Shown: piece by piece, positions 1 to 64,000 of the stretch
Numbering within the stretch: position 1 is the stretch's first letter
Layout of the letters: each line of letters starts with the position of its first letter
Sequence record: NC_012638.1
Origin: Escherichia phage RB14
DNA: 64,000 nucleotides
Reading direction: 5' to 3' (one strand)
Translations under genes and position numbers: made by a program
Notes under the pieces: generated by a model
What the model saw: the letters and a program-made list of their open reading frames with translations, nothing else
Database searches by the model: none
What the model was told of the DNA's origin: nothing

Positions 1-2178
1 TTAGGCCGCAAGGGCCTTCATAGTTTTAGCGATTTGGGAAACTTCATCATCACTTAAAGAGTTGCGATAACCGATGAAGTCGGAAACAATACGGAATTTC
101 TTGGTAAACTCAGCAACCATTTTATCACTGTTTTTTGAAGCATTATTTGATAATACATCAAAAAGATTAGTTACTGTCCAGATGTCATGACCGATAGTAT
201 CTTTTCCACCGTTGAAATATACACCCTGTAATGAACTAACCATATTAGCGAGTCGTGTATATTCTTCAGAAACTTCATCTACACTGAAGTACTTCATCAT
301 AAAATCTAACTCAGGATACTTGATAATTTTATCAATATATCGTTTAGCTGAACTTGAATAACCTACATACTTATCATAATCTACATCATCAAAAGCATCT
401 ACATATAAATCACGCAGAGTTTCAAAAATACATTGGCACTGACCAAGTTCTTTTACCTTTTTCTGTAAAAGCGGACGAATAACATAAAATTCATTAATGC
501 CAATAAGATTAGCCATACGAATCAAAATATTCGTAGATGGATGACAAAGCGATGTAGTACCATCCATAGAGAAAATATCAGAACGATGCATGTATGCTAC
601 ATAACCAGTAATTTCATCTGCTTCTGACGTAAGTGTAAACAATTCCTCTTTTTCCCAGCGCCCGTCTTTAATTTCAAACTTAAATGCAGTGGCAGCTTTA
701 GGACGAGGAGCTGTACTTTTTACTGCCTTTGGAATATAACTTTTAACTAAAGCTTCAATTTCTGACAAATAATGAATGTTAACTTCATCATTTTCAAACA
801 TTGCCATAATATCAGGGAGTAAATCAATCTGTGATTCTACTTCCGGATTAATAAACAGAAGACGCTCATTGTGATGAATATTTAAAGTGTTATTAAATTC
901 ACTATCATCTAATGCACGTGCTAATCCACGGACAATATTAACACGATTTTTAATATTATCAATAACGATATTAATTTTTGTTGTATTAATACCAAACAGA
1001 CGATAACTTGATGCAACGGCTGAAGTTTCATGGCTTTGCTTAATGCGTTTCAGTCGAGGGTCAAGATTTACTTCATACACAACTCCTGCATTACATAACT
1101 TACTGTCAGGTTCAAACATGCTCTGCATCTTTTTATATGACAGATTTTTAGTCGTGAATTTGACTGAATTACTAATCATATAATCTCGAGCAGAATACCC
1201 CATCTTCATCAATTCACGGTATGTGTGACGGGGAGATGTAGATTCTTTAAATCGTTTTACATCTTCATTAAATGCTTTCTCACTGAGTTCTTTAACTCGT
1301 TCAATAATATTTTTACGAGTGCGATCATCCAATGAAAGAGCTTCGCGTGATGGAGCAATATCCAGTGAACCCATTGGAAACTTAATGTAATTCACTTCAT
1401 TGCGAATGCTTAGCCAGTTACGGTCTCTAATAACACCATCGATAGGATAAACAATACCGCCATAGATAGCATATAATCCGCCGCGATCTGGCCAGTATCT
1501 TTCTGGATTTACGCCGTAATAATCATCAAAATCCGGAAAATAATCAATTTCGCGGTCAAGACCATTAATGATAGCCAAATCTTTGAACGGTCGCATGATA
1601 TAAGAAACTTCATAAGCAAAGTTTCTAAAGTCTTTTTCTTCAACTGGAACTACGATTTCAATACCAGTTTTATCATCTGGACCCATTTCTTTTACGAATG
1701 TAGGTTTAATCTGTGGGCCATCGCCATCCATGTAAGCTACATAACCACGAATTTCACCTTTATAGTATGAAGTAATACTAAACGTATCAGTATAACTAAA
1801 CGGAGATTTAGAACCTAAACCAAATCCGCCAATGAAATCGTTAGATTCAGCCTTAGATGAACTGAAGTATGAATTATACAGACCAGGAGAATTATCATCA
1901 CCTTGAATATCAAAATCACTCATACCCGGACCAAAATCTCGACAAACAAATCGTGGGTCTAAACGTCCAGGAACTTGTATAATAAATTTTTCAGGATTTC
2001 CATTAAGTGCATGAGCATCAATCATGTTAGTAATCAATTCACGGACTACTGCACGAATCTTGTTTGTATACAAATCAGATGACAGAATTTTAAATACTTT
2101 AGGAGATGCCGTGATGCTAAATGCTTTTGATTTAGAACCATTACCAAGAATTGTTTCTTTTTCAGTGGTGATAATCAT
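1..2178 (-). CDS. rIIA: rIIA protein, 725 aa, complete (stop codon at 1-3)
   Basis: 725-aa ORF; length and N-terminal sequence match T4 rIIA as I recall it; first gene of the T4 map, followed upstream by a small ORF and the topoisomerase gene. Confidence 0.9.
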
Positions 2179-2188
2179 AATTTCCTCA

Positions 2189-2392
2189 TTAATTCATATT
2201 ACGCTTAATAACTTCAGCAACTTCTAGTAATTCATCTTTAGTTGCGGTGTCGGATTGAATTTTATCTCTAATATCTTTAAAGCGGTTTTTAAATTCTTCG
2301 GCTTCTCCCATATCGAAAAAGCGTTGAATGATTCTATATTCTCGATGAACTGCTTTATCAAAAAGTTCTAAATTTACTTTATATGATTTCAT
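2189..2392 (-). CDS. small protein at the rIIA.1 position, 67 aa
   Basis: compact ORF between rIIA and the topoisomerase gene; position equals T4 rIIA.1. Confidence 0.6.
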
Positions 2393-2417
2393 TTCAATAT
2401 CCTCATTTGCCCAATTA

Positions 2418-2447
2418 ATTATACCACATCCTTGTGGTAAAGTAAAC
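2418..2447 (-). promoter_or_regulatory. T4-type early promoter (minus strand GTTTAC - 18 nt - TATAAT)
   Basis: plus-strand attata at 2418-2423 and gtaaac at 2442-2447; the same 32 bp recur at 46660-46689. Confidence 0.6.
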
Positions 2448-4267
2448 TACTGGCTCATCCATTCTTTACGAAGGTCAGCATTATCTCCCATGAGCATTTC
2501 AAAAAGCTCTTTCCAATTCTCAGGAAGTTTAACAACATCATATACTGGGTTTTGAATCATCTCACGATATTCAGATTTTTCCAAAGAACCAAGTCCTTTA
2601 ATATAACGGATGCTATGTTTAGGTAGAGCATCTTTGGCACTCTCATATTCAGCGACTGTATAAAACCATTCTTGTTTTTTACCGACCTGAGCGATGATTA
2701 CAGGAGTTTTGACAAAGCGAATTCTTCCTTGTTCAAACAGTTCTGGCCAATTACTAAAAAATCCGAGCAGAGAAGGATAAATGCTTCCTAAACCATCATG
2801 GTCAGCATCTGTCATAATAGCAATATTATGATAATTCAAGTTTTCAGCTTTTTCACCAAGAACTAATCCAGTGATTGCGCAAATATCAAATAGTTCTTTG
2901 TTTTTAAGCATATCAGCATATGACATACCCCAGCTATTAAGAACTTTACCACGCAATGGATAACCACCGTGAAGTTCTTTATCACGAACATCAATAAGAT
3001 ATCCGATAGCCGAATCACCCTCAGTCAAGAAAAGAGTAGTGTCAGCATCTTTACCACAAAGATTCGCTTTAATATGTTTATGAACCTTAGCTTTAGAAGC
3101 CTTTTTAGCTGCTTTAGTTTCTGCTGCTTTTTCTGCCGCCAATTTACGAGCCAAAGCAGCTTCAATAATCGGCATTAGAATTGCTTCATTATTTAGAATA
3201 GCGCGTGAAATCTTTTTAGCATCAAGCTGAATATGACTACGGATTTCACCAAATGGAGAAGTCAAACGCTCTTTAGTCTGAGAATCAAATCGCATGTTTT
3301 TCATATCACGAACAAACATAACGATAGTCAAACATTCTTTGACACGTGCTTTAGTCACATCAATTTTGAACTTACGTTTGATTTGTGGAATAAGGTCTTC
3401 ACAAATATCATCCATAACACAGTCAATGTGATGGCCACCATTCTTAGTATGAATGTTATTGACGTATGTTAATTGACGAAAACCATCCGGTGAACGACCA
3501 ACCGCAATAGAACAATTTTCTTGTTCTTGAACGATAGCATGCTCATCATATTGGCGTGCATATTTCTTAAAATTGCCCTGAACCTTTTTACCATTAAAGG
3601 TAAATTGAATATCAGGATAAACTACTGCAAGTGTCTGGAGACGATCTAGTGTAATGTCAAGATAAACTTGGGACAGCTCATTAGTTTCAAATGACATAAA
3701 ATCAGGAATGAAAGTAACACGAGTTCCTTTCCATTTTCCAGGAATATCTTCCCATGATTTATTTTCCATGCCATTTGAACAACGAACTACAATATTATTT
3801 TGACCATCACCAGTTTCACCGACAAACATCACAGAAAAAATGTTTGTCAAACTAGAACCAACACCATTCATACCGCCAGTGACGCGTTCTTTATCATCAC
3901 CAAAGTTACCACCTGCTTTTGGAATAGTCCACGCAGCAACTGGACCAGGAATTTCTTCACCGGTAGGTGTTTTGACCATCGCTTGTGGAATACCACGACC
4001 GTTATCTTCAACTGTTACTTGATTGTTTTTAATAGTAACATTAATTTTATTTGCGAATTTAAACTTAGTACGAATACCTTCATCTACTGAGTTATCGATA
4101 ATTTCATCAATAAGCTTAACAAGACCAGGTACATACTGAACACTTTCCCATTTACCAAACAGAAAGCGCTCATGCATTTCATTAGCAGAAGAGCCAATAT
4201 ACATGCCGCTACGCTTTTTGATATGTTCAATATCGCTCAGAATTTTAATTTCATTCTTAATCATCAC
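2447..4267 (-). CDS. 39: DNA topoisomerase II large subunit, unsplit (equivalent to T4 gp39 plus gp60), 606 aa
   Basis: GHKL ATPase and TOPRIM-type motifs in the translation; a single 606-aa ORF where T4 has genes 39 and 60 separated by mobA and a translational bypass. Confidence 0.9.
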   Translation of the reverse strand: MMIKNEIKILSDIEHIKKRSGMYIGSSANEMHERFLFGKWESVQYVPGLVKLIDEIIDNSVDEGIRTKFKFANKINVTIKNNQVTVEDNGRGIPQAMVKTPTGEEIPGPVAAWTIPKAGGNFGDDKERVTGGMNGVGSSLTNIFSVMFVGETGDGQNNIVVRCSNGMENKSWEDIPGKWKGTRVTFIPDFMSFETNELSQVYLDITLDRLQTLAVVYPDIQFTFNGKKVQGNFKKYARQYDEHAIVQEQENCSIAVGRSPDGFRQLTYVNNIHTKNGGHHIDCVMDDICEDLIPQIKRKFKIDVTKARVKECLTIVMFVRDMKNMRFDSQTKERLTSPFGEIRSHIQLDAKKISRAILNNEAILMPIIEAALARKLAAEKAAETKAAKKASKAKVHKHIKANLCGKDADTTLFLTEGDSAIGYLIDVRDKELHGGYPLRGKVLNSWGMSYADMLKNKELFDICAITGLVLGEKAENLNYHNIAIMTDADHDGLGSIYPSLLGFFSNWPELFEQGRIRFVKTPVIIAQVGKKQEWFYTVAEYESAKDALPKHSIRYIKGLGSLEKSEYREMIQNPVYDVVKLPENWKELFEMLMGDNADLRKEWMSQ

Positions 4268-4316
4268 TTATCCTCGTTTGGTTTCGGGAATATTATACTC
4301 CGGTAATCATAAAGCT

Positions 4317-4334
4317 AAAGGCCCGAAGGCCTTT
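4317..4334 (-). terminator. hairpin with UUCG tetraloop on the minus-strand transcript
   Basis: aaaggcc-cgaa-ggccttt inverted repeat (plus strand); reads GGCC-UUCG-GGCC on the minus RNA. Confidence 0.55.
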
Positions 4335-4603
4335 TATTTAAAACGGATAGTCGAATCCTTGAAGAATAGACCAGAACATACTGTTCCTTCTACTTTCTGC
4401 CCAGTAGGTCCAACAGCACGAAATCCAGTGTGTTGGAAATCATTTTCAGAGCAACCGAACCAGTTATATCCAGTGATTTCAATATTAGTAAAACCACTTG
4501 AAGACAAAACTTTGGTTGCATTATCAGCATCAGTACATCCTACTAAAGACACTGCTAATACTAATGCTGCGATAGAACGATTAATATATTTCATAATTTT
4601 CAC
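4334..4603 (-). CDS. putative lipoprotein, 89 aa
   Basis: N-terminal signal peptide with lipobox LVGC. Confidence 0.5.
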   Translation of the reverse strand: MKIMKYINRSIAALVLAVSLVGCTDADNATKVLSSSGFTNIEITGYNWFGCSENDFQHTGFRAVGPTGQKVEGTVCSGLFFKDSTIRFK

Positions 4604-4977
4604 TTAAATTTAATGGCTTGAAGAAGACTAATAACTCTCAAGCGACTTCTTTCATCTTTAACTGTAAAGGAAAGAGGGTCACCAGATTTCATAGTGATAG
4701 TGCATCCAAAATCAAAATTTTCGGGAACTTCTTCGAAGAAGTCAAATTCTTCAGCATAAATTAGAACATTACTCTGCATACTGTGAAGAATTTTTCCATT
4801 ATTTCCAGACGCTGTACTAATCATCGTAACATTATGACCTTTCATATCTTCAACGATAAATTCGCTTGTAGATATTACAGCATTAATAGAACCATTCCTA
4901 TAAATAGCAGACATTAGATATTTCTTTTCTTCGCCTTCGCGAATACGATATTTCTTACCGATTTTAAACATAATCAC
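4600..4977 (-). CDS. hypothetical protein, about 123-125 aa
   Basis: ORF table; tabulated start is GTG, an ATG lies two codons in at 4969-4971. Confidence 0.5.
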   Translation of the reverse strand: MIMFKIGKKYRIREGEEKKYLMSAIYRNGSINAVISTSEFIVEDMKGHNVTMISTASGNNGKILHSMQSNVLIYAEEFDFFEEVPENFDFGCTITMKSGDPLSFTVKDERSRLRVISLLQAIKFK

Positions 4978-5149
4978 CCTTTAAGTAAGTCGTAAAATCC
5001 ACCATTCACATGCTTAGGAGCAGAAGGCCGACGAGTAGACAAACGATGACATTTAGGGCAAACATCATTTTCTCGTTCAGAAATCTTTTTAATTTTTTCA
5101 TATTCATGCCCGCAGTCTTCAGATTGGCATTTATAATCATACATTGGCA
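4974..5149 (-). CDS. small zinc-ribbon protein, 58 aa (not in ORF table)
   Basis: my translation MPMYDYKCQSEDCGH...CPKCHRL has two CxxC pairs; stop overlaps the downstream start; fills the gap between flanking genes. Confidence 0.45.
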
Positions 5150-5152
5150 TAA

Positions 5153-5578
5153 TTATTCCTTAAAATGAGCTTTCAGCATCTGATACAAAGACCATGCCTG
5201 TTCATTATTTTCAATAGTAACTTTCATGACCGGGAATTCTGTGAAATCTTCTATTTGTTCTTGCTCTTTCTCTTCCTGCTCTTGCTCTTCAGCAGCCTGA
5301 TATGGATTTTCCACTTCATTAAAGAACTCGGCTTCGTTGCTAGAAAGCCAGATAAAGTTTTCGTCAATGACTGTACCTCGTGATGAATATCCAACTATGC
5401 CAGTAGATGTCACAATTTTAGTAGGACGCCCGTAATAGTCAACATCTAAAATTTTAAAAGGTTCCATACCTAAACGCCGCGCATAGATTCCATTATCAGT
5501 ATGGTCTTTAATAAAAGATTCTTGAGCTTGTTTATTTTTGAATTGATACCATTTATTAACTTCAAATTTAATAGCCAT
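5153..5578 (-). CDS. hypothetical protein with acidic [11 protein letters not shown] tract, 141 aa
   Basis: ORF table; same length as T4 goF as I recall, but sequence identity not verified. Confidence 0.5.
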
Positions 5579-5796
5579 TAATAAATTTCCTTCCAGTAAG
5601 TTGTGCCATCTTCAGTAATTTCACGAAATACACCGTAAATTGGCTGTTTATCACCGACTTTCTCATACACATAAACCGAAGTCAAGTGAGTAAACTTGAT
5701 GGTGTGTTCCTTTTGAACTACTACCAAATCTGGATCGAATAATACATCTTCAAATTCATCATTAGTGCAATTCTGAACAATTTTACGTTTCATCAT
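5578..5796 (-). CDS. hypothetical small protein, 72 aa
   Basis: ORF with GAGGAAA Shine-Dalgarno before ATGATG; downstream of a promoter/leader region. Confidence 0.5.
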
Positions 5797-5965
5797 AATT
5801 TCCTCATTAATTGAACATTGGAGCGATGCGTTTCAGAAGAGTAGCAGCACCTTTGGCGAATTATCCATTTTATTCTCCAAGCTGTTTTCTGTATCAGTAG
5901 TTGATATTGATATAGTACCATAATCAACTACTGATGTATATAGTTTTATGAAAAAATTTTAAACT

Positions 5966-6457
5966 TTATGCATAGCGAGCTTTGCTGTAGTGTTTAATCC
6001 AACTTTCAGGAATGACTTTGTATGTTCCTAAAAATACCGCGTTGTATAACTTAACGCCATCTTCTACCCATTGATCAGTAATGTATGCACACATAGCGCG
6101 AGTACGCCGAGGAAGTGGTTGTTCACCTTCGGTAAATTCGAATTCATAAGGAGCAATGAACTTAATAGCCTGACCGAGTTTCCACTTAAAGTCTACACCT
6201 ACATGTGAAGTATCAATCGTTTCAATTCCTTTAGCAGGAACAGCTTTCAAAAACGCAGATTCAAGAAATTTCGCACGAACATAGCCAAACTGAGGTTTAG
6301 ACTTTCCATCTTTAGGAATGATACGCACTTTTACTTCAGAATCTTCATCTTTAACGCCATGTTTAAGCTGAATGCTTACAATTTCAATCAATTTTCCTGC
6401 TGCTTTAGAACGGGATTTATCAGATACACGAGCAATTTCACCAATATTAATAATCAT
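5966..6457 (-). CDS. MotB-position protein, 163 aa; paralogue of the next ORF
   Basis: position between the goF/cef-like ORFs and dexA equals T4 motB (162 aa); C-terminal motif DQWVEDGV shared with 6534..7076. Confidence 0.5.
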   Translation of the reverse strand: MIINIGEIARVSDKSRSKAAGKLIEIVSIQLKHGVKDEDSEVKVRIIPKDGKSKPQFGYVRAKFLESAFLKAVPAKGIETIDTSHVGVDFKWKLGQAIKFIAPYEFEFTEGEQPLPRRTRAMCAYITDQWVEDGVKLYNAVFLGTYKVIPESWIKHYSKARYA

Positions 6458-6501
6458 AGTTATCTCTCACTTGTTAAAAAGATTTTATACTCCACAGGAC
6501 C

Positions 6502-6531
6502 ATTATACTCTGGTCCCAAGAGTTTGTAAAC
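6502..6531 (-). promoter_or_regulatory. T4-type early promoter
   Basis: plus attata 6502-6507 and gtaaac 6526-6531, 18-nt spacer. Confidence 0.55.
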
Positions 6532-6533
6532 TA

Positions 6534-7076
6534 TTAATTCAAAATAGCTACCACTGCACTACGAGGTACTACGCTAAAATCACCTGCATGAACAACGTTC
6601 AGAAGTTCAACACCATCTTCAATCCATTGGTCTGTTACCCAACCACAGACCGAAATAAATGGGGTCTTGATAGCTACAGCACGAGTCAAAAGGTCAGTAG
6701 GATCGCATTCTTGGAAGAGGATAAGCTCTGCTTCAAAGACTATAGTTTTAATTACTTCATCATTATCTAAGCGATGTGCTCGAATCACATAAGCTTTATT
6801 CTTATCATGCCAATTACTTTTTGAAAAACTTTTAACCACAAACTCGCCTTCACCAAAAACACTAGTCAATGCTTTATAACCCAAATCTAGTTCAGTAGTT
6901 TTAATTTCAGTTTCAACCAGTTTGTAGGTTTTGCCAATTTCGATGGTCCGAGCAGTCATAAATGTTTTCTTAATTTCTAATGGTTTAATAAGAGTGCCGT
7001 ACATGCTTGCTATATCCATATCAAACAGCTTATCTACAGGATTCGGTGTGTATTCAGGATTATAATTAAATTTCAT
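6534..7076 (-). CDS. paralogue of the MotB-position protein, 180 aa
   Basis: shares C-terminal motif WVTDQWIEDGVELLNVV with 5966..6457. Confidence 0.5.
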   Translation of the reverse strand: MKFNYNPEYTPNPVDKLFDMDIASMYGTLIKPLEIKKTFMTARTIEIGKTYKLVETEIKTTELDLGYKALTSVFGEGEFVVKSFSKSNWHDKNKAYVIRAHRLDNDEVIKTIVFEAELILFQECDPTDLLTRAVAIKTPFISVCGWVTDQWIEDGVELLNVVHAGDFSVVPRSAVVAILN

Positions 7077-7078
7077 AA

Positions 7079-7579
7079 TTATCTCATTTCAATAAAATCT
7101 ATAAGTTCAGCATGCGATTTGCGGAACATTACTTGGTGCCCGCCAATGATAACTTCATCTTCAGGAACTTCGTATACAGCGAGATAAAATCCTTTAGAAG
7201 ATAATTCTTCCCGCTCTTCTCGTGTGAACCATCTCATCATATCATACTCACTAGCGAAAGCAAAATGATAAAGAGCTATAAACCATCCTGGAATATGATA
7301 TTCTACTCCAACATAATCTTTCTTGAACTTAGTATTAATTACTATATTAGCGTTTTTAACTAATAGTTTATCTTCGTGTGGTAAAGGAATTCTTTTATTA
7401 TTATCGCTATGATGCATAAAATTAGGCCTGTCATAACCTACGTGTAATAGCCACTCTTCGCTCAATGAATCTATTATACTCCTGTACGGCGTTATTTGAA
7501 CACAAAGATCTCGACGTATTGTTATAGCATCTTCATAATCAAGAATACTAAACGATGATTCAACACGATAAATTTTCAT
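7079..7579 (-). CDS. hypothetical protein, 166 aa
   Basis: ORF table; tightly packed upstream of the paralogue pair. Confidence 0.5.
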   Translation of the reverse strand: MKIYRVESSFSILDYEDAITIRRDLCVQITPYRSIIDSLSEEWLLHVGYDRPNFMHHSDNNKRIPLPHEDKLLVKNANIVINTKFKKDYVGVEYHIPGWFIALYHFAFASEYDMMRWFTREEREELSSKGFYLAVYEVPEDEVIIGGHQVMFRKSHAELIDFIEMR

Positions 7580-7606
7580 TTTATTATCCTCAGTAGCTAT
7601 GGTGTT

Positions 7607-7636
7607 ATAATACTATAACTAACCGAGGAAGTAAAC
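7607..7636 (-). promoter_or_regulatory. T4-type early promoter
   Basis: plus gtaaac at 7631-7636 with TATTAT-like -10 18 nt away on the minus strand. Confidence 0.45.
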
Positions 7637-7642
7637 AACTTT

Positions 7643-8326
7643 TTATCGTTTAGTTGGAAGAGATAGAGGATCGCATTCTTCCTCTGATGGAGCGTCTTCA
7701 AGACCCATAGCATACCGCAAAGCATACTTCATCATCAGGATGTCTTTCGCACAGTCATGAATAGAATCATGTGCAACGAATCCATCTAAAGTTCCCTTTG
7801 GAAGAGGACACGTGGTCATATCACGAACAAGGAGAAGTGCTTCAATTCTGGTACGAATATCACGCTGATTCCAGAATTTACACGGTTCTAACTTAAATGT
7901 GTCAAGCTCATTCTCAGAAACGCCGTTAAGACGTTGAATATCGCGAATGAGATCGACTAAAATTGGAAAATCAAACGACATTCCACGGCACCAGCCTTGA
8001 GATTTCCAAGGATCGATATTATGTGCATTGATGTAATCATTAAATTTTGCAATACCGTCAATAGTGCTTACATCTTCATCTGATGGTGCAATATTTTTTC
8101 TAGCTTCAGGTGATTGATTTTTCCACCATTCAATAGTGCTTTTAGTAAAAAGACGATGTCCTTTTTGGCTTTTTAAATCAAATTTGATTTTAATGCCACG
8201 TGAAACTAATTCATCAAACGTTTCAACGACTTCTGGATTAGGGTCAAAAGCAATTACAGCCAAATCAATAACAGCTGCTTTTTCACCACTTCCCATTGTT
8301 TCAAAATCTATAATAAAATCAAACAT
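7643..8326 (-). CDS. dexA: exonuclease A (DEDD-type 3'-5' exonuclease), 227 aa
   Basis: length and N-terminal DFETMG motif match T4 DexA; position upstream of dda. Confidence 0.85.
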   Translation of the reverse strand: MFDFIIDFETMGSGEKAAVIDLAVIAFDPNPEVVETFDELVSRGIKIKFDLKSQKGHRLFTKSTIEWWKNQSPEARKNIAPSDEDVSTIDGIAKFNDYINAHNIDPWKSQGWCRGMSFDFPILVDLIRDIQRLNGVSENELDTFKLEPCKFWNQRDIRTRIEALLLVRDMTTCPLPKGTLDGFVAHDSIHDCAKDILMMKYALRYAMGLEDAPSEEECDPLSLPTKR

Positions 8327-8601
8327 TAAACTTTCCTCGCTAAATCGCGAATTTGGCCTACAGTATAGTCTTGAATATAAACTTTATTAATAGGTTCATC
8401 AATAAATTTTGCCATAGATTCAATGTCTTTTTGTATCTCTTCAAGACTGTATACTATCTTTGAAGCTTTTTCGCGAATAGTAATATTTTCAGGACCCGGA
8501 TTTTCTTCAATGACGGCTTTAATATTTGTCATAAGAGATTTAAACTGGTACCAACTCAATTCAATCATTAATAACCGCCTTATAAAGATGGCTAATTTCA
8601 C
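8326..8601 (-). CDS. small helical protein at the dexA.1 position, 91 aa
   Basis: ORF table; member of a recurring family of about 60-90 aa proteins. Confidence 0.5.
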   Translation of the reverse strand: MKLAIFIRRLLMIELSWYQFKSLMTNIKAVIEENPGPENITIREKASKIVYSLEEIQKDIESMAKFIDEPINKVYIQDYTVGQIRDLARKV

Positions 8602-8821
8602 CTAAAACATAATCACTGATTGTGACAGTTTTCACTTCACCACAAAAGAATTCTAACGCAATCAAATCTCGTTCAATTTCTTCTAATTGAAGCATTAACT
8701 TACTAGATTCAATTTTTACAGTTTTGCGATTTTTGCTATAAGCTATTTCATAAATTTCGCTCACTTTATCTTGAAGAAGATAAAACTGATCTTTAGTTAT
8801 TTCCACTAATAGCTTCCTCAA
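8561..8821 (-). CDS. small helical protein at the dexA.2 position; likely GTG start at 8806 giving 81 aa
   Basis: GAGGAAG Shine-Dalgarno precedes the GTG codon; N-terminus then fits the family pattern (EITKDQFYLL). Confidence 0.5.
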   Translation of the reverse strand: MRKLLVEITKDQFYLLQDKVSEIYEIAYSKNRKTVKIESSKLMLQLEEIERDLIALEFFCGEVKTVTISDYVLGEISHLYKAVIND

Positions 8822-9067
8822 ATTTAATCAGTAATTTACAAACACTTTCATCTAGTGTAATTACCGTATCTGTATTACTGTGATATGATTGTTTTTCAAT
8901 TCGTTTAATTGCTAATATAGTATCACTTATAAGATAAAGCTTCTGAAGGAGCTCAGCTCCTGTTACCATAACATTAAGATTATCTTGCTTATTAGTATGC
9001 TTCCTTATACCATCTATTAGACGATTTAAATATTTAAATATTTTGAATTGATGTTAATCATATATCC

Positions 9068-10387
9068 TCACACATAAAATACATCATAACGACCACGGGT
9101 GACACCAACATAAAGAAGTTGTTGAGCCAATTCAGCATCTGCGTAATGAATGCAAGGCGTATAAATGAAAGCACGGTCTACAGACATGCCCTGTGCTTTA
9201 TGGAATGTTGATGCAGGAAGTGCTTTCACTTTACTAAACTGTGATTTAGCATCCCAAAAATCACTCCATGGAGCTTTTCCGCCTTTGTTCCAATTTTTAT
9301 AAGTTTCTGCCGTTTTACCTAAAAATAGGTTAAACTTATACAGTTCTTCATCAGATGAAATTATTTTAATCTTTTCACGATAATATTCATCATCGCCATA
9401 AGTTTCTACTGTTAAATCCCAGTGACGAATTAGATATTCTCCAGGAACACCACGAGCTTTAACAAAGGTTGATGTATACTCTGCTTCTATAATACGAACT
9501 AATTGTCCGTTGTTAAAAATAATTTCTGACACAGGCTTTCCATCAATTTTATATGTTTTAATTAATGGTTCCTGCATTACAATAATTTCACCGACAATAA
9601 AATCTTTATCAGTTTCAAAAATCTTTTTACGAATAATGCTATTTAACTTATCAACAGATTTATTCGTAAATGCCATTACGCGATTTTCAAACAAATCATC
9701 TAGAGATTTGACGATTGAAAAATAATTTACCATAAAATCGCGTAAAGCGGTATCACCAGTAAATCCACGTACTCCATGTCCGTCAACAACTTTATCATAA
9801 ATCCACTTACCGTTACGAACGTCAGTAGCTACATCAATAATAGGAGCATTACTGCGTTTAACTTCAGTGAGTTCACACTGATAAAAATCTTTATGTGTAA
9901 AGAATGGACTGATATAAGCAGTGTTTTCTCCTGGGTCAACAGGTCTAATCTGCTTATTATCACCTATTCCAATTATAGTACACCACGGCGGGATAGTTGA
10001 AAGCAGAATTTTAAATAGCTTTCTATCATACATTGACACTTCATCGCAGATTAATACCCTGCATTTAGCTAAATCTGGTACTTCCTTCTGCTCAAAGAGG
10101 ACATTTTCTTCATATGTTACTGGGTTAATTTTAAGAATACTGTGAATAGTACTCGCTTCTTTCCCTGATAGTTTTGAAAGAATCTTTTTAGCCGCATGCG
10201 TAGGAGCTGCTAAAATAATACCAGTTTCACCCGTAGATATTAAAGCTTCAATGATGAACTTAGTAAGAGTAGTCTTACCAGTACCAGCAGGTCCATTAAT
10301 AGTTACATGGTGTTTCTTTTCTTTAATAGCCTTCATAACAATGTTAAAGGCATTTTTCTGGCCTTCGGTCAAATCATCAAATGTCAT
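9068..10387 (-). CDS. dda: Dda DNA helicase (SF1B), 439 aa
   Basis: Walker A GPAGTGKT; length and sequence match T4 Dda as I recall. Confidence 0.95.
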   Translation of the reverse strand: MTFDDLTEGQKNAFNIVMKAIKEKKHHVTINGPAGTGKTTLTKFIIEALISTGETGIILAAPTHAAKKILSKLSGKEASTIHSILKINPVTYEENVLFEQKEVPDLAKCRVLICDEVSMYDRKLFKILLSTIPPWCTIIGIGDNKQIRPVDPGENTAYISPFFTHKDFYQCELTEVKRSNAPIIDVATDVRNGKWIYDKVVDGHGVRGFTGDTALRDFMVNYFSIVKSLDDLFENRVMAFTNKSVDKLNSIIRKKIFETDKDFIVGEIIVMQEPLIKTYKIDGKPVSEIIFNNGQLVRIIEAEYTSTFVKARGVPGEYLIRHWDLTVETYGDDEYYREKIKIISSDEELYKFNLFLGKTAETYKNWNKGGKAPWSDFWDAKSQFSKVKALPASTFHKAQGMSVDRAFIYTPCIHYADAELAQQLLYVGVTRGRYDVFYV

Positions 10388-10695
10388 CGTAAATTCCCTG
10401 CAATTGGTATACTAACAATACGCCCAGTATCTAAAATTCGCTGATATAATCTTTGTGTGTCTACGTCAGGCTTAACATGTTTAACTTCTATTTTATTAAA
10501 CCAAAATTTACGTGGAGTCTCAACTAATCTTGGAATTCCCTTACCTAAAGCTAGTCGATACTGCTCTTTAAGAGTAGTAAATACTTTATCAGCAATCTTC
10601 CATTCAAAAAATACAGCAGGACGATGTTCATCAAGCGGAACTGGCGCCGTAAATCCGTCTTTGTCTCGGTAAACTATCGCATATACATAAACCAT
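10384..10695 (-). CDS. dda.1-position protein, 103 aa
   Basis: ORF overlapping the dda start by 4 bp. Confidence 0.55.
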   Translation of the reverse strand: MVYVYAIVYRDKDGFTAPVPLDEHRPAVFFEWKIADKVFTTLKEQYRLALGKGIPRLVETPRKFWFNKIEVKHVKPDVDTQRLYQRILDTGRIVSIPIAGNLR

Positions 10696-10696
10696 A

Positions 10697-11443
10697 TTAT
10701 CCTCGGATAAGTTTAAAAATTGAACAATTTAGCGGGTATCCTCTTTTCAGTTTAAGTTTATCAATAAAAGACAAGTTTTGATACCGCTCTACACCTTGAA
10801 TAATTTTATCACACATATCATATTGCATTTCTGCTTCTGACAACTTTTTCACAATTTTCCAATCCGAGCCTTTAAGAAGAACGTTCAATTTAACAACTTC
10901 AGCGCCTTCTGCTATGCGAGAACCATCAATACGAGCTTTGAGTGCTATAATCCTTAGCTTAATGTCAGAGGTCTGTTTTGATTTAGAAAGCTGAGAAATG
11001 TGTTCAATTCGGTTTTCACGTTTTTTCTGTATAGCTTTAATTTGATTATAAGTCTTTTTGATTTTAGCCCATTTCTTTTCATCTAAATTTAGTTTATGAA
11101 CTTTTTTCGCAGATGAACGACCAATTCGCAAAGCAAATAAATCCCGTTTTTCAATCAACTCCTCTAAAGTATAATCAGAACGAAATGTATTATACTTTTT
11201 CTTTACTGCAATAACATTCCCTTTAATGTATCCAACGTTATTATCAAAACGTTCTAATGATAATTTCTCTCCTTCAATACGATTATCAAAAGGTTCTCCC
11301 GAGTAAGCGCAAACTTTCTGATCTAAAATGTTCTTAATGTAATTGAAGTCTAAGTTAAAATCTTTAGAACGTCTTTTTGCAGATGCCTGAGTATGCTCTA
11401 GACGACGTTTAATTTTACGAATTTGATTATTAGACAGTTTCAT
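10697..11443 (-). CDS. srd: Srd (sigma-factor-related early protein), 248 aa
   Basis: position between dda and modA; size matches T4 Srd. Confidence 0.7.
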   Translation of the reverse strand: MKLSNNQIRKIKRRLEHTQASAKRRSKDFNLDFNYIKNILDQKVCAYSGEPFDNRIEGEKLSLERFDNNVGYIKGNVIAVKKKYNTFRSDYTLEELIEKRDLFALRIGRSSAKKVHKLNLDEKKWAKIKKTYNQIKAIQKKRENRIEHISQLSKSKQTSDIKLRIIALKARIDGSRIAEGAEVVKLNVLLKGSDWKIVKKLSEAEMQYDMCDKIIQGVERYQNLSFIDKLKLKRGYPLNCSIFKLIRG

Positions 11444-11566
11444 ATTTTTCTCACATCTTACGGACGGTTAACTACTTATACTATAACATTTTTACTTCAA
11501 ATTGTAAACAACTTTATGTAAAAATGCTTTAAAAATTTCATGGTATAATGAATCTAAGTCCTTCCA

Positions 11567-12169
11567 TTATAGATTAAATCCTTCAAAATCAAGAGTATAG
11601 ATAGTATATGTTGAATACTTTTTATACTCATATCTATCTGCAATTCTAAATACACTTCCAGCTGGTATCATTACTTCTTGTTCATCTGAAACTAATTCCA
11701 TATTACGATAACGATGGCTATCCGGAAACTTAAAGTTTGGATTGTATTCTTTACAGCGTAGAGCTTTTATAGCATACTCCTGGAAATTGAATACCATAGG
11801 AGCTTTGAATTCAAAAATAACTTGTGTGTTATACTCTAAACCGGAAGCAAAATGTAGAGCTATATTTTTATCATATGAAGCTGATACTACTTTATCAAAT
11901 GTAATAATATCAATTCCTTGATTTAACACTTGCTTAGTCTCGACTGGAACACCTCTCCAAAGAGGTTTATCGTTTGGAACCAAACGAGATTTGATTATTT
12001 CATTTAACCAAGTATGGTCATCTGGTTTGTTGGTAATACAATGAATTAAAAGTTCAATTTCAGATAAATTAAACCCTTCAGAAAGTAATTCTTCACGAAT
12101 AGAAGCACGCACCGATGCATCCATTGATTTTATTTTAAAATCTTTTAGTTGCATTACTGAGTATTTCAT
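11567..12169 (-). CDS. modA: ADP-ribosyltransferase ModA, 200 aa
   Basis: 200 aa as in T4; R / S-x-S / E-Q-E type motifs (WRG, SAS, DEQEV); adjacent paralogue. Confidence 0.75.
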   Translation of the reverse strand: MKYSVMQLKDFKIKSMDASVRASIREELLSEGFNLSEIELLIHCITNKPDDHTWLNEIIKSRLVPNDKPLWRGVPVETKQVLNQGIDIITFDKVVSASYDKNIALHFASGLEYNTQVIFEFKAPMVFNFQEYAIKALRCKEYNPNFKFPDSHRYRNMELVSDEQEVMIPAGSVFRIADRYEYKKYSTYTIYTLDFEGFNL

Positions 12170-12789
12170 TCAACTACCTCAATATCATAAACTTTAAATG
12201 TTCCAAATGAATCGTGTAATTTTTCTTTTGAAATAGAAGTTATTCTATACTTTCCAATTGGAATCATCCATTCTTGTTCACGCACAATCATCATTAAGTT
12301 ATCAGTACGCTCTGAATCTAGCCCATCAGTATCTTCATACGTGTACTTAAACTCAGTATTAGGAGAAGAAAGTATAATATCGCTGATATGGTCAGAATAA
12401 TTAAAAGCTTTATCAGTTTTTAAGCGAAATATTATTTCAGTGAAATACTCAACATAAGAAAAACCACATGCTGTGTGCAAACTAGTAGTAAATGAATCTA
12501 CCCTGTTCGTTGAAAACACTTCTCCAACCTGTAAATCTTTAATAAGTTCTTTTGTCGATTTTGATATACCACGATATAACTGATAAGGCGATTTAGTTAA
12601 ATGCTTTTTAATGATTTTATTCAATTGCCGATGAAGAGCTTCATTCTTTTTAGCTTCCATACATTGCCAAAGAACAGACTGCTCAAAATCAGTAAATTTT
12701 TCACAGACCTTTTTATACATATCATATTGAAAATCAACGCTTTCAGCTTTTATAGATAACTGTTCAACATCTGCAAGATTAATAATCAT
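12166..12789 (-). CDS. modB: ADP-ribosyltransferase ModB, 207 aa
   Basis: 207 aa as in T4; R-STN-EQE motifs (YRG, FSTN, REQEW). Confidence 0.75.
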   Translation of the reverse strand: MIINLADVEQLSIKAESVDFQYDMYKKVCEKFTDFEQSVLWQCMEAKKNEALHRQLNKIIKKHLTKSPYQLYRGISKSTKELIKDLQVGEVFSTNRVDSFTTSLHTACGFSYVEYFTEIIFRLKTDKAFNYSDHISDIILSSPNTEFKYTYEDTDGLDSERTDNLMMIVREQEWMIPIGKYRITSISKEKLHDSFGTFKVYDIEVVE

Positions 12790-12856
12790 GATAGCCTCCG
12801 TATACTTCAGAAGCTATCATATCATCGTTAGAAAGGAAAGTAAACAACTTTTTGAA

Positions 12857-13039
12857 TTATTTTGCCCAGGGAGCCCAAGGCGGAGGGTCAAGATGGTATG
12901 AAGCTAGTTCTTCTAGAAGAGCATCTGGGGCTTCAATTCCATAATTCTGTAATACTATACGGTACTCTTTCTTATAATCACTAGAATCATTCTGGTTATT
13001 CGTAGAATGATTATCTTCTAACATCTCAAATAAATCCAT
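12857..13039 (-). CDS. hypothetical small acidic protein, 60 aa
   Basis: ORF table. Confidence 0.45.
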   Translation of the reverse strand: MDLFEMLEDNHSTNNQNDSSDYKKEYRIVLQNYGIEAPDALLEELASYHLDPPPWAPWAK

Positions 13040-13047
13040 ATTAATTC

Positions 13048-13518
13048 CTAGCGATAAAAACCAAAATAACGATTAGCTTCAATAATCTTTCTTTCTTCTT
13101 CGGACATTCTCCAGCGTAGTCCAACGTCAAAATGAGCCCAGACCATCTTAACAAATGCATTTATATCTTTAATATCTTCAATAATGAATGTTTTACTTTT
13201 CGAAGGTTGACTCGCTAATTTAACTTTATCATCTTCAAACAGGTCAAAAAGACCATATTCATGAGCTCTTTTATAGCCTTTAATAGTTAAAGCTTCAGAA
13301 GAAGAAAACGGTGAATCAGTATTCTGCAAAATATCTTCAGTATGCTTTATAATTAGAATAACATTTTCTGGATATTTTCTTTCTTGTATATCTTTAATTA
13401 AAAAATCCGGATTTTCTGATAAAGGAATAATTAATGAGCATTTTTTACCAAGAGTATTTACTGATTTACCTTCTTTAGACATGAATCCTATTGAATACAG
13501 TTTTGCTACTTCAATCAT
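13048..13518 (-). CDS. hypothetical protein, 156 aa
   Basis: ORF table. Confidence 0.5.
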
Positions 13519-13671
13519 GTGATTTCCTTTTGCCTACTAATGGACCATCGGGAATTTTGTTTTCCTTGATATATTTCTCATTTTCTTCCATCATTTTACT
13601 ACCAATTTTAAGAAGCAAATCCAGTGCTTCATTTGCTTTAACCTTAGCTTCTTCTAACGTCATATCTTTGT

Positions 13672-13875
13672 TCATGATTTATCCCCATAGATGTCTCTCA
13701 TCAATTTAAGCGCTGAGCGTTCTAATTTCTTTTCTTTCTCAGCACTAATCATTGATTTCATCCATTCTTCCGATTCGTTCTGCATTTCTTTATTTGCTTG
13801 TTCAACCCAACCATCATCAATATACATTGAGTTTGGTCTATTGAACCATTCAAGTATTTTCTTCAGAACTTTCAT
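13672..13875 (-). CDS. hypothetical protein, 67 aa
   Basis: ORF table. Confidence 0.45.
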
Positions 13876-14347
13876 TTGTTTTACCTAAAACGACAGTAGG
13901 AGCATCGTCAAATTCATGAATTTTTAGCAAATTTGGATGTAAACTATTCCATACAGAAGAAATAAAGTATGATAAAGCGTCTTCACTCGCAATTATAAAT
14001 TTATTTCCTTTATCTATTTTCCAACTATATAATGAATCGTACGAATAGAAAGATAAAGGTTTATCATTATATTGTTCTGCGCTAACATTAATGTATTCGG
14101 ATTTAGTAAATGCTTCAATTGCTCTAAATGGAATATTTGGCACAGTTTCAATAATACCAATCTTTTTAAGTTTTATTTCAGCATCTTCTGGAACTGGCAT
14201 TGAAACGAAATTTTCTACGAGATACATTGGGTCACAATAACCCTTATCAATCATTACGGCTACAGTAATTGGAACATCTTTAGCAAATGACATGCTATTA
14301 CTGTTAATATACATTTCAAACAAAATTGCTTCCATAATTTTCCTCAA
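13850..14347 (-). CDS. hypothetical protein, 161-165 aa
   Basis: ORF table; likely start at the Met 4 codons in. Confidence 0.5.
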
Positions 14348-14682
14348 TCACAAGATGTAGATGAACAACTAGAATCACAAGAACTTCCACATGAATCGCC
14401 CGTCCATGTCCATACATGAACAGGAACATTAGTATCATATGAATCAGAACTAGACTGCGCATTAGATGATGTAGTAGGTGTTGACCAGCGCCAAGGGTTT
14501 TTATAATATTCTTGGGCTTCTTCATAAGTCATAGTAACTGCTTCTACTGTTCCATCTCCCATATAAACATACTCAACTACAGTTAAAGGAAGGTAGTCAT
14601 TTGAAATAGGAACTACACCTTCTCCAGGAGTCGTAGAGAAAAAATCCGTAAAGAAACTTTTAAACCAATTAAAGATAAACAT
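14344..14682 (-). CDS. hypothetical protein with hydrophobic N-terminus and Ser/Cys-rich C-terminal tail, 112 aa
   Basis: C-terminus [17 protein letters not shown]. Confidence 0.45.
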
Positions 14683-14888
14683 TACAAAAAGCCTCTCTTG
14701 AATTCGACTTGCTTCTCACCATAATCATATCGAATTTCTGCATTAAATTCGACAGAACCGTCTGCGTACATCATAAATGAATGCACAACAACTTCTGTAG
14801 ACCATGGTTGTAGTTCATATTTCTTCATTACATGTCGTGAAATGATAATATCTAAATCTTCATTCGGTTTAATCCAGCGATTTAACAT
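14682..14888 (-). CDS. hypothetical protein, 68 aa
   Basis: ORF table; downstream of an early promoter. Confidence 0.45.
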   Translation of the reverse strand: MLNRWIKPNEDLDIIISRHVMKKYELQPWSTEVVVHSFMMYADGSVEFNAEIRYDYGEKQVEFKRGFL

Positions 14889-14914
14889 AGTGCTCTCCTC
14901 TATAAGATAATTCT

Positions 14915-14944
14915 ATTATACCATACTCATTTTGGAAAGTAAAC
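14915..14944 (-). promoter_or_regulatory. early promoter of a PeSL-like cassette
   Basis: plus attata 14915-14920, gtaaac 14939-14944; immediately follows a terminator hairpin. Confidence 0.55.
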
Positions 14945-14960
14945 CGGTAAAATGAAAAAA

Positions 14961-14978
14961 GGACTCCCGAAGGAGTCC
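14961..14978 (-). terminator. rho-independent terminator after soc (UUCG hairpin plus U-run)
   Basis: ggactcc-cgaa-ggagtcc hairpin with plus-strand A-run 14955-14960. Confidence 0.65.
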
Positions 14979-14986
14979 TTGAATTA

Positions 14987-15223
14987 TTAACCACCTATTT
15001 CTGTTGGCGTAAACATTGCAGCATTCTTAGTTTTCCAGTCAGCTGCATCAGAAACTACAGTAGAATATGCCGCCTTTTCAGAAGGAAAGGTCTGATAATG
15101 AGAATCTGCAATACGATGCTCGTTAGAATAGATTTCAAACGGAACAGAAACTTCCATACCTTTAACTTCTTTGCCTTCACCCGCTGGATGAGTAAAGGTC
15201 TTGATGTTAACGAAACCACCCAT
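14987..15223 (-). CDS. soc: small outer capsid protein Soc (RB69-like variant), 78 aa
   Basis: conserved HYQTFPSEKAAYSTV core; N-terminus resembles RB69 Soc as I recall; late promoter and AAGGAG RBS upstream. Confidence 0.8.
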   Translation of the reverse strand: MGGFVNIKTFTHPAGEGKEVKGMEVSVPFEIYSNEHRIADSHYQTFPSEKAAYSTVVSDAADWKTKNAAMFTPTEIGG

Positions 15224-15254
15224 AATAAACTCCTTTATTGTTTAATTACAGGTG

Positions 15255-15262
15255 TATTTATA
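15255..15262 (-). promoter_or_regulatory. late promoter TATAAATA for soc
   Basis: plus tatttata at 15255-15262 reads TATAAATA on the minus strand, about 30 nt upstream of the soc start. Confidence 0.6.
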
Positions 15263-15431
15263 TCAGTCTTCAATGAAAACTTGTGCCAGGAATTCGTGTT
15301 CATCTTGAATTTGTTTATATAAAGCCATTACAGCATTTATATTAGAGCTATCTACTTTAAGTTGATAAGCATACCACTCGTGTAAATTAATTAAAGCTTT
15401 TGACGTCTAATAAATTCTTCTTTGGATATTT

Positions 15432-15635
15432 TCATTTTGAATGCTCTATAATTAATTTTAAGGCTTTTTCACTGACAAAAATTTCATCAGGACCTTCTTC
15501 TACAACCCAATCAACCATACGAAGCTGATTAGATAAGAGCTCGTATGTGAGCTCTTTGTCATAATTTTTAAATAGCTGGTCAATACGTTTCTTGCGGGCT
15601 TTCTTAAGCTGGCGTTTATTTAAACGAGCCATCAA
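15432..15635 (-). CDS. hypothetical basic protein, 67 aa
   Basis: ORF table. Confidence 0.45.
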   Translation of the reverse strand: MMARLNKRQLKKARKKRIDQLFKNYDKELTYELLSNQLRMVDWVVEEGPDEIFVSEKALKLIIEHSK

Positions 15636-16150
15636 TAACCTCGGTCTTGACGAGCGAAATTTTCAGCATTTTTCAGATAATAAAGTTTAAAGATTTCTTC
15701 AGCTGACATTCCAAGAGCAATGAATTTATTCATGAAAAAGTGAAATTGATCAATCAGTTCAAATTTAATTTCAAGTTGATCTTCAGGAGATAAATCTTGA
15801 ATTTTCTTGGATTGCATTTCAGAATAACGTTTCTTCCAAGGTTTCCATACAGCAGAAGCTTCTTTTTCACCATTACTCATACCGCCAAGAGAAGTATATA
15901 GCTCGCGAGTTTCGTCTGCGATATAATCGTCTTGGTTTCGCAACCAAGCAAGAACTTCTCCTGCAGTTTCAAGTGAATCAGGATGACGATTTGTTTCTGG
16001 TTTATCATTAGCCAAACGAATCTGTAAATGCCGCTGCATATCAAGCATAACCTGCAGTGGGTCAATATTGTGCATAATATTCTCAGCATATGCACGAGTT
16101 GCTTTATCAACACCTTCGATCAAATGAGCACATTCATTAAAGTGAGCCAT
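15632..16150 (-). CDS. 56: dCTP pyrophosphatase gp56, about 172 aa from internal ATG
   Basis: position between soc and 61; the 203-aa table ORF has a hydrophobic 31-aa artefactual extension, the Met at 16148-16150 gives a T4-like length. Confidence 0.7.
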   Translation of the reverse strand: MAHFNECAHLIEGVDKATRAYAENIMHNIDPLQVMLDMQRHLQIRLANDKPETNRHPDSLETAGEVLAWLRNQDDYIADETRELYTSLGGMSNGEKEASAVWKPWKKRYSEMQSKKIQDLSPEDQLEIKFELIDQFHFFMNKFIALGMSAEEIFKLYYLKNAENFARQDRGY

Positions 16151-16221
16151 TATTTTTCCTTTCAATTCATGGATTAATAGATTAATTATACAATAAATAT
16201 ATAAAGCAATAAGGAGGACAT

Positions 16222-16422
16222 ATGGTACAAAAATTAATGGCACTTGTTAATGCCATCAAAGGTAATAAAAAGCGTATAGCTTTTACTATTTCTGCTATGG
16301 TAGGAATTTTACTCTGGAACTTTATTCTATCACCTGTTGCAATTGCACATGGTATTAATATTCCAGTAGTTACTCTTGATACATTCGTAGATTTAGCATT
16401 TGCTTTAGTTGGGTTAATTTAA
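16222..16422 (+). CDS. small hydrophobic membrane protein on the plus strand, 66 aa
   Basis: AAGGAGG Shine-Dalgarno 4 nt before the ATG; fills the 268-bp gap between genes 56 and 61 without overlapping either. Confidence 0.5.
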   Translation: MVQKLMALVNAIKGNKKRIAFTISAMVGILLWNFILSPVAIAHGINIPVVTLDTFVDLAFALVGLI

Positions 16423-17447
16423 ATCTTGGCATATTTAGATAGCCGCATTTTAGCCATCAACCCCTGTGCAATATTATTTTTCATATATTCCATAATTTGT
16501 TCAGGGGTTGCACCTTCCTTTCTAATCATATCATTAACATCTTTTGATTTCCAGGGAGATTTATCCCAAAACATAACCCTTTCTCCTGCATCAACTAATT
16601 TAGTCATTCGTTTGATAGTGTCAGGATGACGAGGTTCATTATCTAAGACCCACACTCGTCTATCTTTAAATGGAACAATTTCTAGGTCTAATTGACCACC
16701 CGTAATAGCTATACCATTTTCAATAAAAAGTGAATCTATAGGTCCTTCTAGAACATATACATCACCATCTTTAACTCGTTCGACTCCATAGATTTTTGTT
16801 GCCTCAGGATAAGCTTTAATGGTGATATATTTTTGAGGAGCATTTTTCTTTAATGCACGTCCTTGAAAAGACTCAGCTTTTCCATTAGCATTATAAATTG
16901 GAATAACAAGACGAGGCTCAGATATTTCCTTTTTATATGTTCCCGGTGCTATGCTATTAACCAATTTAGGCCATTCGGTTGTAAACCAAAGATATTTCCA
17001 TTTATCCTTTGGAATACAACGAGCTTTTACATATTTTATAATTGGATGGTCTTCCGCCAGTTTATCTAATCTAACACATGACGGAAGAGATTTAATTATT
17101 TTCTTCTCAGGTTGTTTAGGAAGTTCTTTAGGTTTTTCTACTGGACGACTTTTACCTTTTTCTTTTCTTATTTCAAAGATATACTCACGATATAAATCAG
17201 GTTCAAACTCCTTTAAATATATTCCGATTGGTGCATGATAGTTACAGTTATAACAATGAATATTTCCTTCATTATTATCACCATAATACCATCCACGAGC
17301 TTTATTCTGGTCGGTTTTTGAATCTCCACAAACAGGGCATCTAAACCGCAATTTAAAAGTTGAACTATTATTTACTTGTGTGAATTTAGGTAAATGAGCT
17401 AATGCACGATACGCAAACTCATTATCAATCCAAGGTATTGATGACAT
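16419..17447 (-). CDS. 61: DNA primase gp61, 342 aa
   Basis: zinc-binding CPVCGD...CYNC motif and TOPRIM core; 342 aa as in T4. Confidence 0.9.
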   Translation of the reverse strand: MSSIPWIDNEFAYRALAHLPKFTQVNNSSTFKLRFRCPVCGDSKTDQNKARGWYYGDNNEGNIHCYNCNYHAPIGIYLKEFEPDLYREYIFEIRKEKGKSRPVEKPKELPKQPEKKIIKSLPSCVRLDKLAEDHPIIKYVKARCIPKDKWKYLWFTTEWPKLVNSIAPGTYKKEISEPRLVIPIYNANGKAESFQGRALKKNAPQKYITIKAYPEATKIYGVERVKDGDVYVLEGPIDSLFIENGIAITGGQLDLEIVPFKDRRVWVLDNEPRHPDTIKRMTKLVDAGERVMFWDKSPWKSKDVNDMIRKEGATPEQIMEYMKNNIAQGLMAKMRLSKYAKI

Positions 17448-17450
17448 TCT

Positions 17451-17615
17451 TTACTCTTCTTTTTCTTTAGATTCCTCTTTCTTCTTTTTAGGAATCTGTT
17501 CAGGGCCTTTATTTACTACAGCACCTGATGTTGTTCCAGTAGAGATATTTTCAGGATTACCACCTGAATCTCCAGCAACCATATCTTCTTTAATAAATTC
17601 TTTATATGTTTTCAT
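17451..17615 (-). CDS. small protein with capsid-targeting-like N-terminus, 54 aa (not in ORF table)
   Basis: my translation MKTYKEFIKEDMVAGDSGG...; GAGGT Shine-Dalgarno; position equals T4 61.1. Confidence 0.4.
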   Translation of the reverse strand: MKTYKEFIKEDMVAGDSGGNPENISTGTTSGAVVNKGPEQIPKKKKEESKEKEE

Positions 17616-17616
17616 A

Positions 17617-17973
17617 TTAACCTCTATTCATAAAAGCATTAAAAATTTGGTCATCAATAGACGGTGCAGTAATATTTTCTGCATCATTTAGCAAATCATT
17701 AATTTCATCAGATAGCATAACACATGTACCTTTATTTCCTGTAATTGTTACTGCGCAATTACGAACGTTTTCTTTATTAAATTTTAGGTTAATATTTTCG
17801 TAATGAAAATCCTTTAATGCTGAATATATTTTTAAAATAAAATTATCTTTTACTACAATAAACCCAACCTCACTATTAAAACGCGGTTCATGGAAACTGT
17901 AATAAACCTTTTCATCTATAAAATCGTATGAAATTTTTTCCATTTTTAAATATGAAAATTCAGAACTATACAT
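17617..17973 (-). CDS. hypothetical protein at the 61.2 position, 118 aa
   Basis: ORF table; position between primase and spackle. Confidence 0.5.
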   Translation of the reverse strand: MYSSEFSYLKMEKISYDFIDEKVYYSFHEPRFNSEVGFIVVKDNFILKIYSALKDFHYENINLKFNKENVRNCAVTITGNKGTCVMLSDEINDLLNDAENITAPSIDDQIFNAFMNRG

Positions 17974-17985
17974 ATTAACCTCTAA

Positions 17986-18279
17986 TTACTCACCTACCAC
18001 TTCAGCGATGATATTTTTATTATTAAAGTTTTTATCACAATACAGAACATAATTATACTGCATTACACCACCAGACTTAAGCTGTTTTTGCACTTCGGCT
18101 TTCATTTCAGGACGATCGCGCTCAACAATATTCATAATATCTGCTTCAATTTGGGTTTCAACTTCAGTCTGATCCGCAGTCATAGACCATTCACACAAAT
18201 CTTTATCATAACCTGCCATAGCAGGCTGAGCAGCACAAGAAGATAAAGCAAAAATTGTAGCAAAGATAATTTTTTTCAT
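17986..18279 (-). CDS. sp: Spackle periplasmic superinfection-exclusion protein, 97 aa
   Basis: signal peptide ending AQPAMA, then mature sequence matching T4 Sp (gp61.3) as I recall. Confidence 0.8.
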   Translation of the reverse strand: MKKIIFATIFALSSCAAQPAMAGYDKDLCEWSMTADQTEVETQIEADIMNIVERDRPEMKAEVQKQLKSGGVMQYNYVLYCDKNFNNKNIIAEVVGE

Positions 18280-18339
18280 GATAATCTCCTCAGTAGTTTA
18301 TGTTTATATAGTATCTCAATTTCCATCAAAAGTAAACAG

Positions 18340-18597
18340 TTATTTTAAAACTTCTGTGTAATCACATGTTACAAACTGTTTCTCTAACTTGACGATTTTA
18401 CGAAAGTATCTTTTGCATTGACGAATCTGCCGCTTCGTAGGACGTACAGCAAACTTAATAAATTCCACTCGACCAAATGGAGGGCTTTCTTCTGCTGGAA
18501 TATCTAACACCAATTCCCACGTATCTGCAATAAGTGCTTTGAATTGCGTATTTTTCCTGACGTTATACGGAGTAGGTTTAAATAAAACAATATGCAT
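18340..18597 (-). CDS. basic protein at the 61.4 position, 85 aa
   Basis: ORF table; position between sp and dmd. Confidence 0.5.
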   Translation of the reverse strand: MHIVLFKPTPYNVRKNTQFKALIADTWELVLDIPAEESPPFGRVEFIKFAVRPTKRQIRQCKRYFRKIVKLEKQFVTCDYTEVLK

Positions 18598-18598
18598 A

Positions 18599-18781
18599 TT
18601 ATCCTCGGCAATCTACTTCACATACTTTCTTGTCATCAATGAAAGCTTTAACTAGTGCTTTATTAACTTCAGCATATTGAGTAGTAGCCCATTGAACGTC
18701 ATCTTTCATCATTGTGATTTCTTTAGTAAACATGTTTTCATTCTTAAACCACCCCATAAAAACTACCTTTACCAATTCCAT
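18599..18781 (-). CDS. dmd: Dmd antitoxin (inhibitor of RnlA/LsoA), 60 aa
   Basis: 60-aa sequence MELVKVVFMGWFKNE... matches T4 Dmd as I recall. Confidence 0.85.
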   Translation of the reverse strand: MELVKVVFMGWFKNENMFTKEITMMKDDVQWATTQYAEVNKALVKAFIDDKKVCEVDCRG

Positions 18782-18839
18782 AACAATCTCCTCATTTAAC
18801 CAACAAGACTACTATACCATAGTCTTGTCAGCTTGTAAA

Positions 18840-20267
18840 CTAAAATTTTAATTCATTCGCCAAAGCATCTAACTGAGCTCGAGTGGATTCATTTCTTTGA
18901 TAACGATTCTGCTCAGCCTGAATCTGTTGTGAACCTGCTACTTCGTTCACTTCAGTTGGAGTAGAATCTTGTTCAATTTCTACCCATTTCTGATTTCCTT
19001 TTTGAACACCCATCAAAAACTTATTCCATTTATTCTTATCGCCATATCGTGATTTGATTTGCTTAATGAGTTGTTGTTCAGCGGCTGCTAACTCCTCGGT
19101 TTCAATGACCGCAAGCATAAAATCAGCTGTTGCTGGAAGACCGGCAGATTCTGCAATATCGCTCATGTTAACATCAGAAGAATCCCAAGCTTGTTTACCA
19201 ACCTGTGCTGCAGTCCAAAGAACAGTTTCGGTTTCAACAGCAAGAGCACGTAATTCCTCAGCAATGGCTTTAACAGTTGTGTAACTATTTTCTGAGTAAA
19301 CTCTAATGCGGCAAGATTTACAAATACCCAGATAGTCGACAATAATGATTGTTGGAACAAAATTCTTTTTGAGCTTCAATTCATTCAAGAGAGACCTGAA
19401 TGTGTTAGCATCTGCCCCACCAGTAGGATACTGTTTAACGATTAAACGACCGAGAGTAGATTTCTCACGCCATTTTTCCATTTTTCCTTTATACTCAGCG
19501 TAAGAAATATGCCCATCATCAATGTCATCAAGAGAAACATCAAGCATATTAGCATCAATACGTTTAGCACAGACTTCTTCTGCCATTTCCATGGAAATGT
19601 AAAGAACATTGTGTCCGAGCTGCAAATAATCTGCTGCCAATGAACACAATCCTAATGACTTACCGACGTTAACGCCAGCCATTAAAACGTTCAGTGTTCC
19701 AGTCTCAGCTCCGCCTTTAGTAATTTTGTTTAGAATTCTGAGTTTAAATGGAACCTTACGAGCTTTATTCATATAAGATAGCCAACGTGCTTCGTAGTCA
19801 TCCATCCAATCATGACCAACGTAGCTATCAAATGAAATAGATAATGCCTGGCGCATGATGTCAGGAATAGCACCAACATCCGGCATTTTCTTATTTCGTT
19901 TTTCCGGAGGAAGCTCAGCATTAGTTTGAATTTCGATTATTTTAGACGTAGCATTAAACATCGCCCTTTGCTGAACATATTTTTCTGTTTCTTTTATTAA
20001 CCAACTGTGGTCTTCCGGAGAATCAGCCAGTTTTGAAATAAGTGTTTTTACACCAGAATATTCTGTTTCAGTAAATGAACTATTTTCTAATGCAACATTT
20101 AACGCATTAATAGATGGAACGCTATGATACTCGTTGACATGAGATTTAATTAATTTGAATGTATTTTTAGCTGGACCACTTTCAAAATATTCTGAATCCA
20201 TATATGGCCAAACTTTTGAAAAATAAGCTTGATCAAATATGAGATGAGAAAGAATAATTTCTACCAC
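18840..20267 (-). CDS. 41: replicative DNA helicase gp41, 475 aa
   Basis: DnaB-family Walker A GVNVGKS; 475 aa as in T4. Confidence 0.95.
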   Translation of the reverse strand: MVEIILSHLIFDQAYFSKVWPYMDSEYFESGPAKNTFKLIKSHVNEYHSVPSINALNVALENSSFTETEYSGVKTLISKLADSPEDHSWLIKETEKYVQQRAMFNATSKIIEIQTNAELPPEKRNKKMPDVGAIPDIMRQALSISFDSYVGHDWMDDYEARWLSYMNKARKVPFKLRILNKITKGGAETGTLNVLMAGVNVGKSLGLCSLAADYLQLGHNVLYISMEMAEEVCAKRIDANMLDVSLDDIDDGHISYAEYKGKMEKWREKSTLGRLIVKQYPTGGADANTFRSLLNELKLKKNFVPTIIIVDYLGICKSCRIRVYSENSYTTVKAIAEELRALAVETETVLWTAAQVGKQAWDSSDVNMSDIAESAGLPATADFMLAVIETEELAAAEQQLIKQIKSRYGDKNKWNKFLMGVQKGNQKWVEIEQDSTPTEVNEVAGSQQIQAEQNRYQRNESTRAQLDALANELKF

Positions 20268-20276
20268 ACTTACTCC

Positions 20277-20639
20277 TTAAAAGAATTTAAATTTTTTCTT
20301 TGACCTTTTATTAAATGCATCTTGCAGTTGCATTGTAATACATTTTTCTACATGAGGAGCTAACTCAGCTTTTCTTTCTTGGTCAAGAACAGCAAAGTCC
20401 ATTACAACCTTTCCATTAACCCAATCTAGTTTTGTTACATATACTATATGCGTAGAACCATCTTCTAGTTTAATGACAATCTCCTGGATAACATTTTCCA
20501 TAGCGGATTTAATTATCTTAAGAGATTCATTAAAAAGACGTTCTTTTCTTTCTTCTTCCCCCTCCGAAGAGGGGGATTCATCGATAATTTCTAGATCTAA
20601 GTCTAAATCATCTTTATTCATTAAATTCTTCCATATCAC
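20277..20639 (-). CDS. 40: gp40-position protein, 120 aa
   Basis: position between uvsX and 41. Confidence 0.6.
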   Translation of the reverse strand: MIWKNLMNKDDLDLDLEIIDESPSSEGEEERKERLFNESLKIIKSAMENVIQEIVIKLEDGSTHIVYVTKLDWVNGKVVMDFAVLDQERKAELAPHVEKCITMQLQDAFNKRSKKKFKFF

Positions 20640-21795
20640 TTAACTGCTCGAGGTCAGTTTCTAAATCAGCAGCTGATTTACTTTTACTTTCTGGAGATTT
20701 AAATTTTTCAACCTTTGAGTTAATCAATTCATCAACTTCAGCTTCAACAATTTCATTACTATCAATAGCACCTAACTGATAAGCACGTTTAATAGCATCT
20801 CGGAATGGTTGATGCTTAAATAAAGGACCCCAGAATGTAGTGCAGTTGGTATCTTTTGCGCGCCAAGATTTTTCTTCGCGAATCATCTCGCCAGTTTCTT
20901 CATCAAGAAATTCACGAGCATACCAGCCATTTTTAGGTTTTACTACAAATCCTAATTCTAGAGCCATATCTAACAATCCAGAATAAGGATCGATACCACC
21001 ATCAAATTTAACATCAATAAAGAATTTACTTTTTTCTTTAACGGTACGAGATTTTTCTACATTTAGAACAAATTGATACCCCTGAAGATCAGAACCATCT
21101 TTAATCTGACGCTTACCGATAATGAATACTGTATCAGCCGAATACATTACGCCTGTACCACCTGTCATCACGGTTTTACTAAACATTTCAATTGTTTCAA
21201 TTGTATGGTTAACCGCAACACATGGAATATTTTTAATGCTAAAATAAGGAGTAACAATACGGAATAATGACTTCAGTGATTTAGCACGAGTCATATCTGC
21301 CACAGATTTTTCATTCAAGGCATCTTCCGTTTCTTTCTTAGAAGCCATATTACCGATTGAGTCGATGAATACAATAACTTTTTCACCGCGCTCAATAGCT
21401 TCAAGCTGATTCACCATATCAATTTTCAGCTGTTCAACTGACTGGATTGGCGTATGAATTACTCGTTCCGGGTCAACTCCCATGGATCGCAAATAAGCTG
21501 GAGTAATACCAAATTCACTATCATAGAATAGACAAACCGCGTCAGGATATTTGTTTAAATATGCCGCAACCATAGTCAAAGACATATTTGATTTAAAGTG
21601 TTTAGAAGGCCCTGCGAAAATAGTTAAACCAGACTGCATGCCGCCATCAATCGCACCAGAAATAGCAATATTAAGCATTGGGATTTTTGTACGGATTACA
21701 TCCTTTTCATTAAAGAATTTAGATGTAGTCAGTTCAGCAGTCATTTTAGAAGTGGAAGCTTTAATCAAACGGGATTTTAAATCTGCAATAGACAT
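20614..21795 (-). CDS. uvsX: UvsX recombinase (RecA-like), 393 aa
   Basis: Walker A GPSKHFKS; about 90 percent similar to T4 UvsX as I recall. Confidence 0.95.
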   Translation of the reverse strand: MSIADLKSRLIKASTSKMTAELTTSKFFNEKDVIRTKIPMLNIAISGAIDGGMQSGLTIFAGPSKHFKSNMSLTMVAAYLNKYPDAVCLFYDSEFGITPAYLRSMGVDPERVIHTPIQSVEQLKIDMVNQLEAIERGEKVIVFIDSIGNMASKKETEDALNEKSVADMTRAKSLKSLFRIVTPYFSIKNIPCVAVNHTIETIEMFSKTVMTGGTGVMYSADTVFIIGKRQIKDGSDLQGYQFVLNVEKSRTVKEKSKFFIDVKFDGGIDPYSGLLDMALELGFVVKPKNGWYAREFLDEETGEMIREEKSWRAKDTNCTTFWGPLFKHQPFRDAIKRAYQLGAIDSNEIVEAEVDELINSKVEKFKSPESKSKSAADLETDLEQLSDMEEFNE

Positions 21796-21872
21796 TCATT
21801 TTTTCCATAGGCATCATTATATTTTCCTCACTGGTTAAAGATAGAGTAATTATAACACAATAAATTTAGGCA

Positions 21873-22721
21873 TTAATCAACTGCTATTGGATGAATAGCA
21901 TTAAACTTATGAAATGCTTCTGATTTTTCTTTACGCGAAACACACATGCGAAGAACCTTTAATGGCTCGTCTTCTTCACCCAACGATTTTCGTTTTTCAA
22001 TATTAGAAGTTTTCCAACGAGCTTGCTCTGGAAACTCTCTATTGATTTGCTCAAGCGCTCTATTATGTTTAGAATTACTACGAATTGAACTACACCCGCC
22101 AGGAGCTTGTGCTTTTCCAGATACAACCAGATATTTGAACAAGGCCAAATGCGGATAACCTTGATTAATTAAATTGAGAAATGCATACATATCTTCGCAT
22201 AAATCAATTTTTCCATACCCAATTTGTTCTGTCGTAAGTTTTCCGAGGTCATACCATGTATTCGTAAATCCATATGAATTTTCACGATAATTACCCCAAG
22301 ATGAAGTAATTTTAAAAATTGGTAGACGAGCATGGCCATGATAATACCCGCAATCCATGGCATCCTCAACATATTGAATCAATTCATAGAACTGTTCACG
22401 AGTCAATTGATTGACTTTATCTACACAACGACGGTCATCTCTTTTTCGCATTGAACTCATACGAATAGTAGTATCATCGTCAATCATCCAGATTCGTTGA
22501 CCTGCATACATATCAGTAATTGCTTTACGAGTACCGGCAATTCCGTTTACATCATCAGGAATAGTTATAATTTTAGCTCTAGACCCATAGGCATCATAAT
22601 AAGCTTTTTCTTCATGTTCACGTACTACGATATGAGGTTCATAATCAGTCGGAAACATATCAAGGGCAGAAACTGCCCCTACACGTTGATAGCTCGGAAT
22701 TACGAATTGAATCATTTCCAC
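21873..22721 (-). CDS. putative GT-A-type glycosyltransferase at the beta-gt locus, 282 aa
   Basis: DxD motif (IWMIDDDTT); sits between uvsX and gene 42 where T4 has beta-gt, but bears no resemblance to the 351-aa T4 beta-gt. Confidence 0.6.
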   Translation of the reverse strand: MEMIQFVIPSYQRVGAVSALDMFPTDYEPHIVVREHEEKAYYDAYGSRAKIITIPDDVNGIAGTRKAITDMYAGQRIWMIDDDTTIRMSSMRKRDDRRCVDKVNQLTREQFYELIQYVEDAMDCGYYHGHARLPIFKITSSWGNYRENSYGFTNTWYDLGKLTTEQIGYGKIDLCEDMYAFLNLINQGYPHLALFKYLVVSGKAQAPGGCSSIRSNSKHNRALEQINREFPEQARWKTSNIEKRKSLGEEDEPLKVLRMCVSRKEKSEAFHKFNAIHPIAVD

Positions 22722-23452
22722 TCACCGTTATAATCTTTTTTCACAATATGAGTTTCGCCAGTATTCCACCAATGATCAACCAAGTAAAAATGACGAGAAT
22801 ATACATGAAGACTTCCAACATTCCATATAATAGAACCTGCTTTATACTGACGAGTTGAATCGCCGGCATTCAAATCAGATACTAATTTATCTAATACGTA
22901 TTTTTGCCATGCATAATCATTACGGAATCCGAAGACCACGTCATTTGAGCGCATGCTTACTACTGCATTGACTTTCTTATCACGAATCAGGTACTGTACT
23001 GTATTAGTACACATGAAATCTGACATACCATCTTTATTGTAGTCAAATTGCATGGATGGACGAGTATAAATCATGATACCACGTCGAGAATCAGGATTTT
23101 GACCAAGTTCAGCTAAACACATATCATACTGGGCATAGTTATCTTCTGACCAGATAGCCCAACCATAATTCGAGTTAATTTCGCCTTTAGAAGATGCTAC
23201 CTGCTGCCAAATCTTTGGTGTTTCACCTGGAATATCTTTAACAAACAAGCTCTTAGATTTATACCATTCAAGTTCACGCTGAATGTATTCATCATTAAGA
23301 GCGCCAAAAATAAACGGTTCATCTGCTACAAATGATGCGCCAATAATTTCAATAGTTTTAACACCAGTTTTATCAACTACGAAATCTTTTTCCTTTAATG
23401 CAGTTCCCAAATAAAAACGGATTTCTTCAACTGTCATAGAGTCATTAATCAT
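22712..23452 (-). CDS. 42: dCMP hydroxymethylase gp42, 246 aa
   Basis: near-identical to T4 gp42 as I recall; thymidylate-synthase-like fold. Confidence 0.9.
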   Translation of the reverse strand: MINDSMTVEEIRFYLGTALKEKDFVVDKTGVKTIEIIGASFVADEPFIFGALNDEYIQRELEWYKSKSLFVKDIPGETPKIWQQVASSKGEINSNYGWAIWSEDNYAQYDMCLAELGQNPDSRRGIMIYTRPSMQFDYNKDGMSDFMCTNTVQYLIRDKKVNAVVSMRSNDVVFGFRNDYAWQKYVLDKLVSDLNAGDSTRQYKAGSIIWNVGSLHVYSRHFYLVDHWWNTGETHIVKKDYNGEWK

Positions 23453-23459
23453 TTAAACC

Positions 23460-23609
23460 TCAATTGATGCATTCATATTTAAATTGTAACAGTAATAAAC
23501 CCCACCCTATGATAAGAGTTGGAATCATAGCAGGAACTGTTAAGCTATAGTATATACTTATTATAACCATCAAGATTAAAAGCAACACTGCTATAATTTT
23601 GCTTTTCAT
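23460..23609 (-). CDS. small membrane protein, 49 aa (not in ORF table)
   Basis: my translation MKSKIIAVLLLILMVIISIYY...; start overlaps the imm stop (ATGA). Confidence 0.35.
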   Translation of the reverse strand: MKSKIIAVLLLILMVIISIYYSLTVPAMIPTLIIGWGLLLLQFKYECIN

Positions 23610-23857
23610 TCCTTCTCTCTGATGATAATTACCTGATTTGGCTGCGCAGACTTTTTAGTTTCACCTGCAATTGACCAAATAAATGTAATAAACCAACCAA
23701 TAATTGACCAGTTAAACAGTAAAGACGTGAAAAAGATTCCTACTGTCGATTTTGACCCACGCATCAAGGCGATGAACCATGGAAGCATGTATATAATAAT
23801 AGCCAACACGCCTGAAACTAAAACCATAAAAATTGAACCTGCTACTAAAGTTTCCAT
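23606..23857 (-). CDS. imm: Imm immunity (superinfection exclusion) membrane protein, 83 aa
   Basis: 83 aa with two transmembrane segments, as T4 Imm. Confidence 0.85.
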   Translation of the reverse strand: METLVAGSIFMVLVSGVLAIIIYMLPWFIALMRGSKSTVGIFFTSLLFNWSIIGWFITFIWSIAGETKKSAQPNQVIIIREKE

Positions 23858-23864
23858 GTTTTCC

Positions 23865-24245
23865 TCACTTAGTCAAATTTTTTACACATGAATTATAAGA
23901 ATTCACTACATACTCCATCGGAGCATTTTTACCGGTACGCCATTGGTAATTATTAGCCCAATTTGCCCAAAGCTCGGCGCAGTAGTTTTCAATTTTTTCT
24001 TCGCGTGTAATTACATCAGAATTACGATATGCTTGAGCAGATTCATCTGGACGAATAGCCTCGTCAAAATTCGCCTGCATTTGTTCTACTGTCTGTTTTG
24101 GAGCTTCTTTATAACACTTGACATTAGGATTATAAAACTTGCTTGAACAGTTTACAATTTTTCCTACATCAGACTGATTTACTACCGGTCCTTGAGCTAC
24201 ACAACCAGTAAGACCTAATGCAATAACCAAAATAGCGATTTTCAT
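23865..24245 (-). CDS. putative lipoprotein at the imm.1 position, about 126 aa
   Basis: start MKIAILVIALGLTGC with lipobox; the 192-aa table ORF reads through the upstream promoter/leader cassette. Confidence 0.55.
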   Translation of the reverse strand: MKIAILVIALGLTGCVAQGPVVNQSDVGKIVNCSSKFYNPNVKCYKEAPKQTVEQMQANFDEAIRPDESAQAYRNSDVITREEKIENYCAELWANWANNYQWRTGKNAPMEYVVNSYNSCVKNLTK

Positions 24246-24288
24246 TTCATTCTCCAAGTTGTTTTCTGTATCAGTAGTTGATAGTTGT

Positions 24289-24318
24289 ATAGTACCATGG
24301 AAGAACAGGGATGTAAAC
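24289..24318 (-). promoter_or_regulatory. early promoter of a PeSL-like cassette (GTTTAC - 18 nt - TACTAT) with conserved leader
   Basis: plus atagta 24289-24294, gtaaac 24313-24318; leader ACAACTATCAACTAC...GGAGA-ATG is shared with three other cassettes. Confidence 0.55.
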
Positions 24319-24406
24319 CGTTTTGTGAAAAAATTTTTAATGAATTCTAGAGGTCCAGAATCATCTATTTTTCCTAAGTATAGATTTATATTACTTGTAT
24401 GAAAAA

Positions 24407-24422
24407 GGGACCCGGAGGTCCC
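24407..24422 (-). terminator. terminator hairpin after gene 43
   Basis: gggacc-cgga-ggtccc inverted repeat just below the gene 43 stop. Confidence 0.6.
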
Positions 24423-24435
24423 TAGATTTATTCTA

Positions 24436-27132
24436 TCAGCCAAACAGGAAGTCTAACGAAGCTTTTTCTTCATAGTCCATACCTGCCGATTCACACATAC
24501 CAGCAAGCGGTTTAACAAACGATTTTTGGAACAAAGTTGAGTAGTCAATCCAAGACAGTACATCAGAACGAATTTCTTTTGGAAGTTCTGTACCCGACGG
24601 CCAAGCAATGCACTTATCACCAAATGGATTTCCTTCACGCAATGGAAGAACCATTACCTTATTTCCATCCAAAATTGGAGCTACACCTAAACCGCTAACA
24701 GCTCGACGATAAGTTAGCACACCACGAATATGGAACGGGCATTTAAATCCTGGCCAACCTTTATCATCATATTTCGCTATATCGTTCGCAGTTTTTACTT
24801 CAGCAATAACTTTATAGTCAAGTTGACGATATTCTTTCTCGAAGTTCTTGTAATATTCTTGGACAGACTCTTCACCTTCCTGAAGAATGCGACGAATACT
24901 TTCTTCGAGAGCTTCTTGTACTGCTTTTGGTGTTGAACTCTGCTGAGTTTCCATACCCATGATTTTTAGATGCGGTTCAGCAAATCGCTTATCTTCCATA
25001 TCATAAACGTTCAGAGCATAACGTTTTTTCGCTTTCCAAAATCCACCAACACCCTTTGAACCGAGCGGAGGGCAAGAAATAGCTTCACGGTCCATGTGCA
25101 TCAGATGCTCGCGGTTATTCATATAATCACATAACTCACGATATGCAACATCAATCATAGGTTCCATCTTTTTCTTACCGAATTGATTCATGAATTCAAC
25201 TAAATCGTTCTGCTCTTTGAATCGGTCAAGACCAACTTTTTCAATAACTTTATCTACACAAACATATACCGAATCAGTATCACCTGCTGCAATGAAATCT
25301 TCACCATTAGTTCCGCATACTTTATTCAGATATTCATTAATTTTACGAGCAATCCACTGAATACCAACTTGGCCGAAAATTGTGATAGCAGTAGCATTTC
25401 GCAAATCATAGTAACGGAAATGAATATTACCAAGAGCACCATAAAGACTGTTAATAAGAATTTTACGGTTCAGCTGATTTGTATTAGCAAGTGTAGCCGC
25501 TTTTTCACATTCCTCAATCAGACTATTGAGAACAGATTCAGTATAATTCGATAGTTCATTTAAGAAATCATCACTGAACTTAACATATCGTTCAACTTCA
25601 GGTTTAGTTGAACAAGACCCTGCGCCTTTCATAATAATCTTTTTAATAGCTTCGGCATTCATTTCTTCAGCGAACATTTTCTTTTTCCAATCTTTACGCT
25701 GGAAAAATACTTTAGCGATTTCCTTTGGAATGATACCTTCTTGATGCTTATCATACATCCATCCATTCGGAGAACAAGAATATTCTTCACTTGGCTTAGG
25801 AGCTGTTCCTGCGATATATTCATGAATTGGATGAACTTTAAATTGCCCACGAATAGTCTCAGGACTAATGTTAACCTGACGAATAATGCTCGGATACAGA
25901 GACGTCAAGTCAAAACTCATAATATATCGACGAGCAATTGGTTTAGGTTCAAATACAAATGCACCCGGAAAACTCTGTTTAACGTGCGAACCTTGTTGAG
26001 GAATAACCTTATGTTCACCTTTCAATGAGTTAAAAATAATAGCATCCCAAGTTTTAATAGGACTCATTACACCAGAAAAAGGCATTTTAGCGTAATAAGA
26101 CATACTTAAAACTAGATCGATAAACCCGCGAATTTTATCAATTGCTTGAACTGATTCTACGTCAATGATGTTATAACTAATGTATCGTTGATGATTAGTC
26201 TCACGAAGTTTATTAATAGGACCATCATACGGTAATTTACCTTTTTTGGTTTCATGTTGAGCAACTGATTCCAAAGAGAATGACGGCAAATTAGTAAAAG
26301 CGAATTTCTTGTACAAATCTAAATAATCAAGAATAGATACGCCATCAATAGAATAAATTTCTTTGCTACCGTACATATTTTGAATTAGTTTAGATTTTAC
26401 TCGACCGATTGGAGAGAAACGTTTCATACTGCGTTCACCGAGAACCATTTTAACGCGATTCATGATATACGGAACGTCAAATCCCTCAATATTCCAACCA
26501 GTAAAAATAGCAGGTCGTTTCTGTTCCCAAAGATTGATATATTCCATGAGCATATCACGCTCATTATCGAATGGCATATAAATTACTCGGTCAAGAATTT
26601 CTTGAGGAACTTCATCACCACCTTCACAGTCAAGCTTAGCAGCTAACTTTGCATCCCATTTTGATACTGAACCGTACATTGAATTCAAAAGGTCGAAAAC
26701 ATAAAAACGATCATCAATTGAATCGTAATGAGTGATAGCATCAATTTCATATTCAGCTTTCATTGGGTCAGGAAATTTATCACCAGTAACCTCAATGTCA
26801 CAGTTAGCTACACGAACAAATTTTCGGTCATAAACAATTTCTGAACCATATGTATCACTGATATAAGCGAGTTTAAAATCGTTCATACCGAGAGCTTCGA
26901 GACCGATGTCTTCCATTCGTTTCATCCAATCTCGAGCATCTTTCATTGATGGAAATTTTTGAGGAGCGCAGTTTTTACCATAGATGTCTTTGTACTTTGA
27001 CTCTTCCTTACAATGCCTAAACATAGTTGGAAGATATTCTACTTCACGAGTACGTTCCTTTCCGTTTTCATCAATATAACGTTCAACAATGTTATTTCCG
27101 ACTGTTTCAATAGAGATATAAAATTCTTTCAT
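24436..27132 (-). CDS. 43: DNA polymerase gp43 (family B), 898 aa
   Basis: near-identical to T4 gp43 over the full length as I recall; exonuclease and polymerase motifs (e.g. GDTDS) present. Confidence 0.97.
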   Translation of the reverse strand: MKEFYISIETVGNNIVERYIDENGKERTREVEYLPTMFRHCKEESKYKDIYGKNCAPQKFPSMKDARDWMKRMEDIGLEALGMNDFKLAYISDTYGSEIVYDRKFVRVANCDIEVTGDKFPDPMKAEYEIDAITHYDSIDDRFYVFDLLNSMYGSVSKWDAKLAAKLDCEGGDEVPQEILDRVIYMPFDNERDMLMEYINLWEQKRPAIFTGWNIEGFDVPYIMNRVKMVLGERSMKRFSPIGRVKSKLIQNMYGSKEIYSIDGVSILDYLDLYKKFAFTNLPSFSLESVAQHETKKGKLPYDGPINKLRETNHQRYISYNIIDVESVQAIDKIRGFIDLVLSMSYYAKMPFSGVMSPIKTWDAIIFNSLKGEHKVIPQQGSHVKQSFPGAFVFEPKPIARRYIMSFDLTSLYPSIIRQVNISPETIRGQFKVHPIHEYIAGTAPKPSEEYSCSPNGWMYDKHQEGIIPKEIAKVFFQRKDWKKKMFAEEMNAEAIKKIIMKGAGSCSTKPEVERYVKFSDDFLNELSNYTESVLNSLIEECEKAATLANTNQLNRKILINSLYGALGNIHFRYYDLRNATAITIFGQVGIQWIARKINEYLNKVCGTNGEDFIAAGDTDSVYVCVDKVIEKVGLDRFKEQNDLVEFMNQFGKKKMEPMIDVAYRELCDYMNNREHLMHMDREAISCPPLGSKGVGGFWKAKKRYALNVYDMEDKRFAEPHLKIMGMETQQSSTPKAVQEALEESIRRILQEGEESVQEYYKNFEKEYRQLDYKVIAEVKTANDIAKYDDKGWPGFKCPFHIRGVLTYRRAVSGLGVAPILDGNKVMVLPLREGNPFGDKCIAWPSGTELPKEIRSDVLSWIDYSTLFQKSFVKPLAGMCESAGMDYEEKASLDFLFG

Positions 27133-27190
27133 AGATATTCCTTAGTTTATAGCCCGAGTTATTAGGCTCTTGATATATTATACTCCAAAT

Positions 27191-27208
27191 AAGGGGCCGA
27201 AGCCCCTT
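27191..27208 (-). terminator. UUCG hairpin in the gene 43 leader
   Basis: aaggggc-cgaa-gcccctt inverted repeat. Confidence 0.55.
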
Positions 27209-27210
27209 GC

Positions 27211-27474
27211 TTAAATTAGTACTATTTGCCGGGTGAAAATTGTCAATCCATCTGCATTAATTGACTTAACGACTGCAGTAAAATGTTTTTGTTCTGGGTG
27301 AACTAATTTTTGAAATTCTACCTGAAATTTTAATTGGAGATTTTCTGGTAAATCAAAAAGTGTTTCTGTTGCAGAAAGATTATATTTTTCTTTAAGAGAC
27401 GCCATGTATTCTTGCGGAGTTATAGCAGTCATATTAATTACCAATCGTATATTTAGGAACGAGTTTCCATTCAT
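27211..27474 (-). CDS. hypothetical ORF between regA and gene 43, 73-87 aa
   Basis: ATG at 27472-27474, alternative at 27430-27432; no strong Shine-Dalgarno; I do not recall an equivalent gene in T4. Confidence 0.4.
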   Translation of the reverse strand: MNGNSFLNIRLVINMTAITPQEYMASLKEKYNLSATETLFDLPENLQLKFQVEFQKLVHPEQKHFTAVVKSINADGLTIFTRQIVLI

Positions 27475-27802
27475 GTTTTTGTTTAAAAGAAATAACTCGG
27501 AAGTTATTAGTTAAATCTTTCATAAAAGTTCTTTGACCAGGAACGATTTCAATCAGTCCCCAATCTTCTAACAGCCATGCAATCGAATCACGACGAACTT
27601 CATCTTCTTCTGTCATTTCAACTTGACGGCCATCCATACGAAGCATTTCTTTAAAATGAACGATATAGTATAGTCCTTTTTTCTGAAGAATATGACAGGA
27701 CTGATACAGAACTTTATCTTTATTATTAGCAATTCCCATACGAGTCAAAGTTTCTTTTACTTTCAGAAAATCTTCAGGTTTTTTAAGAGTAATTTCAATC
27801 AT
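27434..27802 (-). CDS. regA: RegA translational repressor, 122 aa
   Basis: 122 aa as in T4; position downstream of gene 62. Confidence 0.9.
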   Translation of the reverse strand: MIEITLKKPEDFLKVKETLTRMGIANNKDKVLYQSCHILQKKGLYYIVHFKEMLRMDGRQVEMTEEDEVRRDSIAWLLEDWGLIEIVPGQRTFMKDLTNNFRVISFKQKHEWKLVPKYTIGN

Positions 27803-27803
27803 T

Positions 27804-28367
27804 TTACCATTCCAATGCTAGTTTTTTGAGTTGTTTCTGTTCTTTTACGTTCTTAGTCACTTCTTTCAAAAAATCATCCGTGACTAATCCTTTAAGTTCT
27901 TTTAATACTAAAGGTAGTTTTCCATTTTTAGTAAGAATTGATTTATAGTTAATTGCATCATTTGTATTAACTTGATAACGCTTAGCAAGTAACTTAATAA
28001 TCAATACTTCGGTGGAATCTTCAACTAGTTTTGCCCATTTACCATATCTTTTACCACGAGGAACTGCAGCCATTAGATAATTAAAATGGGCTTCATCACT
28101 TAAGCCTGATCCAATTAAATTCATAGCATATACAGCTGGCATGCACTCTGGAAATTGTGATAATGCATTTTCAACCATGAATTTTGAATAATCTTTTTGA
28201 GCAATAGAGCATTTAGTTTTATTATTAATAGCTCCAATTATTTCAAAAAACTCATTTTCAGCTTTTTCTTTAAAAGAATCAGCAGCGGATTGGACAGCCG
28301 TCCAATCTTTTGAATACCAAGCAACTTGATGCTCGTTTAATTGAATATCATCTTCAAATAAGCTCAT
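27804..28367 (-). CDS. 62: clamp-loader small subunit gp62, 187 aa from internal ATG
   Basis: position and length as T4 gp62; start overlaps the gene 44 stop. Confidence 0.85.
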
Positions 28368-28368
28368 A

Positions 28369-29328
28369 TCACTTCCACTGCATTTCACATGCTAACTGAA
28401 TGAAAAGATAAGCTAGATGCAATTCAGTATTAGCTGCAATACCATGATACTGATTATTTTCGCCGACAATTTCGTACATACGAATAATACTCTGCGGAGT
28501 TACACGTGAATAGATTTCTTCGGCAAGTTTACCCACGAACCACGAATAATCGGCTGCATATTTTGGTGCTAAAGCTCTGAGTTGTTTAACATCTTTATTT
28601 TTGAGAGACTCAAGAACATCATCAATAGCACCACGATCGTTAGTAACCAGTGATAAAATACCAGCATCCAAAACACCTTTAGATGAATAACTATCGAGCT
28701 CGCCAATAGTTTTACGAAAATCAGGAAAATTCTTTTTAACCAAAGCTGCTACAACTTTCATATCAGCTATAGCAATTCCTTCATGCTTGCAGATTTCAGT
28801 CAATCGACGAATCATCTGCTTCATCATTTCAATTTTATCTTCATCAGTTGGTTGACCGAATGTAATAACTCGGCAACGTGACTGAAGTGGTTTAATAATA
28901 CCATCAATATTGTTAGCAGTAATAATAATACTACAGTTTGAACTATAAGCTTCCATAAAGGAACGAAGATGTCGCTGAGACTCTGCTAACCCTGAACGGT
29001 CAAATTCATCAATAACGATTACTTTTTGACGACCGTCAAATGAAGCTGCGCTGGCAAAATTAGTCAAAGGACCACGAACGAAATCAATTTTACAATCTGA
29101 TCCATTCACAAACATCATATCAGCATTTACATCATGACACAATGCTTTCGCTACAGTTGTTTTACCTGTTCCTGGAGAAGGAGAATGAAGAATAATATGT
29201 GGAATCTTACCTTTACTTGTAATAGATTTAAAGGTTTCTTTATCAAAGGCGGGAAGAATACATTCATCGATAGTAGATGGACGATATTTCTGTTCAAGAA
29301 TGTGTTCTTTTTCATTTACGGTAATCAT
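28369..29328 (-). CDS. 44: clamp-loader ATPase gp44, 319 aa
   Basis: Walker A SPGTGKTT and SRC motif; matches T4 gp44 as I recall. Confidence 0.9.
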
Positions 29329-29362
29329 AATTTCCTCATTCAAGTTTTAGTGTAAATTATAA

Positions 29363-29376
29363 AGGGCCGAAGCCCT
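29363..29376 (-). terminator. UUCG hairpin between genes 45 and 44
   Basis: agggc-cgaa-gccct inverted repeat. Confidence 0.5.
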
Positions 29377-29379
29377 CTA

Positions 29380-30066
29380 TTAAAAATCGTGGGTAGAATC
29401 AGCTTCAAGAGCTACTACATAATTCGCATGTTCACCTTCAAATTTAGCAGCGCCTTGTTTACCTTTTGCCCAGAGCAGAAGTTTATAATTTCCTGGTTGC
29501 ATTTTCATATTTGCCATATTGATAATGAAATTAAATGTATTTTCACCATCATAATCACCAAGAGTCAAAGAATATTTAACACGGGTCAAAGCAGAATCTT
29601 CTACTTTATTAAAACCGTTAATTACGATTTTACCTTCTTTTACCGTGATAGCAATTGTATCAATTTGCAGACCACGAGATACACGCAACAGTTGTTGAAG
29701 GTCTTCAGCTTTAATTTCAGTAACAACAGATGCTACCGGGAATGGAATTGGTTTATTAGGAGCAACTACTGTACTCGGATCGGCTGCTGGCCAAAAAATT
29801 GTTGAGCGGGCATCAGCAATTTTAATATTTCCATCTTCTGACTGGGAAATTTCTGCATCATCATTAACTAGCGACAGAATACCGAGAAAACCGTTCAAAT
29901 CGTAAATTGCTACATCAAAATCAATAACGTCAGAAATATTCGCTTCTGCATAAGTTGTACCATTAACCGCACGAGTCATAATAAATTGACCGGATTTAAG
30001 CATAATACCAGAGTTAATAGTAGCGAAATTTTTCAGCAGAGCAGTAGTATCTTTAGACAGTTTCAT
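29380..30066 (-). CDS. 45: sliding clamp gp45, 228 aa
   Basis: 228 aa as T4 gp45; position upstream of 44. Confidence 0.9.
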   Translation of the reverse strand: MKLSKDTTALLKNFATINSGIMLKSGQFIMTRAVNGTTYAEANISDVIDFDVAIYDLNGFLGILSLVNDDAEISQSEDGNIKIADARSTIFWPAADPSTVVAPNKPIPFPVASVVTEIKAEDLQQLLRVSRGLQIDTIAITVKEGKIVINGFNKVEDSALTRVKYSLTLGDYDGENTFNFIINMANMKMQPGNYKLLLWAKGKQGAAKFEGEHANYVVALEADSTHDF

Positions 30067-30121
30067 GTAATTTCCTTCAATTCAAATGAGATTTAATTTT
30101 ATAACTAATTAAATAAAGCAA

Positions 30122-30511
30122 TTAACGATTAAAATCAGCTGCGATTGTTTCGGCAACAATTTGAGCAGCAACAATTAGACGTTCATCTGCATTACCGCAA
30201 TATTCATCTTCAAGGCGTTCACCACATGAAGTCATAATAAATTTAGCACCGGCGTTTAGAGATTCTGTAGTATGTTTGCGCATTAGTTCAATCCATTTAT
30301 TACTTACTTCACGATCGATAGCTTCATAATACGCATGACGAGCAGGTGCAGATTTAATTTTGTTCTGAATAACTTCCATTGCGTTATCAGAAAGAGACAA
30401 AACCCATGCTCGACGAATTTTATTTTGGTTTTGTGGATTTGATTCAGAACGCACGTGTTTTGGCTGAATATCTTTTACATCAACAGTATAATTCACAGTA
30501 ATTTTAGTCAT
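30122..30511 (-). CDS. rpbA: RNA polymerase-binding protein RpbA, 129 aa
   Basis: length and position as T4 rpbA. Confidence 0.7.
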
Positions 30512-30520
30512 AATACACCT

Positions 30521-30709
30521 TTAGTCATAATAATCAGTAACAGTCCAAGCTTCATTTCTATTGGACATTATTTTTGTATATTCTGCTTTAAATGCATTCC
30601 TAAGCATAGATTCAGTAACTATATGCTCTTCATTAGAAAAATTATTTCTCAGAATATATCGTTTTATTTCAGGAATAGTTAATAGATGTTGTCCAGTTGA
30701 ATATTCCAT
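30521..30709 (-). CDS. 45.2-position small protein, 62 aa
   Basis: ORF table. Confidence 0.5.
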   Translation of the reverse strand: MEYSTGQHLLTIPEIKRYILRNNFSNEEHIVTESMLRNAFKAEYTKIMSNRNEAWTVTDYYD

Positions 30710-30764
30710 GTTTTTCCTCCACAGAGATTATACTCTAATAAATTAAAGCATAATCTCTTATAAA

Positions 30765-32447
30765 TTAAACCATTACAGTAAATCGACCAACTTTCTTCAT
30801 TTGAAGGTGCTGACCATATGCTTGTGGGTCATGGTCTCTATGCGAAATAACAAAAACATTAGTATTTTTTAAACTATCTAAAATAGTTGAAATAGCTTTT
30901 ACACCTTCAACATCGGTCGCTGAATCAAAAACTTCATCAAGAATTAGTGTGTTTATTTTAACACCTGAAACTTTTTCAGCAATATCACGCCAAGTAAATA
31001 AAAGAGCAATATCAATTCGTGCTTTTTCACCTTGACTGAATGAAGCATAACTAAAATCTTCACGACCACGGGATTTAATTGTCTCATTAAATTCTTCATC
31101 TAATGTAAACACATAATCCGCTTCCATTATTTTAAGATAATGGTTAATCTGCTTATTAAATAATGGAATGTACTTTTTAATAATAGCACCTTTAATACCA
31201 GAATCTTTGAGCATATCAGTCAAAATTCCTCGGTGGTATTTTTCCATTACTAAATTAGTTTTTGTCTTAACAATTTTATCAAGTTCTTCTTGAAGCAGTG
31301 CTATTTCATCAGCATGGTCAATAAACTCAGAAGATGCTTTTTCTATAGCCGCTTTAACTTTTTTAGCTTTATCTACCGTCGTGATTAGAGATTGCTTTTT
31401 ATTGCGAATATCATTTGCCAACGACTGCTGGGTTTTAATATTATCTCGGTATTCATCAACAAGAACTTTTAAATTATCACGGTGTGTTGAAAGCTGTTCA
31501 AATGAATGCGTACATTCAGAAACTTTATCTTTAATTTTAGAAACAACTTTATCACCGGAACTTAATTGTGACAAACAGGTTGGACATAATCCACCTTCGT
31601 GATACATATTAATGACTTTATTATACGAGTCAATTTTTGATTTAATTAAAAATGCTTCTTGACCGATTTTATTAAATGCATCAGTCGGGTCTTCATCCAA
31701 AACAATATTAACTAATCTTTCATTAGCTTCTTCTATTTCCGATTTTAGCGTTCTAGCTTCTTTTGCCAAATCATCATACATATTTTGCAGACGAGTAAGA
31801 TTGTCACCCGTTAATTTTTTCTGGCGTTCAACGTTATCATTATATATTTTAATTTGTTGGATAATACTATCTTTTTTAACATCAAGCACTTGGTTTTGTG
31901 AATTTAATTCACGTATTAGTGCTTTATTAAGCTTATCCATTTCAGCTAATGTTCCTACCTCGAGCAGGTCTTCCACAAGCTTTCTTCGCGCAGGGGTCGA
32001 CAAACCCATGAAAGGGGTATACCCTGCTGTACCAAGGACAACAATCTGCTTGAAACTGGCATATGACATTCCGATAAGCTGTTCAAATTCTGCTTGGAAA
32101 TCTTTACTGCTGGCAGATTCATTAAGACGTGTACCGTTAACGGTGATTTCGAAAACGTTTGGTTTTTGTCCTCTTTTGATATAGTACTTTTTCTCATCAT
32201 ATTCCATCCACAGTTCAACTAAAAGTTCTTTCTTATTTGTGCTGTTTATTAATTGACCTTTCTTTACATCACGAAATGGCTTACCAAAAAGCCCAAATGT
32301 GATGGCTTCTAGCATAGTAGACTTACCACCGCCATTTCGTCCAGTAATAAGAGTTTTTTGAACCTTATCTAATTGAATGTCAATAGGATTTCCACCTACT
32401 GACATTATATTTTGATACCTAACTCGGTTTAGTTTAAAATTCTTCAC
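30765..32447 (-). CDS. 46: recombination nuclease subunit gp46 (SbcC/Rad50-like), 560 aa
   Basis: Walker A GRNGGGKS, long coiled-coil middle, CPTC zinc hook; 560 aa as T4. Confidence 0.9.
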   Translation of the reverse strand: MKNFKLNRVRYQNIMSVGGNPIDIQLDKVQKTLITGRNGGGKSTMLEAITFGLFGKPFRDVKKGQLINSTNKKELLVELWMEYDEKKYYIKRGQKPNVFEITVNGTRLNESASSKDFQAEFEQLIGMSYASFKQIVVLGTAGYTPFMGLSTPARRKLVEDLLEVGTLAEMDKLNKALIRELNSQNQVLDVKKDSIIQQIKIYNDNVERQKKLTGDNLTRLQNMYDDLAKEARTLKSEIEEANERLVNIVLDEDPTDAFNKIGQEAFLIKSKIDSYNKVINMYHEGGLCPTCLSQLSSGDKVVSKIKDKVSECTHSFEQLSTHRDNLKVLVDEYRDNIKTQQSLANDIRNKKQSLITTVDKAKKVKAAIEKASSEFIDHADEIALLQEELDKIVKTKTNLVMEKYHRGILTDMLKDSGIKGAIIKKYIPLFNKQINHYLKIMEADYVFTLDEEFNETIKSRGREDFSYASFSQGEKARIDIALLFTWRDIAEKVSGVKINTLILDEVFDSATDVEGVKAISTILDSLKNTNVFVISHRDHDPQAYGQHLQMKKVGRFTVMV

Positions 32448-32707
32448 AAAAGATTCCTTTTAATGTATCTTTTAGACCATTCTATCATATCATCATAATC
32501 TAAAAAGTATTCATCAAATTCAGCCATGCAAACAACGCCTTGTGCTGCTTTTGATGTGATATAAATTATTCCAACATATCTAGAATCTTCTTCGGTGTAA
32601 TCAATATTTGCTATGAATTCATCATTAATGTCAAATGTCGAAAACTTCACAGTATGCATCCTTAATACAAGATACAGCCATATCTCGTAATGATTTAGGT
32701 GTGTCAT
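32444..32707 (-). CDS. 46.1-position protein, 87 aa
   Basis: ORF table. Confidence 0.5.
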   Translation of the reverse strand: MTHLNHYEIWLYLVLRMHTVKFSTFDINDEFIANIDYTEEDSRYVGIIYITSKAAQGVVCMAEFDEYFLDYDDMIEWSKRYIKRNLL

Positions 32708-32894
32708 TATCTAAAATGTTGAAGTTAAAAGATACAGCCCAGTCAGTGCAGACTGTAACCTTTTTAATACAATTATCTTCAACCTCTAACGGTTCAAACC
32801 AATATTCAATAATTTCTTTATGCCCAATATCATCTTTTACTTCGCATTCAAAATGCTGACTCATCATAACATTTTTAAATTCATCAAAAGTCAT
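32631..32894 (-). CDS. 46.2-position protein, up to 87 aa (start uncertain)
   Basis: ORF table; overlaps the previous ORF by 77 bp. Confidence 0.45.
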   Translation of the reverse strand: MTFDEFKNVMMSQHFECEVKDDIGHKEIIEYWFEPLEVEDNCIKKVTVCTDWAVSFNFNILDNDTPKSLRDMAVSCIKDAYCEVFDI

Positions 32895-33910
32895 TGTGTT
32901 GCCTCTACATATAGCTGATTTGCATATTGAATAAGTGCTTCACGGTCAGAATCAGTGATGTCTGGAATTGCATTAATATACTCTTCCATTAATGTCTGAA
33001 GCGATTGGACTTCAACTTCTTCACTGTCATCTGACTCGACAGAGTTATCAATCTTTGACACAACTCGTAATGAATGCACAACTTTTTCTAGTTCAGATTC
33101 GAACTTCGTCAGATTTTTGTCTACCTCAGTTACTATAACACGTACTGATAGATTTGTAAAATCTTTATAGTCAATTTTTCCTTTAAATGGATAATGAATT
33201 CTACGATGCCAGGTAGTATTGTTTGGAATAAATTCCATTCGTTCTGTTTCTGTATCAAACATCCAGAACCCACGAGGGTCATTCTCGTCACCTGCAGTTA
33301 GTGTCCATGGTGTCCCAATATATCTGACGTTTGCAGCCTCAGAGATAGTATGGAAGTGACCAGACCACACTTCTTTATAAGTCTTAAGGAAATCAGGTTC
33401 AAGACCGTGAGATTTCATTCCTTTATAAAAATAAAATCCATTCAGTTCCCAGTGACCAACACAAAAAGAAGCAGATGAAGTTTTGATATGCTCAAGAATT
33501 TCACCAGTATTTTCTTCGCACATCCAAGGAATTAAATCAATCAAACATCCGTCAAAATCTACTGTAGTAGGCTTATCATATACTTTAACATTAGGATATT
33601 TAGCCAAAAGCTCAGTAGAAGCATTTGGATGCATTACATTTTTGTAGTGGAGATCGTGATTTCCTACAATAGTATGTAATGTGATTCCAGCACCATCAAG
33701 CATTTGAACTATTTCACGGGCAAACTCCATAGTTTTATGCGTGATCGCTTTTCGCACATCAAAAATATCACCGTATTGAATCCATACCGTAATTCCATTT
33801 TTCTTAGAATATTCTATCGCTTGCTTAATTCCATCAATTTGAATACCGCGAATCCACTCATCATCAGCTTTAACGCCTAAATGCCAATCACCTAAATTTA
33901 GAATTTTCAT
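32891..33910 (-). CDS. 47: recombination nuclease subunit gp47 (SbcD/Mre11-like), 339 aa
   Basis: calcineurin-like phosphoesterase motifs (DWHLG, GNHD); 339 aa as T4. Confidence 0.9.
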   Translation of the reverse strand: MKILNLGDWHLGVKADDEWIRGIQIDGIKQAIEYSKKNGITVWIQYGDIFDVRKAITHKTMEFAREIVQMLDGAGITLHTIVGNHDLHYKNVMHPNASTELLAKYPNVKVYDKPTTVDFDGCLIDLIPWMCEENTGEILEHIKTSSASFCVGHWELNGFYFYKGMKSHGLEPDFLKTYKEVWSGHFHTISEAANVRYIGTPWTLTAGDENDPRGFWMFDTETERMEFIPNNTTWHRRIHYPFKGKIDYKDFTNLSVRVIVTEVDKNLTKFESELEKVVHSLRVVSKIDNSVESDDSEEVEVQSLQTLMEEYINAIPDITDSDREALIQYANQLYVEATQ

Positions 33911-34047
33911 ATATCAAGAACCGTCATTGAAATGCAAAATAAAATTATTGAAATAAATCCATCTGGAGTGCTAAAGAACCCAATCCAACATGCTCTAGTG
34001 AATAGATAAAATGCAAGAAAAAGTATCACATATCCAAGAAATATCAT
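33907..34047 (-). CDS. small hydrophobic protein, 46 aa (not in ORF table)
   Basis: my translation MIFLGYVILFLAFYLF...; stop overlaps the gene 47 start. Confidence 0.4.
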   Translation of the reverse strand: MIFLGYVILFLAFYLFTRACWIGFFSTPDGFISIILFCISMTVLDI

Positions 34048-34070
34048 TATATCAAACTCCGTATAAAGCT

Positions 34071-34088
34071 AAAGGGCCGAAGCCCTTT
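34071..34088 (-). terminator. UUCG hairpin after a-gt
   Basis: aaagggc-cgaa-gcccttt inverted repeat. Confidence 0.55.
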
Positions 34089-35289
34089 ATTTTGTAATAA
34101 TATCAAACTGTTCTTTAAAGCAGAAGCTTGAATCTTGATGCTGATACAAAAATTCATATGCTTTTTCTCGCTCACGGTCATAAAGAGCTCGGTCAGATGA
34201 CAGTTCTTTAATACGTTCAAACGTTGATTCCATATCATTTTCATCAAACCAAATGATACCGCTATCATGCGAGGTCAAAGGAGTATTATCAACACGGAAT
34301 TTTAAATTTTCGCCAGTAGATTTCCAAAATACCGGAATTGTTCCACATGCACCAAGCTCGAGATGAGTATATTCTAAAGAGCGTTGTAGATATTTTTTAT
34401 CCAACTTACTCAACTGATAACCAAAACCGGATTTACTCATACGTTCAAGCATTTCGCTATTTACATAACGGTCAAGAATTTGCGTTGGCAAATTAGGAGC
34501 AATTTTAATTTGGTCTACTTGATGAAGACGATAATACTCGTATGGAATTCCTTTTTCTTTAATGGGAATGAACGCTGGAGAACGTTCCAGACCTTCCATA
34601 ATAGTACTTAGTCCTGCAGGTTTAAGATGTTTTTCATGAAAATCAAACATCTGATAAAAACCTTTCCACGTAGTCGTACGACCAATCCAACGGTTAATAT
34701 TCATGTTAATTTCAGAAACATCTTTCCAGTAGGTTGACCGAACCTTCGCAATATCCATAGGAGGCTGAAAGTTATATACGGTCGGTGCTTCTTCAATATC
34801 ATCAAACAGAGAAACTGTTTCAGGATACCATTCTTTCATCAGAACTTTATTAAAATCGCCATTATCAGAATGACTAAAAATAACATCAGCTCGACGAACA
34901 GTTTCTTCTAATCCCAAATTTCGACGCAAAGAAAGAGAAGAATGGTCATGTTGATAAACTACAACACGAACCGAAGGTTTAATGTTATCAATAATTTTTT
35001 TATAGTTATTAATAGTGTCTTCTTCAACTGAAGTAGCAGGAACTGAATTGATAATTAGAATATCACAATCATTTACCAGCTTAAGTGTTTTATCGTATTC
35101 TTTTGCCAATAAAACCGGAATTGAAAATGATTTATAATCATGTGCACAGTTACGAGTAAATGATTTATCTTTAGCATAAACCAAAGTTACTTCATGACCA
35201 TTTTTAATAAACCAATCACGTTGCTCGAGTGAGAATTTTGTCACACCACAACCTTCAAGACCTCGAGCCATAAAAATACATACTTTCAT
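34087..35289 (-). CDS. a-gt: HMC alpha-glucosyltransferase, 400 aa
   Basis: near-identical to T4 alpha-gt as I recall. Confidence 0.9.
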   Translation of the reverse strand: MKVCIFMARGLEGCGVTKFSLEQRDWFIKNGHEVTLVYAKDKSFTRNCAHDYKSFSIPVLLAKEYDKTLKLVNDCDILIINSVPATSVEEDTINNYKKIIDNIKPSVRVVVYQHDHSSLSLRRNLGLEETVRRADVIFSHSDNGDFNKVLMKEWYPETVSLFDDIEEAPTVYNFQPPMDIAKVRSTYWKDVSEINMNINRWIGRTTTWKGFYQMFDFHEKHLKPAGLSTIMEGLERSPAFIPIKEKGIPYEYYRLHQVDQIKIAPNLPTQILDRYVNSEMLERMSKSGFGYQLSKLDKKYLQRSLEYTHLELGACGTIPVFWKSTGENLKFRVDNTPLTSHDSGIIWFDENDMESTFERIKELSSDRALYDREREKAYEFLYQHQDSSFCFKEQFDIITK

Positions 35290-35338
35290 TTAATATCCTC
35301 TTTGTTTTGGTTTATTTTACCAAAAATTTATAAAGCAA

Positions 35339-35358
35339 TATAGGAGCCGAAGCTCCTA
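35339..35358 (-). terminator. UUCG hairpin
   Basis: ataggagc-cgaa-gctcctat inverted repeat. Confidence 0.5.
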
Positions 35359-35529
35359 TCCGCATAATACGCCATACAGAGGCTCATTAGAACTTTTAAA
35401 TTTTATGCGCTTATATGTTATAATTCCTTCTGCTTTAGCTTTATCATGAGACTCTTTAAAGCGTCTCATCATTTCCTCTTTAGAGGAACAAATTTTATTA
35501 TAATCTATTTCAGAAGTCTGGGTGTTCAT
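35356..35529 (-). CDS. small protein, 57 aa (not in ORF table)
   Basis: my translation MNTQTSEIDYNKICSSKEEMMRRFK...; fills the a-gt upstream gap. Confidence 0.35.
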   Translation of the reverse strand: MNTQTSEIDYNKICSSKEEMMRRFKESHDKAKAEGIITYKRIKFKSSNEPLYGVLCG

Positions 35530-35532
35530 CTT

Positions 35533-35739
35533 TCACAGTTGCCACCATTTTTTGACTTGATAAGAATCAACCCACACTTTCATATTAGGGTCTGCTCTTA
35601 CAATAGGAGGATTAACTTCTTTAATTGAACTATCATGGTATTCTTTTTCAGAAATTTTCACACAAAGATGACCATTCAAAGATTCAGTAAATCCTGCATT
35701 AATTTTAAGACGCTTGAATTTTACGTGTGTAAGCATCAA
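35533..35739 (-). CDS. hypothetical protein, 68 aa
   Basis: ORF table. Confidence 0.45.
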   Translation of the reverse strand: MMLTHVKFKRLKINAGFTESLNGHLCVKISEKEYHDSSIKEVNPPIVRADPNMKVWVDSYQVKKWWQL

Positions 35740-36022
35740 TCATATCCTCAATCTGCGATCTAGTAGTCTTCCAAAGAATACTGATGAGTTCATCGTTATA
35801 TGGCTGTTTTAGAATATCCCGACTTTTCTTGATAGCATATTCGTATTGAGCAAAATTATTGTTTTCAGCTGCGATCTGAGCGTGCTTATAAAGACGATTC
35901 AGTTCGCGTTTGTTTTTAGACAATAACTTATTTGCTTTTCTTTCTGCTTCAAGACGGTTCTTTTCTTCAATAGAAGAAATAAGCTTTTCCACTTCATCAT
36001 TAATTTCGGGTTTATCAGTCAT
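35705..36022 (-). CDS. hypothetical helical protein, 105 aa
   Basis: ORF table. Confidence 0.5.
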   Translation of the reverse strand: MTDKPEINDEVEKLISSIEEKNRLEAERKANKLLSKNKRELNRLYKHAQIAAENNNFAQYEYAIKKSRDILKQPYNDELISILWKTTRSQIEDMIDAYTRKIQAS

Positions 36023-36023
36023 A

Positions 36024-36242
36024 TTATTTCTCTAATATAAAATAAAAATCATCATCTGTTAAATGATACCGATAGTTTAATTCTACACCATTAGATTTAA
36101 AAGCGGTATCATACGGATTTTCTGGATCAATATCAATGTCAAGAGCTAAAACTTCCCTGAGATACATTTTAAGTAAATAGGGAATAGCTTCAACTTCAGG
36201 TATTTCTTCCAAGAATCCGGAGAGGTTAATCGTTAGCCTCAT
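36024..36242 (-). CDS. hypothetical protein, 72 aa
   Basis: ORF table. Confidence 0.45.
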
Positions 36243-36783
36243 ATAAAAAATCCAAACTAGGAGAATCGTCTACAACACTTTTCTTTTCAGCCCCCGGTGT
36301 TCTATAGGTTGATTCTTCGTAATGCGTCATTTTATCATAGATGTCTTGAATAAAAGTTTCATCTACTAACGCAACCATATCGTCGTCACGGCTGTCATAG
36401 ACATTGTGAACGAAGTAACTATATTTCTTTGCAACTTCCTTACGTTCTTTTTTAATACGTTGGACAAATGCATTAAAACAAGCTTGAGTTATATATGCAT
36501 GCGGGTTTTTATATTTCGTTTCATCAAAATTGTGAAGTCCCTTAATAGAAGCTTCTATACCATCTGCAATCATTTCTTGTTTCCAAGACTGGGTGTATCC
36601 TGAAAAGTTAAAACGTTTAGATAAGCCTTCTGCAATAAGCATAATGGCTAATCCGATAGTATCATTCTGACGAACTACTTTATTTGGGTCTTTATTATTT
36701 GCTAATTCTGTTTTCCAATCAATAATAGCTTGTAAAAGCTCTTTATTGTTTACGTAATTATATTTAGGCTTAGTTTCTGACAT
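36226..36783 (-). CDS. 55: late sigma factor gp55, 185 aa
   Basis: length and position as T4 gp55; start at the Met 2 codons into the table ORF. Confidence 0.85.
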
Positions 36784-36861
36784 TTTCACCTCTTAGCTCA
36801 ATTCATAGATCTATTATATCATAATATTTGAAGATCTATCTTAAAGCACAGAGGATATCAG

Positions 36862-37131
36862 TTATCTAAGTAAGCAGTATGCTTGGAACACTTTCTCCAT
36901 CATCTTTTTAAATTCATGAATATCTATATAATGACTAGTTAAATCAGCATGATATAAAAAGTCTAAAAACTTTTCATGTGTGCTAACATATTCACTTTCA
37001 TTTAATTCAGAAACATGACTTTCCCAATATCCAACACCAGTCTTATTTGGGAAAAATGAAATTTTCATGTATTGGTCAACATAGAAAATGCCATAATTTT
37101 CAATAGTAATAGAAATATTAATAAATTTCAT
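36862..37131 (-). CDS. hypothetical protein, 89 aa
   Basis: ORF table. Confidence 0.45.
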   Translation of the reverse strand: MKFINISITIENYGIFYVDQYMKISFFPNKTGVGYWESHVSELNESEYVSTHEKFLDFLYHADLTSHYIDIHEFKKMMEKVFQAYCLLR

Positions 37132-37343
37132 ACATTCATCAACTTAGCCGCTTCAAGAGCTGCATCTAGTGAATCAAATTGGTCAACATATTCAATCAAT
37201 TCGCCGTAATTGGCATATAACCACCATTGGCTAAATTCATACTCAAGGATGAATCCGTTTCCTTCAATTTGAGTTAAACCAATGCCATTTGTATTTACTT
37301 CATATCCAGCAAGACGCAAATCGTTAATAAGAGCTTCGTTCAT
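37128..37343 (-). CDS. hypothetical acidic protein, 71 aa
   Basis: ORF table. Confidence 0.45.
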   Translation of the reverse strand: MNEALINDLRLAGYEVNTNGIGLTQIEGNGFILEYEFSQWWLYANYGELIEYVDQFDSLDAALEAAKLMNV

Positions 37344-37345
37344 AA

Positions 37346-37672
37346 TTATACCTTAGTAATTTTCAGGTCTGCAAATTTTTTCTTGCGTTGATTTTTCATA
37401 CGACGAATAGTCTTATCGGAAATTTCATGCTTTTGATAAGCTTTAGATTCTACACCAAAAGCTTTAACATCAAATTCTGACAAGATATATTGAACCAACA
37501 ATTCACGGACAGTATTGCGTCCAATCTTCTGATCATTCTGTTTCATCGTCTGATGAAGCTCTTTTTCCCATTTATCCAAAATTTGAGGAGTTACAATATC
37601 GCCTTTTTCTAGCAAAGAAACTACTTTATCATATGCGTAAGAATTGATGGCGTTTTTAATTTGAATAGTCAT
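37346..37672 (-). CDS. hypothetical protein, 108 aa
   Basis: ORF table. Confidence 0.5.
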   Translation of the reverse strand: MTIQIKNAINSYAYDKVVSLLEKGDIVTPQILDKWEKELHQTMKQNDQKIGRNTVRELLVQYILSEFDVKAFGVESKAYQKHEISDKTIRRMKNQRKKKFADLKITKV

Positions 37673-37709
37673 ACATTATCCTCAATTGCATTAAAATTTT
37701 ATTATCCAA

Positions 37710-37725
37710 AAGGGCCGAAGCCCTT
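37710..37725 (-). terminator. UUCG hairpin
   Basis: aagggc-cgaa-gccctt inverted repeat. Confidence 0.5.
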
Positions 37726-37924
37726 AGCTAAACTTTTTGGCACCCTTCCAGCCTTCGTACATCATTGCGACTGACAATGACAAAGCTCCTTCACATGCTG
37801 CATACTTATTATTCCAGAACCAATTTAGAAAAACTTCATCCTCAATACCATTGTGTTTCATGTTCTGGAAAAATTTGGCGCGTTCTTCAGCAATTCGCTG
37901 CGATAATTTAGATTCAGGATTCAT
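37724..37924 (-). CDS. hypothetical protein, 66 aa
   Basis: ORF table. Confidence 0.45.
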   Translation of the reverse strand: MNPESKLSQRIAEERAKFFQNMKHNGIEDEVFLNWFWNNKYAACEGALSLSVAMMYEGWKGAKKFS

Positions 37925-38063
37925 TTAAATTTTCCAGTTACCGTTTTCATCAATAAATTTAATCCAGTCATTTACTGACCACTTAGTTGTATCGCCTTTT
38001 GGAGTAACATTTAAAGTATATAGCCCTTGCTTAAAAAGCATTCGTTTGATATTCATATTTTCC

Positions 38064-38402
38064 TCAGCTGTAACGATAGCACTCGTTTGATTTACGCTTA
38101 GCAACTAGTTGAGAAGTATTATAATCAAAATCATCGTCAATGTAAACAGATTTTTTCAACTTTCTTACTTCACCACGCAGTTGACGATTCAATTCATTCT
38201 TAACCTCTGAATCAACACCTCGCATACGTCGCCATTTATCTGAACGAAAAATGTTTTCAACCATATCTTTATGACTTACCCCATCAGGAGCTTTACGCTT
38301 TCCGAAATAGTCATAATCGCGCACTTTTAAATCTTTACGACGATACGTTTTACCCATGGAGTTTAATTTCCTTAGCAACTGAACTAAATACAGCACGGTC
38401 AC
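38064..38402 (-). CDS. highly basic protein, about 97-112 aa
   Basis: ORF table; probable start at the internal Met (MGKTYRRKDLK...). Confidence 0.45.
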   Translation of the reverse strand: MTVLYLVQLLRKLNSMGKTYRRKDLKVRDYDYFGKRKAPDGVSHKDMVENIFRSDKWRRMRGVDSEVKNELNRQLRGEVRKLKKSVYIDDDFDYNTSQLVAKRKSNECYRYS

Positions 38403-38532
38403 AAATCATCTGTTTATGTAACTTGAGTATAAGATAATAAACTTCAAAACCGTTTACATAAGTAACACGAACAACATTACCATTAATAAAATAATACTGT
38501 CCCTTTTTAATTTCTTTATCAACCACAACCAT
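38350..38532 (-). CDS. hypothetical small protein, 60 aa
   Basis: ORF table. Confidence 0.4.
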   Translation of the reverse strand: MVVVDKEIKKGQYYFINGNVVRVTYVNGFEVYYLILKLHKQMICDRAVFSSVAKEIKLHG

Positions 38533-38690
38533 ATCAATTCCTCAAAGGCAATTCATATGTTAATAATACCACAGTTTGAACTTCTTGTAAACAACTTTGT
38601 GAAAATTATTTTAGGGAATGATAAGAAGGGAACGATAGCTTAGAATGGTAATATACAGAATGTGAAAAAGAAAGGCCCAGAGGGCCCGTC

Positions 38691-39014
38691 TTAGTCTTCT
38701 ATGATATCTCTATCATATCCAAGTGAAATGAGAGTTTCTTTGAAGTGTTTAATGTTCTTTTGTCTAGAATCATTAATGAAAATGACTGGATAACGAATGT
38801 TAAGAGATGTGAATCCAGCGCGTTTAGCAAGAGATACAATCAGCGGACGATCATACTCAATCTTACCGTTATTTGTAAGAACTTTATAGAAAGTAAAAGG
38901 AGCATTGAGCTCCTTTAGAAGTTTTGTAACTGATTGACATCCAGGACAACGACCTACTTCTTCGGGGATGCCATAGATTTCAATCTTATTCTTTAAGTTC
39001 GAGTTTTGTTCCAC
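38691..39014 (-). CDS. nrdH: glutaredoxin-like protein NrdH (CPGC active site), about 107 aa
   Basis: CPGC redox motif; AAGGA Shine-Dalgarno before GTG at 39012-39014; the longer table ORF overlaps the upstream gene. Confidence 0.6.
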   Translation of the reverse strand: MEQNSNLKNKIEIYGIPEEVGRCPGCQSVTKLLKELNAPFTFYKVLTNNGKIEYDRPLIVSLAKRAGFTSLNIRYPVIFINDSRQKNIKHFKETLISLGYDRDIIED

Positions 39015-39297
39015 GAGAAATAATTCCTTGATAAGCCCAGTATGGCGGGTTAACAGAATCCTCACCAGAGTTTTCTTCAGGAAAATAAACCTGGATAACG
39101 AAGCCGGATTCATCAAAGGTGAAATAAGTAGTAGGCAGTTCACCTAACAAATCGGCACGAGCGTTGATTTCTTCGAGGTCTTGTTCACGTCCAGCCCAGA
39201 AGCTTGGGTTCAGACTACATTCATAGAAATAATAGTCATTACCGAACATATCAAAACCATTCCAACTCTCTACTACATACCGCTCAAAACTAATCAT
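38986..39297 (-). CDS. hypothetical protein, 103 aa
   Basis: ORF table. Confidence 0.5.
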   Translation of the reverse strand: MISFERYVVESWNGFDMFGNDYYFYECSLNPSFWAGREQDLEEINARADLLGELPTTYFTFDESGFVIQVYFPEENSGEDSVNPPYWAYQGIISRGTKLELKE

Positions 39298-39299
39298 AA

Positions 39300-39515
39300 T
39301 TAAGCCTTTTTATCAAGAACAGCATTCAGCTTGTTAGTAATTTTATCCAGACGCTCATTAAACTCACTAGAAGATAAGCCCTTTTCTGGAGAAATTAAAC
39401 TAATCACGAAAAATATAGCAATAAAAGGAATAAGGAAAATAGCTCCAACTGCCATAAACAGAAAGAATGTTACAGTTGTAAGAAAATCAGCTAAACCTTT
39501 ACGAAATTTATACAT
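39300..39515 (-). CDS. small membrane protein, 71 aa
   Basis: one long hydrophobic segment. Confidence 0.5.
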   Translation of the reverse strand: MYKFRKGLADFLTTVTFFLFMAVGAIFLIPFIAIFFVISLISPEKGLSSSEFNERLDKITNKLNAVLDKKA

Positions 39516-39630
39516 ATTTTACCCTTAATTAATTAACCAAGCATTGATAAGCACTAAACTATATTGGGAATAAAATTCTGGACCAAAATGAAAAATCATA
39601 TCATTTATAGTATCCATAATGTAATTCAGT

Positions 39631-40101
39631 TTAATCATGTTTCCACACCCCATCGGTATTTGACCAAAGTCGCTGATTATCTGATCCTCGCCACAGCTTT
39701 TTGGTCGGAAGATTTTTCTCATACTTCCCATCAATAATAACATCAACATATTTAAGCATTTCTAGTTGTTTAATATCTTCAAACTTATATCCTGTCCACA
39801 ACCAAATGCTTTTATTGGGATAAAGATTTTTAATAGTTTGAACCACAGAGTGAATCACGTCTCTGTTATCAGGATAAAGAGGGTCTCCTCCAGTTATAGT
39901 TAATCCTTCTATATAATCATTATTCAAACATTCAATTAATTGTTCTAATGTTTCACCAGTGAATGGAATACCATTTCTAGCATTCCATGTTGATTTATTA
40001 TAACACCCTTCGCATTTATGCAAACATCCAGTAACAAAAAGAACGGTCCTGCACCCAGGACCATTAACAAAATCGCAAGGATAAAATCTATCATAATTCA
40101 T
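39631..40101 (-). CDS. nrdG: anaerobic ribonucleotide reductase activase NrdG (radical SAM), 156 aa
   Basis: cysteine cluster CLHKCEGC; 156 aa as T4. Confidence 0.9.
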   Translation of the reverse strand: MNYDRFYPCDFVNGPGCRTVLFVTGCLHKCEGCYNKSTWNARNGIPFTGETLEQLIECLNNDYIEGLTITGGDPLYPDNRDVIHSVVQTIKNLYPNKSIWLWTGYKFEDIKQLEMLKYVDVIIDGKYEKNLPTKKLWRGSDNQRLWSNTDGVWKHD

Positions 40102-41915
40102 TGGTGTTTAACCCTATGCATGATTTCTTTATTTTTACCGAGATTAAATCCGCGTTCGTTCGGATTTCCCAAATAACCACATGTTCTTCTTATTGTATTC
40201 ATCTTTTTAGGATCAGTTTCTCCACAAATAGAACAAACAAATCCGTTTTCAGTAGGAGTCATTTCATGGGTACTTCCACATGTAAAACATTTATCTACTG
40301 GCATATTAACACCAAAATAATCTAAATGTTGTGCGGCATAATCCCATACAGCCTCAAGACCTTTTAAGTTATTTTTCATATCAGGAAGTTCAACATAAGA
40401 AATGTGACCACCTGTCGCAATGAAATGATATGGCGCTTCACGAGAAATCTTTTCAAACGGAGTAACATTTTCTTCTACTGAAACATGGAAACTGTTAGTG
40501 TACCAGCCTTTATCAGTAACATCCTTTACACTTCCATATTTTTCTGTATCAAGTTTACAGAAGCGATAGCAAAGGTTTTCAGCAGGAGTAGAATACAAAC
40601 TAAAAGCAAACCCAGTTCTTTCAGTCCACTGTTTAAGATGAGCATTCATTTTAGTTAAAATTTCTCGTCCAATATCACGACCGACAAGAATATTCAATTC
40701 GTGAATACCAATGTATCCTAAAGACACTGAACTTCTACCGTTTTTAAATAACTCAATTATGTCGTCATCAGGTTTAAGACGAACCCCGAATGCACCTTCT
40801 TGGTAAAGAATAGGAGCAACAGTCGCTTTAACTCCTTTTAAGGAACTAATTCTGCACATCAAAGCTTCAAAACATAAATCCATTCGTTCATTGAACAATT
40901 CGATAAATTTCTGTTCATTGAACTGTGTTCCAATATAAGAATCTAATGCGATACGAGGAAGATTCAGTGTTACAACACCGAGATTATTACGTCCATCAAG
41001 AATTTCATTGCCAGTCGAATCTTTCCATACGCTCAAGAAACTACGACAACCCATTGGAGAAACAGGAATAGATGAGCCGGTGATAGCTTTATTGTTCTTA
41101 GCTGAAATAATATCAGGATACATCCTTTTGCTTGCGCACTCTAGAGCAAGCTGTTTAATATCATAGTTCGGATCGTCTTTATAAAGATTAACACCTTCTT
41201 CAACGAACATAACAAGCTTAGGGAAAATAGGAGTTATCCCATCACGACCAAGACCTTTAATACGATTTTTCAGAATTGCTTTCTGAATCATTCGTTCAGT
41301 CCAGTCAGTTCCCGTACCAAATGTAATTGTTACAAAAGGCGTTTGTCCGTTTGAACTAAAGAGAGTATTTACTTCATATTCATAAGCTTGGAATGCATCG
41401 TATACATCTTTTTCTGTTTTAGATTGAGCATAATTCAACGCATCAGCGATTTGCCATTTTTCTGCATCCTCAATATGTTTTGCATAGGTGCGTTTAACAT
41501 AAGGAGAAAGTACTTTATCTACATTAGCAAAAGTCGTTCCGCCGTATTGATGGGAAGCAACCTGTGCAGTAATTTGTGCCATAATTGCAGTAGCAACACC
41601 GATTGATTTAGGAGTTTCAATCTGTGCATTACCAAGCTTAAATCCGTTCTCAAGCATTCCTTTTAAATCTACTAAACAACAATTAGTAAATGGAAGAGCA
41701 GGGGAATAATCAATATCATGGAAATGAATAATTCCGCTTTCATGCGCTTTCATAATAAAAGACGGGACCATATTTTTGGCAATGTGTTTAGACACAATAC
41801 CAGCCATAAGGTCCCGTTGAGTTGGAAAAACACGAGAATCTTTATTAGCATTCTCGTTTAAAAGGTCTTTATTAGTTTTATGAATCAATCCTTCAATTTC
41901 TTTTTCAATTGTCAT
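40098..41915 (-). CDS. nrdD: anaerobic ribonucleoside-triphosphate reductase NrdD, 605 aa, uninterrupted
   Basis: C-terminal glycyl-radical motif RRTCGYLG; a single continuous ORF with no intron. Confidence 0.95.
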   Translation of the reverse strand: MTIEKEIEGLIHKTNKDLLNENANKDSRVFPTQRDLMAGIVSKHIAKNMVPSFIMKAHESGIIHFHDIDYSPALPFTNCCLVDLKGMLENGFKLGNAQIETPKSIGVATAIMAQITAQVASHQYGGTTFANVDKVLSPYVKRTYAKHIEDAEKWQIADALNYAQSKTEKDVYDAFQAYEYEVNTLFSSNGQTPFVTITFGTGTDWTERMIQKAILKNRIKGLGRDGITPIFPKLVMFVEEGVNLYKDDPNYDIKQLALECASKRMYPDIISAKNNKAITGSSIPVSPMGCRSFLSVWKDSTGNEILDGRNNLGVVTLNLPRIALDSYIGTQFNEQKFIELFNERMDLCFEALMCRISSLKGVKATVAPILYQEGAFGVRLKPDDDIIELFKNGRSSVSLGYIGIHELNILVGRDIGREILTKMNAHLKQWTERTGFAFSLYSTPAENLCYRFCKLDTEKYGSVKDVTDKGWYTNSFHVSVEENVTPFEKISREAPYHFIATGGHISYVELPDMKNNLKGLEAVWDYAAQHLDYFGVNMPVDKCFTCGSTHEMTPTENGFVCSICGETDPKKMNTIRRTCGYLGNPNERGFNLGKNKEIMHRVKHQ

Positions 41916-42385
41916 TTTAAACTCTTTCTAAGCTGCTTCTTAAATGAAGCTATTAATTGTGTTTTAGTGTCAGATTCATTATATTCAAATCCTCTTCGAA
42001 GCATCTCAGCCACCATTTCCTCTTTTCCTAAACGAGAAAATTCCTTTGATTTATCTCCAACAAAGTTAGGGTGAATATTATTTTGGGTGTAATCGGATTT
42101 TAAATAAGTAAGTAAATTTTCTAACCATTCAAGATAATCAACACCTTGTCCCTTTAAGCCAGAACGATTAAATTTATGCTTCATTTGACCTTCTGCGGCA
42201 TTGCATAGATTACAAAGCAATCCACGTACCTTTCCTGCTTTTGGTCCATTTAATTCATGGTCATGATCGAGGTGATTAGCTTGAACATCAGGATTTAGTT
42301 CTCGTTGGCAAATTAAGCATTTACCGTTTTGTGCATCATAAAATTTCTGTTTTTCTTCTTTATATAATTTGCCAGTCAATAACAT
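41912..42385 (-). CDS. 49: endonuclease VII gp49 (Holliday junction resolvase), 157 aa
   Basis: 157 aa with zinc-binding cysteines, as T4 gp49. Confidence 0.85.
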   Translation of the reverse strand: MLLTGKLYKEEKQKFYDAQNGKCLICQRELNPDVQANHLDHDHELNGPKAGKVRGLLCNLCNAAEGQMKHKFNRSGLKGQGVDYLEWLENLLTYLKSDYTQNNIHPNFVGDKSKEFSRLGKEEMVAEMLRRGFEYNESDTKTQLIASFKKQLRKSLK

Positions 42386-42426
42386 AATAAACCCTTACCT
42401 TAAATAGATAAGGGTATTTATTATTT

Positions 42427-42912
42427 TCAAGTATTGTAAAACATTTGATTCAATCGCTTATATTGCCGAATCTTTTGGTCAGAAAAAGAAATTTGGGTTT
42501 CAAGCCATTCAATATATTCTGCCGCAGCTTGCATCAAATTTCCTTCATAGCCATCGTTATTTTCTTGTGCAGCTAATTTAGCTAATGCGTATGAAATACG
42601 TTCACCTTGAAAACCAGCTTTAGGCTTCTGAACAACTTGATTAGTTCTCTCTACAACTTCCTCGATTTCACCATTTTCTACTGATTCAGTATTCCACAAG
42701 CACCAATACGCAGTTGGCTTATCGTAGATATTAATAATCTTTCCATCAGAAAGTTCAATTTCAATAATTCCAGTATCAGGTTCTATATCATCTTCACATT
42801 CTTTTGCAAGTTCACGAACTTTAAAGACAGTACCTGCACTAAGTTCCGGCCAGTAATTACATAGCTCTTTATCAACACGATTAATTCTAAACCACTTATC
42901 TACTGTAATCAT
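42427..42912 (-). CDS. pin: Pin-position protein (inhibitor of host Lon), 161 aa from ATG
   Basis: position downstream of gene 49 and size match T4 pin; the table start is TTG, an ATG lies 6 codons in. Confidence 0.5.
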   Translation of the reverse strand: MITVDKWFRINRVDKELCNYWPELSAGTVFKVRELAKECEDDIEPDTGIIEIELSDGKIINIYDKPTAYWCLWNTESVENGEIEEVVERTNQVVQKPKAGFQGERISYALAKLAAQENNDGYEGNLMQAAAEYIEWLETQISFSDQKIRQYKRLNQMFYNT

Positions 42913-43035
42913 GTCCCATCTCCATATCAATTAAGTCATTTATCGTTGGTTCATTATATACTGTTTCTTCATCAGTGTAAACCGGTTCTTCCGGCTCTGG
43001 CTCTACAGTTTCCCATCTAGCCGCCCACCAAGGTT

Positions 43036-43356
43036 TTATAGCGTAATCCATTCTCGTACTATCTGAGTTACTACACGTTCATGGGGCTCGACTAGTTCAA
43101 CAGTCGGAACTGCATAATACCAGTCAGAATGATAAGAACCTGACCGAGATTCATTTACCGCTACATGTACATTATGTTTTGGACTAAAGTAAACACACTG
43201 ACGATATTGACATTTACCATCTTGCACCCAGTCTTCTATTTCGACAGGTTTAAGATAATCGGAAAAATCGAAATCATAGTTTTCCGAAAATGCATCATGG
43301 TCTTCAATGATTTCGCTCAGAACTGCATCAACATCTAATTTATTTTCAATAGTCAT
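43036..43356 (-). CDS. hypothetical protein, 106 aa
   Basis: ORF table. Confidence 0.5.
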   Translation of the reverse strand: MTIENKLDVDAVLSEIIEDHDAFSENYDFDFSDYLKPVEIEDWVQDGKCQYRQCVYFSPKHNVHVAVNESRSGSYHSDWYYAVPTVELVEPHERVVTQIVREWITL

Positions 43357-43366
43357 TTTTCACCAA

Positions 43367-43537
43367 TTAATTTCGCAATTTATTAAGTTCTTCATCATCA
43401 ATCCAGGATTCTAGTCCTGATGGCAGGGCACATTCAATTTCCCAAAGAAGTTCTTCAATTTTCTGAAGACGTTCTAGTTCTTCGGCTGGAATAGTAACCA
43501 TTGACGGAGCTCGTGATACATTAATATCGTAAATCAT
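43367..43537 (-). CDS. small acidic protein, about 56 aa (not in ORF table)
   Basis: my translation MIYDINVSRAPSMVTIPAEELERLQKIEELLWEIE... Confidence 0.35.
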   Translation of the reverse strand: MIYDINVSRAPSMVTIPAEELERLQKIEELLWEIECALPSGLESWIDDEELNKLRN

Positions 43538-43539
43538 AT

Positions 43540-43755
43540 TTACCCCAATTTAACCATACAATCGCCGTATTTCCACTTAGAAATAGACTTTTCACCATTA
43601 GAATAATAAACTTCGAGTTTAGCACGATTATTTTTAATTTGAATAACCTTGGCTGTCATCAAAGTTCCACACCCATAATAAACTGCAACTTCATCACCTA
43701 CATATACCGCGCTTCCGCGGTAATCATGAATATAGTCAGTTCCTTCGAGCATCAT
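43540..43755 (-). CDS. hypothetical protein, 71 aa
   Basis: ORF table. Confidence 0.45.
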   Translation of the reverse strand: MMLEGTDYIHDYRGSAVYVGDEVAVYYGCGTLMTAKVIQIKNNRAKLEVYYSNGEKSISKWKYGDCMVKLG

Positions 43756-44015
43756 TTAAAATATTCTCGCAGTTGGTCAAATCCACCAATATGACTTCCA
43801 TCAGGAGCAAATACCTGGGGCATTGTCAAGCCGATTTGAGTATCACGACCTAGTTTAGTCAGAAGCTCAGCAATTTTCTCATCATCAAAAACACCTTTTT
43901 CCGGCATAATGTTGATAAATTCAAACGGCTGTTTCTTCACGGTCAAAAGACGTTTTGCATTATCGCAATACACACATTTATGAATGTTGCTATCATAACC
44001 ATATACTTTAAACAT
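43752..44015 (-). CDS. nrdC: thioredoxin/glutaredoxin NrdC, 87 aa
   Basis: CVYC active site; matches T4 NrdC as I recall. Confidence 0.9.
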   Translation of the reverse strand: MFKVYGYDSNIHKCVYCDNAKRLLTVKKQPFEFINIMPEKGVFDDEKIAELLTKLGRDTQIGLTMPQVFAPDGSHIGGFDQLREYFK

Positions 44016-44016
44016 A

Positions 44017-44259
44017 TTATTCCTTAATTCCTAGTACTTGTTTAAAAGTCTCGTCGTAATCAAGACTTTGGCCCGTTTGTTCTTTATGTTTGTATATAAT
44101 ATCACTTACTTCTGATAGCATATTTTTATATGAACGAGTTAAAGCAGATTTAAGCACGCTGTATCTATCAGGAAATTTACCATGTTCATTATAATAAGCT
44201 ATTGCTAATTCACGGACTGCCTTTTCAGCAGCCTCCATATATTCTTTACGCTTGGTCAT
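44017..44259 (-). CDS. nrdC.1-position protein, 80 aa
   Basis: ORF table. Confidence 0.5.
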
Positions 44260-44261
44260 TT

Positions 44262-44651
44262 TTAATCCAAAATATTATTAGGCATTGGTTGAACACTCAC
44301 AAGTTCTTTAAAGAACTCAGTAGAGTCAGGCAATTTAACCATTTCCGGAGCATGCTTACTGAATTTATGTTTACATTGACGGCATTTATATTCAAGCTCT
44401 GGTTTACGCCAGTTAATCAATTGAACTTGTTCAGTTCCACATTCAGGGCAATTAGGAACGTTTTTAGAAGCCCTTTCACGTCGTTCAACCATAGCCATAA
44501 TAGCATCCCATGCTGGAGGTTTAAAATCTAAATCGTCGCAGCCGTGAATCTTTCCACGCATTTCCATATCATCTTCCTCACCAGCCATAATAATTTTAAT
44601 TAAACTGGAATTACTTGAAGCTGCAATGTCTTCTAATAGACGCTTTTTCAT
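44262..44651 (-). CDS. zinc-ribbon protein, 129 aa
   Basis: CPEC...CRQC motif. Confidence 0.5.
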
Positions 44652-45577
44652 TTCAATACCTCAATAGCATTACGTAAACCATTTGCTTTTGCATTAAGAG
44701 CTTTTAATAATTTGGTGTGTTCTGCAATTTGGGCTTCAACTTCAATCAAACGAGCATTGAGATATTCGCGTTCTTCACTCAGATTATCAGCCTTTTCTGC
44801 TTTAGGTTCTTTTACAACTTGCTTATATGTATTAGGGTTCTTCAGTTTAATTAGAATGCGTGAACTGTACAGCATTGAACCATTATCTTCGGTTTCGTCA
44901 TACATTTCCACTACGTCCATCATCTCCACCATCGTGCAGAGTTTATAAGACAACGAACGAATAATTTTGTTGTGCTTATTAATTTCTCTAGCTGTCATGG
45001 TGCCGAGATTACGTGAGTAATAATAAGGAACCTGGATATTAATTAATACTGATGAACCACCTGGCTTGTGTGTTACTTCATCAGCAATAACCCAATCCTT
45101 AACATGAACTGTATTTGTACGGTCATCGCCCGCGGTAAATAGTTTACGAGCATGCTTAAAAAGCATATTCACTTGGTCATTGAATTGACAAGCGAATTTA
45201 TCAGCAAATTTAGTTTCGGGAATGGTAGATAACCAATCAGCCAAATGGGTCTTTTTAACATCGTTAACAATAGTAAATTGAACCAAATCGGTTATAGATG
45301 TCGCAGATTTAATGAAGCTCGGCTTCATAAAGTTTTTAATGTTATCACGAGCTACAGTAGAAGATAACATACGAGAACGTTTAAACCATTCAAGCAAATT
45401 GCCTAACGAATGAGAATAAGCGTTTTGAGTATCTTTACAGATATGATTTTCCTGACCAACATATTGAAGGAAATCACGAAGAATATTATTGATTACTGCT
45501 CTGTGCCCGATCTGATAATTACGGTGTTTAGTAATAAGACTATCAAAATAATCAATATAATGTTTACGAGTTTTCAT
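44648..45577 (-). CDS. paralogue A with C-terminal coiled coil, 309 aa
   Basis: one of four tandem ORFs with similar architecture and heptad-rich C-termini. Confidence 0.55.
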   Translation of the reverse strand: MKTRKHYIDYFDSLITKHRNYQIGHRAVINNILRDFLQYVGQENHICKDTQNAYSHSLGNLLEWFKRSRMLSSTVARDNIKNFMKPSFIKSATSITDLVQFTIVNDVKKTHLADWLSTIPETKFADKFACQFNDQVNMLFKHARKLFTAGDDRTNTVHVKDWVIADEVTHKPGGSSVLINIQVPYYYSRNLGTMTAREINKHNKIIRSLSYKLCTMVEMMDVVEMYDETEDNGSMLYSSRILIKLKNPNTYKQVVKEPKAEKADNLSEEREYLNARLIEVEAQIAEHTKLLKALNAKANGLRNAIEVLK

Positions 45578-45629
45578 GTTCTTCTCACTTGGTTAATGAT
45601 TTATGCTCCGAGCCATCCTTGGCTTTAAA

Positions 45630-46631
45630 TTACTTAATTAACTGTAAAGCTTGTTCCAAACGATCAAGACGATTAACAGATTCTTCCCAAATCTTTTTAG
45701 CCTGCTCATATTCTTTCTGCGCTTTATTAGAAATTTCTAGAACTTCCTTATAAGCTTTTTCTAGTGCAATAACTTCTGGACGAATTTCTACCGGTTCAGG
45801 TGAATCATCAAGATTATCCATTAGTTCCTCAAGGGTAGTTTCTTCTTTAGGAGTATTCACAATTTCATCACATTTTTGTTGATAAATTTCTTTATCAGTA
45901 GGTGAGTACGCGCACTTTACTTCACGAAGACTAATTACAATTTTATATCCTTCCCAACCACCCATATTTTTGAAAGGATATGTATGAATACTTTTTACAG
46001 TTTCCATACAATCCAAAGCCGTCTCTAATTGATGAGTTATAGTGCTAGCAATTGAGAAAAATTTATTAATATTCTTTTGGTTAGCTTCTGGTGTAAAAAA
46101 TTCGTAATTCACAAAAATAGCTACTTTATTTTTATCAAGCTCATATTCTTTTACGATAATCATATCAGAAGCCAAAGGATGAATTTGACGATAATCGCCA
46201 TAACATAATTTAGAAGCTGATTTCAGAATTTGTCCTTTAAAAAGTCTGAAATTACTAATCCAACGACGAGTAAAAATATTCTTAGGGTCTTCTTTGATAT
46301 TAAGATGATAAGAATTAACATCACCGAACCAATTGTATCCTATTACACCTTTAGTTCGTTTAATTTCTTTCCCAAAATTACCAAGAATATCCCGATTAAC
46401 CAAATATGAAAGAAGACGAGACCCTTTAAAGATTATCTTAATATCATCTTTATCTACACGGCTAGAAATTTCACGAACTTCATGAATAAATTTACTGGAA
46501 GAAACAATACTTGCATCAATACTGCTGAGCCATTGATTGATAATAGAAAGAACAGCGTTCTGACTAGACATGGGTTTAACTTTATCATCAATAACGCTAT
46601 TGAATGATTTGATATATTCGTTACGAGTCAT
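45630..46631 (-). CDS. paralogue B with C-terminal coiled coil, about 333 aa
   Basis: GAGGAG Shine-Dalgarno before the ATG at 46629-46631, downstream of an early promoter. Confidence 0.55.
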   Translation of the reverse strand: MTRNEYIKSFNSVIDDKVKPMSSQNAVLSIINQWLSSIDASIVSSSKFIHEVREISSRVDKDDIKIIFKGSRLLSYLVNRDILGNFGKEIKRTKGVIGYNWFGDVNSYHLNIKEDPKNIFTRRWISNFRLFKGQILKSASKLCYGDYRQIHPLASDMIIVKEYELDKNKVAIFVNYEFFTPEANQKNINKFFSIASTITHQLETALDCMETVKSIHTYPFKNMGGWEGYKIVISLREVKCAYSPTDKEIYQQKCDEIVNTPKEETTLEELMDNLDDSPEPVEIRPEVIALEKAYKEVLEISNKAQKEYEQAKKIWEESVNRLDRLEQALQLIK

Positions 46632-46659
46632 ATTAATCTCCTCAGTAGAAAGTAAAAAC

Positions 46660-46689
46660 ATTATACCACATCCTTGTGGTAAAGTAAAC
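46660..46689 (-). promoter_or_regulatory. early promoter, exact duplicate of the one at 2418-2447
   Basis: 32-bp identity attataccacatccttgtggtaaagtaaacta. Confidence 0.6.
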
Positions 46690-47708
46690 TAGTTCAGTGC
46701 ATTTAATGCATTGTTCAGTTTAGAACGTTGCTTCGTGAGATTTTTGACTTTTTCTTGTGCTTTTTCTAGCATCTTTTCAGCTTCTAACACTTCATTGGTC
46801 GCTTTAACGAGTTCATCATCTACTGCCTTAAGAGACTTCTCAATCGCATCCGCGTGCCATTTTTCAACAGGTTTAAGACTCGGATTTTCAATAGGAAGAA
46901 AATTCACTTTATTAAATTTCCATGCATCTTTATTACCTGAGCTATACATCCAAAATTTAGGATCGTTTGATGAGCAATTAGATAAATTTAAGTTATCTTG
47001 CACTTCCTGCTTTTTCTCTTGCGGGACTTCATCCTTTCTCAAAAAATCGTATTTAAATGAAACGATCATATCAAGTTCATACGTTGTTGTATGTTCCCAA
47101 TTTCGCTCAAAATGAGGTAAAATCTTAGACTGAACAGCAGAAACAACATCCATATACTTAAATGCTTCTGTCAGCTGTGATTTAAGACATTCACAAATTG
47201 AAAGAGAATTTTTAGTACTAGGTTTAAAGCTAATTCGTGCAGTTCTATTATTTTCTTTTAATGGTCTTACTTCCATCTGAAGAGTATAACCATCAAATTT
47301 CAGATTCTTTAAGTTAATATCAGAGCCCTTTAATCGACTAGCAGTAGACAAAATTTGCTTTAATTGTTTACGAAATAGAGCAATAAATCTCCATTCAATA
47401 CGATAATGATTTGGATTAAAAAATCCTGTTGATAAATCAACCTTACTCTGACCAACGCCTTGAACAAATAGAGGATTTTTATAATCAATAGTTTTACAGA
47501 AATCGGTGAGCTGCTCACGAGCAGTCATTTGAGTAATATACCCTGCTTCATTAAAATGACGTAACCATTCACTGCTATTCATATACTTAAAGTGAATATC
47601 ACGATTAACTTTATCAGGGTCTAAATTATTTTGGCACAAAAATGTCATAACATTACGGGTATAGCTGGCATTACGAACCATATCTTCAATTTGAGAACGA
47701 GTTTTCAT
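46689..47708 (-). CDS. paralogue C with C-terminal coiled coil, 339 aa
   Basis: ORF table; same architecture as neighbours. Confidence 0.55.
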   Translation of the reverse strand: MKTRSQIEDMVRNASYTRNVMTFLCQNNLDPDKVNRDIHFKYMNSSEWLRHFNEAGYITQMTAREQLTDFCKTIDYKNPLFVQGVGQSKVDLSTGFFNPNHYRIEWRFIALFRKQLKQILSTASRLKGSDINLKNLKFDGYTLQMEVRPLKENNRTARISFKPSTKNSLSICECLKSQLTEAFKYMDVVSAVQSKILPHFERNWEHTTTYELDMIVSFKYDFLRKDEVPQEKKQEVQDNLNLSNCSSNDPKFWMYSSGNKDAWKFNKVNFLPIENPSLKPVEKWHADAIEKSLKAVDDELVKATNEVLEAEKMLEKAQEKVKNLTKQRSKLNNALNALN

Positions 47709-47716
47709 GGTGTTCC

Positions 47717-48619
47717 TTAAGATTTAAGTAAATCAACAATTTTAATTAATTTTTCACGCTCAGATTTAGCTTTACTACTCAATCCAGATAGTCTGAAAAT
47801 TTCATCGTCATACTGTTGAATAGAAATATTCAGCTCTTCAATTTGCTTATTAAAATAATCAATTTGCTCAGAATGTTTTTCGTTACTACGAACTGGTACA
47901 GGGTTTGTAGGCAATTTAGTTGAACTGGATTCATCCGGGCGATAAATTAAAATACAACTTGAACCAATAGGGCATTTTGCACCAGATGAATATTCTAATG
48001 TTCCGGCTTCTTTTAAAACTTCAAAAGCTAAACAGAGATGATGCCCCATATTAACATAATCAGTAGAGCGAGCTCTGATGTAATAATCATCTCCACGAGT
48101 ACTAAATTTAAAGCATTTAAGGTCTTCTGTATTATTGGTCTTAAAAATCATTTGTTTATCTAGACCTTTAGCTAATCGAGCGCCTAATGCTAATAATCGT
48201 CGTTGATTTTCCCACAAATCTGCGATCATTTGGTCAAATGATAATTTCGGCATTAGTCGACCATAAAGGTCGTATCCTTTATTATAATTGCGAAGGATTT
48301 CACTCGCATTAATACGAGACAACGCTCCAATTTTATTAAGGGCTTTCATGATGCGATTAGATAAACCCATTCCAGACCCGTTTGTTCGTTGTAAATGTTT
48401 ATCTAATCCAAACCCAATATCAACTTTAAATTTATCTAAAATTTCAGCATGAACATCTCTGTCAATAACATTCAAATCCAAAGTTGGGTTAAATCTATGA
48501 AAAAATTTATCTGGCTCTCCACGACGAAGTACAGTCCATTCATTCAATTTTTTATTAACTAAAGATTTAATTACTGCATTGACATTATTAATTACTACTG
48601 ACATATTTTCCTCACTCAA
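47717..48619 (-). CDS. paralogue D with C-terminal coiled coil, 300 aa
   Basis: ORF table; same architecture as neighbours. Confidence 0.55.
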   Translation of the reverse strand: MSEENMSVVINNVNAVIKSLVNKKLNEWTVLRRGEPDKFFHRFNPTLDLNVIDRDVHAEILDKFKVDIGFGLDKHLQRTNGSGMGLSNRIMKALNKIGALSRINASEILRNYNKGYDLYGRLMPKLSFDQMIADLWENQRRLLALGARLAKGLDKQMIFKTNNTEDLKCFKFSTRGDDYYIRARSTDYVNMGHHLCLAFEVLKEAGTLEYSSGAKCPIGSSCILIYRPDESSSTKLPTNPVPVRSNEKHSEQIDYFNKQIEELNISIQQYDDEIFRLSGLSSKAKSEREKLIKIVDLLKS

Positions 48620-49020
48620 TTTTCAATTTTACTAAATACGCAGAATATGATGGAAAAGACTATATAAGCACCGCATACAGATTGAACTAATACCATTCCA
48701 AAGAACCAAACAATATTATCAAACCATGTCTGTTTTACGTCGAAAGGACGTAAACTTACAGTAATATTATCGCCTTTTTCTATTGATGAATACATCTCTG
48801 GTGAAATATATTCGCTAAATCTATAACCGTCTTTAAGTTCATATACAGCAATAAACGATAAACTAGACCCCTTTCCTTGAGTTCCTGTAAAGGTATTAAC
48901 TACAGTAACATCATAATCTTTATAATGCATATAATCATTAATTGCGTAATAACCATATGCAATTACTATACATAAACAACATATCAATAAATTCAATCTT
49001 TTAATTATCAACTGTTTCAT
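48616..49020 (-). CDS. membrane protein with two terminal transmembrane segments, 134 aa
   Basis: hydrophobic N- and C-termini; stop overlaps the start of paralogue D. Confidence 0.55.
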   Translation of the reverse strand: MKQLIIKRLNLLICCLCIVIAYGYYAINDYMHYKDYDVTVVNTFTGTQGKGSSLSFIAVYELKDGYRFSEYISPEMYSSIEKGDNITVSLRPFDVKQTWFDNIVWFFGMVLVQSVCGAYIVFSIIFCVFSKIEN

Positions 49021-49075
49021 AATAATCTCAATTAAAAGGGCTTAGAACCATTATACCATCCTTGGTATAAAGCGG

Positions 49076-49603
49076 TTATGCGAGTACCGTCTTTAACCGT
49101 TCTTCAAACTTCCGAAGAGTATTTTGGCGTTCAGCTCTTTGCTTTTTGTAAGTTTCAATACGCTCTGAAATGAGAGTGTATCGTTCATTTACTGATTCTT
49201 TCATAAAATCAGGAATTTCACGAGAAGCTTTAATCTCGTCAAATTTATCAATAACAGCTTGCTCTTCAGCAATTAAGTTATCATACATCAAAATATCTTT
49301 CTTGATGAACTCAATATCTTCTTGAGTTACACGAGATAATTTAGATGCTTTATCCTTTTTGTACTGTTCGTTAGTATCACGAGACCAGTGTAATGTACGA
49401 TTTTTATTCGTATTCTTGTAAATTTCTACAATACCAATCTCATCGATAATAACGATCCAATTCCAACGGGATTTGTAAATTTGTCCTCCATCAACAGTGA
49501 TTTCACCTCCGATTGAGATGTCATTAAAGAACTTGCTTTGTGCTTCAGATTTAAATTTACCATCGTTGTAATTTACCAGGTTGAAAATATCTTTAGCGTT
49601 CAT
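49076..49603 (-). CDS. hypothetical protein, about 175 aa
   Basis: GGAGG Shine-Dalgarno before ATG at 49601-49603; the table ORF reads through the promoter leader. Confidence 0.5.
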   Translation of the reverse strand: MNAKDIFNLVNYNDGKFKSEAQSKFFNDISIGGEITVDGGQIYKSRWNWIVIIDEIGIVEIYKNTNKNRTLHWSRDTNEQYKKDKASKLSRVTQEDIEFIKKDILMYDNLIAEEQAVIDKFDEIKASREIPDFMKESVNERYTLISERIETYKKQRAERQNTLRKFEERLKTVLA

Positions 49604-49631
49604 TTTGTGTTCCTCCGTAGTTGATAGTTGT

Positions 49632-49661
49632 ATAGTACCACAGAGGAACGGTCTTGTAAAC
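49632..49661 (-). promoter_or_regulatory. early promoter with conserved leader
   Basis: plus atagta 49632-49637, gtaaac 49656-49661. Confidence 0.55.
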
Positions 49662-49663
49662 AA

Positions 49664-49978
49664 CTAAAAGAAACTTCTTTCACAATTTTTTCCACTGAAC
49701 CACGCGCTCACTGCTTTCTTAGTCTCAGGAGCAGTGTTATCCATAAACCATTCAAAGGCAGCCTTTTTATGATTCTGGAGGGCTTCTCGGGCTTTAATCT
49801 GCTCACGGTCTATTAACACTAACATATGAGCCTTTCTTGTCACCAGGGGCTTCTTATGATTTTTTGAATATTCCCAATCATTTGTCCATCGCATTGTCGT
49901 TGCGAACTGATGAACCGCGTCTTTAATTTTAGTTTCATAAATTTCACGAGCCTTTGAGTATAACATCATTACCTCCAT
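49664..49978 (-). CDS. hypothetical protein, 104 aa
   Basis: ORF table. Confidence 0.5.
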   Translation of the reverse strand: MEVMMLYSKAREIYETKIKDAVHQFATTMRWTNDWEYSKNHKKPLVTRKAHMLVLIDREQIKAREALQNHKKAAFEWFMDNTAPETKKAVSAWFSGKNCERSFF

Positions 49979-50048
49979 TTACCAGTTTAATTCTAGTCAT
50001 CTTTTTAATGGCAGTCCATATAATCTATTTCTGAACTGCCTTTTTGTC

Positions 50049-50768
50049 TTACGATTCTTCTAAATGTCTTTTCTGAAAAGTTGATACCATACTACGATAC
50101 GGTTCATTTGGATACCCATGTTTTATAGCTTCCTTTGTAAATTTTCTCCATCCATATTTAGTTTCTTTCCAAAGCTCGAATAATTCATCTTCATATTGCC
50201 ATATAGTTAAATGAGAACGCTTTGCAGCTTTAATTCCATTAATATGCTTTTCTTTTACTACAGGATTGCTTAGTTTCTTTTTAATAATATTACTAACTTT
50301 TCTAACAAAAACTGGGTCCTTATATCGTTGAGAAGTTTTTATTGAAGTGTTTAATTTAGCTTCCGGCGTGGATGTAACCTCTTTCATCTTTTTCTTCATA
50401 TGCTGTATATGATTAGGATTTTTCCATAAATTTATAGAATGCTTTTTGCATTTTATCCTAGTTTCATCTGCAACCTTTCCTCCTTCACCCCCGTATGACA
50501 GGTTAACACAGTTTTTTCCATATTTCAATTTACCTGCCATGATATATAATATTTCAGCTTGTACCATTTTATCATAATTATCAAAAACTTCTAAAACCGT
50601 TTTTGATAATATGTGGTCATTTGACACTTTTACACGTTCTATATAATTTCCACTACCAACATACGAATCATTGATGTTATTAGTTATATGTCGACCATAA
50701 TAGTATTTCTTAATACCTGTCTTTAAATTTAATATTTCAGTTTTATAGATAGTAAAATATTTTTTCAT
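50049..50768 (-). mobile_element. free-standing GIY-YIG homing endonuclease (Seg-like), 239 aa
   Basis: N-terminal TIY...YYG-R module (FTIYKTEILNLKTGIKKYYYGRH) and basic C-terminal half; start overlaps the upstream gene stop. Confidence 0.6.
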
Positions 50769-51745
50769 TTTAATAATACCGTTTCAGCAATTTCTTCCCA
50801 ATGATTTTTGTCGGTCATAATAAAGTCAGCAAGATAAAGAGCAGTACGCAGTGAAACATTGCGTAAACGATTAACATTGACTTTCATCCATGATAATGCT
50901 TTATAAGTTTCTTCATCAGAAAGACCGCGCTTTTGCATCATGTCGGTTGAAAGAATAACATCTTCAACCCTGACCATAATTTCTTCATTAGTGTGAACAC
51001 CCAAATCCAAATAAACTGAGCGGGACACTAATGCTTGTAAATGTGGAGCAAGTTTAGTACCACGGTCTAATTCGCGGTCAATGTCAACGTTTGTGATAAA
51101 AACAATCGTTCCTTTAAATTCAAACTCACGCTCAATGCCTTTTTCTTCTAAGTAAGAAGATGCAGTGCTCCAGCAGACTTTACGGGTCTCTCCAGTGTCC
51201 AGAGCAGCTTTTAGAAGATTAAGAATGTCCATATCAGAGAAAACATCCACATCATCAATCAAAAGGACAGAATTCTCTTCACGATTATTCCAAAGCTGTT
51301 CATAAAGACCGATACCAGAGATTTTACCATTAATGCTTTTATATTCAATGTATCCAATATCATTTGCTTTATTTAAAGCTTTATCCAAAGAATACGTTTT
51401 ACCAATACCTGCTGCTCCCGAGATAATTAATGAACGAATGTTTCCGTTAATAATACCATTCGTCATCATTCCCATAACATTAAATCTTTTATTAATGCGG
51501 GTTTTCATATCTTCATATGATTCTTTAACTTCTTCAACTTTTACGCCATCATATGAAATGTCTGATTTGTAAACCCAAACACCGCGACGTTTACCGTCAA
51601 TTTCAACAAAAACTTTACCATCTCCTTGTGCATCTACCGGAGCATTATCCGGGAACCATTCGCCTAAGAGCTCAAAAGTTCCAGAGATTTCTTTACCGAA
51701 GTAGATACCCTTATTGATAGTTACAGTTTTCATTTTATTCTCCAA
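50765..51745 (-). CDS. AAA+ ATPase, 326 aa
   Basis: Walker A GAAGIGKT and Walker B LLIDDVD, preceded by a roughly 100-aa N-terminal domain. Confidence 0.65.
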   Translation of the reverse strand: MENKMKTVTINKGIYFGKEISGTFELLGEWFPDNAPVDAQGDGKVFVEIDGKRRGVWVYKSDISYDGVKVEEVKESYEDMKTRINKRFNVMGMMTNGIINGNIRSLIISGAAGIGKTYSLDKALNKANDIGYIEYKSINGKISGIGLYEQLWNNREENSVLLIDDVDVFSDMDILNLLKAALDTGETRKVCWSTASSYLEEKGIEREFEFKGTIVFITNVDIDRELDRGTKLAPHLQALVSRSVYLDLGVHTNEEIMVRVEDVILSTDMMQKRGLSDEETYKALSWMKVNVNRLRNVSLRTALYLADFIMTDKNHWEEIAETVLLK

Positions 51746-51767
51746 ATCCGTATCAGTTGATAGTTGT

Positions 51768-51797
51768 ATAGTACCATAAAGCTTTATGCTTGTAAAC
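51768..51797 (-). promoter_or_regulatory. early promoter of a PeSL-like cassette
   Basis: plus atagta 51768-51773, gtaaac 51792-51797; conserved leader to the AAA+ ATPase start. Confidence 0.55.
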
Positions 51798-51826
51798 CGT
51801 TTTGTGAAAAATTTTTGAAATAAAAA

Positions 51827-51846
51827 AGGGAGCCCGAAGGCTCCCT
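51827..51846 (-). terminator. rho-independent terminator (UUCG hairpin plus U-run)
   Basis: agggagcc-cgaa-ggctccct with plus A-run 51822-51827. Confidence 0.65.
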
Positions 51847-51847
51847 A

Positions 51848-52861
51848 TCATTTATAATAACTTCGATGGTTTTTAAGATAGACCTTCTCAAGGAAGTCAT
51901 CCCAGAAACCCATGTCTACTTTTTGCTGCATACCGTTCTTAGAAGCTTCAATAGATGCTGCTTCTACTTGATCGACCACATCTTCCAAAAACTCTTGAAC
52001 GGTTTTAAATGGATGTTTACCCAACTTCACGTCGAGAATAAATGGAGCATCTTGGAGTGGATAAACCAAGTCACCAGTTTTGTAAATTTCCAATAGTTGG
52101 AGTCCACCACGACAAGCATGACTCAAAGCTTTCCAGTCAATGCCTTCATTGGCTTCGGCCTTACGGGCACGTTCACCATATTCAGCATCTAATTTGTTCA
52201 GTGACTGCTTAAGCTCAATAAGAGAAAGCGTCGTCTGATATTTACGACCCAACACAGTGTAGAACGTTTGTGGGCCTGTTTTCTCATGATTATGGAACAC
52301 CCATTCACAGAATTCGTTTTCTGGAAGACGATGCTTAATATCTTCAACTTTAGTGCGACGCTGCTTAATAGAACCATCTTCTTGGTAATCAACCCATTGC
52401 TCAGGGATTTGATTAACTACTTTCAATACATCACGTAATGCAGCCAAACGAGAACCCTTGACACCGTATTTAGAAGCTTGCTTGCGGACATATCCTAAAT
52501 ATGATTTCATGTTAGTCGTATAAAAACGAGAACGGTTGTCTTGAATAAACTTCCACACATCAGGCAAATCAGATTTAACCACTAGTTCAGGTGGAGTGTG
52601 AAGCATATCTAATGCTACGGTTTCACCATCTGCTGCTAATTTAAAGAAATATTTAAGACTGTATAGTTCATGGTCAATATCATCTTTAGTGTTTTTAGAT
52701 GATGTGTTGTTGGTATTTTTACTCATATGCTCTTTAACATTTCCGATAAGAATATCACGAGCAGGAGGAACAAAGATTTCTTTAAAATCTACATCAGATT
52801 CTGGAGTAGAAGTTCCATAAAGATGACTACCAAAATAGCTTTTCATTACTGTTTTCATCAT
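51848..52861 (-). CDS. pol-beta superfamily nucleotidyltransferase-like protein, 337 aa
   Basis: N-terminal motif FGSHLYGTSTPESDVDF (GS-x9-DxD) followed by a helical domain. Confidence 0.6.
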   Translation of the reverse strand: MMKTVMKSYFGSHLYGTSTPESDVDFKEIFVPPARDILIGNVKEHMSKNTNNTSSKNTKDDIDHELYSLKYFFKLAADGETVALDMLHTPPELVVKSDLPDVWKFIQDNRSRFYTTNMKSYLGYVRKQASKYGVKGSRLAALRDVLKVVNQIPEQWVDYQEDGSIKQRRTKVEDIKHRLPENEFCEWVFHNHEKTGPQTFYTVLGRKYQTTLSLIELKQSLNKLDAEYGERARKAEANEGIDWKALSHACRGGLQLLEIYKTGDLVYPLQDAPFILDVKLGKHPFKTVQEFLEDVVDQVEAASIEASKNGMQQKVDMGFWDDFLEKVYLKNHRSYYK

Positions 52862-53319
52862 TCAGCCTTATATTCAATAACAGGACATACTTTAGCTTTA
52901 CGAGCTTTTAAAAATTCAACGATAACCGATTTCTTGGGTTGAATAGGAGGTAAACCTTTATACGCCCTATCAATATTTTCTACGTGTAAAGCATAATCCT
53001 TTTTCCATTTATAATCTTTATATTTTTCACGCAAATGTGCAGGAATAACAAATGAACCGATAATAAGTAAAACAACCAAAAGCGCAAGTATAAATGCTGA
53101 TGGAAGCAAAGTCCATAAACTACCGAAAATAAGCCAACGTTGTAGGCTTTCTACACAAATAATTGTTAGCCCTACGAGTATAGCACATCCAAAAATAGAA
53201 ACGAAAAATGTAGGAATGGCAATAGACCAAAAATATGCGCATAGTGTCTTAGGTCGTTGCCATTCATCGTTAAACAATTTGAATAATTTATAATGCCAAG
53301 AGTTTTCATTAATAATCAT
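52858..53319 (-). CDS. membrane protein, 153 aa
   Basis: three predicted transmembrane segments; stop overlaps the nucleotidyltransferase start. Confidence 0.55.
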   Translation of the reverse strand: MIINENSWHYKLFKLFNDEWQRPKTLCAYFWSIAIPTFFVSIFGCAILVGLTIICVESLQRWLIFGSLWTLLPSAFILALLVVLLIIGSFVIPAHLREKYKDYKWKKDYALHVENIDRAYKGLPPIQPKKSVIVEFLKARKAKVCPVIEYKAE

Positions 53320-53321
53320 AA

Positions 53322-53843
53322 TTATCCTTTCATTGAAGGCGTAACGGTTGTTAAATACTTAATCATAGCTTCAGCTTCTGATTTTGATAATGAAATTTCT
53401 CCATTGTTTTGACGAATAGAAATAAAATCTGGATGACGGTCACCACCAGCTTTTAAAACACACATATAAGTATCAACTTCGCCTTCAATATTTGAAATGA
53501 TTGAAGCAGTTCCACATGAATGTGGTTTTTGATAAATCAATACAGCTTTTCTTCCACCGTTTGACTGTTCATAGGCTTTTAATACATCAAGCAAATCAGT
53601 TCTTTTATCAATAGCTAAAATGTTATTTTCATCTTCAATGTTAAATCCTTCGGATACTTCATAAAGTGTTACCCATAAATCACCAATGTCAATAACAGCA
53701 TTTACGTTTCCACGGCTTTCAAGAGTATGACAAATTTTCTTGATTTCGTCATAACTCATTTTAATAATATCATCTCCTTGAATAAGAAAGATGTCATTTT
53801 TAAATTCAACACGAATTAAACCACTTCCACTTGAAATAAACAT
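53322..53843 (-). CDS. hypothetical protein with GFNIE motif, 173 aa
   Basis: GAGGAAA Shine-Dalgarno; paralogous to 53999..54382. Confidence 0.5.
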   Translation of the reverse strand: MFISSGSGLIRVEFKNDIFLIQGDDIIKMSYDEIKKICHTLESRGNVNAVIDIGDLWVTLYEVSEGFNIEDENNILAIDKRTDLLDVLKAYEQSNGGRKAVLIYQKPHSCGTASIISNIEGEVDTYMCVLKAGGDRHPDFISIRQNNGEISLSKSEAEAMIKYLTTVTPSMKG

Positions 53844-53849
53844 ATTTCC

Positions 53850-53990
53850 TCACTTTGAAATCATAGTTGGAATGACAGAATCAAGATAAGTCTTTAGTGC
53901 AATAGCTTCGTCTTTGGTAAATGTGACAATATGCGCTCGAAAATCATCAATTTGACGAATAGTTAAGACATCTCCATCTTCATAACATTT
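53850..53990 (-). pseudogene. start-less remnant of a GFNIE-family paralogue, about 45 codons
   Basis: open frame (…YEDGDVLTIRQIDDFRAHIVTFTKDEAIALKTYLDSVIPTMISK) with no start codon, resembling the N-terminal region of the neighbours. Confidence 0.3.
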
Positions 53991-53998
53991 TGATACGT

Positions 53999-54382
53999 TT
54001 AAACAGTTTCATCATTCTGATCGCAAGCGTTAGTAATAATAGCATTGCAATTTTTAAGCCATTTTAAACTATGTTTTCTTTCATTAGAATAATAAAAATA
54101 TTTAATCTTAGTTATAAAATTATCCCAATTATTAATTGATAAGCATATTGACTCGCTTTCAATATTAAATCCTGGGCATAAAGAATAAAAATGAATTTTA
54201 TGCTCATCATTAATGCTTACAATTTTATCAGTATAAGGATTTTCAATTTTGGTTAAATGAATGATTTCACTAGGCGTAAAATACAGCATATCGTCTTCTT
54301 GTGTCAAACGATACATATTATTTACTTTTTCTATAGCCAATTCACCAAAAAGTGAACTAACTTCTAATACTAATCGTTTCAT
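53999..54382 (-). CDS. hypothetical protein with GFNIE motif, about 127 aa
   Basis: paralogue of 53322..53843 (CPGFNIESE versus SEGFNIEDE). Confidence 0.5.
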   Translation of the reverse strand: MKRLVLEVSSLFGELAIEKVNNMYRLTQEDDMLYFTPSEIIHLTKIENPYTDKIVSINDEHKIHFYSLCPGFNIESESICLSINNWDNFITKIKYFYYSNERKHSLKWLKNCNAIITNACDQNDETV

Positions 54383-54383
54383 A

Positions 54384-54662
54384 TTAATCCTTTTTAATGG
54401 CATGAATTTGTTCTAAAATTTTAGAGTATTCCTTTATATCAGATTTACGTACAATCGATACACTATAAGGCATACTATCGGTGTCTTTTATAAAGCGTTC
54501 CAAATGACACTCTAACAAAATTTCTGGATTATAAATCGTGTACATCAAATTACCTGTTGCTCCACGATATTGACAGATTTCTACTGATTGAGCATCATTC
54601 CACAATTTTGTTAAGACTAAATCACCTACTTCTAATTTAGGAAAGCCCATGTTATTCACCAA
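54384..54662 (-). CDS. hypothetical protein, 92 aa
   Basis: ORF table. Confidence 0.5.
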   Translation of the reverse strand: MVNNMGFPKLEVGDLVLTKLWNDAQSVEICQYRGATGNLMYTIYNPEILLECHLERFIKDTDSMPYSVSIVRKSDIKEYSKILEQIHAIKKD

Positions 54663-54840
54663 TTAAAGTTTCAATATAAGAATCAAGATTTACTTTAGCT
54701 TCTTCCATAAGAGTTTTGTATTTAATCTTGTTAGCATGTCCGGAGAAAGCTAATTCATCAATAACTGTTGCTGTATGAACAGCTTTGCTATATGTTTCAA
54801 TTAATTCTCTTAATTTAAAAGCCTGCTCACTTGTCATCAC
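54652..54840 (-). CDS. small helical protein family member, 62 aa
   Basis: N-terminus MMTSEQAFKLRELI fits the family pattern. Confidence 0.5.
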   Translation of the reverse strand: MMTSEQAFKLRELIETYSKAVHTATVIDELAFSGHANKIKYKTLMEEAKVNLDSYIETLIGE

Positions 54841-55001
54841 ATACTCCTCTGAATCATATCAATAATGTTATTCACCAGATTATAGGTAAACAAAGGATAA
54901 TTATATTGAATCATCACATACACAACAAACAAAACTTTCATTCTCTTCTCCTTGGCAGTTGACAAGATTACTATACCATAACCTTGCCAACTTGTAAACC
55001 A

Positions 55002-55175
55002 TTAAATGACGTTTTCGATAAAATTCTGAAGCTTTGTATGAGCATCAACCATGATTTTCATTTCTTCTTTGGCGAAAGCTGTACCTCTTTCCCGAGAAGA
55101 ACATTCATAGTCAGAAACTGCGTTAGCATATTCTTCAATTAGTTTCATTAAAAACATCTGCTTTTCAGTTTTCAT
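55002..55175 (-). CDS. small helical protein family member, 57 aa (not in ORF table)
   Basis: my translation MKTEKQMFLMKLIEEYANAVSDYE... Confidence 0.4.
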   Translation of the reverse strand: MKTEKQMFLMKLIEEYANAVSDYECSSRERGTAFAKEEMKIMVDAHTKLQNFIENVI

Positions 55176-55359
55176 TATTCCACCTAATCATTTCAAGATA
55201 TTGAACTAGCTTAGCTTTAGATTTATCCAAATCCTTTTTAGCTGCTTCTATACCGTCGTATGAATATCCTTCACAATGCTCAACTGCTAATTGATATGAA
55301 TCTATTTCAATATCACGTGCTAATTTAATGATTTTTTCAAACTGTTCGCGTGTTAGCAT
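55165..55359 (-). CDS. small helical protein family member, 64 aa
   Basis: N-terminus MLTREQFEKIIKL. Confidence 0.5.
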   Translation of the reverse strand: MLTREQFEKIIKLARDIEIDSYQLAVEHCEGYSYDGIEAAKKDLDKSKAKLVQYLEMIRWNNEN

Positions 55360-55361
55360 AC

Positions 55362-55565
55362 TTACACTCTCGTATTATGATCGATAATTTCATCAAGAAA
55401 CATATCTAACGCTTCTATAGCATTATCCACTTTAGTTTCAAAGTCTTTAATGCCTTTATTCGAAATACCCGATGAATACCAAGCAAAGTCAATCAGCTCT
55501 TCATCTGCTTTGCGAATTGAAGCCACTAATTCCTTGATTTTATCCGCTTGCTCTACACTAACCAT
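55362..55565 (-). CDS. small helical protein family member, about 68 aa
   Basis: internal start [13 protein letters not shown] fits the family. Confidence 0.45.
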   Translation of the reverse strand: MVSVEQADKIKELVASIRKADEELIDFAWYSSGISNKGIKDFETKVDNAIEALDMFLDEIIDHNTRV

Positions 55566-55753
55566 TATTCCACCACATATGAAAGAGAGAATATTGCACA
55601 CGCCATATGAGTTGCAACTTCATCACACATATTATAACGTTTCTTAAGAAGTTCTACAAGTTCTTCACTGGTAACTTCATCCATGTCGACGAAAAAATCA
55701 CCATTAATGATGACGTAGATATTTCCTTCTTGATTAAGTGCTTCAATTTTCAT
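55565..55753 (-). CDS. small protein, 62 aa
   Basis: AAGAGGAG Shine-Dalgarno 6 nt before ATG at 55751-55753, downstream of a PeSL promoter. Confidence 0.5.
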
Positions 55754-55781
55754 GATGTTCTCCTCTTTATCCGATGGTTGT

Positions 55782-55811
55782 ATAGTACCACGGCTCAAAC
55801 GAAAAGTAAAC
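55782..55811 (-). promoter_or_regulatory. early promoter of a PeSL-like cassette
   Basis: plus atagta 55782-55787, gtaaac 55806-55811. Confidence 0.55.
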
Positions 55812-55826
55812 CGGTAAAATGAAAAA

Positions 55827-55844
55827 AGTCTCCCGAAGGAGACT
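55827..55844 (-). terminator. rho-independent terminator (UUCG hairpin plus U-run)
   Basis: agtctcc-cgaa-ggagact with plus A-run 55821-55826. Confidence 0.65.
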
Positions 55845-55848
55845 AATG

Positions 55849-56235
55849 CTATTCGAGGGAAAGAAGATATTTACTTTGGTAAAACATTCCAGTAATATCA
55901 TCTATCGTGCTTTGGATGGCTGGAGGCATTTCTTTATAAATGCTGTTAGATTGGTCTAGTATGCGATCAATCATTTTAATTGTGTCGGTAGGAAGTTTAC
56001 TGGCATCTGGAATTGAAGGCGTGTATTTTCTACCAGAATACCCCAAATATTGCTCACCAAATTTATCAATCAAATCTGGCAACTCGGAGAAAATAAAATC
56101 GTATGCTTTGTGTCTAGCATAACTTTTAGTTTCAAAATGTGCAGAATGAAAATAAGCTTGTGCAGCCATTAATAAACCTAAGTATTCATCTGCCTTTGAA
56201 GGTTTTCCACTTTGTGAAAAGTCGCTGAATTTCAT
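55849..56235 (-). CDS. protein downstream of rI (rI.1 position), 128 aa
   Basis: ORF table; position adjacent to rI. Confidence 0.55.
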
Positions 56236-56525
56236 TCAGTCTCCAATTTAATGTTCATAATTCTAGCGTATGATTGTGCCATCTCCGCGCCTCGTTCTAT
56301 ACATTCAAAATCAGAAGAGCACGGGTCATTTTTATAGGTCGTTCTCATAAAACTATAGAATTGTTCAGACGATTCTACGCTTTTATTTTCAAAAAGTGTA
56401 TAAACGTGCCTAATACCAGATTCCATAAATTTATCAAAATGAGGATCGACATTCGCTTCAATCGATGGAGATAAAACAAATGACAATCCTAGCATGGCAA
56501 AAAGTGCCGTTGCTTTTAAGGCCAT
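56232..56525 (-). CDS. rI: lysis-inhibition regulator RI, 97 aa
   Basis: signal-anchor N-terminus and sequence match T4 RI as I recall. Confidence 0.9.
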   Translation of the reverse strand: MALKATALFAMLGLSFVLSPSIEANVDPHFDKFMESGIRHVYTLFENKSVESSEQFYSFMRTTYKNDPCSSDFECIERGAEMAQSYARIMNIKLETE

Positions 56526-56537
56526 AAAGGCCTCCTA

Positions 56538-56750
56538 TCATTTTTGTCCTGTATTTACTTTATGCCGATGCACGGCCTTAACTTTATCAAGGTATTTTTC
56601 AAAATTTCGCAATCTAGTATAGTCTGCCGGAGATTGGTTGAGCGATACTTCTCGACGCAAAGCTGAAATGATATTTCCAACTTCCCTACGAATTTCATCT
56701 AATTGAAGCACAGTAAGATTGCGAAGTTGCTTTTCAGTTAATTGTAGCAT
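56538..56750 (-). CDS. protein upstream of rI (rI.-1 position), 70 aa
   Basis: ORF table. Confidence 0.5.
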
Positions 56751-56792
56751 ATATACCCCTTTAGTTAGATAAACCTATTTATAACTTTTGCA

Positions 56793-57374
56793 CTAACCGA
56801 GCTTTTTAGTTAATTCATTCCAATGTTTTCTACACAAAGAAACATAAATTTCATCACCAATACAGATTTGATTACCTTCTTTAACTGGTGTTCCATCTTC
56901 CATTAATCGAGCTGTCATAATCGCTTTTTTACCGCAATGACAAACTGCTTTTAGTTCAATAAGTTTATCTGCAATCGCTAAAAGTTCTTTAGAACCTTCA
57001 AACAATTTTCCAGCGAAATCAGTCCTTAATCCATAAGCCATAACAGGAACATTATATGTATCAACAATTCGGCTCAATTGATGCACTTGTTCAGTTTTTA
57101 AAAACTGAGCTTCATCTACAAATACGCAATGAATATCTTTTTGTGCTTCAGCCCATTTATAGAACTCGAAAATATCCATATCATCTGTAATAATATTCGC
57201 TTCCTGCTTAATTCCAATGCGAGAAACAACTTCACAGACAGAATCGCGAGTATCAATAGCAGGCTTAAGAACTAATACACTCATTCCACGTTCTTTATAA
57301 TTATGTGCAGCAGTCAAAAGAGAAGCAGATTTTCCAGCATTCATTGCTGCATAAGTAAAAATTAAACTCGCCAT
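56793..57374 (-). CDS. tk: thymidine kinase, 193 aa
   Basis: Walker A MNAGKS and zinc-ribbon CHCGKK; 193 aa as T4. Confidence 0.9.
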   Translation of the reverse strand: MASLIFTYAAMNAGKSASLLTAAHNYKERGMSVLVLKPAIDTRDSVCEVVSRIGIKQEANIITDDMDIFEFYKWAEAQKDIHCVFVDEAQFLKTEQVHQLSRIVDTYNVPVMAYGLRTDFAGKLFEGSKELLAIADKLIELKAVCHCGKKAIMTARLMEDGTPVKEGNQICIGDEIYVSLCRKHWNELTKKLG

Positions 57375-57375
57375 T

Positions 57376-57564
57376 TTAGTCCTTAGTTAAATTTTCTAAA
57401 TATGTTTCTAAATCATTTTCAGCTTTATCGATAGATTTTACTAATTCGTAATATGTTTCGGCATCTCCATAATCAGAAGATAATTCAAAAGACAAATCCT
57501 TTTCTAAACTAATAATTTCACCAACTAAAAATAATATTTCGTTCTTTTGTTCGCGAGTAATCAT
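57376..57564 (-). CDS. small helical protein family member, 62 aa
   Basis: N-terminus MITREQKNEILFLV. Confidence 0.5.
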   Translation of the reverse strand: MITREQKNEILFLVGEIISLEKDLSFELSSDYGDAETYYELVKSIDKAENDLETYLENLTKD

Positions 57565-57746
57565 AAAGAATTTATATAATCAATGAGTTCTTGTTCTTTA
57601 TTATCGAATTCTTTAGAAAGTTCTTCGTATTCATTTGCATTAAAAGGACCGCATTCATCACAAACTTTTTCCAATTCACTGTTTTTATCCATAACTTCGT
57701 GGATAAGAGAAAAGAGTTTGTCTTTTTGTTCTTTGCTTAAACTCAT
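57561..57746 (-). CDS. small helical protein family member, 61 aa
   Basis: N-terminus MSLSKEQKDKLFSLI. Confidence 0.5.
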   Translation of the reverse strand: MSLSKEQKDKLFSLIHEVMDKNSELEKVCDECGPFNANEYEELSKEFDNKEQELIDYINSL

Positions 57747-57916
57747 ATATTAATTTCCAAAAGTTTTAAAATAATTCGCTTTTGCTTAAATATTTCCACA
57801 GTTAAATGATCAGTATCTTTTTGACCAATTCCAATGGCAAAACCTTTATTAACAGCGAGTTCAATTAAATTATCAAGTTCACGTAACACTTCATATTGTA
57901 ACTCAGAACTATTCAT
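57743..57916 (-). CDS. small protein, 57 aa (not in ORF table)
   Basis: my translation MNSSELQYEVLRELDNLIELAVNKGF...; ATGA overlaps at both ends. Confidence 0.4.
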   Translation of the reverse strand: MNSSELQYEVLRELDNLIELAVNKGFAIGIGQKDTDHLTVEIFKQKRIILKLLEINI

Positions 57917-58125
57917 TTCGGTTTACCTTCTTTAACGAAATCTGGATAAGGATAAAATCCCGAATAAAATCCTTCACCTTTATGATTGATACATCCTTTA
58001 TTAGAACAATAGCACCAATAATCGAAATCACAAGCCATTTCATCGTTGCATAAAGCAAAAACAACCGGCCATTTACACTTTTCACAGTGGGCATTTTTAA
58101 GAATACTAGTTTGGCTCATAACCAT
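57913..58125 (-). CDS. Cys-rich small protein, 70 aa
   Basis: about ten cysteines including CEKCKW and CYCSNKGC. Confidence 0.5.
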   Translation of the reverse strand: MVMSQTSILKNAHCEKCKWPVVFALCNDEMACDFDYWCYCSNKGCINHKGEGFYSGFYPYPDFVKEGKPK

Positions 58126-58343
58126 GTCACCTTTAAGCAGTATTCTTCTACATGCTGTTTACGACCTTTCTTATCAATAAAGGTATATTCAACGAATGTT
58201 CCAATGTAGTCTTTATCTACATCGTGTGGACTATTAATTGGACATTTAGTACGGCAAATGCGTTCCCATTGACGAATAATTACTGCCTTATTCTTTGGGT
58301 CATACGGATGTGGATAATGTATATTCATAATAATGGTTCCCAA
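58116..58343 (-). CDS. hypothetical protein, 70-75 aa
   Basis: ORF table. Confidence 0.45.
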   Translation of the reverse strand: MGTIIMNIHYPHPYDPKNKAVIIRQWERICRTKCPINSPHDVDKDYIGTFVEYTFIDKKGRKQHVEEYCLKVTWL

Positions 58344-58792
58344 TCAACAATCACAATTTCTAATTTAGAGGAATACGTATCTAAAATATCTTCAATAATA
58401 TCCCAGTTCCCTTTACCTATGCCTGCACCAATCCTAGGCATATAGATTGTAGGTTTAATTAGTTTATTTTCACCAAACTCATTTAATTCTAACATACAAT
58501 TCATTAAAGCGGAATACTCAAAATTTGGCCCTGGTTGAAATTGAGTATAAAGGTTGAAGCAATACGCTTTATGAGTCCTAAAGTATTTTTCATAGACTGA
58601 ATAAGAACCGAGTTTAGTTACATCACCCCATTCAGTCTGTAATTTATCAGCTTCCAAAATTTTAGGGAAAGCTTTGGTTAATTGACCCGCTACGCCTGAA
58701 CCCATAGTATGAAAACAATTGCATCCATGCGCAATATTTTTACCTTCAGCGAAAAGGGCGACAATATCGCCCTTGATATATTTTACAATCAT
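58325..58792 (-). CDS. macrodomain protein of TARG1/OARD1 type (putative ADP-ribose hydrolase), 155 aa
   Basis: motifs YIKGDI, AHGCNCFHTMGSGVAGQL and MPRIGAGIGKGNW line up with human TARG1 (YVKGDLF, AHCISEDCRMGAGIAV, MPRIGCGLDRLQW) as I recall it. Confidence 0.65.
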   Translation of the reverse strand: MIVKYIKGDIVALFAEGKNIAHGCNCFHTMGSGVAGQLTKAFPKILEADKLQTEWGDVTKLGSYSVYEKYFRTHKAYCFNLYTQFQPGPNFEYSALMNCMLELNEFGENKLIKPTIYMPRIGAGIGKGNWDIIEDILDTYSSKLEIVIVDWEPLL

Positions 58793-59136
58793 CTAGTACT
58801 CAATCCTCGATTATAAGAATCTACCAAACGGTCAACCATTGAATGACAAGCGGCTTTATCTTTCTCCTCCGCAACTGAACATTCTAAAGTATTCCACTTT
58901 TTAGCATATCGTTTTAACAATGTATAGTTTTTGTATCTGCTTGATTTATCCCTTTCTCCGTCTTTATATGCATATATTAATTTCTGTGCAAATTCAGCTT
59001 GACATGCTTTATTTTTCCCACAATAATCTGCCGCAGTGCGGTTTACATATTCTCTAATTTCAGTATATGATGTATCTGCTGACGCAGAAGCAGAAAATGA
59101 AATTAATCCTATACATAAAACCAAAATTTTAGTCAT
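58789..59136 (-). CDS. secreted/periplasmic protein, 115 aa
   Basis: N-terminal signal peptide MTKILVLCIGLISFSASASA; four cysteines in the mature part. Confidence 0.55.
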   Translation of the reverse strand: MTKILVLCIGLISFSASASADTSYTEIREYVNRTAADYCGKNKACQAEFAQKLIYAYKDGERDKSSRYKNYTLLKRYAKKWNTLECSVAEEKDKAACHSMVDRLVDSYNRGLSTR

Positions 59137-59674
59137 TTACTATTTCCAAAAGTTTATTATTTTTAAGGTAATTAGCCTTTTCTAGGACTTCAGAAGCATA
59201 TTTAGAACCTGCTTTAACATTCCATCCCGAATTATAAGAGGATATTGCTTTTCTTATATCTCCCTTATGTATATTTAACCAATAAGAAAGTTCAATGTAC
59301 GCCCAGGAAGCTGAATTGGACCGTTTATTCAACATTCTTTTTATTTCAGCATCGGTCATATTATAACCAAGTTCCTTAACTCTTGCTCGCATAGTAGGCA
59401 AATAATTTTGGAACATTCCGTAGGCGTGATGCTTTGGTTTAGATTTTAAATTAACTCCGCCAGAGCTTTCTTGCCATAAAATAGCAGCCATTATATGACC
59501 TAATCCGCTCTTGTGGATATTTTTGTGTGTTTTATATTTTCCATCCTTAGAAAATTGTTCCCCGAATTGATACGCGTAACGCATGTTATCGAGTTGGACA
59601 TTACTGAAAGTATGCTCGGAGCTATGTGCCATCATTGAAATGGCCAATAGACCAGCGAGTAGTGCTTTTCTCAT
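59129..59674 (-). CDS. secreted lytic transglycosylase-like (SLT domain) protein, 181 aa
   Basis: signal peptide plus SLT catalytic motif AAILWQESSGG. Confidence 0.6.
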   Translation of the reverse strand: MRKALLAGLLAISMMAHSSEHTFSNVQLDNMRYAYQFGEQFSKDGKYKTHKNIHKSGLGHIMAAILWQESSGGVNLKSKPKHHAYGMFQNYLPTMRARVKELGYNMTDAEIKRMLNKRSNSASWAYIELSYWLNIHKGDIRKAISSYNSGWNVKAGSKYASEVLEKANYLKNNKLLEIVND

Positions 59675-59681
59675 GCTTACC

Positions 59682-60143
59682 TCATTGAGTTTTAATTACT
59701 GCTTTAGAAGCCTTTCCTGGTAAACGACGACTGTTGATAATTGCCATCCTACATTGAAGTGACGGGTCTTTGAACTTCTCATTAGGTTTACAAACCGTAA
59801 ATCCAAGCCAAAGATTTCCATCTGTGATTTCTAAACGTCCAGGACGATATTCAACCCCATCAATAAAATCCTCGTCAATGTCAGGACGCGGAGGCATACT
59901 CAGAAATTCATTAACTTCTAAAACATGGTCTTTTATTTTATGGAATAATTCAAAAACGTATGTCTCATCAATCTCCCGTTGAATTGCGCGATCAAGAAGA
60001 TGCTGAGAATATTTTAGATGAAACGATGAGACCCCTGCTGCTTTTGATGCCTCACGAATCTCATTGTTAATTTGACGAAACTCCGACTCAAAGTGACGAC
60101 GAAGCTTATTTCGACGGATAAAAACTTCTGTATTGATAGTCAT
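59682..60143 (-). CDS. regB: RegB endoribonuclease, 153 aa
   Basis: 153 aa as T4 RegB; position between the tk and e regions. Confidence 0.85.
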   Translation of the reverse strand: MTINTEVFIRRNKLRRHFESEFRQINNEIREASKAAGVSSFHLKYSQHLLDRAIQREIDETYVFELFHKIKDHVLEVNEFLSMPPRPDIDEDFIDGVEYRPGRLEITDGNLWLGFTVCKPNEKFKDPSLQCRMAIINSRRLPGKASKAVIKTQ

Positions 60144-60202
60144 GTTATTCTCCTCTTAACTGATAGAAAAATTATACCACAGTCAAGAGGAAAAGTAAAC
60201 AG

Positions 60203-60523
60203 TTATTCTTTAAATCTAATCAATTTATTCATAGACTTTGAAACTTCTGCACGAACCTCATGTAAGTTTTTAAGCTGTTCAAGACGCTGCTCATAGTAAG
60301 CAATTTCATCTTCTTCGAGACAGTCCTGTGAATCTTCTTTAAGATAACGTGCATAGTCCTGAAAAGCTTTACGGACTACTTCCTGGAAGTCATCAAGACT
60401 TTGAATTTTCTTAGGAGCGGCAGATACACGACGAGGTGCAGTATAATACTCATAACCAAACCCTGCACTTAATTGAGCCATTAGTATTTTTCCTCTGGTT
60501 GGAACACTGCACGACAAGCCCAC
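60203..60523 (-). CDS. hypothetical helical protein, 92-106 aa
   Basis: ORF table; probable start at the internal Met ([13 protein letters not shown]...). Confidence 0.5.
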
Positions 60524-60783
60524 ATACTGGCTTCTTTGAGTTTCGTTTTAGCAATAGTTAACTGATCGAGGCTTTCAGCATAATTCTTCGCGAGTTCATC
60601 ATCTTCACAGCTATCGAATGCTTCCCAGAATTCATCGTATAAAGCATCAAAGATAAGTCCTAAACGAACTTCAGCGTCTTTGATAGCATTCACTTTACCG
60701 ATTTTCTCTTCAGTATGCGGCTTATAACCTTTAATGTCTTCAATCATATTTGACTTCCTCACCAGTACATAAATCATATTCAA
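60481..60783 (-). CDS. hypothetical protein, up to 100 aa
   Basis: ORF table; start uncertain. Confidence 0.45.
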
Positions 60784-60961
60784 CTAAACGAATAGGTTCA
60801 TGAATGCCATATCCTTGAACAGAAATTTCTGTCGTAGGATAAATTCCATCAATATCACCCATATTCCAGGCTTCATTAAATTGCTGTTCGCCTGAATTAC
60901 TAAACCACTCGGCGAAAGCATTTAGCACATCTTTAGAACCTTCAATAATTATCTTTGCCAT
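60740..60961 (-). CDS. hypothetical protein, 73 aa
   Basis: ORF table. Confidence 0.45.
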   Translation of the reverse strand: MAKIIIEGSKDVLNAFAEWFSNSGEQQFNEAWNMGDIDGIYPTTEISVQGYGIHEPIRLVEYDLCTGEEVKYD

Positions 60962-61323
60962 TACAAACTCTCAGTAAAGGTACGAGCGATAACGTCGCGC
61001 TGCTGTTCCGGAGTCAGAGAGTTAAAGCGAACTGCATAACCGGATACACGGATGGTCAGCTGCGGATATTTTTCCGGATGCTTAACTGCATCTTCCAGAG
61101 TTTCACGACGCAGAACGTTAACGTTCAGGTGTTGACCACCTTCAATTTTAACTGTAGGTTGTTGCTCAATTTCAATTTCACGGGCATGCAAACCATAGAA
61201 AATTTCTGGGTCTACAAAAGAGTCCTCTTTAAAGGTTTTAGAGACAATAATTCGTGCTTGAATATCATCTTCAAAATAAATAGTACCTTTATGTGTGCCT
61301 TCAAGAATTTGATATGCTTTCAT
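60961..61323 (-). CDS. autonomous glycyl-radical cofactor (GrcA/YfiD-like), 120 aa
   Basis: C-terminal 60-65 aa including the RVSGYAVRF glycyl-radical motif identical to E. coli GrcA as I recall; the 3' 190 bp are GC-rich with host-like codons. Confidence 0.75.
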
Positions 61324-61330
61324 ATAAACC

Positions 61331-61660
61331 TCAATTAGAAAATAAATTTATCCAAGATTGTTCTTTAATTAAAAATGGCTCAGAATCATATGCCATTAAA
61401 CTTTGGGTGATTAGTCCTTTAAAAGGTCCATCAATAAATTCCATGGTAAAATATGGAATTTTATTCATTAGCCGTGCATTAGGAGCAGTACACAAAACTC
61501 TGCATCCTTTGAATACGCCTTTTTGTAATTTGTATTGCTTGGGATAAAATTCGCTTAAAATGTTGTTATTTGCCAAAATTTCAAAATGATTTACCAATTT
61601 ATTTTTAATAGTTTTTGGCGAAAAATAGAGATATTCGAAAAGCTGCGTGTCTGTCATCAT
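61331..61660 (-). CDS. hypothetical protein, 109 aa, translationally coupled to the upstream P-loop gene
   Basis: ATGATG start overlaps the upstream TGA stop. Confidence 0.5.
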
Positions 61661-62244
61661 TGCATTCCGATTACGAAAAACTGCGGACGAGTAATACCAC
61701 CAATGCAACATTTACTATTACAGCAGTAGTGTACAGTGTCAATATGGACGCTATAAATCTTATCCATATCAGGAGATTTGACAGGCTCATCAATTATATA
61801 CAAAATTCGCGAAAGCGATAAACCTCTGAACTTGCTTCCTTTATTACCAATAAAACTGCGCACAGAATCAGTAAATAAACGAAAACGTATATCATCATTA
61901 GAATAACGCGAAAATTCCTTTTTAATGTTATTTGCAGAAATTTTAGCGTAAGCTGAAGTATTAGAAAGAACAATAACTGTTCCGCCATCATACAGCCAAT
62001 TAGCGGCAAAGTTAGTCACAGCAATTGATTTACCGGATTGACGTCCACCATCTATACGAAGTGTGCAGTACTGTTTAAGTAATTCTTCAAATGGCGGGAT
62101 ATATTCGTTTTTACAAATTTCTTCTACTCTAGCATCAGAATGGTGTGTAAAAGCATTCATCAGGGATAGATAAGGACCAGTTAAAAATGTTCTCATTTTA
62201 TTCTCTCTAAATTTGGGCCATTCCATGGCGCATGAATTGTCCAT
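61657..62244 (-). CDS. small P-loop NTPase, about 179-195 aa
   Basis: Walker A GGRQSGKS and Walker B-like ILYIIDEP. Confidence 0.5.
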   Translation of the reverse strand: MDNSCAMEWPKFRENKMRTFLTGPYLSLMNAFTHHSDARVEEICKNEYIPPFEELLKQYCTLRIDGGRQSGKSIAVTNFAANWLYDGGTVIVLSNTSAYAKISANNIKKEFSRYSNDDIRFRLFTDSVRSFIGNKGSKFRGLSLSRILYIIDEPVKSPDMDKIYSVHIDTVHYCCNSKCCIGGITRPQFFVIGMQ

Positions 62245-62337
62245 TTCTGTATTTACCCATTACCGCACTCAGGCTCGACCTTATTACAGGTTGGCGGGAA
62301 TCCCTCATAGAATCATGAGGTCCAGGTTGTTCCCATA

Positions 62338-62811
62338 TTATTTGAACGATTTAACGTACTGAATAGAACCTTTACTATTCACAAAGGCAATTTTACCATT
62401 TTTGTTATACATGGTAGCAGTACGTTGATAGCCATAAGTTTGTTTACCAGATTGATAACCAACTAATGCAAAATTATCTTCACCCATTTTATTCTGTTTA
62501 GCACGAATGCGTTCATGGCCATGTGCCATAAGAACCTTAGCATCACCTGTTGCAATGGATCGACGAGTTTTTTCATCTTCAACTGTATTAACAAAGTCGT
62601 CAAATGAATCAAATTTAGCATGAGATTTATTATACAGTTTTCCATCTACTGCATAATTATATCCTTGTACATCCATCTCAACTTCTGTACCATCATCCAA
62701 TACAGCAGTGATTTTCTGTCCTTTTTTAAATTTCAAAAGATCAGTAAAAGATTCAGCAATAATTTGAGAATTAATAGCTGCTTCAGTAATAAATTCTTGA
62801 TATGTTTTCAT
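62338..62811 (-). CDS. capsid internal protein with capsid-targeting sequence, 157 aa
   Basis: N-terminus MKTYQEFITEAA matches the T4 internal-protein targeting sequence; locus next to e as for ipII/ipIII. Confidence 0.65.
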   Translation of the reverse strand: MKTYQEFITEAAINSQIIAESFTDLLKFKKGQKITAVLDDGTEVEMDVQGYNYAVDGKLYNKSHAKFDSFDDFVNTVEDEKTRRSIATGDAKVLMAHGHERIRAKQNKMGEDNFALVGYQSGKQTYGYQRTATMYNKNGKIAFVNSKGSIQYVKSFK

Positions 62812-62905
62812 GTGTATCCTTTAAATGTAAATATTTTAATTAATAATTTATCTCTTCAAATAACTGTGAATATACTATCACAATTCTAGGAGAAAGTAAA
62901 TAACT

Positions 62906-63436
<531 letters not shown>

Positions 63437-63892
63437 TTAAAAGAGGCTGTTCATTATTCGGTAAAGTGAAGGACCCATCACATATTGCCACTGAGTACGA
63501 GGAATAAGAGCAAAAGCATCCATCTCTGGAATCATAACGCCATCTTTATTTTCAAAATAAGACTCGCAGCGGCAATTTCTAAACATCTCATGCTCTACTG
63601 GAATCGTATAGTAAAATAGCTGTAAGTCTTTATTACTAGAATATTTAAATACACCTAGGTCTTCTAGAAGGTCTGGATTATAATTGCTAAAGCCAGTCTC
63701 TTCTAAACATTCTCTTCGTGCTGCATCTAGCGCGCTTAAATCAGAATTTTCTACACGGCCCTTTGGAATATCCCAGCGATGGGCCATCATTCCAGGCTTA
63801 CGAGAACCGGTAACACGACCCATAAATAAATCTTTATCTTCTGTCATAAAGATAATACCAGCTGATAATGTTTTCATTTTAATTTCCTGCAT
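63437..63892 (-). CDS. nudE: Nudix hydrolase NudE, 151 aa
   Basis: Nudix box GRVENSDLSALDAARRECLEETGF; position upstream of e as T4 e.1. Confidence 0.8.
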   Translation of the reverse strand: MQEIKMKTLSAGIIFMTEDKDLFMGRVTGSRKPGMMAHRWDIPKGRVENSDLSALDAARRECLEETGFSNYNPDLLEDLGVFKYSSNKDLQLFYYTIPVEHEMFRNCRCESYFENKDGVMIPEMDAFALIPRTQWQYVMGPSLYRIMNSLF

Positions 63893-64000
63893 TCAGTGAT
63901 AAAGTTATTTAAATTTTGAGTATATTTCTTTTCATCAAAAATCTTTTGTTGTCTGCGTAAACGCCATGGCATTTCAATGAACGTATACCATATCCCAGAT
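63890..64000 (-). CDS. partial CDS (C-terminal 36 codons), continues beyond the window end
   Basis: open frame reaching position 64000 whose TGA overlaps the nudE start codon. Confidence 0.4.

What the first reader, a model, noticed from the sequence alone, without database searches (positions are those of the whole stretch)
62338..62811. Single internal-protein gene with canonical capsid-targeting sequence
The 157-aa product begins MKTYQEFITEAA, the N-terminal targeting sequence that directs T4 internal proteins into the capsid and is removed by the prohead protease. Internal proteins are injected with the DNA and include known anti-restriction effectors (IPI against GmrSD). The body of this protein does not look like T4 IPII or IPIII to me, so it may be a distinct injected effector.
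Basis: partly seen in the sequence, partly recalled or inferred. Interest (0 to 1): 0.5.

Follow-up and report, generated by a model that had tools for sequence, protein, structure and literature searches.

The report
Known T2-type internal protein Ip4
This gene is Ip4, a named internal head protein of T2-like phages that carries the standard capsid-packaging tag and is probably injected with the DNA; the gene is not new, but its target in the host is still unknown.

Summary
A 157-aa ORF lies on the minus strand at 62338..62811 and begins MKTYQEFITEAA. It keeps all four positions shown experimentally to matter in the T4 IPIII capsid-targeting sequence: Y4 and F7 for targeting, I8 and E10 for processing.

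It is not a new protein, though:
- It is 100% identical to Ip4/IpIV of phage T2 and RB32, and 99% identical to UniProt Q38388, "Ip4 [phage K3]".
- It matches Pfam DUF7412 and PHROG 3155 ("internal virion protein") over its full length.
- It occurs in 469 sequenced phages, compared with 261 that carry IPIII.

In this T2/RB18-like Tequatrovirus, ip4 exactly replaces the T4 block ipIII-ipII-denV. It keeps the promoter/stem-loop cassette found upstream of the T4 ip genes.

No sequence or fold relative with a known function was found. Published work shows that T4 Ip1-3 each block a distinct GmrSD enzyme and that another CTS-bearing protein blocks McrBC. "ip4-10" gave no reproducible inhibition against a GmrSD panel.

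The most likely reading is a packaged, protease-processed, injected basic protein that acts against an unidentified first-response defence. A DNA-associated or structural role is the main rival.

The parts
62338..62811 (-). ip4 coding sequence (157 codons plus stop); precursor 17.8 kDa, pI 8.9
   Evidence: ORF list. 100% identical to T2/RB32 Ip4. Pfam DUF7412 E=5.7e-96 and PHROG 3155 E=6e-102, both full length.
62782..62811 (-). Codons 1-10, MKTYQEFITE: capsid-targeting sequence ending in the I-T-E gp21 cleavage motif. Predicted cut after E10 gives a 147-aa, 16.5-kDa protein with pI 9.1.
   Evidence: Differs from the IPIII/IPII leader MKTYQEFIAE at position 9 only. The determinant positions 4, 7, 8 and 10 and the L/I-X-E rule come from PMC9026906. 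M1, K2, F7 and E10 are invariant across the family. Masses and pI.
62752..62781 (-). Codons 11-20, AAINSQIIAE: a possible extension of the propeptide, with a second I-A-E motif. A cut after E20 would give 137 aa, 15.5 kDa, pI 9.3.
   Evidence: E20 is invariant, and position 18 is I, L or M in all 12 family members. T4 IP propeptides are 10-19 residues long. Whether this site is actually cut is not known.
62862..62900 (-). PeSL-type early promoter plus stem-loop: TTTACT (62900..62895), 17-nt spacer, TAGTAT (62877..62872), with stem AATTGTGA/TCACAGTT (62885..62862) enclosing the -10 box.
   Evidence: Homologous block upstream of T4 ipIII (85% over 121 nt) and ipII (81% over 113 nt). Geometry. 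The T4/PST PeSL consensus TTTACW-N17-TAYWAT plus stem-loop is from PMC4122927. Promoter activity is inferred, not shown.
62817..62821 (-). Shine-Dalgarno-like AAGGA, 5 nt upstream of the ATG
   Evidence: Read directly from the sequence. Invariant TTTAAAG-A block in the alignment with the T4 ip upstream regions.
63414..63434 (-). Two tandem T4 late-promoter boxes (TATAAATA) upstream of gene e. They could supply late read-through transcripts into ip4.
   Evidence: Pattern search. No terminator-like site was found on the minus strand between e and ip4. The read-through is inference.
62906..63400 (-). Gene e (T4-type endolysin), the upstream neighbour that anchors the locus
   Evidence: Pfam Phage_lysozyme. 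98.8% identical to T4 e. Same gene order as T4 and T2.
61657..62308 (-). vs.8 homologue, the downstream neighbour, split here into a 33-aa ORF (62207..62308) and a 195-aa ORF (61657..62244). T4 homology ends exactly at the ip4 stop codon (62338).
   Evidence: tblastn and blastn against the T4 locus.

Best explanation
The gene is ip4, one of the interchangeable internal-protein cassettes of T-even phages.

Proposed mechanism, step by step:
1. The precursor is transcribed from its own early-type promoter/stem-loop cassette, and probably also late by read-through from the promoters of gene e (inferred).
2. Its 10-residue N-terminal capsid-targeting sequence docks it onto the scaffolding core, so it is built into the prohead (inferred from the T4 IPIII experiments).
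3. The gp21 prohead protease cuts after Glu10 (I-T-E|A), and possibly again after Glu20 (I-A-E|S). This releases a basic protein of about 15.5-16.5 kDa (pI 9.1-9.3) that stays with the packaged DNA (inferred from the motif).
4. The protein is ejected into the cell with the DNA, so it is present before any phage gene is expressed (inferred by analogy).
5. In the cell it most likely acts as a stoichiometric binder that disarms a first-response nuclease attacking glucosyl-hmC DNA. That would be a type IV restriction enzyme not yet tested, or another immediate-early defence (inferred by analogy with Ip1, Ip2, Ip3 and Bas37_0260).

My confidence in the separate claims:
- It is Ip4: about 0.99.
- It is a packaged, processed internal protein: about 0.85.
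- It is an anti-defence effector: about 0.5.
- Its target is of the GmrSD type: about 0.25.
For: - Identity: 100% to T2/RB32 Ip4, with 289 phage records at 99% or more. T2 annotates it as 'ipIV internal virion protein' in the same position, next to e. 99% identical and TM 0.93 to Q38388, Ip4 of phage K3. Full-length matches to DUF7412 and PHROG 3155.
- Leader: it keeps the four experimentally defined CTS positions and an L/I-x-E site. M1, K2, F7, E10 and E20 are invariant in the family. Remote relatives at about 35% identity still begin MNFEQFLNE|S or MNFKDFLNE|S.
- Locus: ip4 precisely replaces T4 ipIII-ipII-denV. T4 homology stops at the ip4 stop codon and resumes inside the leader codons. 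The upstream promoter/stem-loop cassette is shared with T4 ipIII and ipII.
- Charge: the mature form is basic, as the T4 IPs are.
- Function by analogy: Ip1, Ip2 and Ip3 each inhibit one GmrSD variant. Bas37_0260, another CTS-bearing protein, inhibits McrBC.
- Binder rather than enzyme: there is no Pfam catalytic domain, and the histidines H64, H97 and H99 are not kept in the remote relatives.
Against: - I found no direct evidence that Ip4 is in virions or is ejected. Literature searches for Ip4, IpIV and DUF7412 returned no functional or proteomic study.
- Silas et al. tested 'ip4-10' against the GmrSD variants active on T-evens and found no reproducible inhibition. I could not verify from their supplements that their ip4 has this sequence.
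- Ip4 is strongly conserved: 70% amino-acid identity between E. coli and Klebsiella phages, more than the neighbouring endolysin at 64%, with dN/dS about 0.12. That is not the signature of a rapidly escaping arms-race protein and would also fit a housekeeping or structural role.
- The AlphaFold model is only moderate (pLDDT 72) and matches no known inhibitor fold.
Confidence: 0.7

Rival explanations
1. Ip4 is packaged and processed as above, but its main role is physical. It would act as a basic DNA-associated or core-associated protein that helps head assembly, DNA condensation or ejection, as reported for part of IPIII's phenotype. It would have no specific host target.
For: - Basic mature protein, pI 9.1-9.3, with 22 Lys+Arg.
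- T4 IPs are present at about 300 copies each, contact DNA through lysines, and IPIII mutants show slower head assembly and a smaller burst.
- Ip4 is under purifying selection and is more conserved than the adjacent endolysin.
- It is the commonest occupant of this locus, in 469 records.
- No GmrSD target was found in the published screen.
Against: - The gene is dispensable at the lineage level. T4 lacks it entirely, and phages swap it as a cassette.
- Every CTS-bearing T-even protein whose function has been solved is a host-directed effector: Ip1, Ip2, Ip3, Bas37_0260 and Alt.
- Ip4 sits in tandem with IPIII in Klebsiella phages, so it is not simply a substitute for IPIII.
Confidence: 0.22
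2. Ip4 is an injected enzyme, like Alt, that covalently modifies a host component rather than acting as a stoichiometric inhibitor.
For: - Alt shows that enzymes can travel by the same route.
- Within the close family there are many invariant polar residues: H64, H99, D47, E111, D112, N113.
Against: - No catalytic Pfam domain, and no hit among solved structures by sequence profile.
- The histidines and the E111-D112 pair are not conserved in relatives at about 35% identity.
Confidence: 0.05
3. The leader is only a recombination scar of the cassette system, and Ip4 is an ordinary cytoplasmic early protein that is never encapsidated.
For: - The leader codons are part of the homology block that mediates cassette exchange.
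- Gene 61.1 shows that a CTS-like start can occur on a protein not known to be packaged.
Against: [quoted passage not shown] Ip4 keeps every critical position.
- The leader is conserved at the protein level, with M1, K2, F7 and E10 invariant, even in relatives whose DNA has diverged to about 70% identity. A related leader persists in the relatives at about 35% identity.
Confidence: 0.03

Closest known systems
Ip4 / IpIV of phages T2, RB32 and K3 (UniProt Q38388; Pfam DUF7412 / PF24183; PHROG 3155)
   Same: It is the same protein: 100% identity to T2 and RB32, 99% to K3, with the same position next to gene e and the same length.
   Different: Nothing of substance. The flanks differ slightly from T2: about 98% nucleotide identity to RB18 and SHBML-50-1, and the downstream vs.8 is arranged differently.
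T4 IPIII and IPII (ipIII and ipII, next to gene e)
   Same: Same locus, same upstream promoter/stem-loop cassette, and a leader that differs at one position in ten (A9T). Like them it has an L/I-x-E cleavage site and is basic. IPIII is a proven GmrSD(ECOR17) inhibitor and IPII a proven GmrSD(ECOR21) inhibitor.
   Different: There is no detectable similarity beyond the leader. Ip4 has no known target. Ip4 can sit in tandem with IPIII.
T4 IPI / IPI* (GmrSD-CT596 inhibitor)
   Same: CTS-type leader with an I-T-E|A cleavage site. IPI is cut after residue 19, which is comparable to the second candidate site at E20 in Ip4. It is small, injected and non-essential.
   Different: IPI is encoded at the other IP locus, beside 57B. 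There is no significant body similarity. No IPI* structure appeared among the listed structural matches.
Bas37_0260 (CTS-bearing McrBC inhibitor, HIDEN-SEQ preprint 10.1101/2025.11.20.689424)
   Same: A T-even accessory protein that shares only the N-terminal packaging signal with IPI-III and acts against a type IV restriction system. It shows that IP targets are not limited to GmrSD.
   Different: It is encoded at the ipI locus. I did not have its sequence, so its relationship to Ip4 is untested.

Membership tests
T-even internal proteins (CTS-bearing, gp21-processed, encapsidated) | N-terminal capsid-targeting sequence with the experimentally critical residues: positions 4 and 7 for targeting, 8 and 10 for processing | tested here: met
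   MKTYQEFITE has Y4, F7, I8 and E10. It differs from the IPIII/IPII leader only at position 9. The criteria come from PMC9026906.
T-even internal proteins (CTS-bearing, gp21-processed, encapsidated) | gp21 cleavage motif L/I-x-E at the end of the propeptide | tested here: met
   I-T-E at residues 8-10 and I-A-E at 18-20. Both glutamates are invariant in 12 family members.
T-even internal proteins (CTS-bearing, gp21-processed, encapsidated) | Encoded in one of the two polymorphic IP loci and flanked by the conserved promoter/stem-loop block | tested here: met
   The gene occupies the slot next to e, in place of T4 ipIII-ipII-denV, and the upstream block is homologous to those of T4 ipIII and ipII. 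There is no such block downstream; T4 homology resumes directly in vs.8.
T-even internal proteins (CTS-bearing, gp21-processed, encapsidated) | Physically present in mature heads in processed form and ejected with the DNA | not testable with these tools
   This needs virion proteomics or an injection assay. No such data for Ip4 turned up in the searchable literature.
Ip4 family (Pfam DUF7412 / PHROG 3155) | Full-length profile match above the curated threshold | tested here: met
   DUF7412 scores 319 bits against a cutoff of 27, covering residues 1-157 of the protein and 1-158 of the profile. PHROG 3155 gives E=6e-102 over 1-157.
T4 IPII / IPIII families | Sequence homology of the mature body | tested here: not met
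   With IPIII, BLASTP aligns only residues 1-13. With IPII, the alignment is driven by the leader and shows 31% identity over 77 residues. IPIII-body and IPII-body queries find nothing in the window.
Injected inhibitors of type IV restriction (Ip1, Ip2, Ip3, Bas37_0260) | Demonstrated relief of a specific type IV enzyme (GmrSD variant or McrBC) | not testable with these tools
   In the published screen, 'ip4-10' gave no reproducible inhibition of the GmrSD variants tested. I found no report of Ip4 tested against McrBC or other systems.
Injected inhibitors of type IV restriction (Ip1, Ip2, Ip3, Bas37_0260) | Sequence or fold similarity to a known member | tested here: not met
   No body similarity to IPI, IPII or IPIII. 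No significant structural match in the PDB or BFVD other than Ip4 itself. The members of this functional group are themselves mutually unrelated, so this failure says little about function.

The most novel reading that the evidence does not exclude
Ip4 is an injected inhibitor of a defence that has not yet been linked to internal proteins. The target could be an untested type IV family (McrBC-, Mrr- or SRA-like, or an uncommon GmrSD clade) or a non-restriction first-response system. Several features point to a conserved host target rather than a fast-moving one, which would make it a broad-spectrum anti-defence factor:
- It is unusually well conserved (dN/dS about 0.12).
- It is present in phages of Escherichia, Shigella, Klebsiella, Salmonella, Serratia and Yersinia.
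- It has relatives, complete with leader, in a 381-kb phage contig.
Probability: 0.35. Interest if true: 0.55.

Novelty: already known. Interest (0 to 1): 0.22.

Why it matters
Internal proteins are the only phage weapons already present in the cell at the moment the DNA enters. In the past few years every one that has been solved turned out to be a specific inhibitor of a type IV restriction enzyme: Ip1, Ip2, Ip3 and Bas37_0260.

In the phage collection searched here, Ip4 is more widespread than IPIII (469 records against 261), and it still has no known target. Finding that target would explain part of the host range of T2-like phages, which are widely used in therapy cocktails, and might uncover a new defence.

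As a genome-scan finding, however, this is a correct re-identification of an annotated gene and not a discovery.

Tried and rejected
1. I searched the phage collection with an IPI sequence recalled from memory. The sequence was wrong and the search was wasted. I then took IPI, IPII and IPIII from the annotated T4 record instead.
2. The unusually GC-rich 140 nt downstream of ip4 looked like a possible structured RNA or a denV remnant. Rfam found nothing relevant, and its folding energy was no better than that of shuffled sequences (z = 0.15). tblastn showed it to be the 5' part of T4 gene vs.8, in a different frame from the rest of the gene here. The RNA and denV-remnant ideas are rejected.
3. 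Remote homology. A word-indexed search found 14 clusters, all at least 61% identical. An exhaustive profile search of 1.84 billion representative proteins found only 7 hits, of which 3 are true remote relatives. None of them has an annotated function.
5. A PDB sequence-profile search found nothing below E=0.5.
6. Literature. Repoila et al. 1994 (PMC395341) is not held, so my attribution of the name Ip4 to that paper rests on the UniProt entry for phage K3 and on my own recollection.
7. I could not confirm that the 'ip4' of Silas et al. has this exact sequence.
8. I could not establish which BASEL phage Bas37 is, or whether it carries Ip4.

Full report
**1. The observation**

A 157-codon ORF lies on the minus strand at 62338..62811, with its ATG at 62811 and its stop at 62340..62338. 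Its product begins MKTYQEFITEAAINSQIIAES.

Across all six frames of the window only two ORFs fit the pattern MK[TSQ][YF].[ED]F. One is this ORF; the other is a 54-aa ORF at 17451..17615, which turned out to be T4 gene 61.1.

**2. What the window is**

The surrounding 8 kb is 97.5-98% identical to T2-like Tequatroviruses such as Shigella phage SHBML-50-1, RB18 and RB27. Read along the minus strand, the gene order is nudE, e (endolysin), this ORF, vs.8, vs.7, vs.6 ... regB, vs, tk. That is the T-even order.

**3. Identity of the protein**

- tblastn finds the protein in 469 phage records. Of these, 289 are at 99% identity or more, and 160 are at 60-80%, mostly Klebsiella phages.
- In T2 (NC_054931) the identical protein is annotated 'ipIV, internal virion protein', directly downstream of e. 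In RB32 it is annotated 'Ip4'.
- Pfam DUF7412 matches over the full length (E=5.7e-96), as does PHROG 3155 'internal virion protein' (E=6e-102).
- The only significant match to my structure model in the viral structure library is UniProt Q38388, 'Ip4 [Enterobacteria phage K3]', at 99% identity and TM 0.93.
- From memory, the names Ip4 to Ip13 come from Repoila et al. 1994 (EMBO J 13:4181), which described ten leader-bearing ORFs in the two polymorphic IP loci. That paper is not in the library. It is, however, the reference cited for 'at least 10' Ips by Silas et al..

So the gene is known and named.

**4. The leader**

T4 IPIII and IPII both begin MKTYQEFIAEA. This protein begins MKTYQEFITEA, so it differs at one position among the ten leader residues.

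The review of Black's work (PMC9026906) reports several relevant facts:
- The first 10 residues of IPIII were all that was required for its encapsidation.
- Targeting depends mainly on residues 4 and 7, and processing on residues 8 and 10.
- gp21 cuts after Glu in the motif L/I-X-E.
- IP propeptides are 10-19 residues long.

Ip4 has Y4, F7, I8 and E10, so it meets every criterion defined by sequence.

A second motif, I-A-E at residues 18-20, is also conserved. E20 is invariant, and position 18 is I, L or M in all twelve members. IPI is cut after residue 19 at I-T-E|A, so a second or alternative cut at E20 is plausible, though untested.

The mature protein would be 147 aa (16.5 kDa, pI 9.1) or 137 aa (15.5 kDa, pI 9.3). 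Either form is basic, like the T4 IPs.

**5. The body**

BLASTP against T4 IPIII aligns only residues 1-13. Against IPII and IPI the alignments are driven by the leader and show about 30% identity over fewer than 80 residues.

The family is compact:
- The word-indexed search of 5.8 billion proteins found 14 clusters, all at least 61% identical.
- The exhaustive profile search of 1.84 billion representatives found only seven hits.
- Three of those hits are true remote relatives at 34-37% identity. Two begin MNFEQFLNES and MNFKDFLNES, which is a variant leader with an L-N-E site; in the third an S-L-N-E|S site aligns instead with Ip4's second site, E20.

A near-identical copy of one remote relative lies in a 381-kb IMG/VR contig. 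There it sits in a cluster of four ORFs that all start M-x-F-x-x-F-L-N-E. The 'leader plus variable body' arrangement, and the Ip4 body itself, therefore extend well beyond the T-evens.

Adding these relatives to the alignment leaves only 17 invariant positions. The histidines H64, H97 and H99 and the E111-D112 pair are lost. This argues against a conserved catalytic centre.

The structural evidence is also negative:
- The AlphaFold2 model is of moderate quality: pLDDT 72 and pTM 0.65. It shows two N-terminal helices, a beta-hairpin, three helices and a C-terminal sheet.
- Foldseek against the PDB gives nothing at E<=0.001.
- The PDB sequence-profile search gives nothing below E=0.5.

There is therefore no clue to function from homology or fold.

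**6. Locus architecture**

blastn against the T4 locus shows 96.5% identity from vs.6 through vs.8. This homology ends exactly at the ip4 stop codon, which corresponds to the T4 denV stop codon. It resumes at window position 62780, inside the leader codons, and continues through the block upstream of T4 ipIII (85% identity) and ipII (81%). In this phage, ip4 therefore replaces ipIII-ipII-denV as one unit. No T4 IPI, IPII, IPIII or denV bodies occur anywhere in the window.

The shared upstream block reads TTTACT-N17-TAGTAT, and the inverted repeat AATTGTGA/TCACAGTT encloses the -10 box. This fits the 'promoter-early stem-loop' (PeSL) consensus TTTACW-N17-TAYWAT reported for T4/PST apart from its third position (G where the consensus has a pyrimidine). 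Those authors link PeSLs to the 1994 IP-locus observations and to cassette shuffling.

Two late-promoter boxes (TATAAATA) lie upstream of e, and no terminator-like site separates e from ip4. Late read-through expression is therefore plausible, but this is inference.

**7. Distribution and evolution**

The IPIII body occurs in 261 phage records, against 469 for Ip4. The two are not mutually exclusive. Klebsiella phage Phi_KR1 carries e, then ip4 (70% identical), then ipIII, in tandem.

Between the window and Phi_KR1, ip4 has dN/dS of about 0.12, and the adjacent endolysin about 0.14. dS is saturated in both cases, so these figures are approximate. Ip4 is more conserved at the protein level than the endolysin, at 70% against 64%. 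Diversity at this locus therefore comes from gaining and losing cassettes, not from rapid change within Ip4.

**8. What is known about function**

- IPI* inhibits GmrSD of strain CT596.
- IPIII is needed to infect ECOR17 and works without its leader when expressed in the cell.
- Silas et al. 2025 showed that Ip2 blocks GmrSD of ECOR21 and Ip3 blocks the two-gene GmrSD of ECOR17, with no cross-protection. T2 lacks both.
- The same authors tested ten ip genes, including 'ip4-10' in their Supplementary Fig. 9, against the additional GmrSD variants that were active on T-even phages. They found no reproducible inhibition.
- A 2025 preprint shows that Bas37_0260, a CTS-bearing protein at the ipI locus, inhibits McrBC.
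- I found nothing that assigns a function to Ip4 or detects it in virions. One preprint mentions T2 ipIV only as a gene whose homopolymer run showed no slippage variants.

**9. Conclusion**

The best-supported mechanism has four steps: CTS-directed incorporation into the prohead core, gp21 cleavage after E10 and possibly E20, retention with the DNA as a basic protein, and ejection into the host. I put the probability that Ip4 is packaged and processed at about 0.85.

Once in the cell, it most likely neutralises an immediate-early nuclease defence by binding it (about 0.5). A GmrSD-type target is now less likely (about 0.25) given the negative screen. The main rival is a DNA-associated or assembly role (about 0.2). 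An enzymatic role, or no packaging at all, is unlikely.

As a scan finding it is accurate but not novel: it is a known, annotated member of a known class. The remaining open question, Ip4's target, is genuine and can be tested directly.

Noticed in passing
window 17451..17615 (-): A 54-aa ORF begins MKTYKEFIKED, a CTS-like start with Y4, F7, I8 and E10 all present. It is the homologue of T4 gene 61.1 (97.6% to T4T 61.1 over the 42 residues aligned) and is conserved in about 1400 phage records, including Aeromonas and Acinetobacter phages. It lies just upstream of the primase gene and next to a 118-aa ORF (17617..17973) that by position should be 61.2/adfA (not checked), in what Srikant et al. 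call an anti-toxin-antitoxin island. I do not know whether 61.1 is packaged.
   Followed up: partly
window 61657..62308 (-): The vs.8 homologue is split relative to T4's 219-aa vs.8. A 33-aa ORF (62207..62308) is 94% identical to T4 residues 1-32, and a 195-aa ORF in another frame (61657..62244) covers residues 26-219. The 5' part is unusually GC-rich. Parts of the 144-nt stretch (62197..62340) match at 74-81% nucleotide identity in several other genera (1000 records match in all), often in stretches annotated as intergenic. PHROG 1488 covers only residues 19-195 of the 195-aa ORF, so most annotated homologues may begin near its internal Met17. The T4 annotation may be over-extended, or this may be a frameshifted or programmed arrangement.
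   Followed up: partly
window 62245..62340 and the whole window: denV (endonuclease V) is absent from its T4 position and from the whole window. T4 homology ends exactly at the denV stop codon. This fits the classical observation, recalled from memory, that T2 lacks the v gene and is more UV-sensitive than T4.
   Followed up: partly
L004 1005..4474 (IMG/VR UViG_3300011242_000001, 381-kb contig): A cluster of four ORFs on both strands shares the leader M-x-F-x-x-F-L-N-E: 138 aa, 243 aa, 83 aa, and the 157-aa Ip4 relative. This looks like an internal-protein-style cassette array in a jumbo-sized phage contig.
   Followed up: partly
window 62727 and 62573 (codons 29 and 80 of ip4): There are two A6 runs inside ip4. 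A 39-aa metagenomic variant (P0020) is identical up to codon 30 and then goes out of frame, as a slip in the first run would produce. A preprint on phage contingency loci reports zero slippage variants at the T2 ipIV repeat in five populations.
   Followed up: no
Public records seen: Annotation of this gene is inconsistent. It appears as 'valyl tRNA synthetase modifier' in T2 AP018813, 'internal head protein II' in SH7, 'IpIII' in Sf25, and 'hypothetical protein' in most records. In NC_054931, nudE is annotated as a 972-nt CDS that runs through gene e.
   Followed up: no
P0014 (Klebsiella phage vB_Kpn_AM_K5, 184 aa): This Ip4 homologue diverges completely after residue ~134, with an unrelated C-terminal tail of about 50 residues. 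It is probably a frameshift or a sequencing error.
   Followed up: no
window 63414..63434 (-): Two tandem TATAAATA late-promoter boxes sit 13 nt apart immediately upstream of gene e. Each is embedded in a CCTCCTA / TAGGAGG inverted repeat.
   Followed up: no
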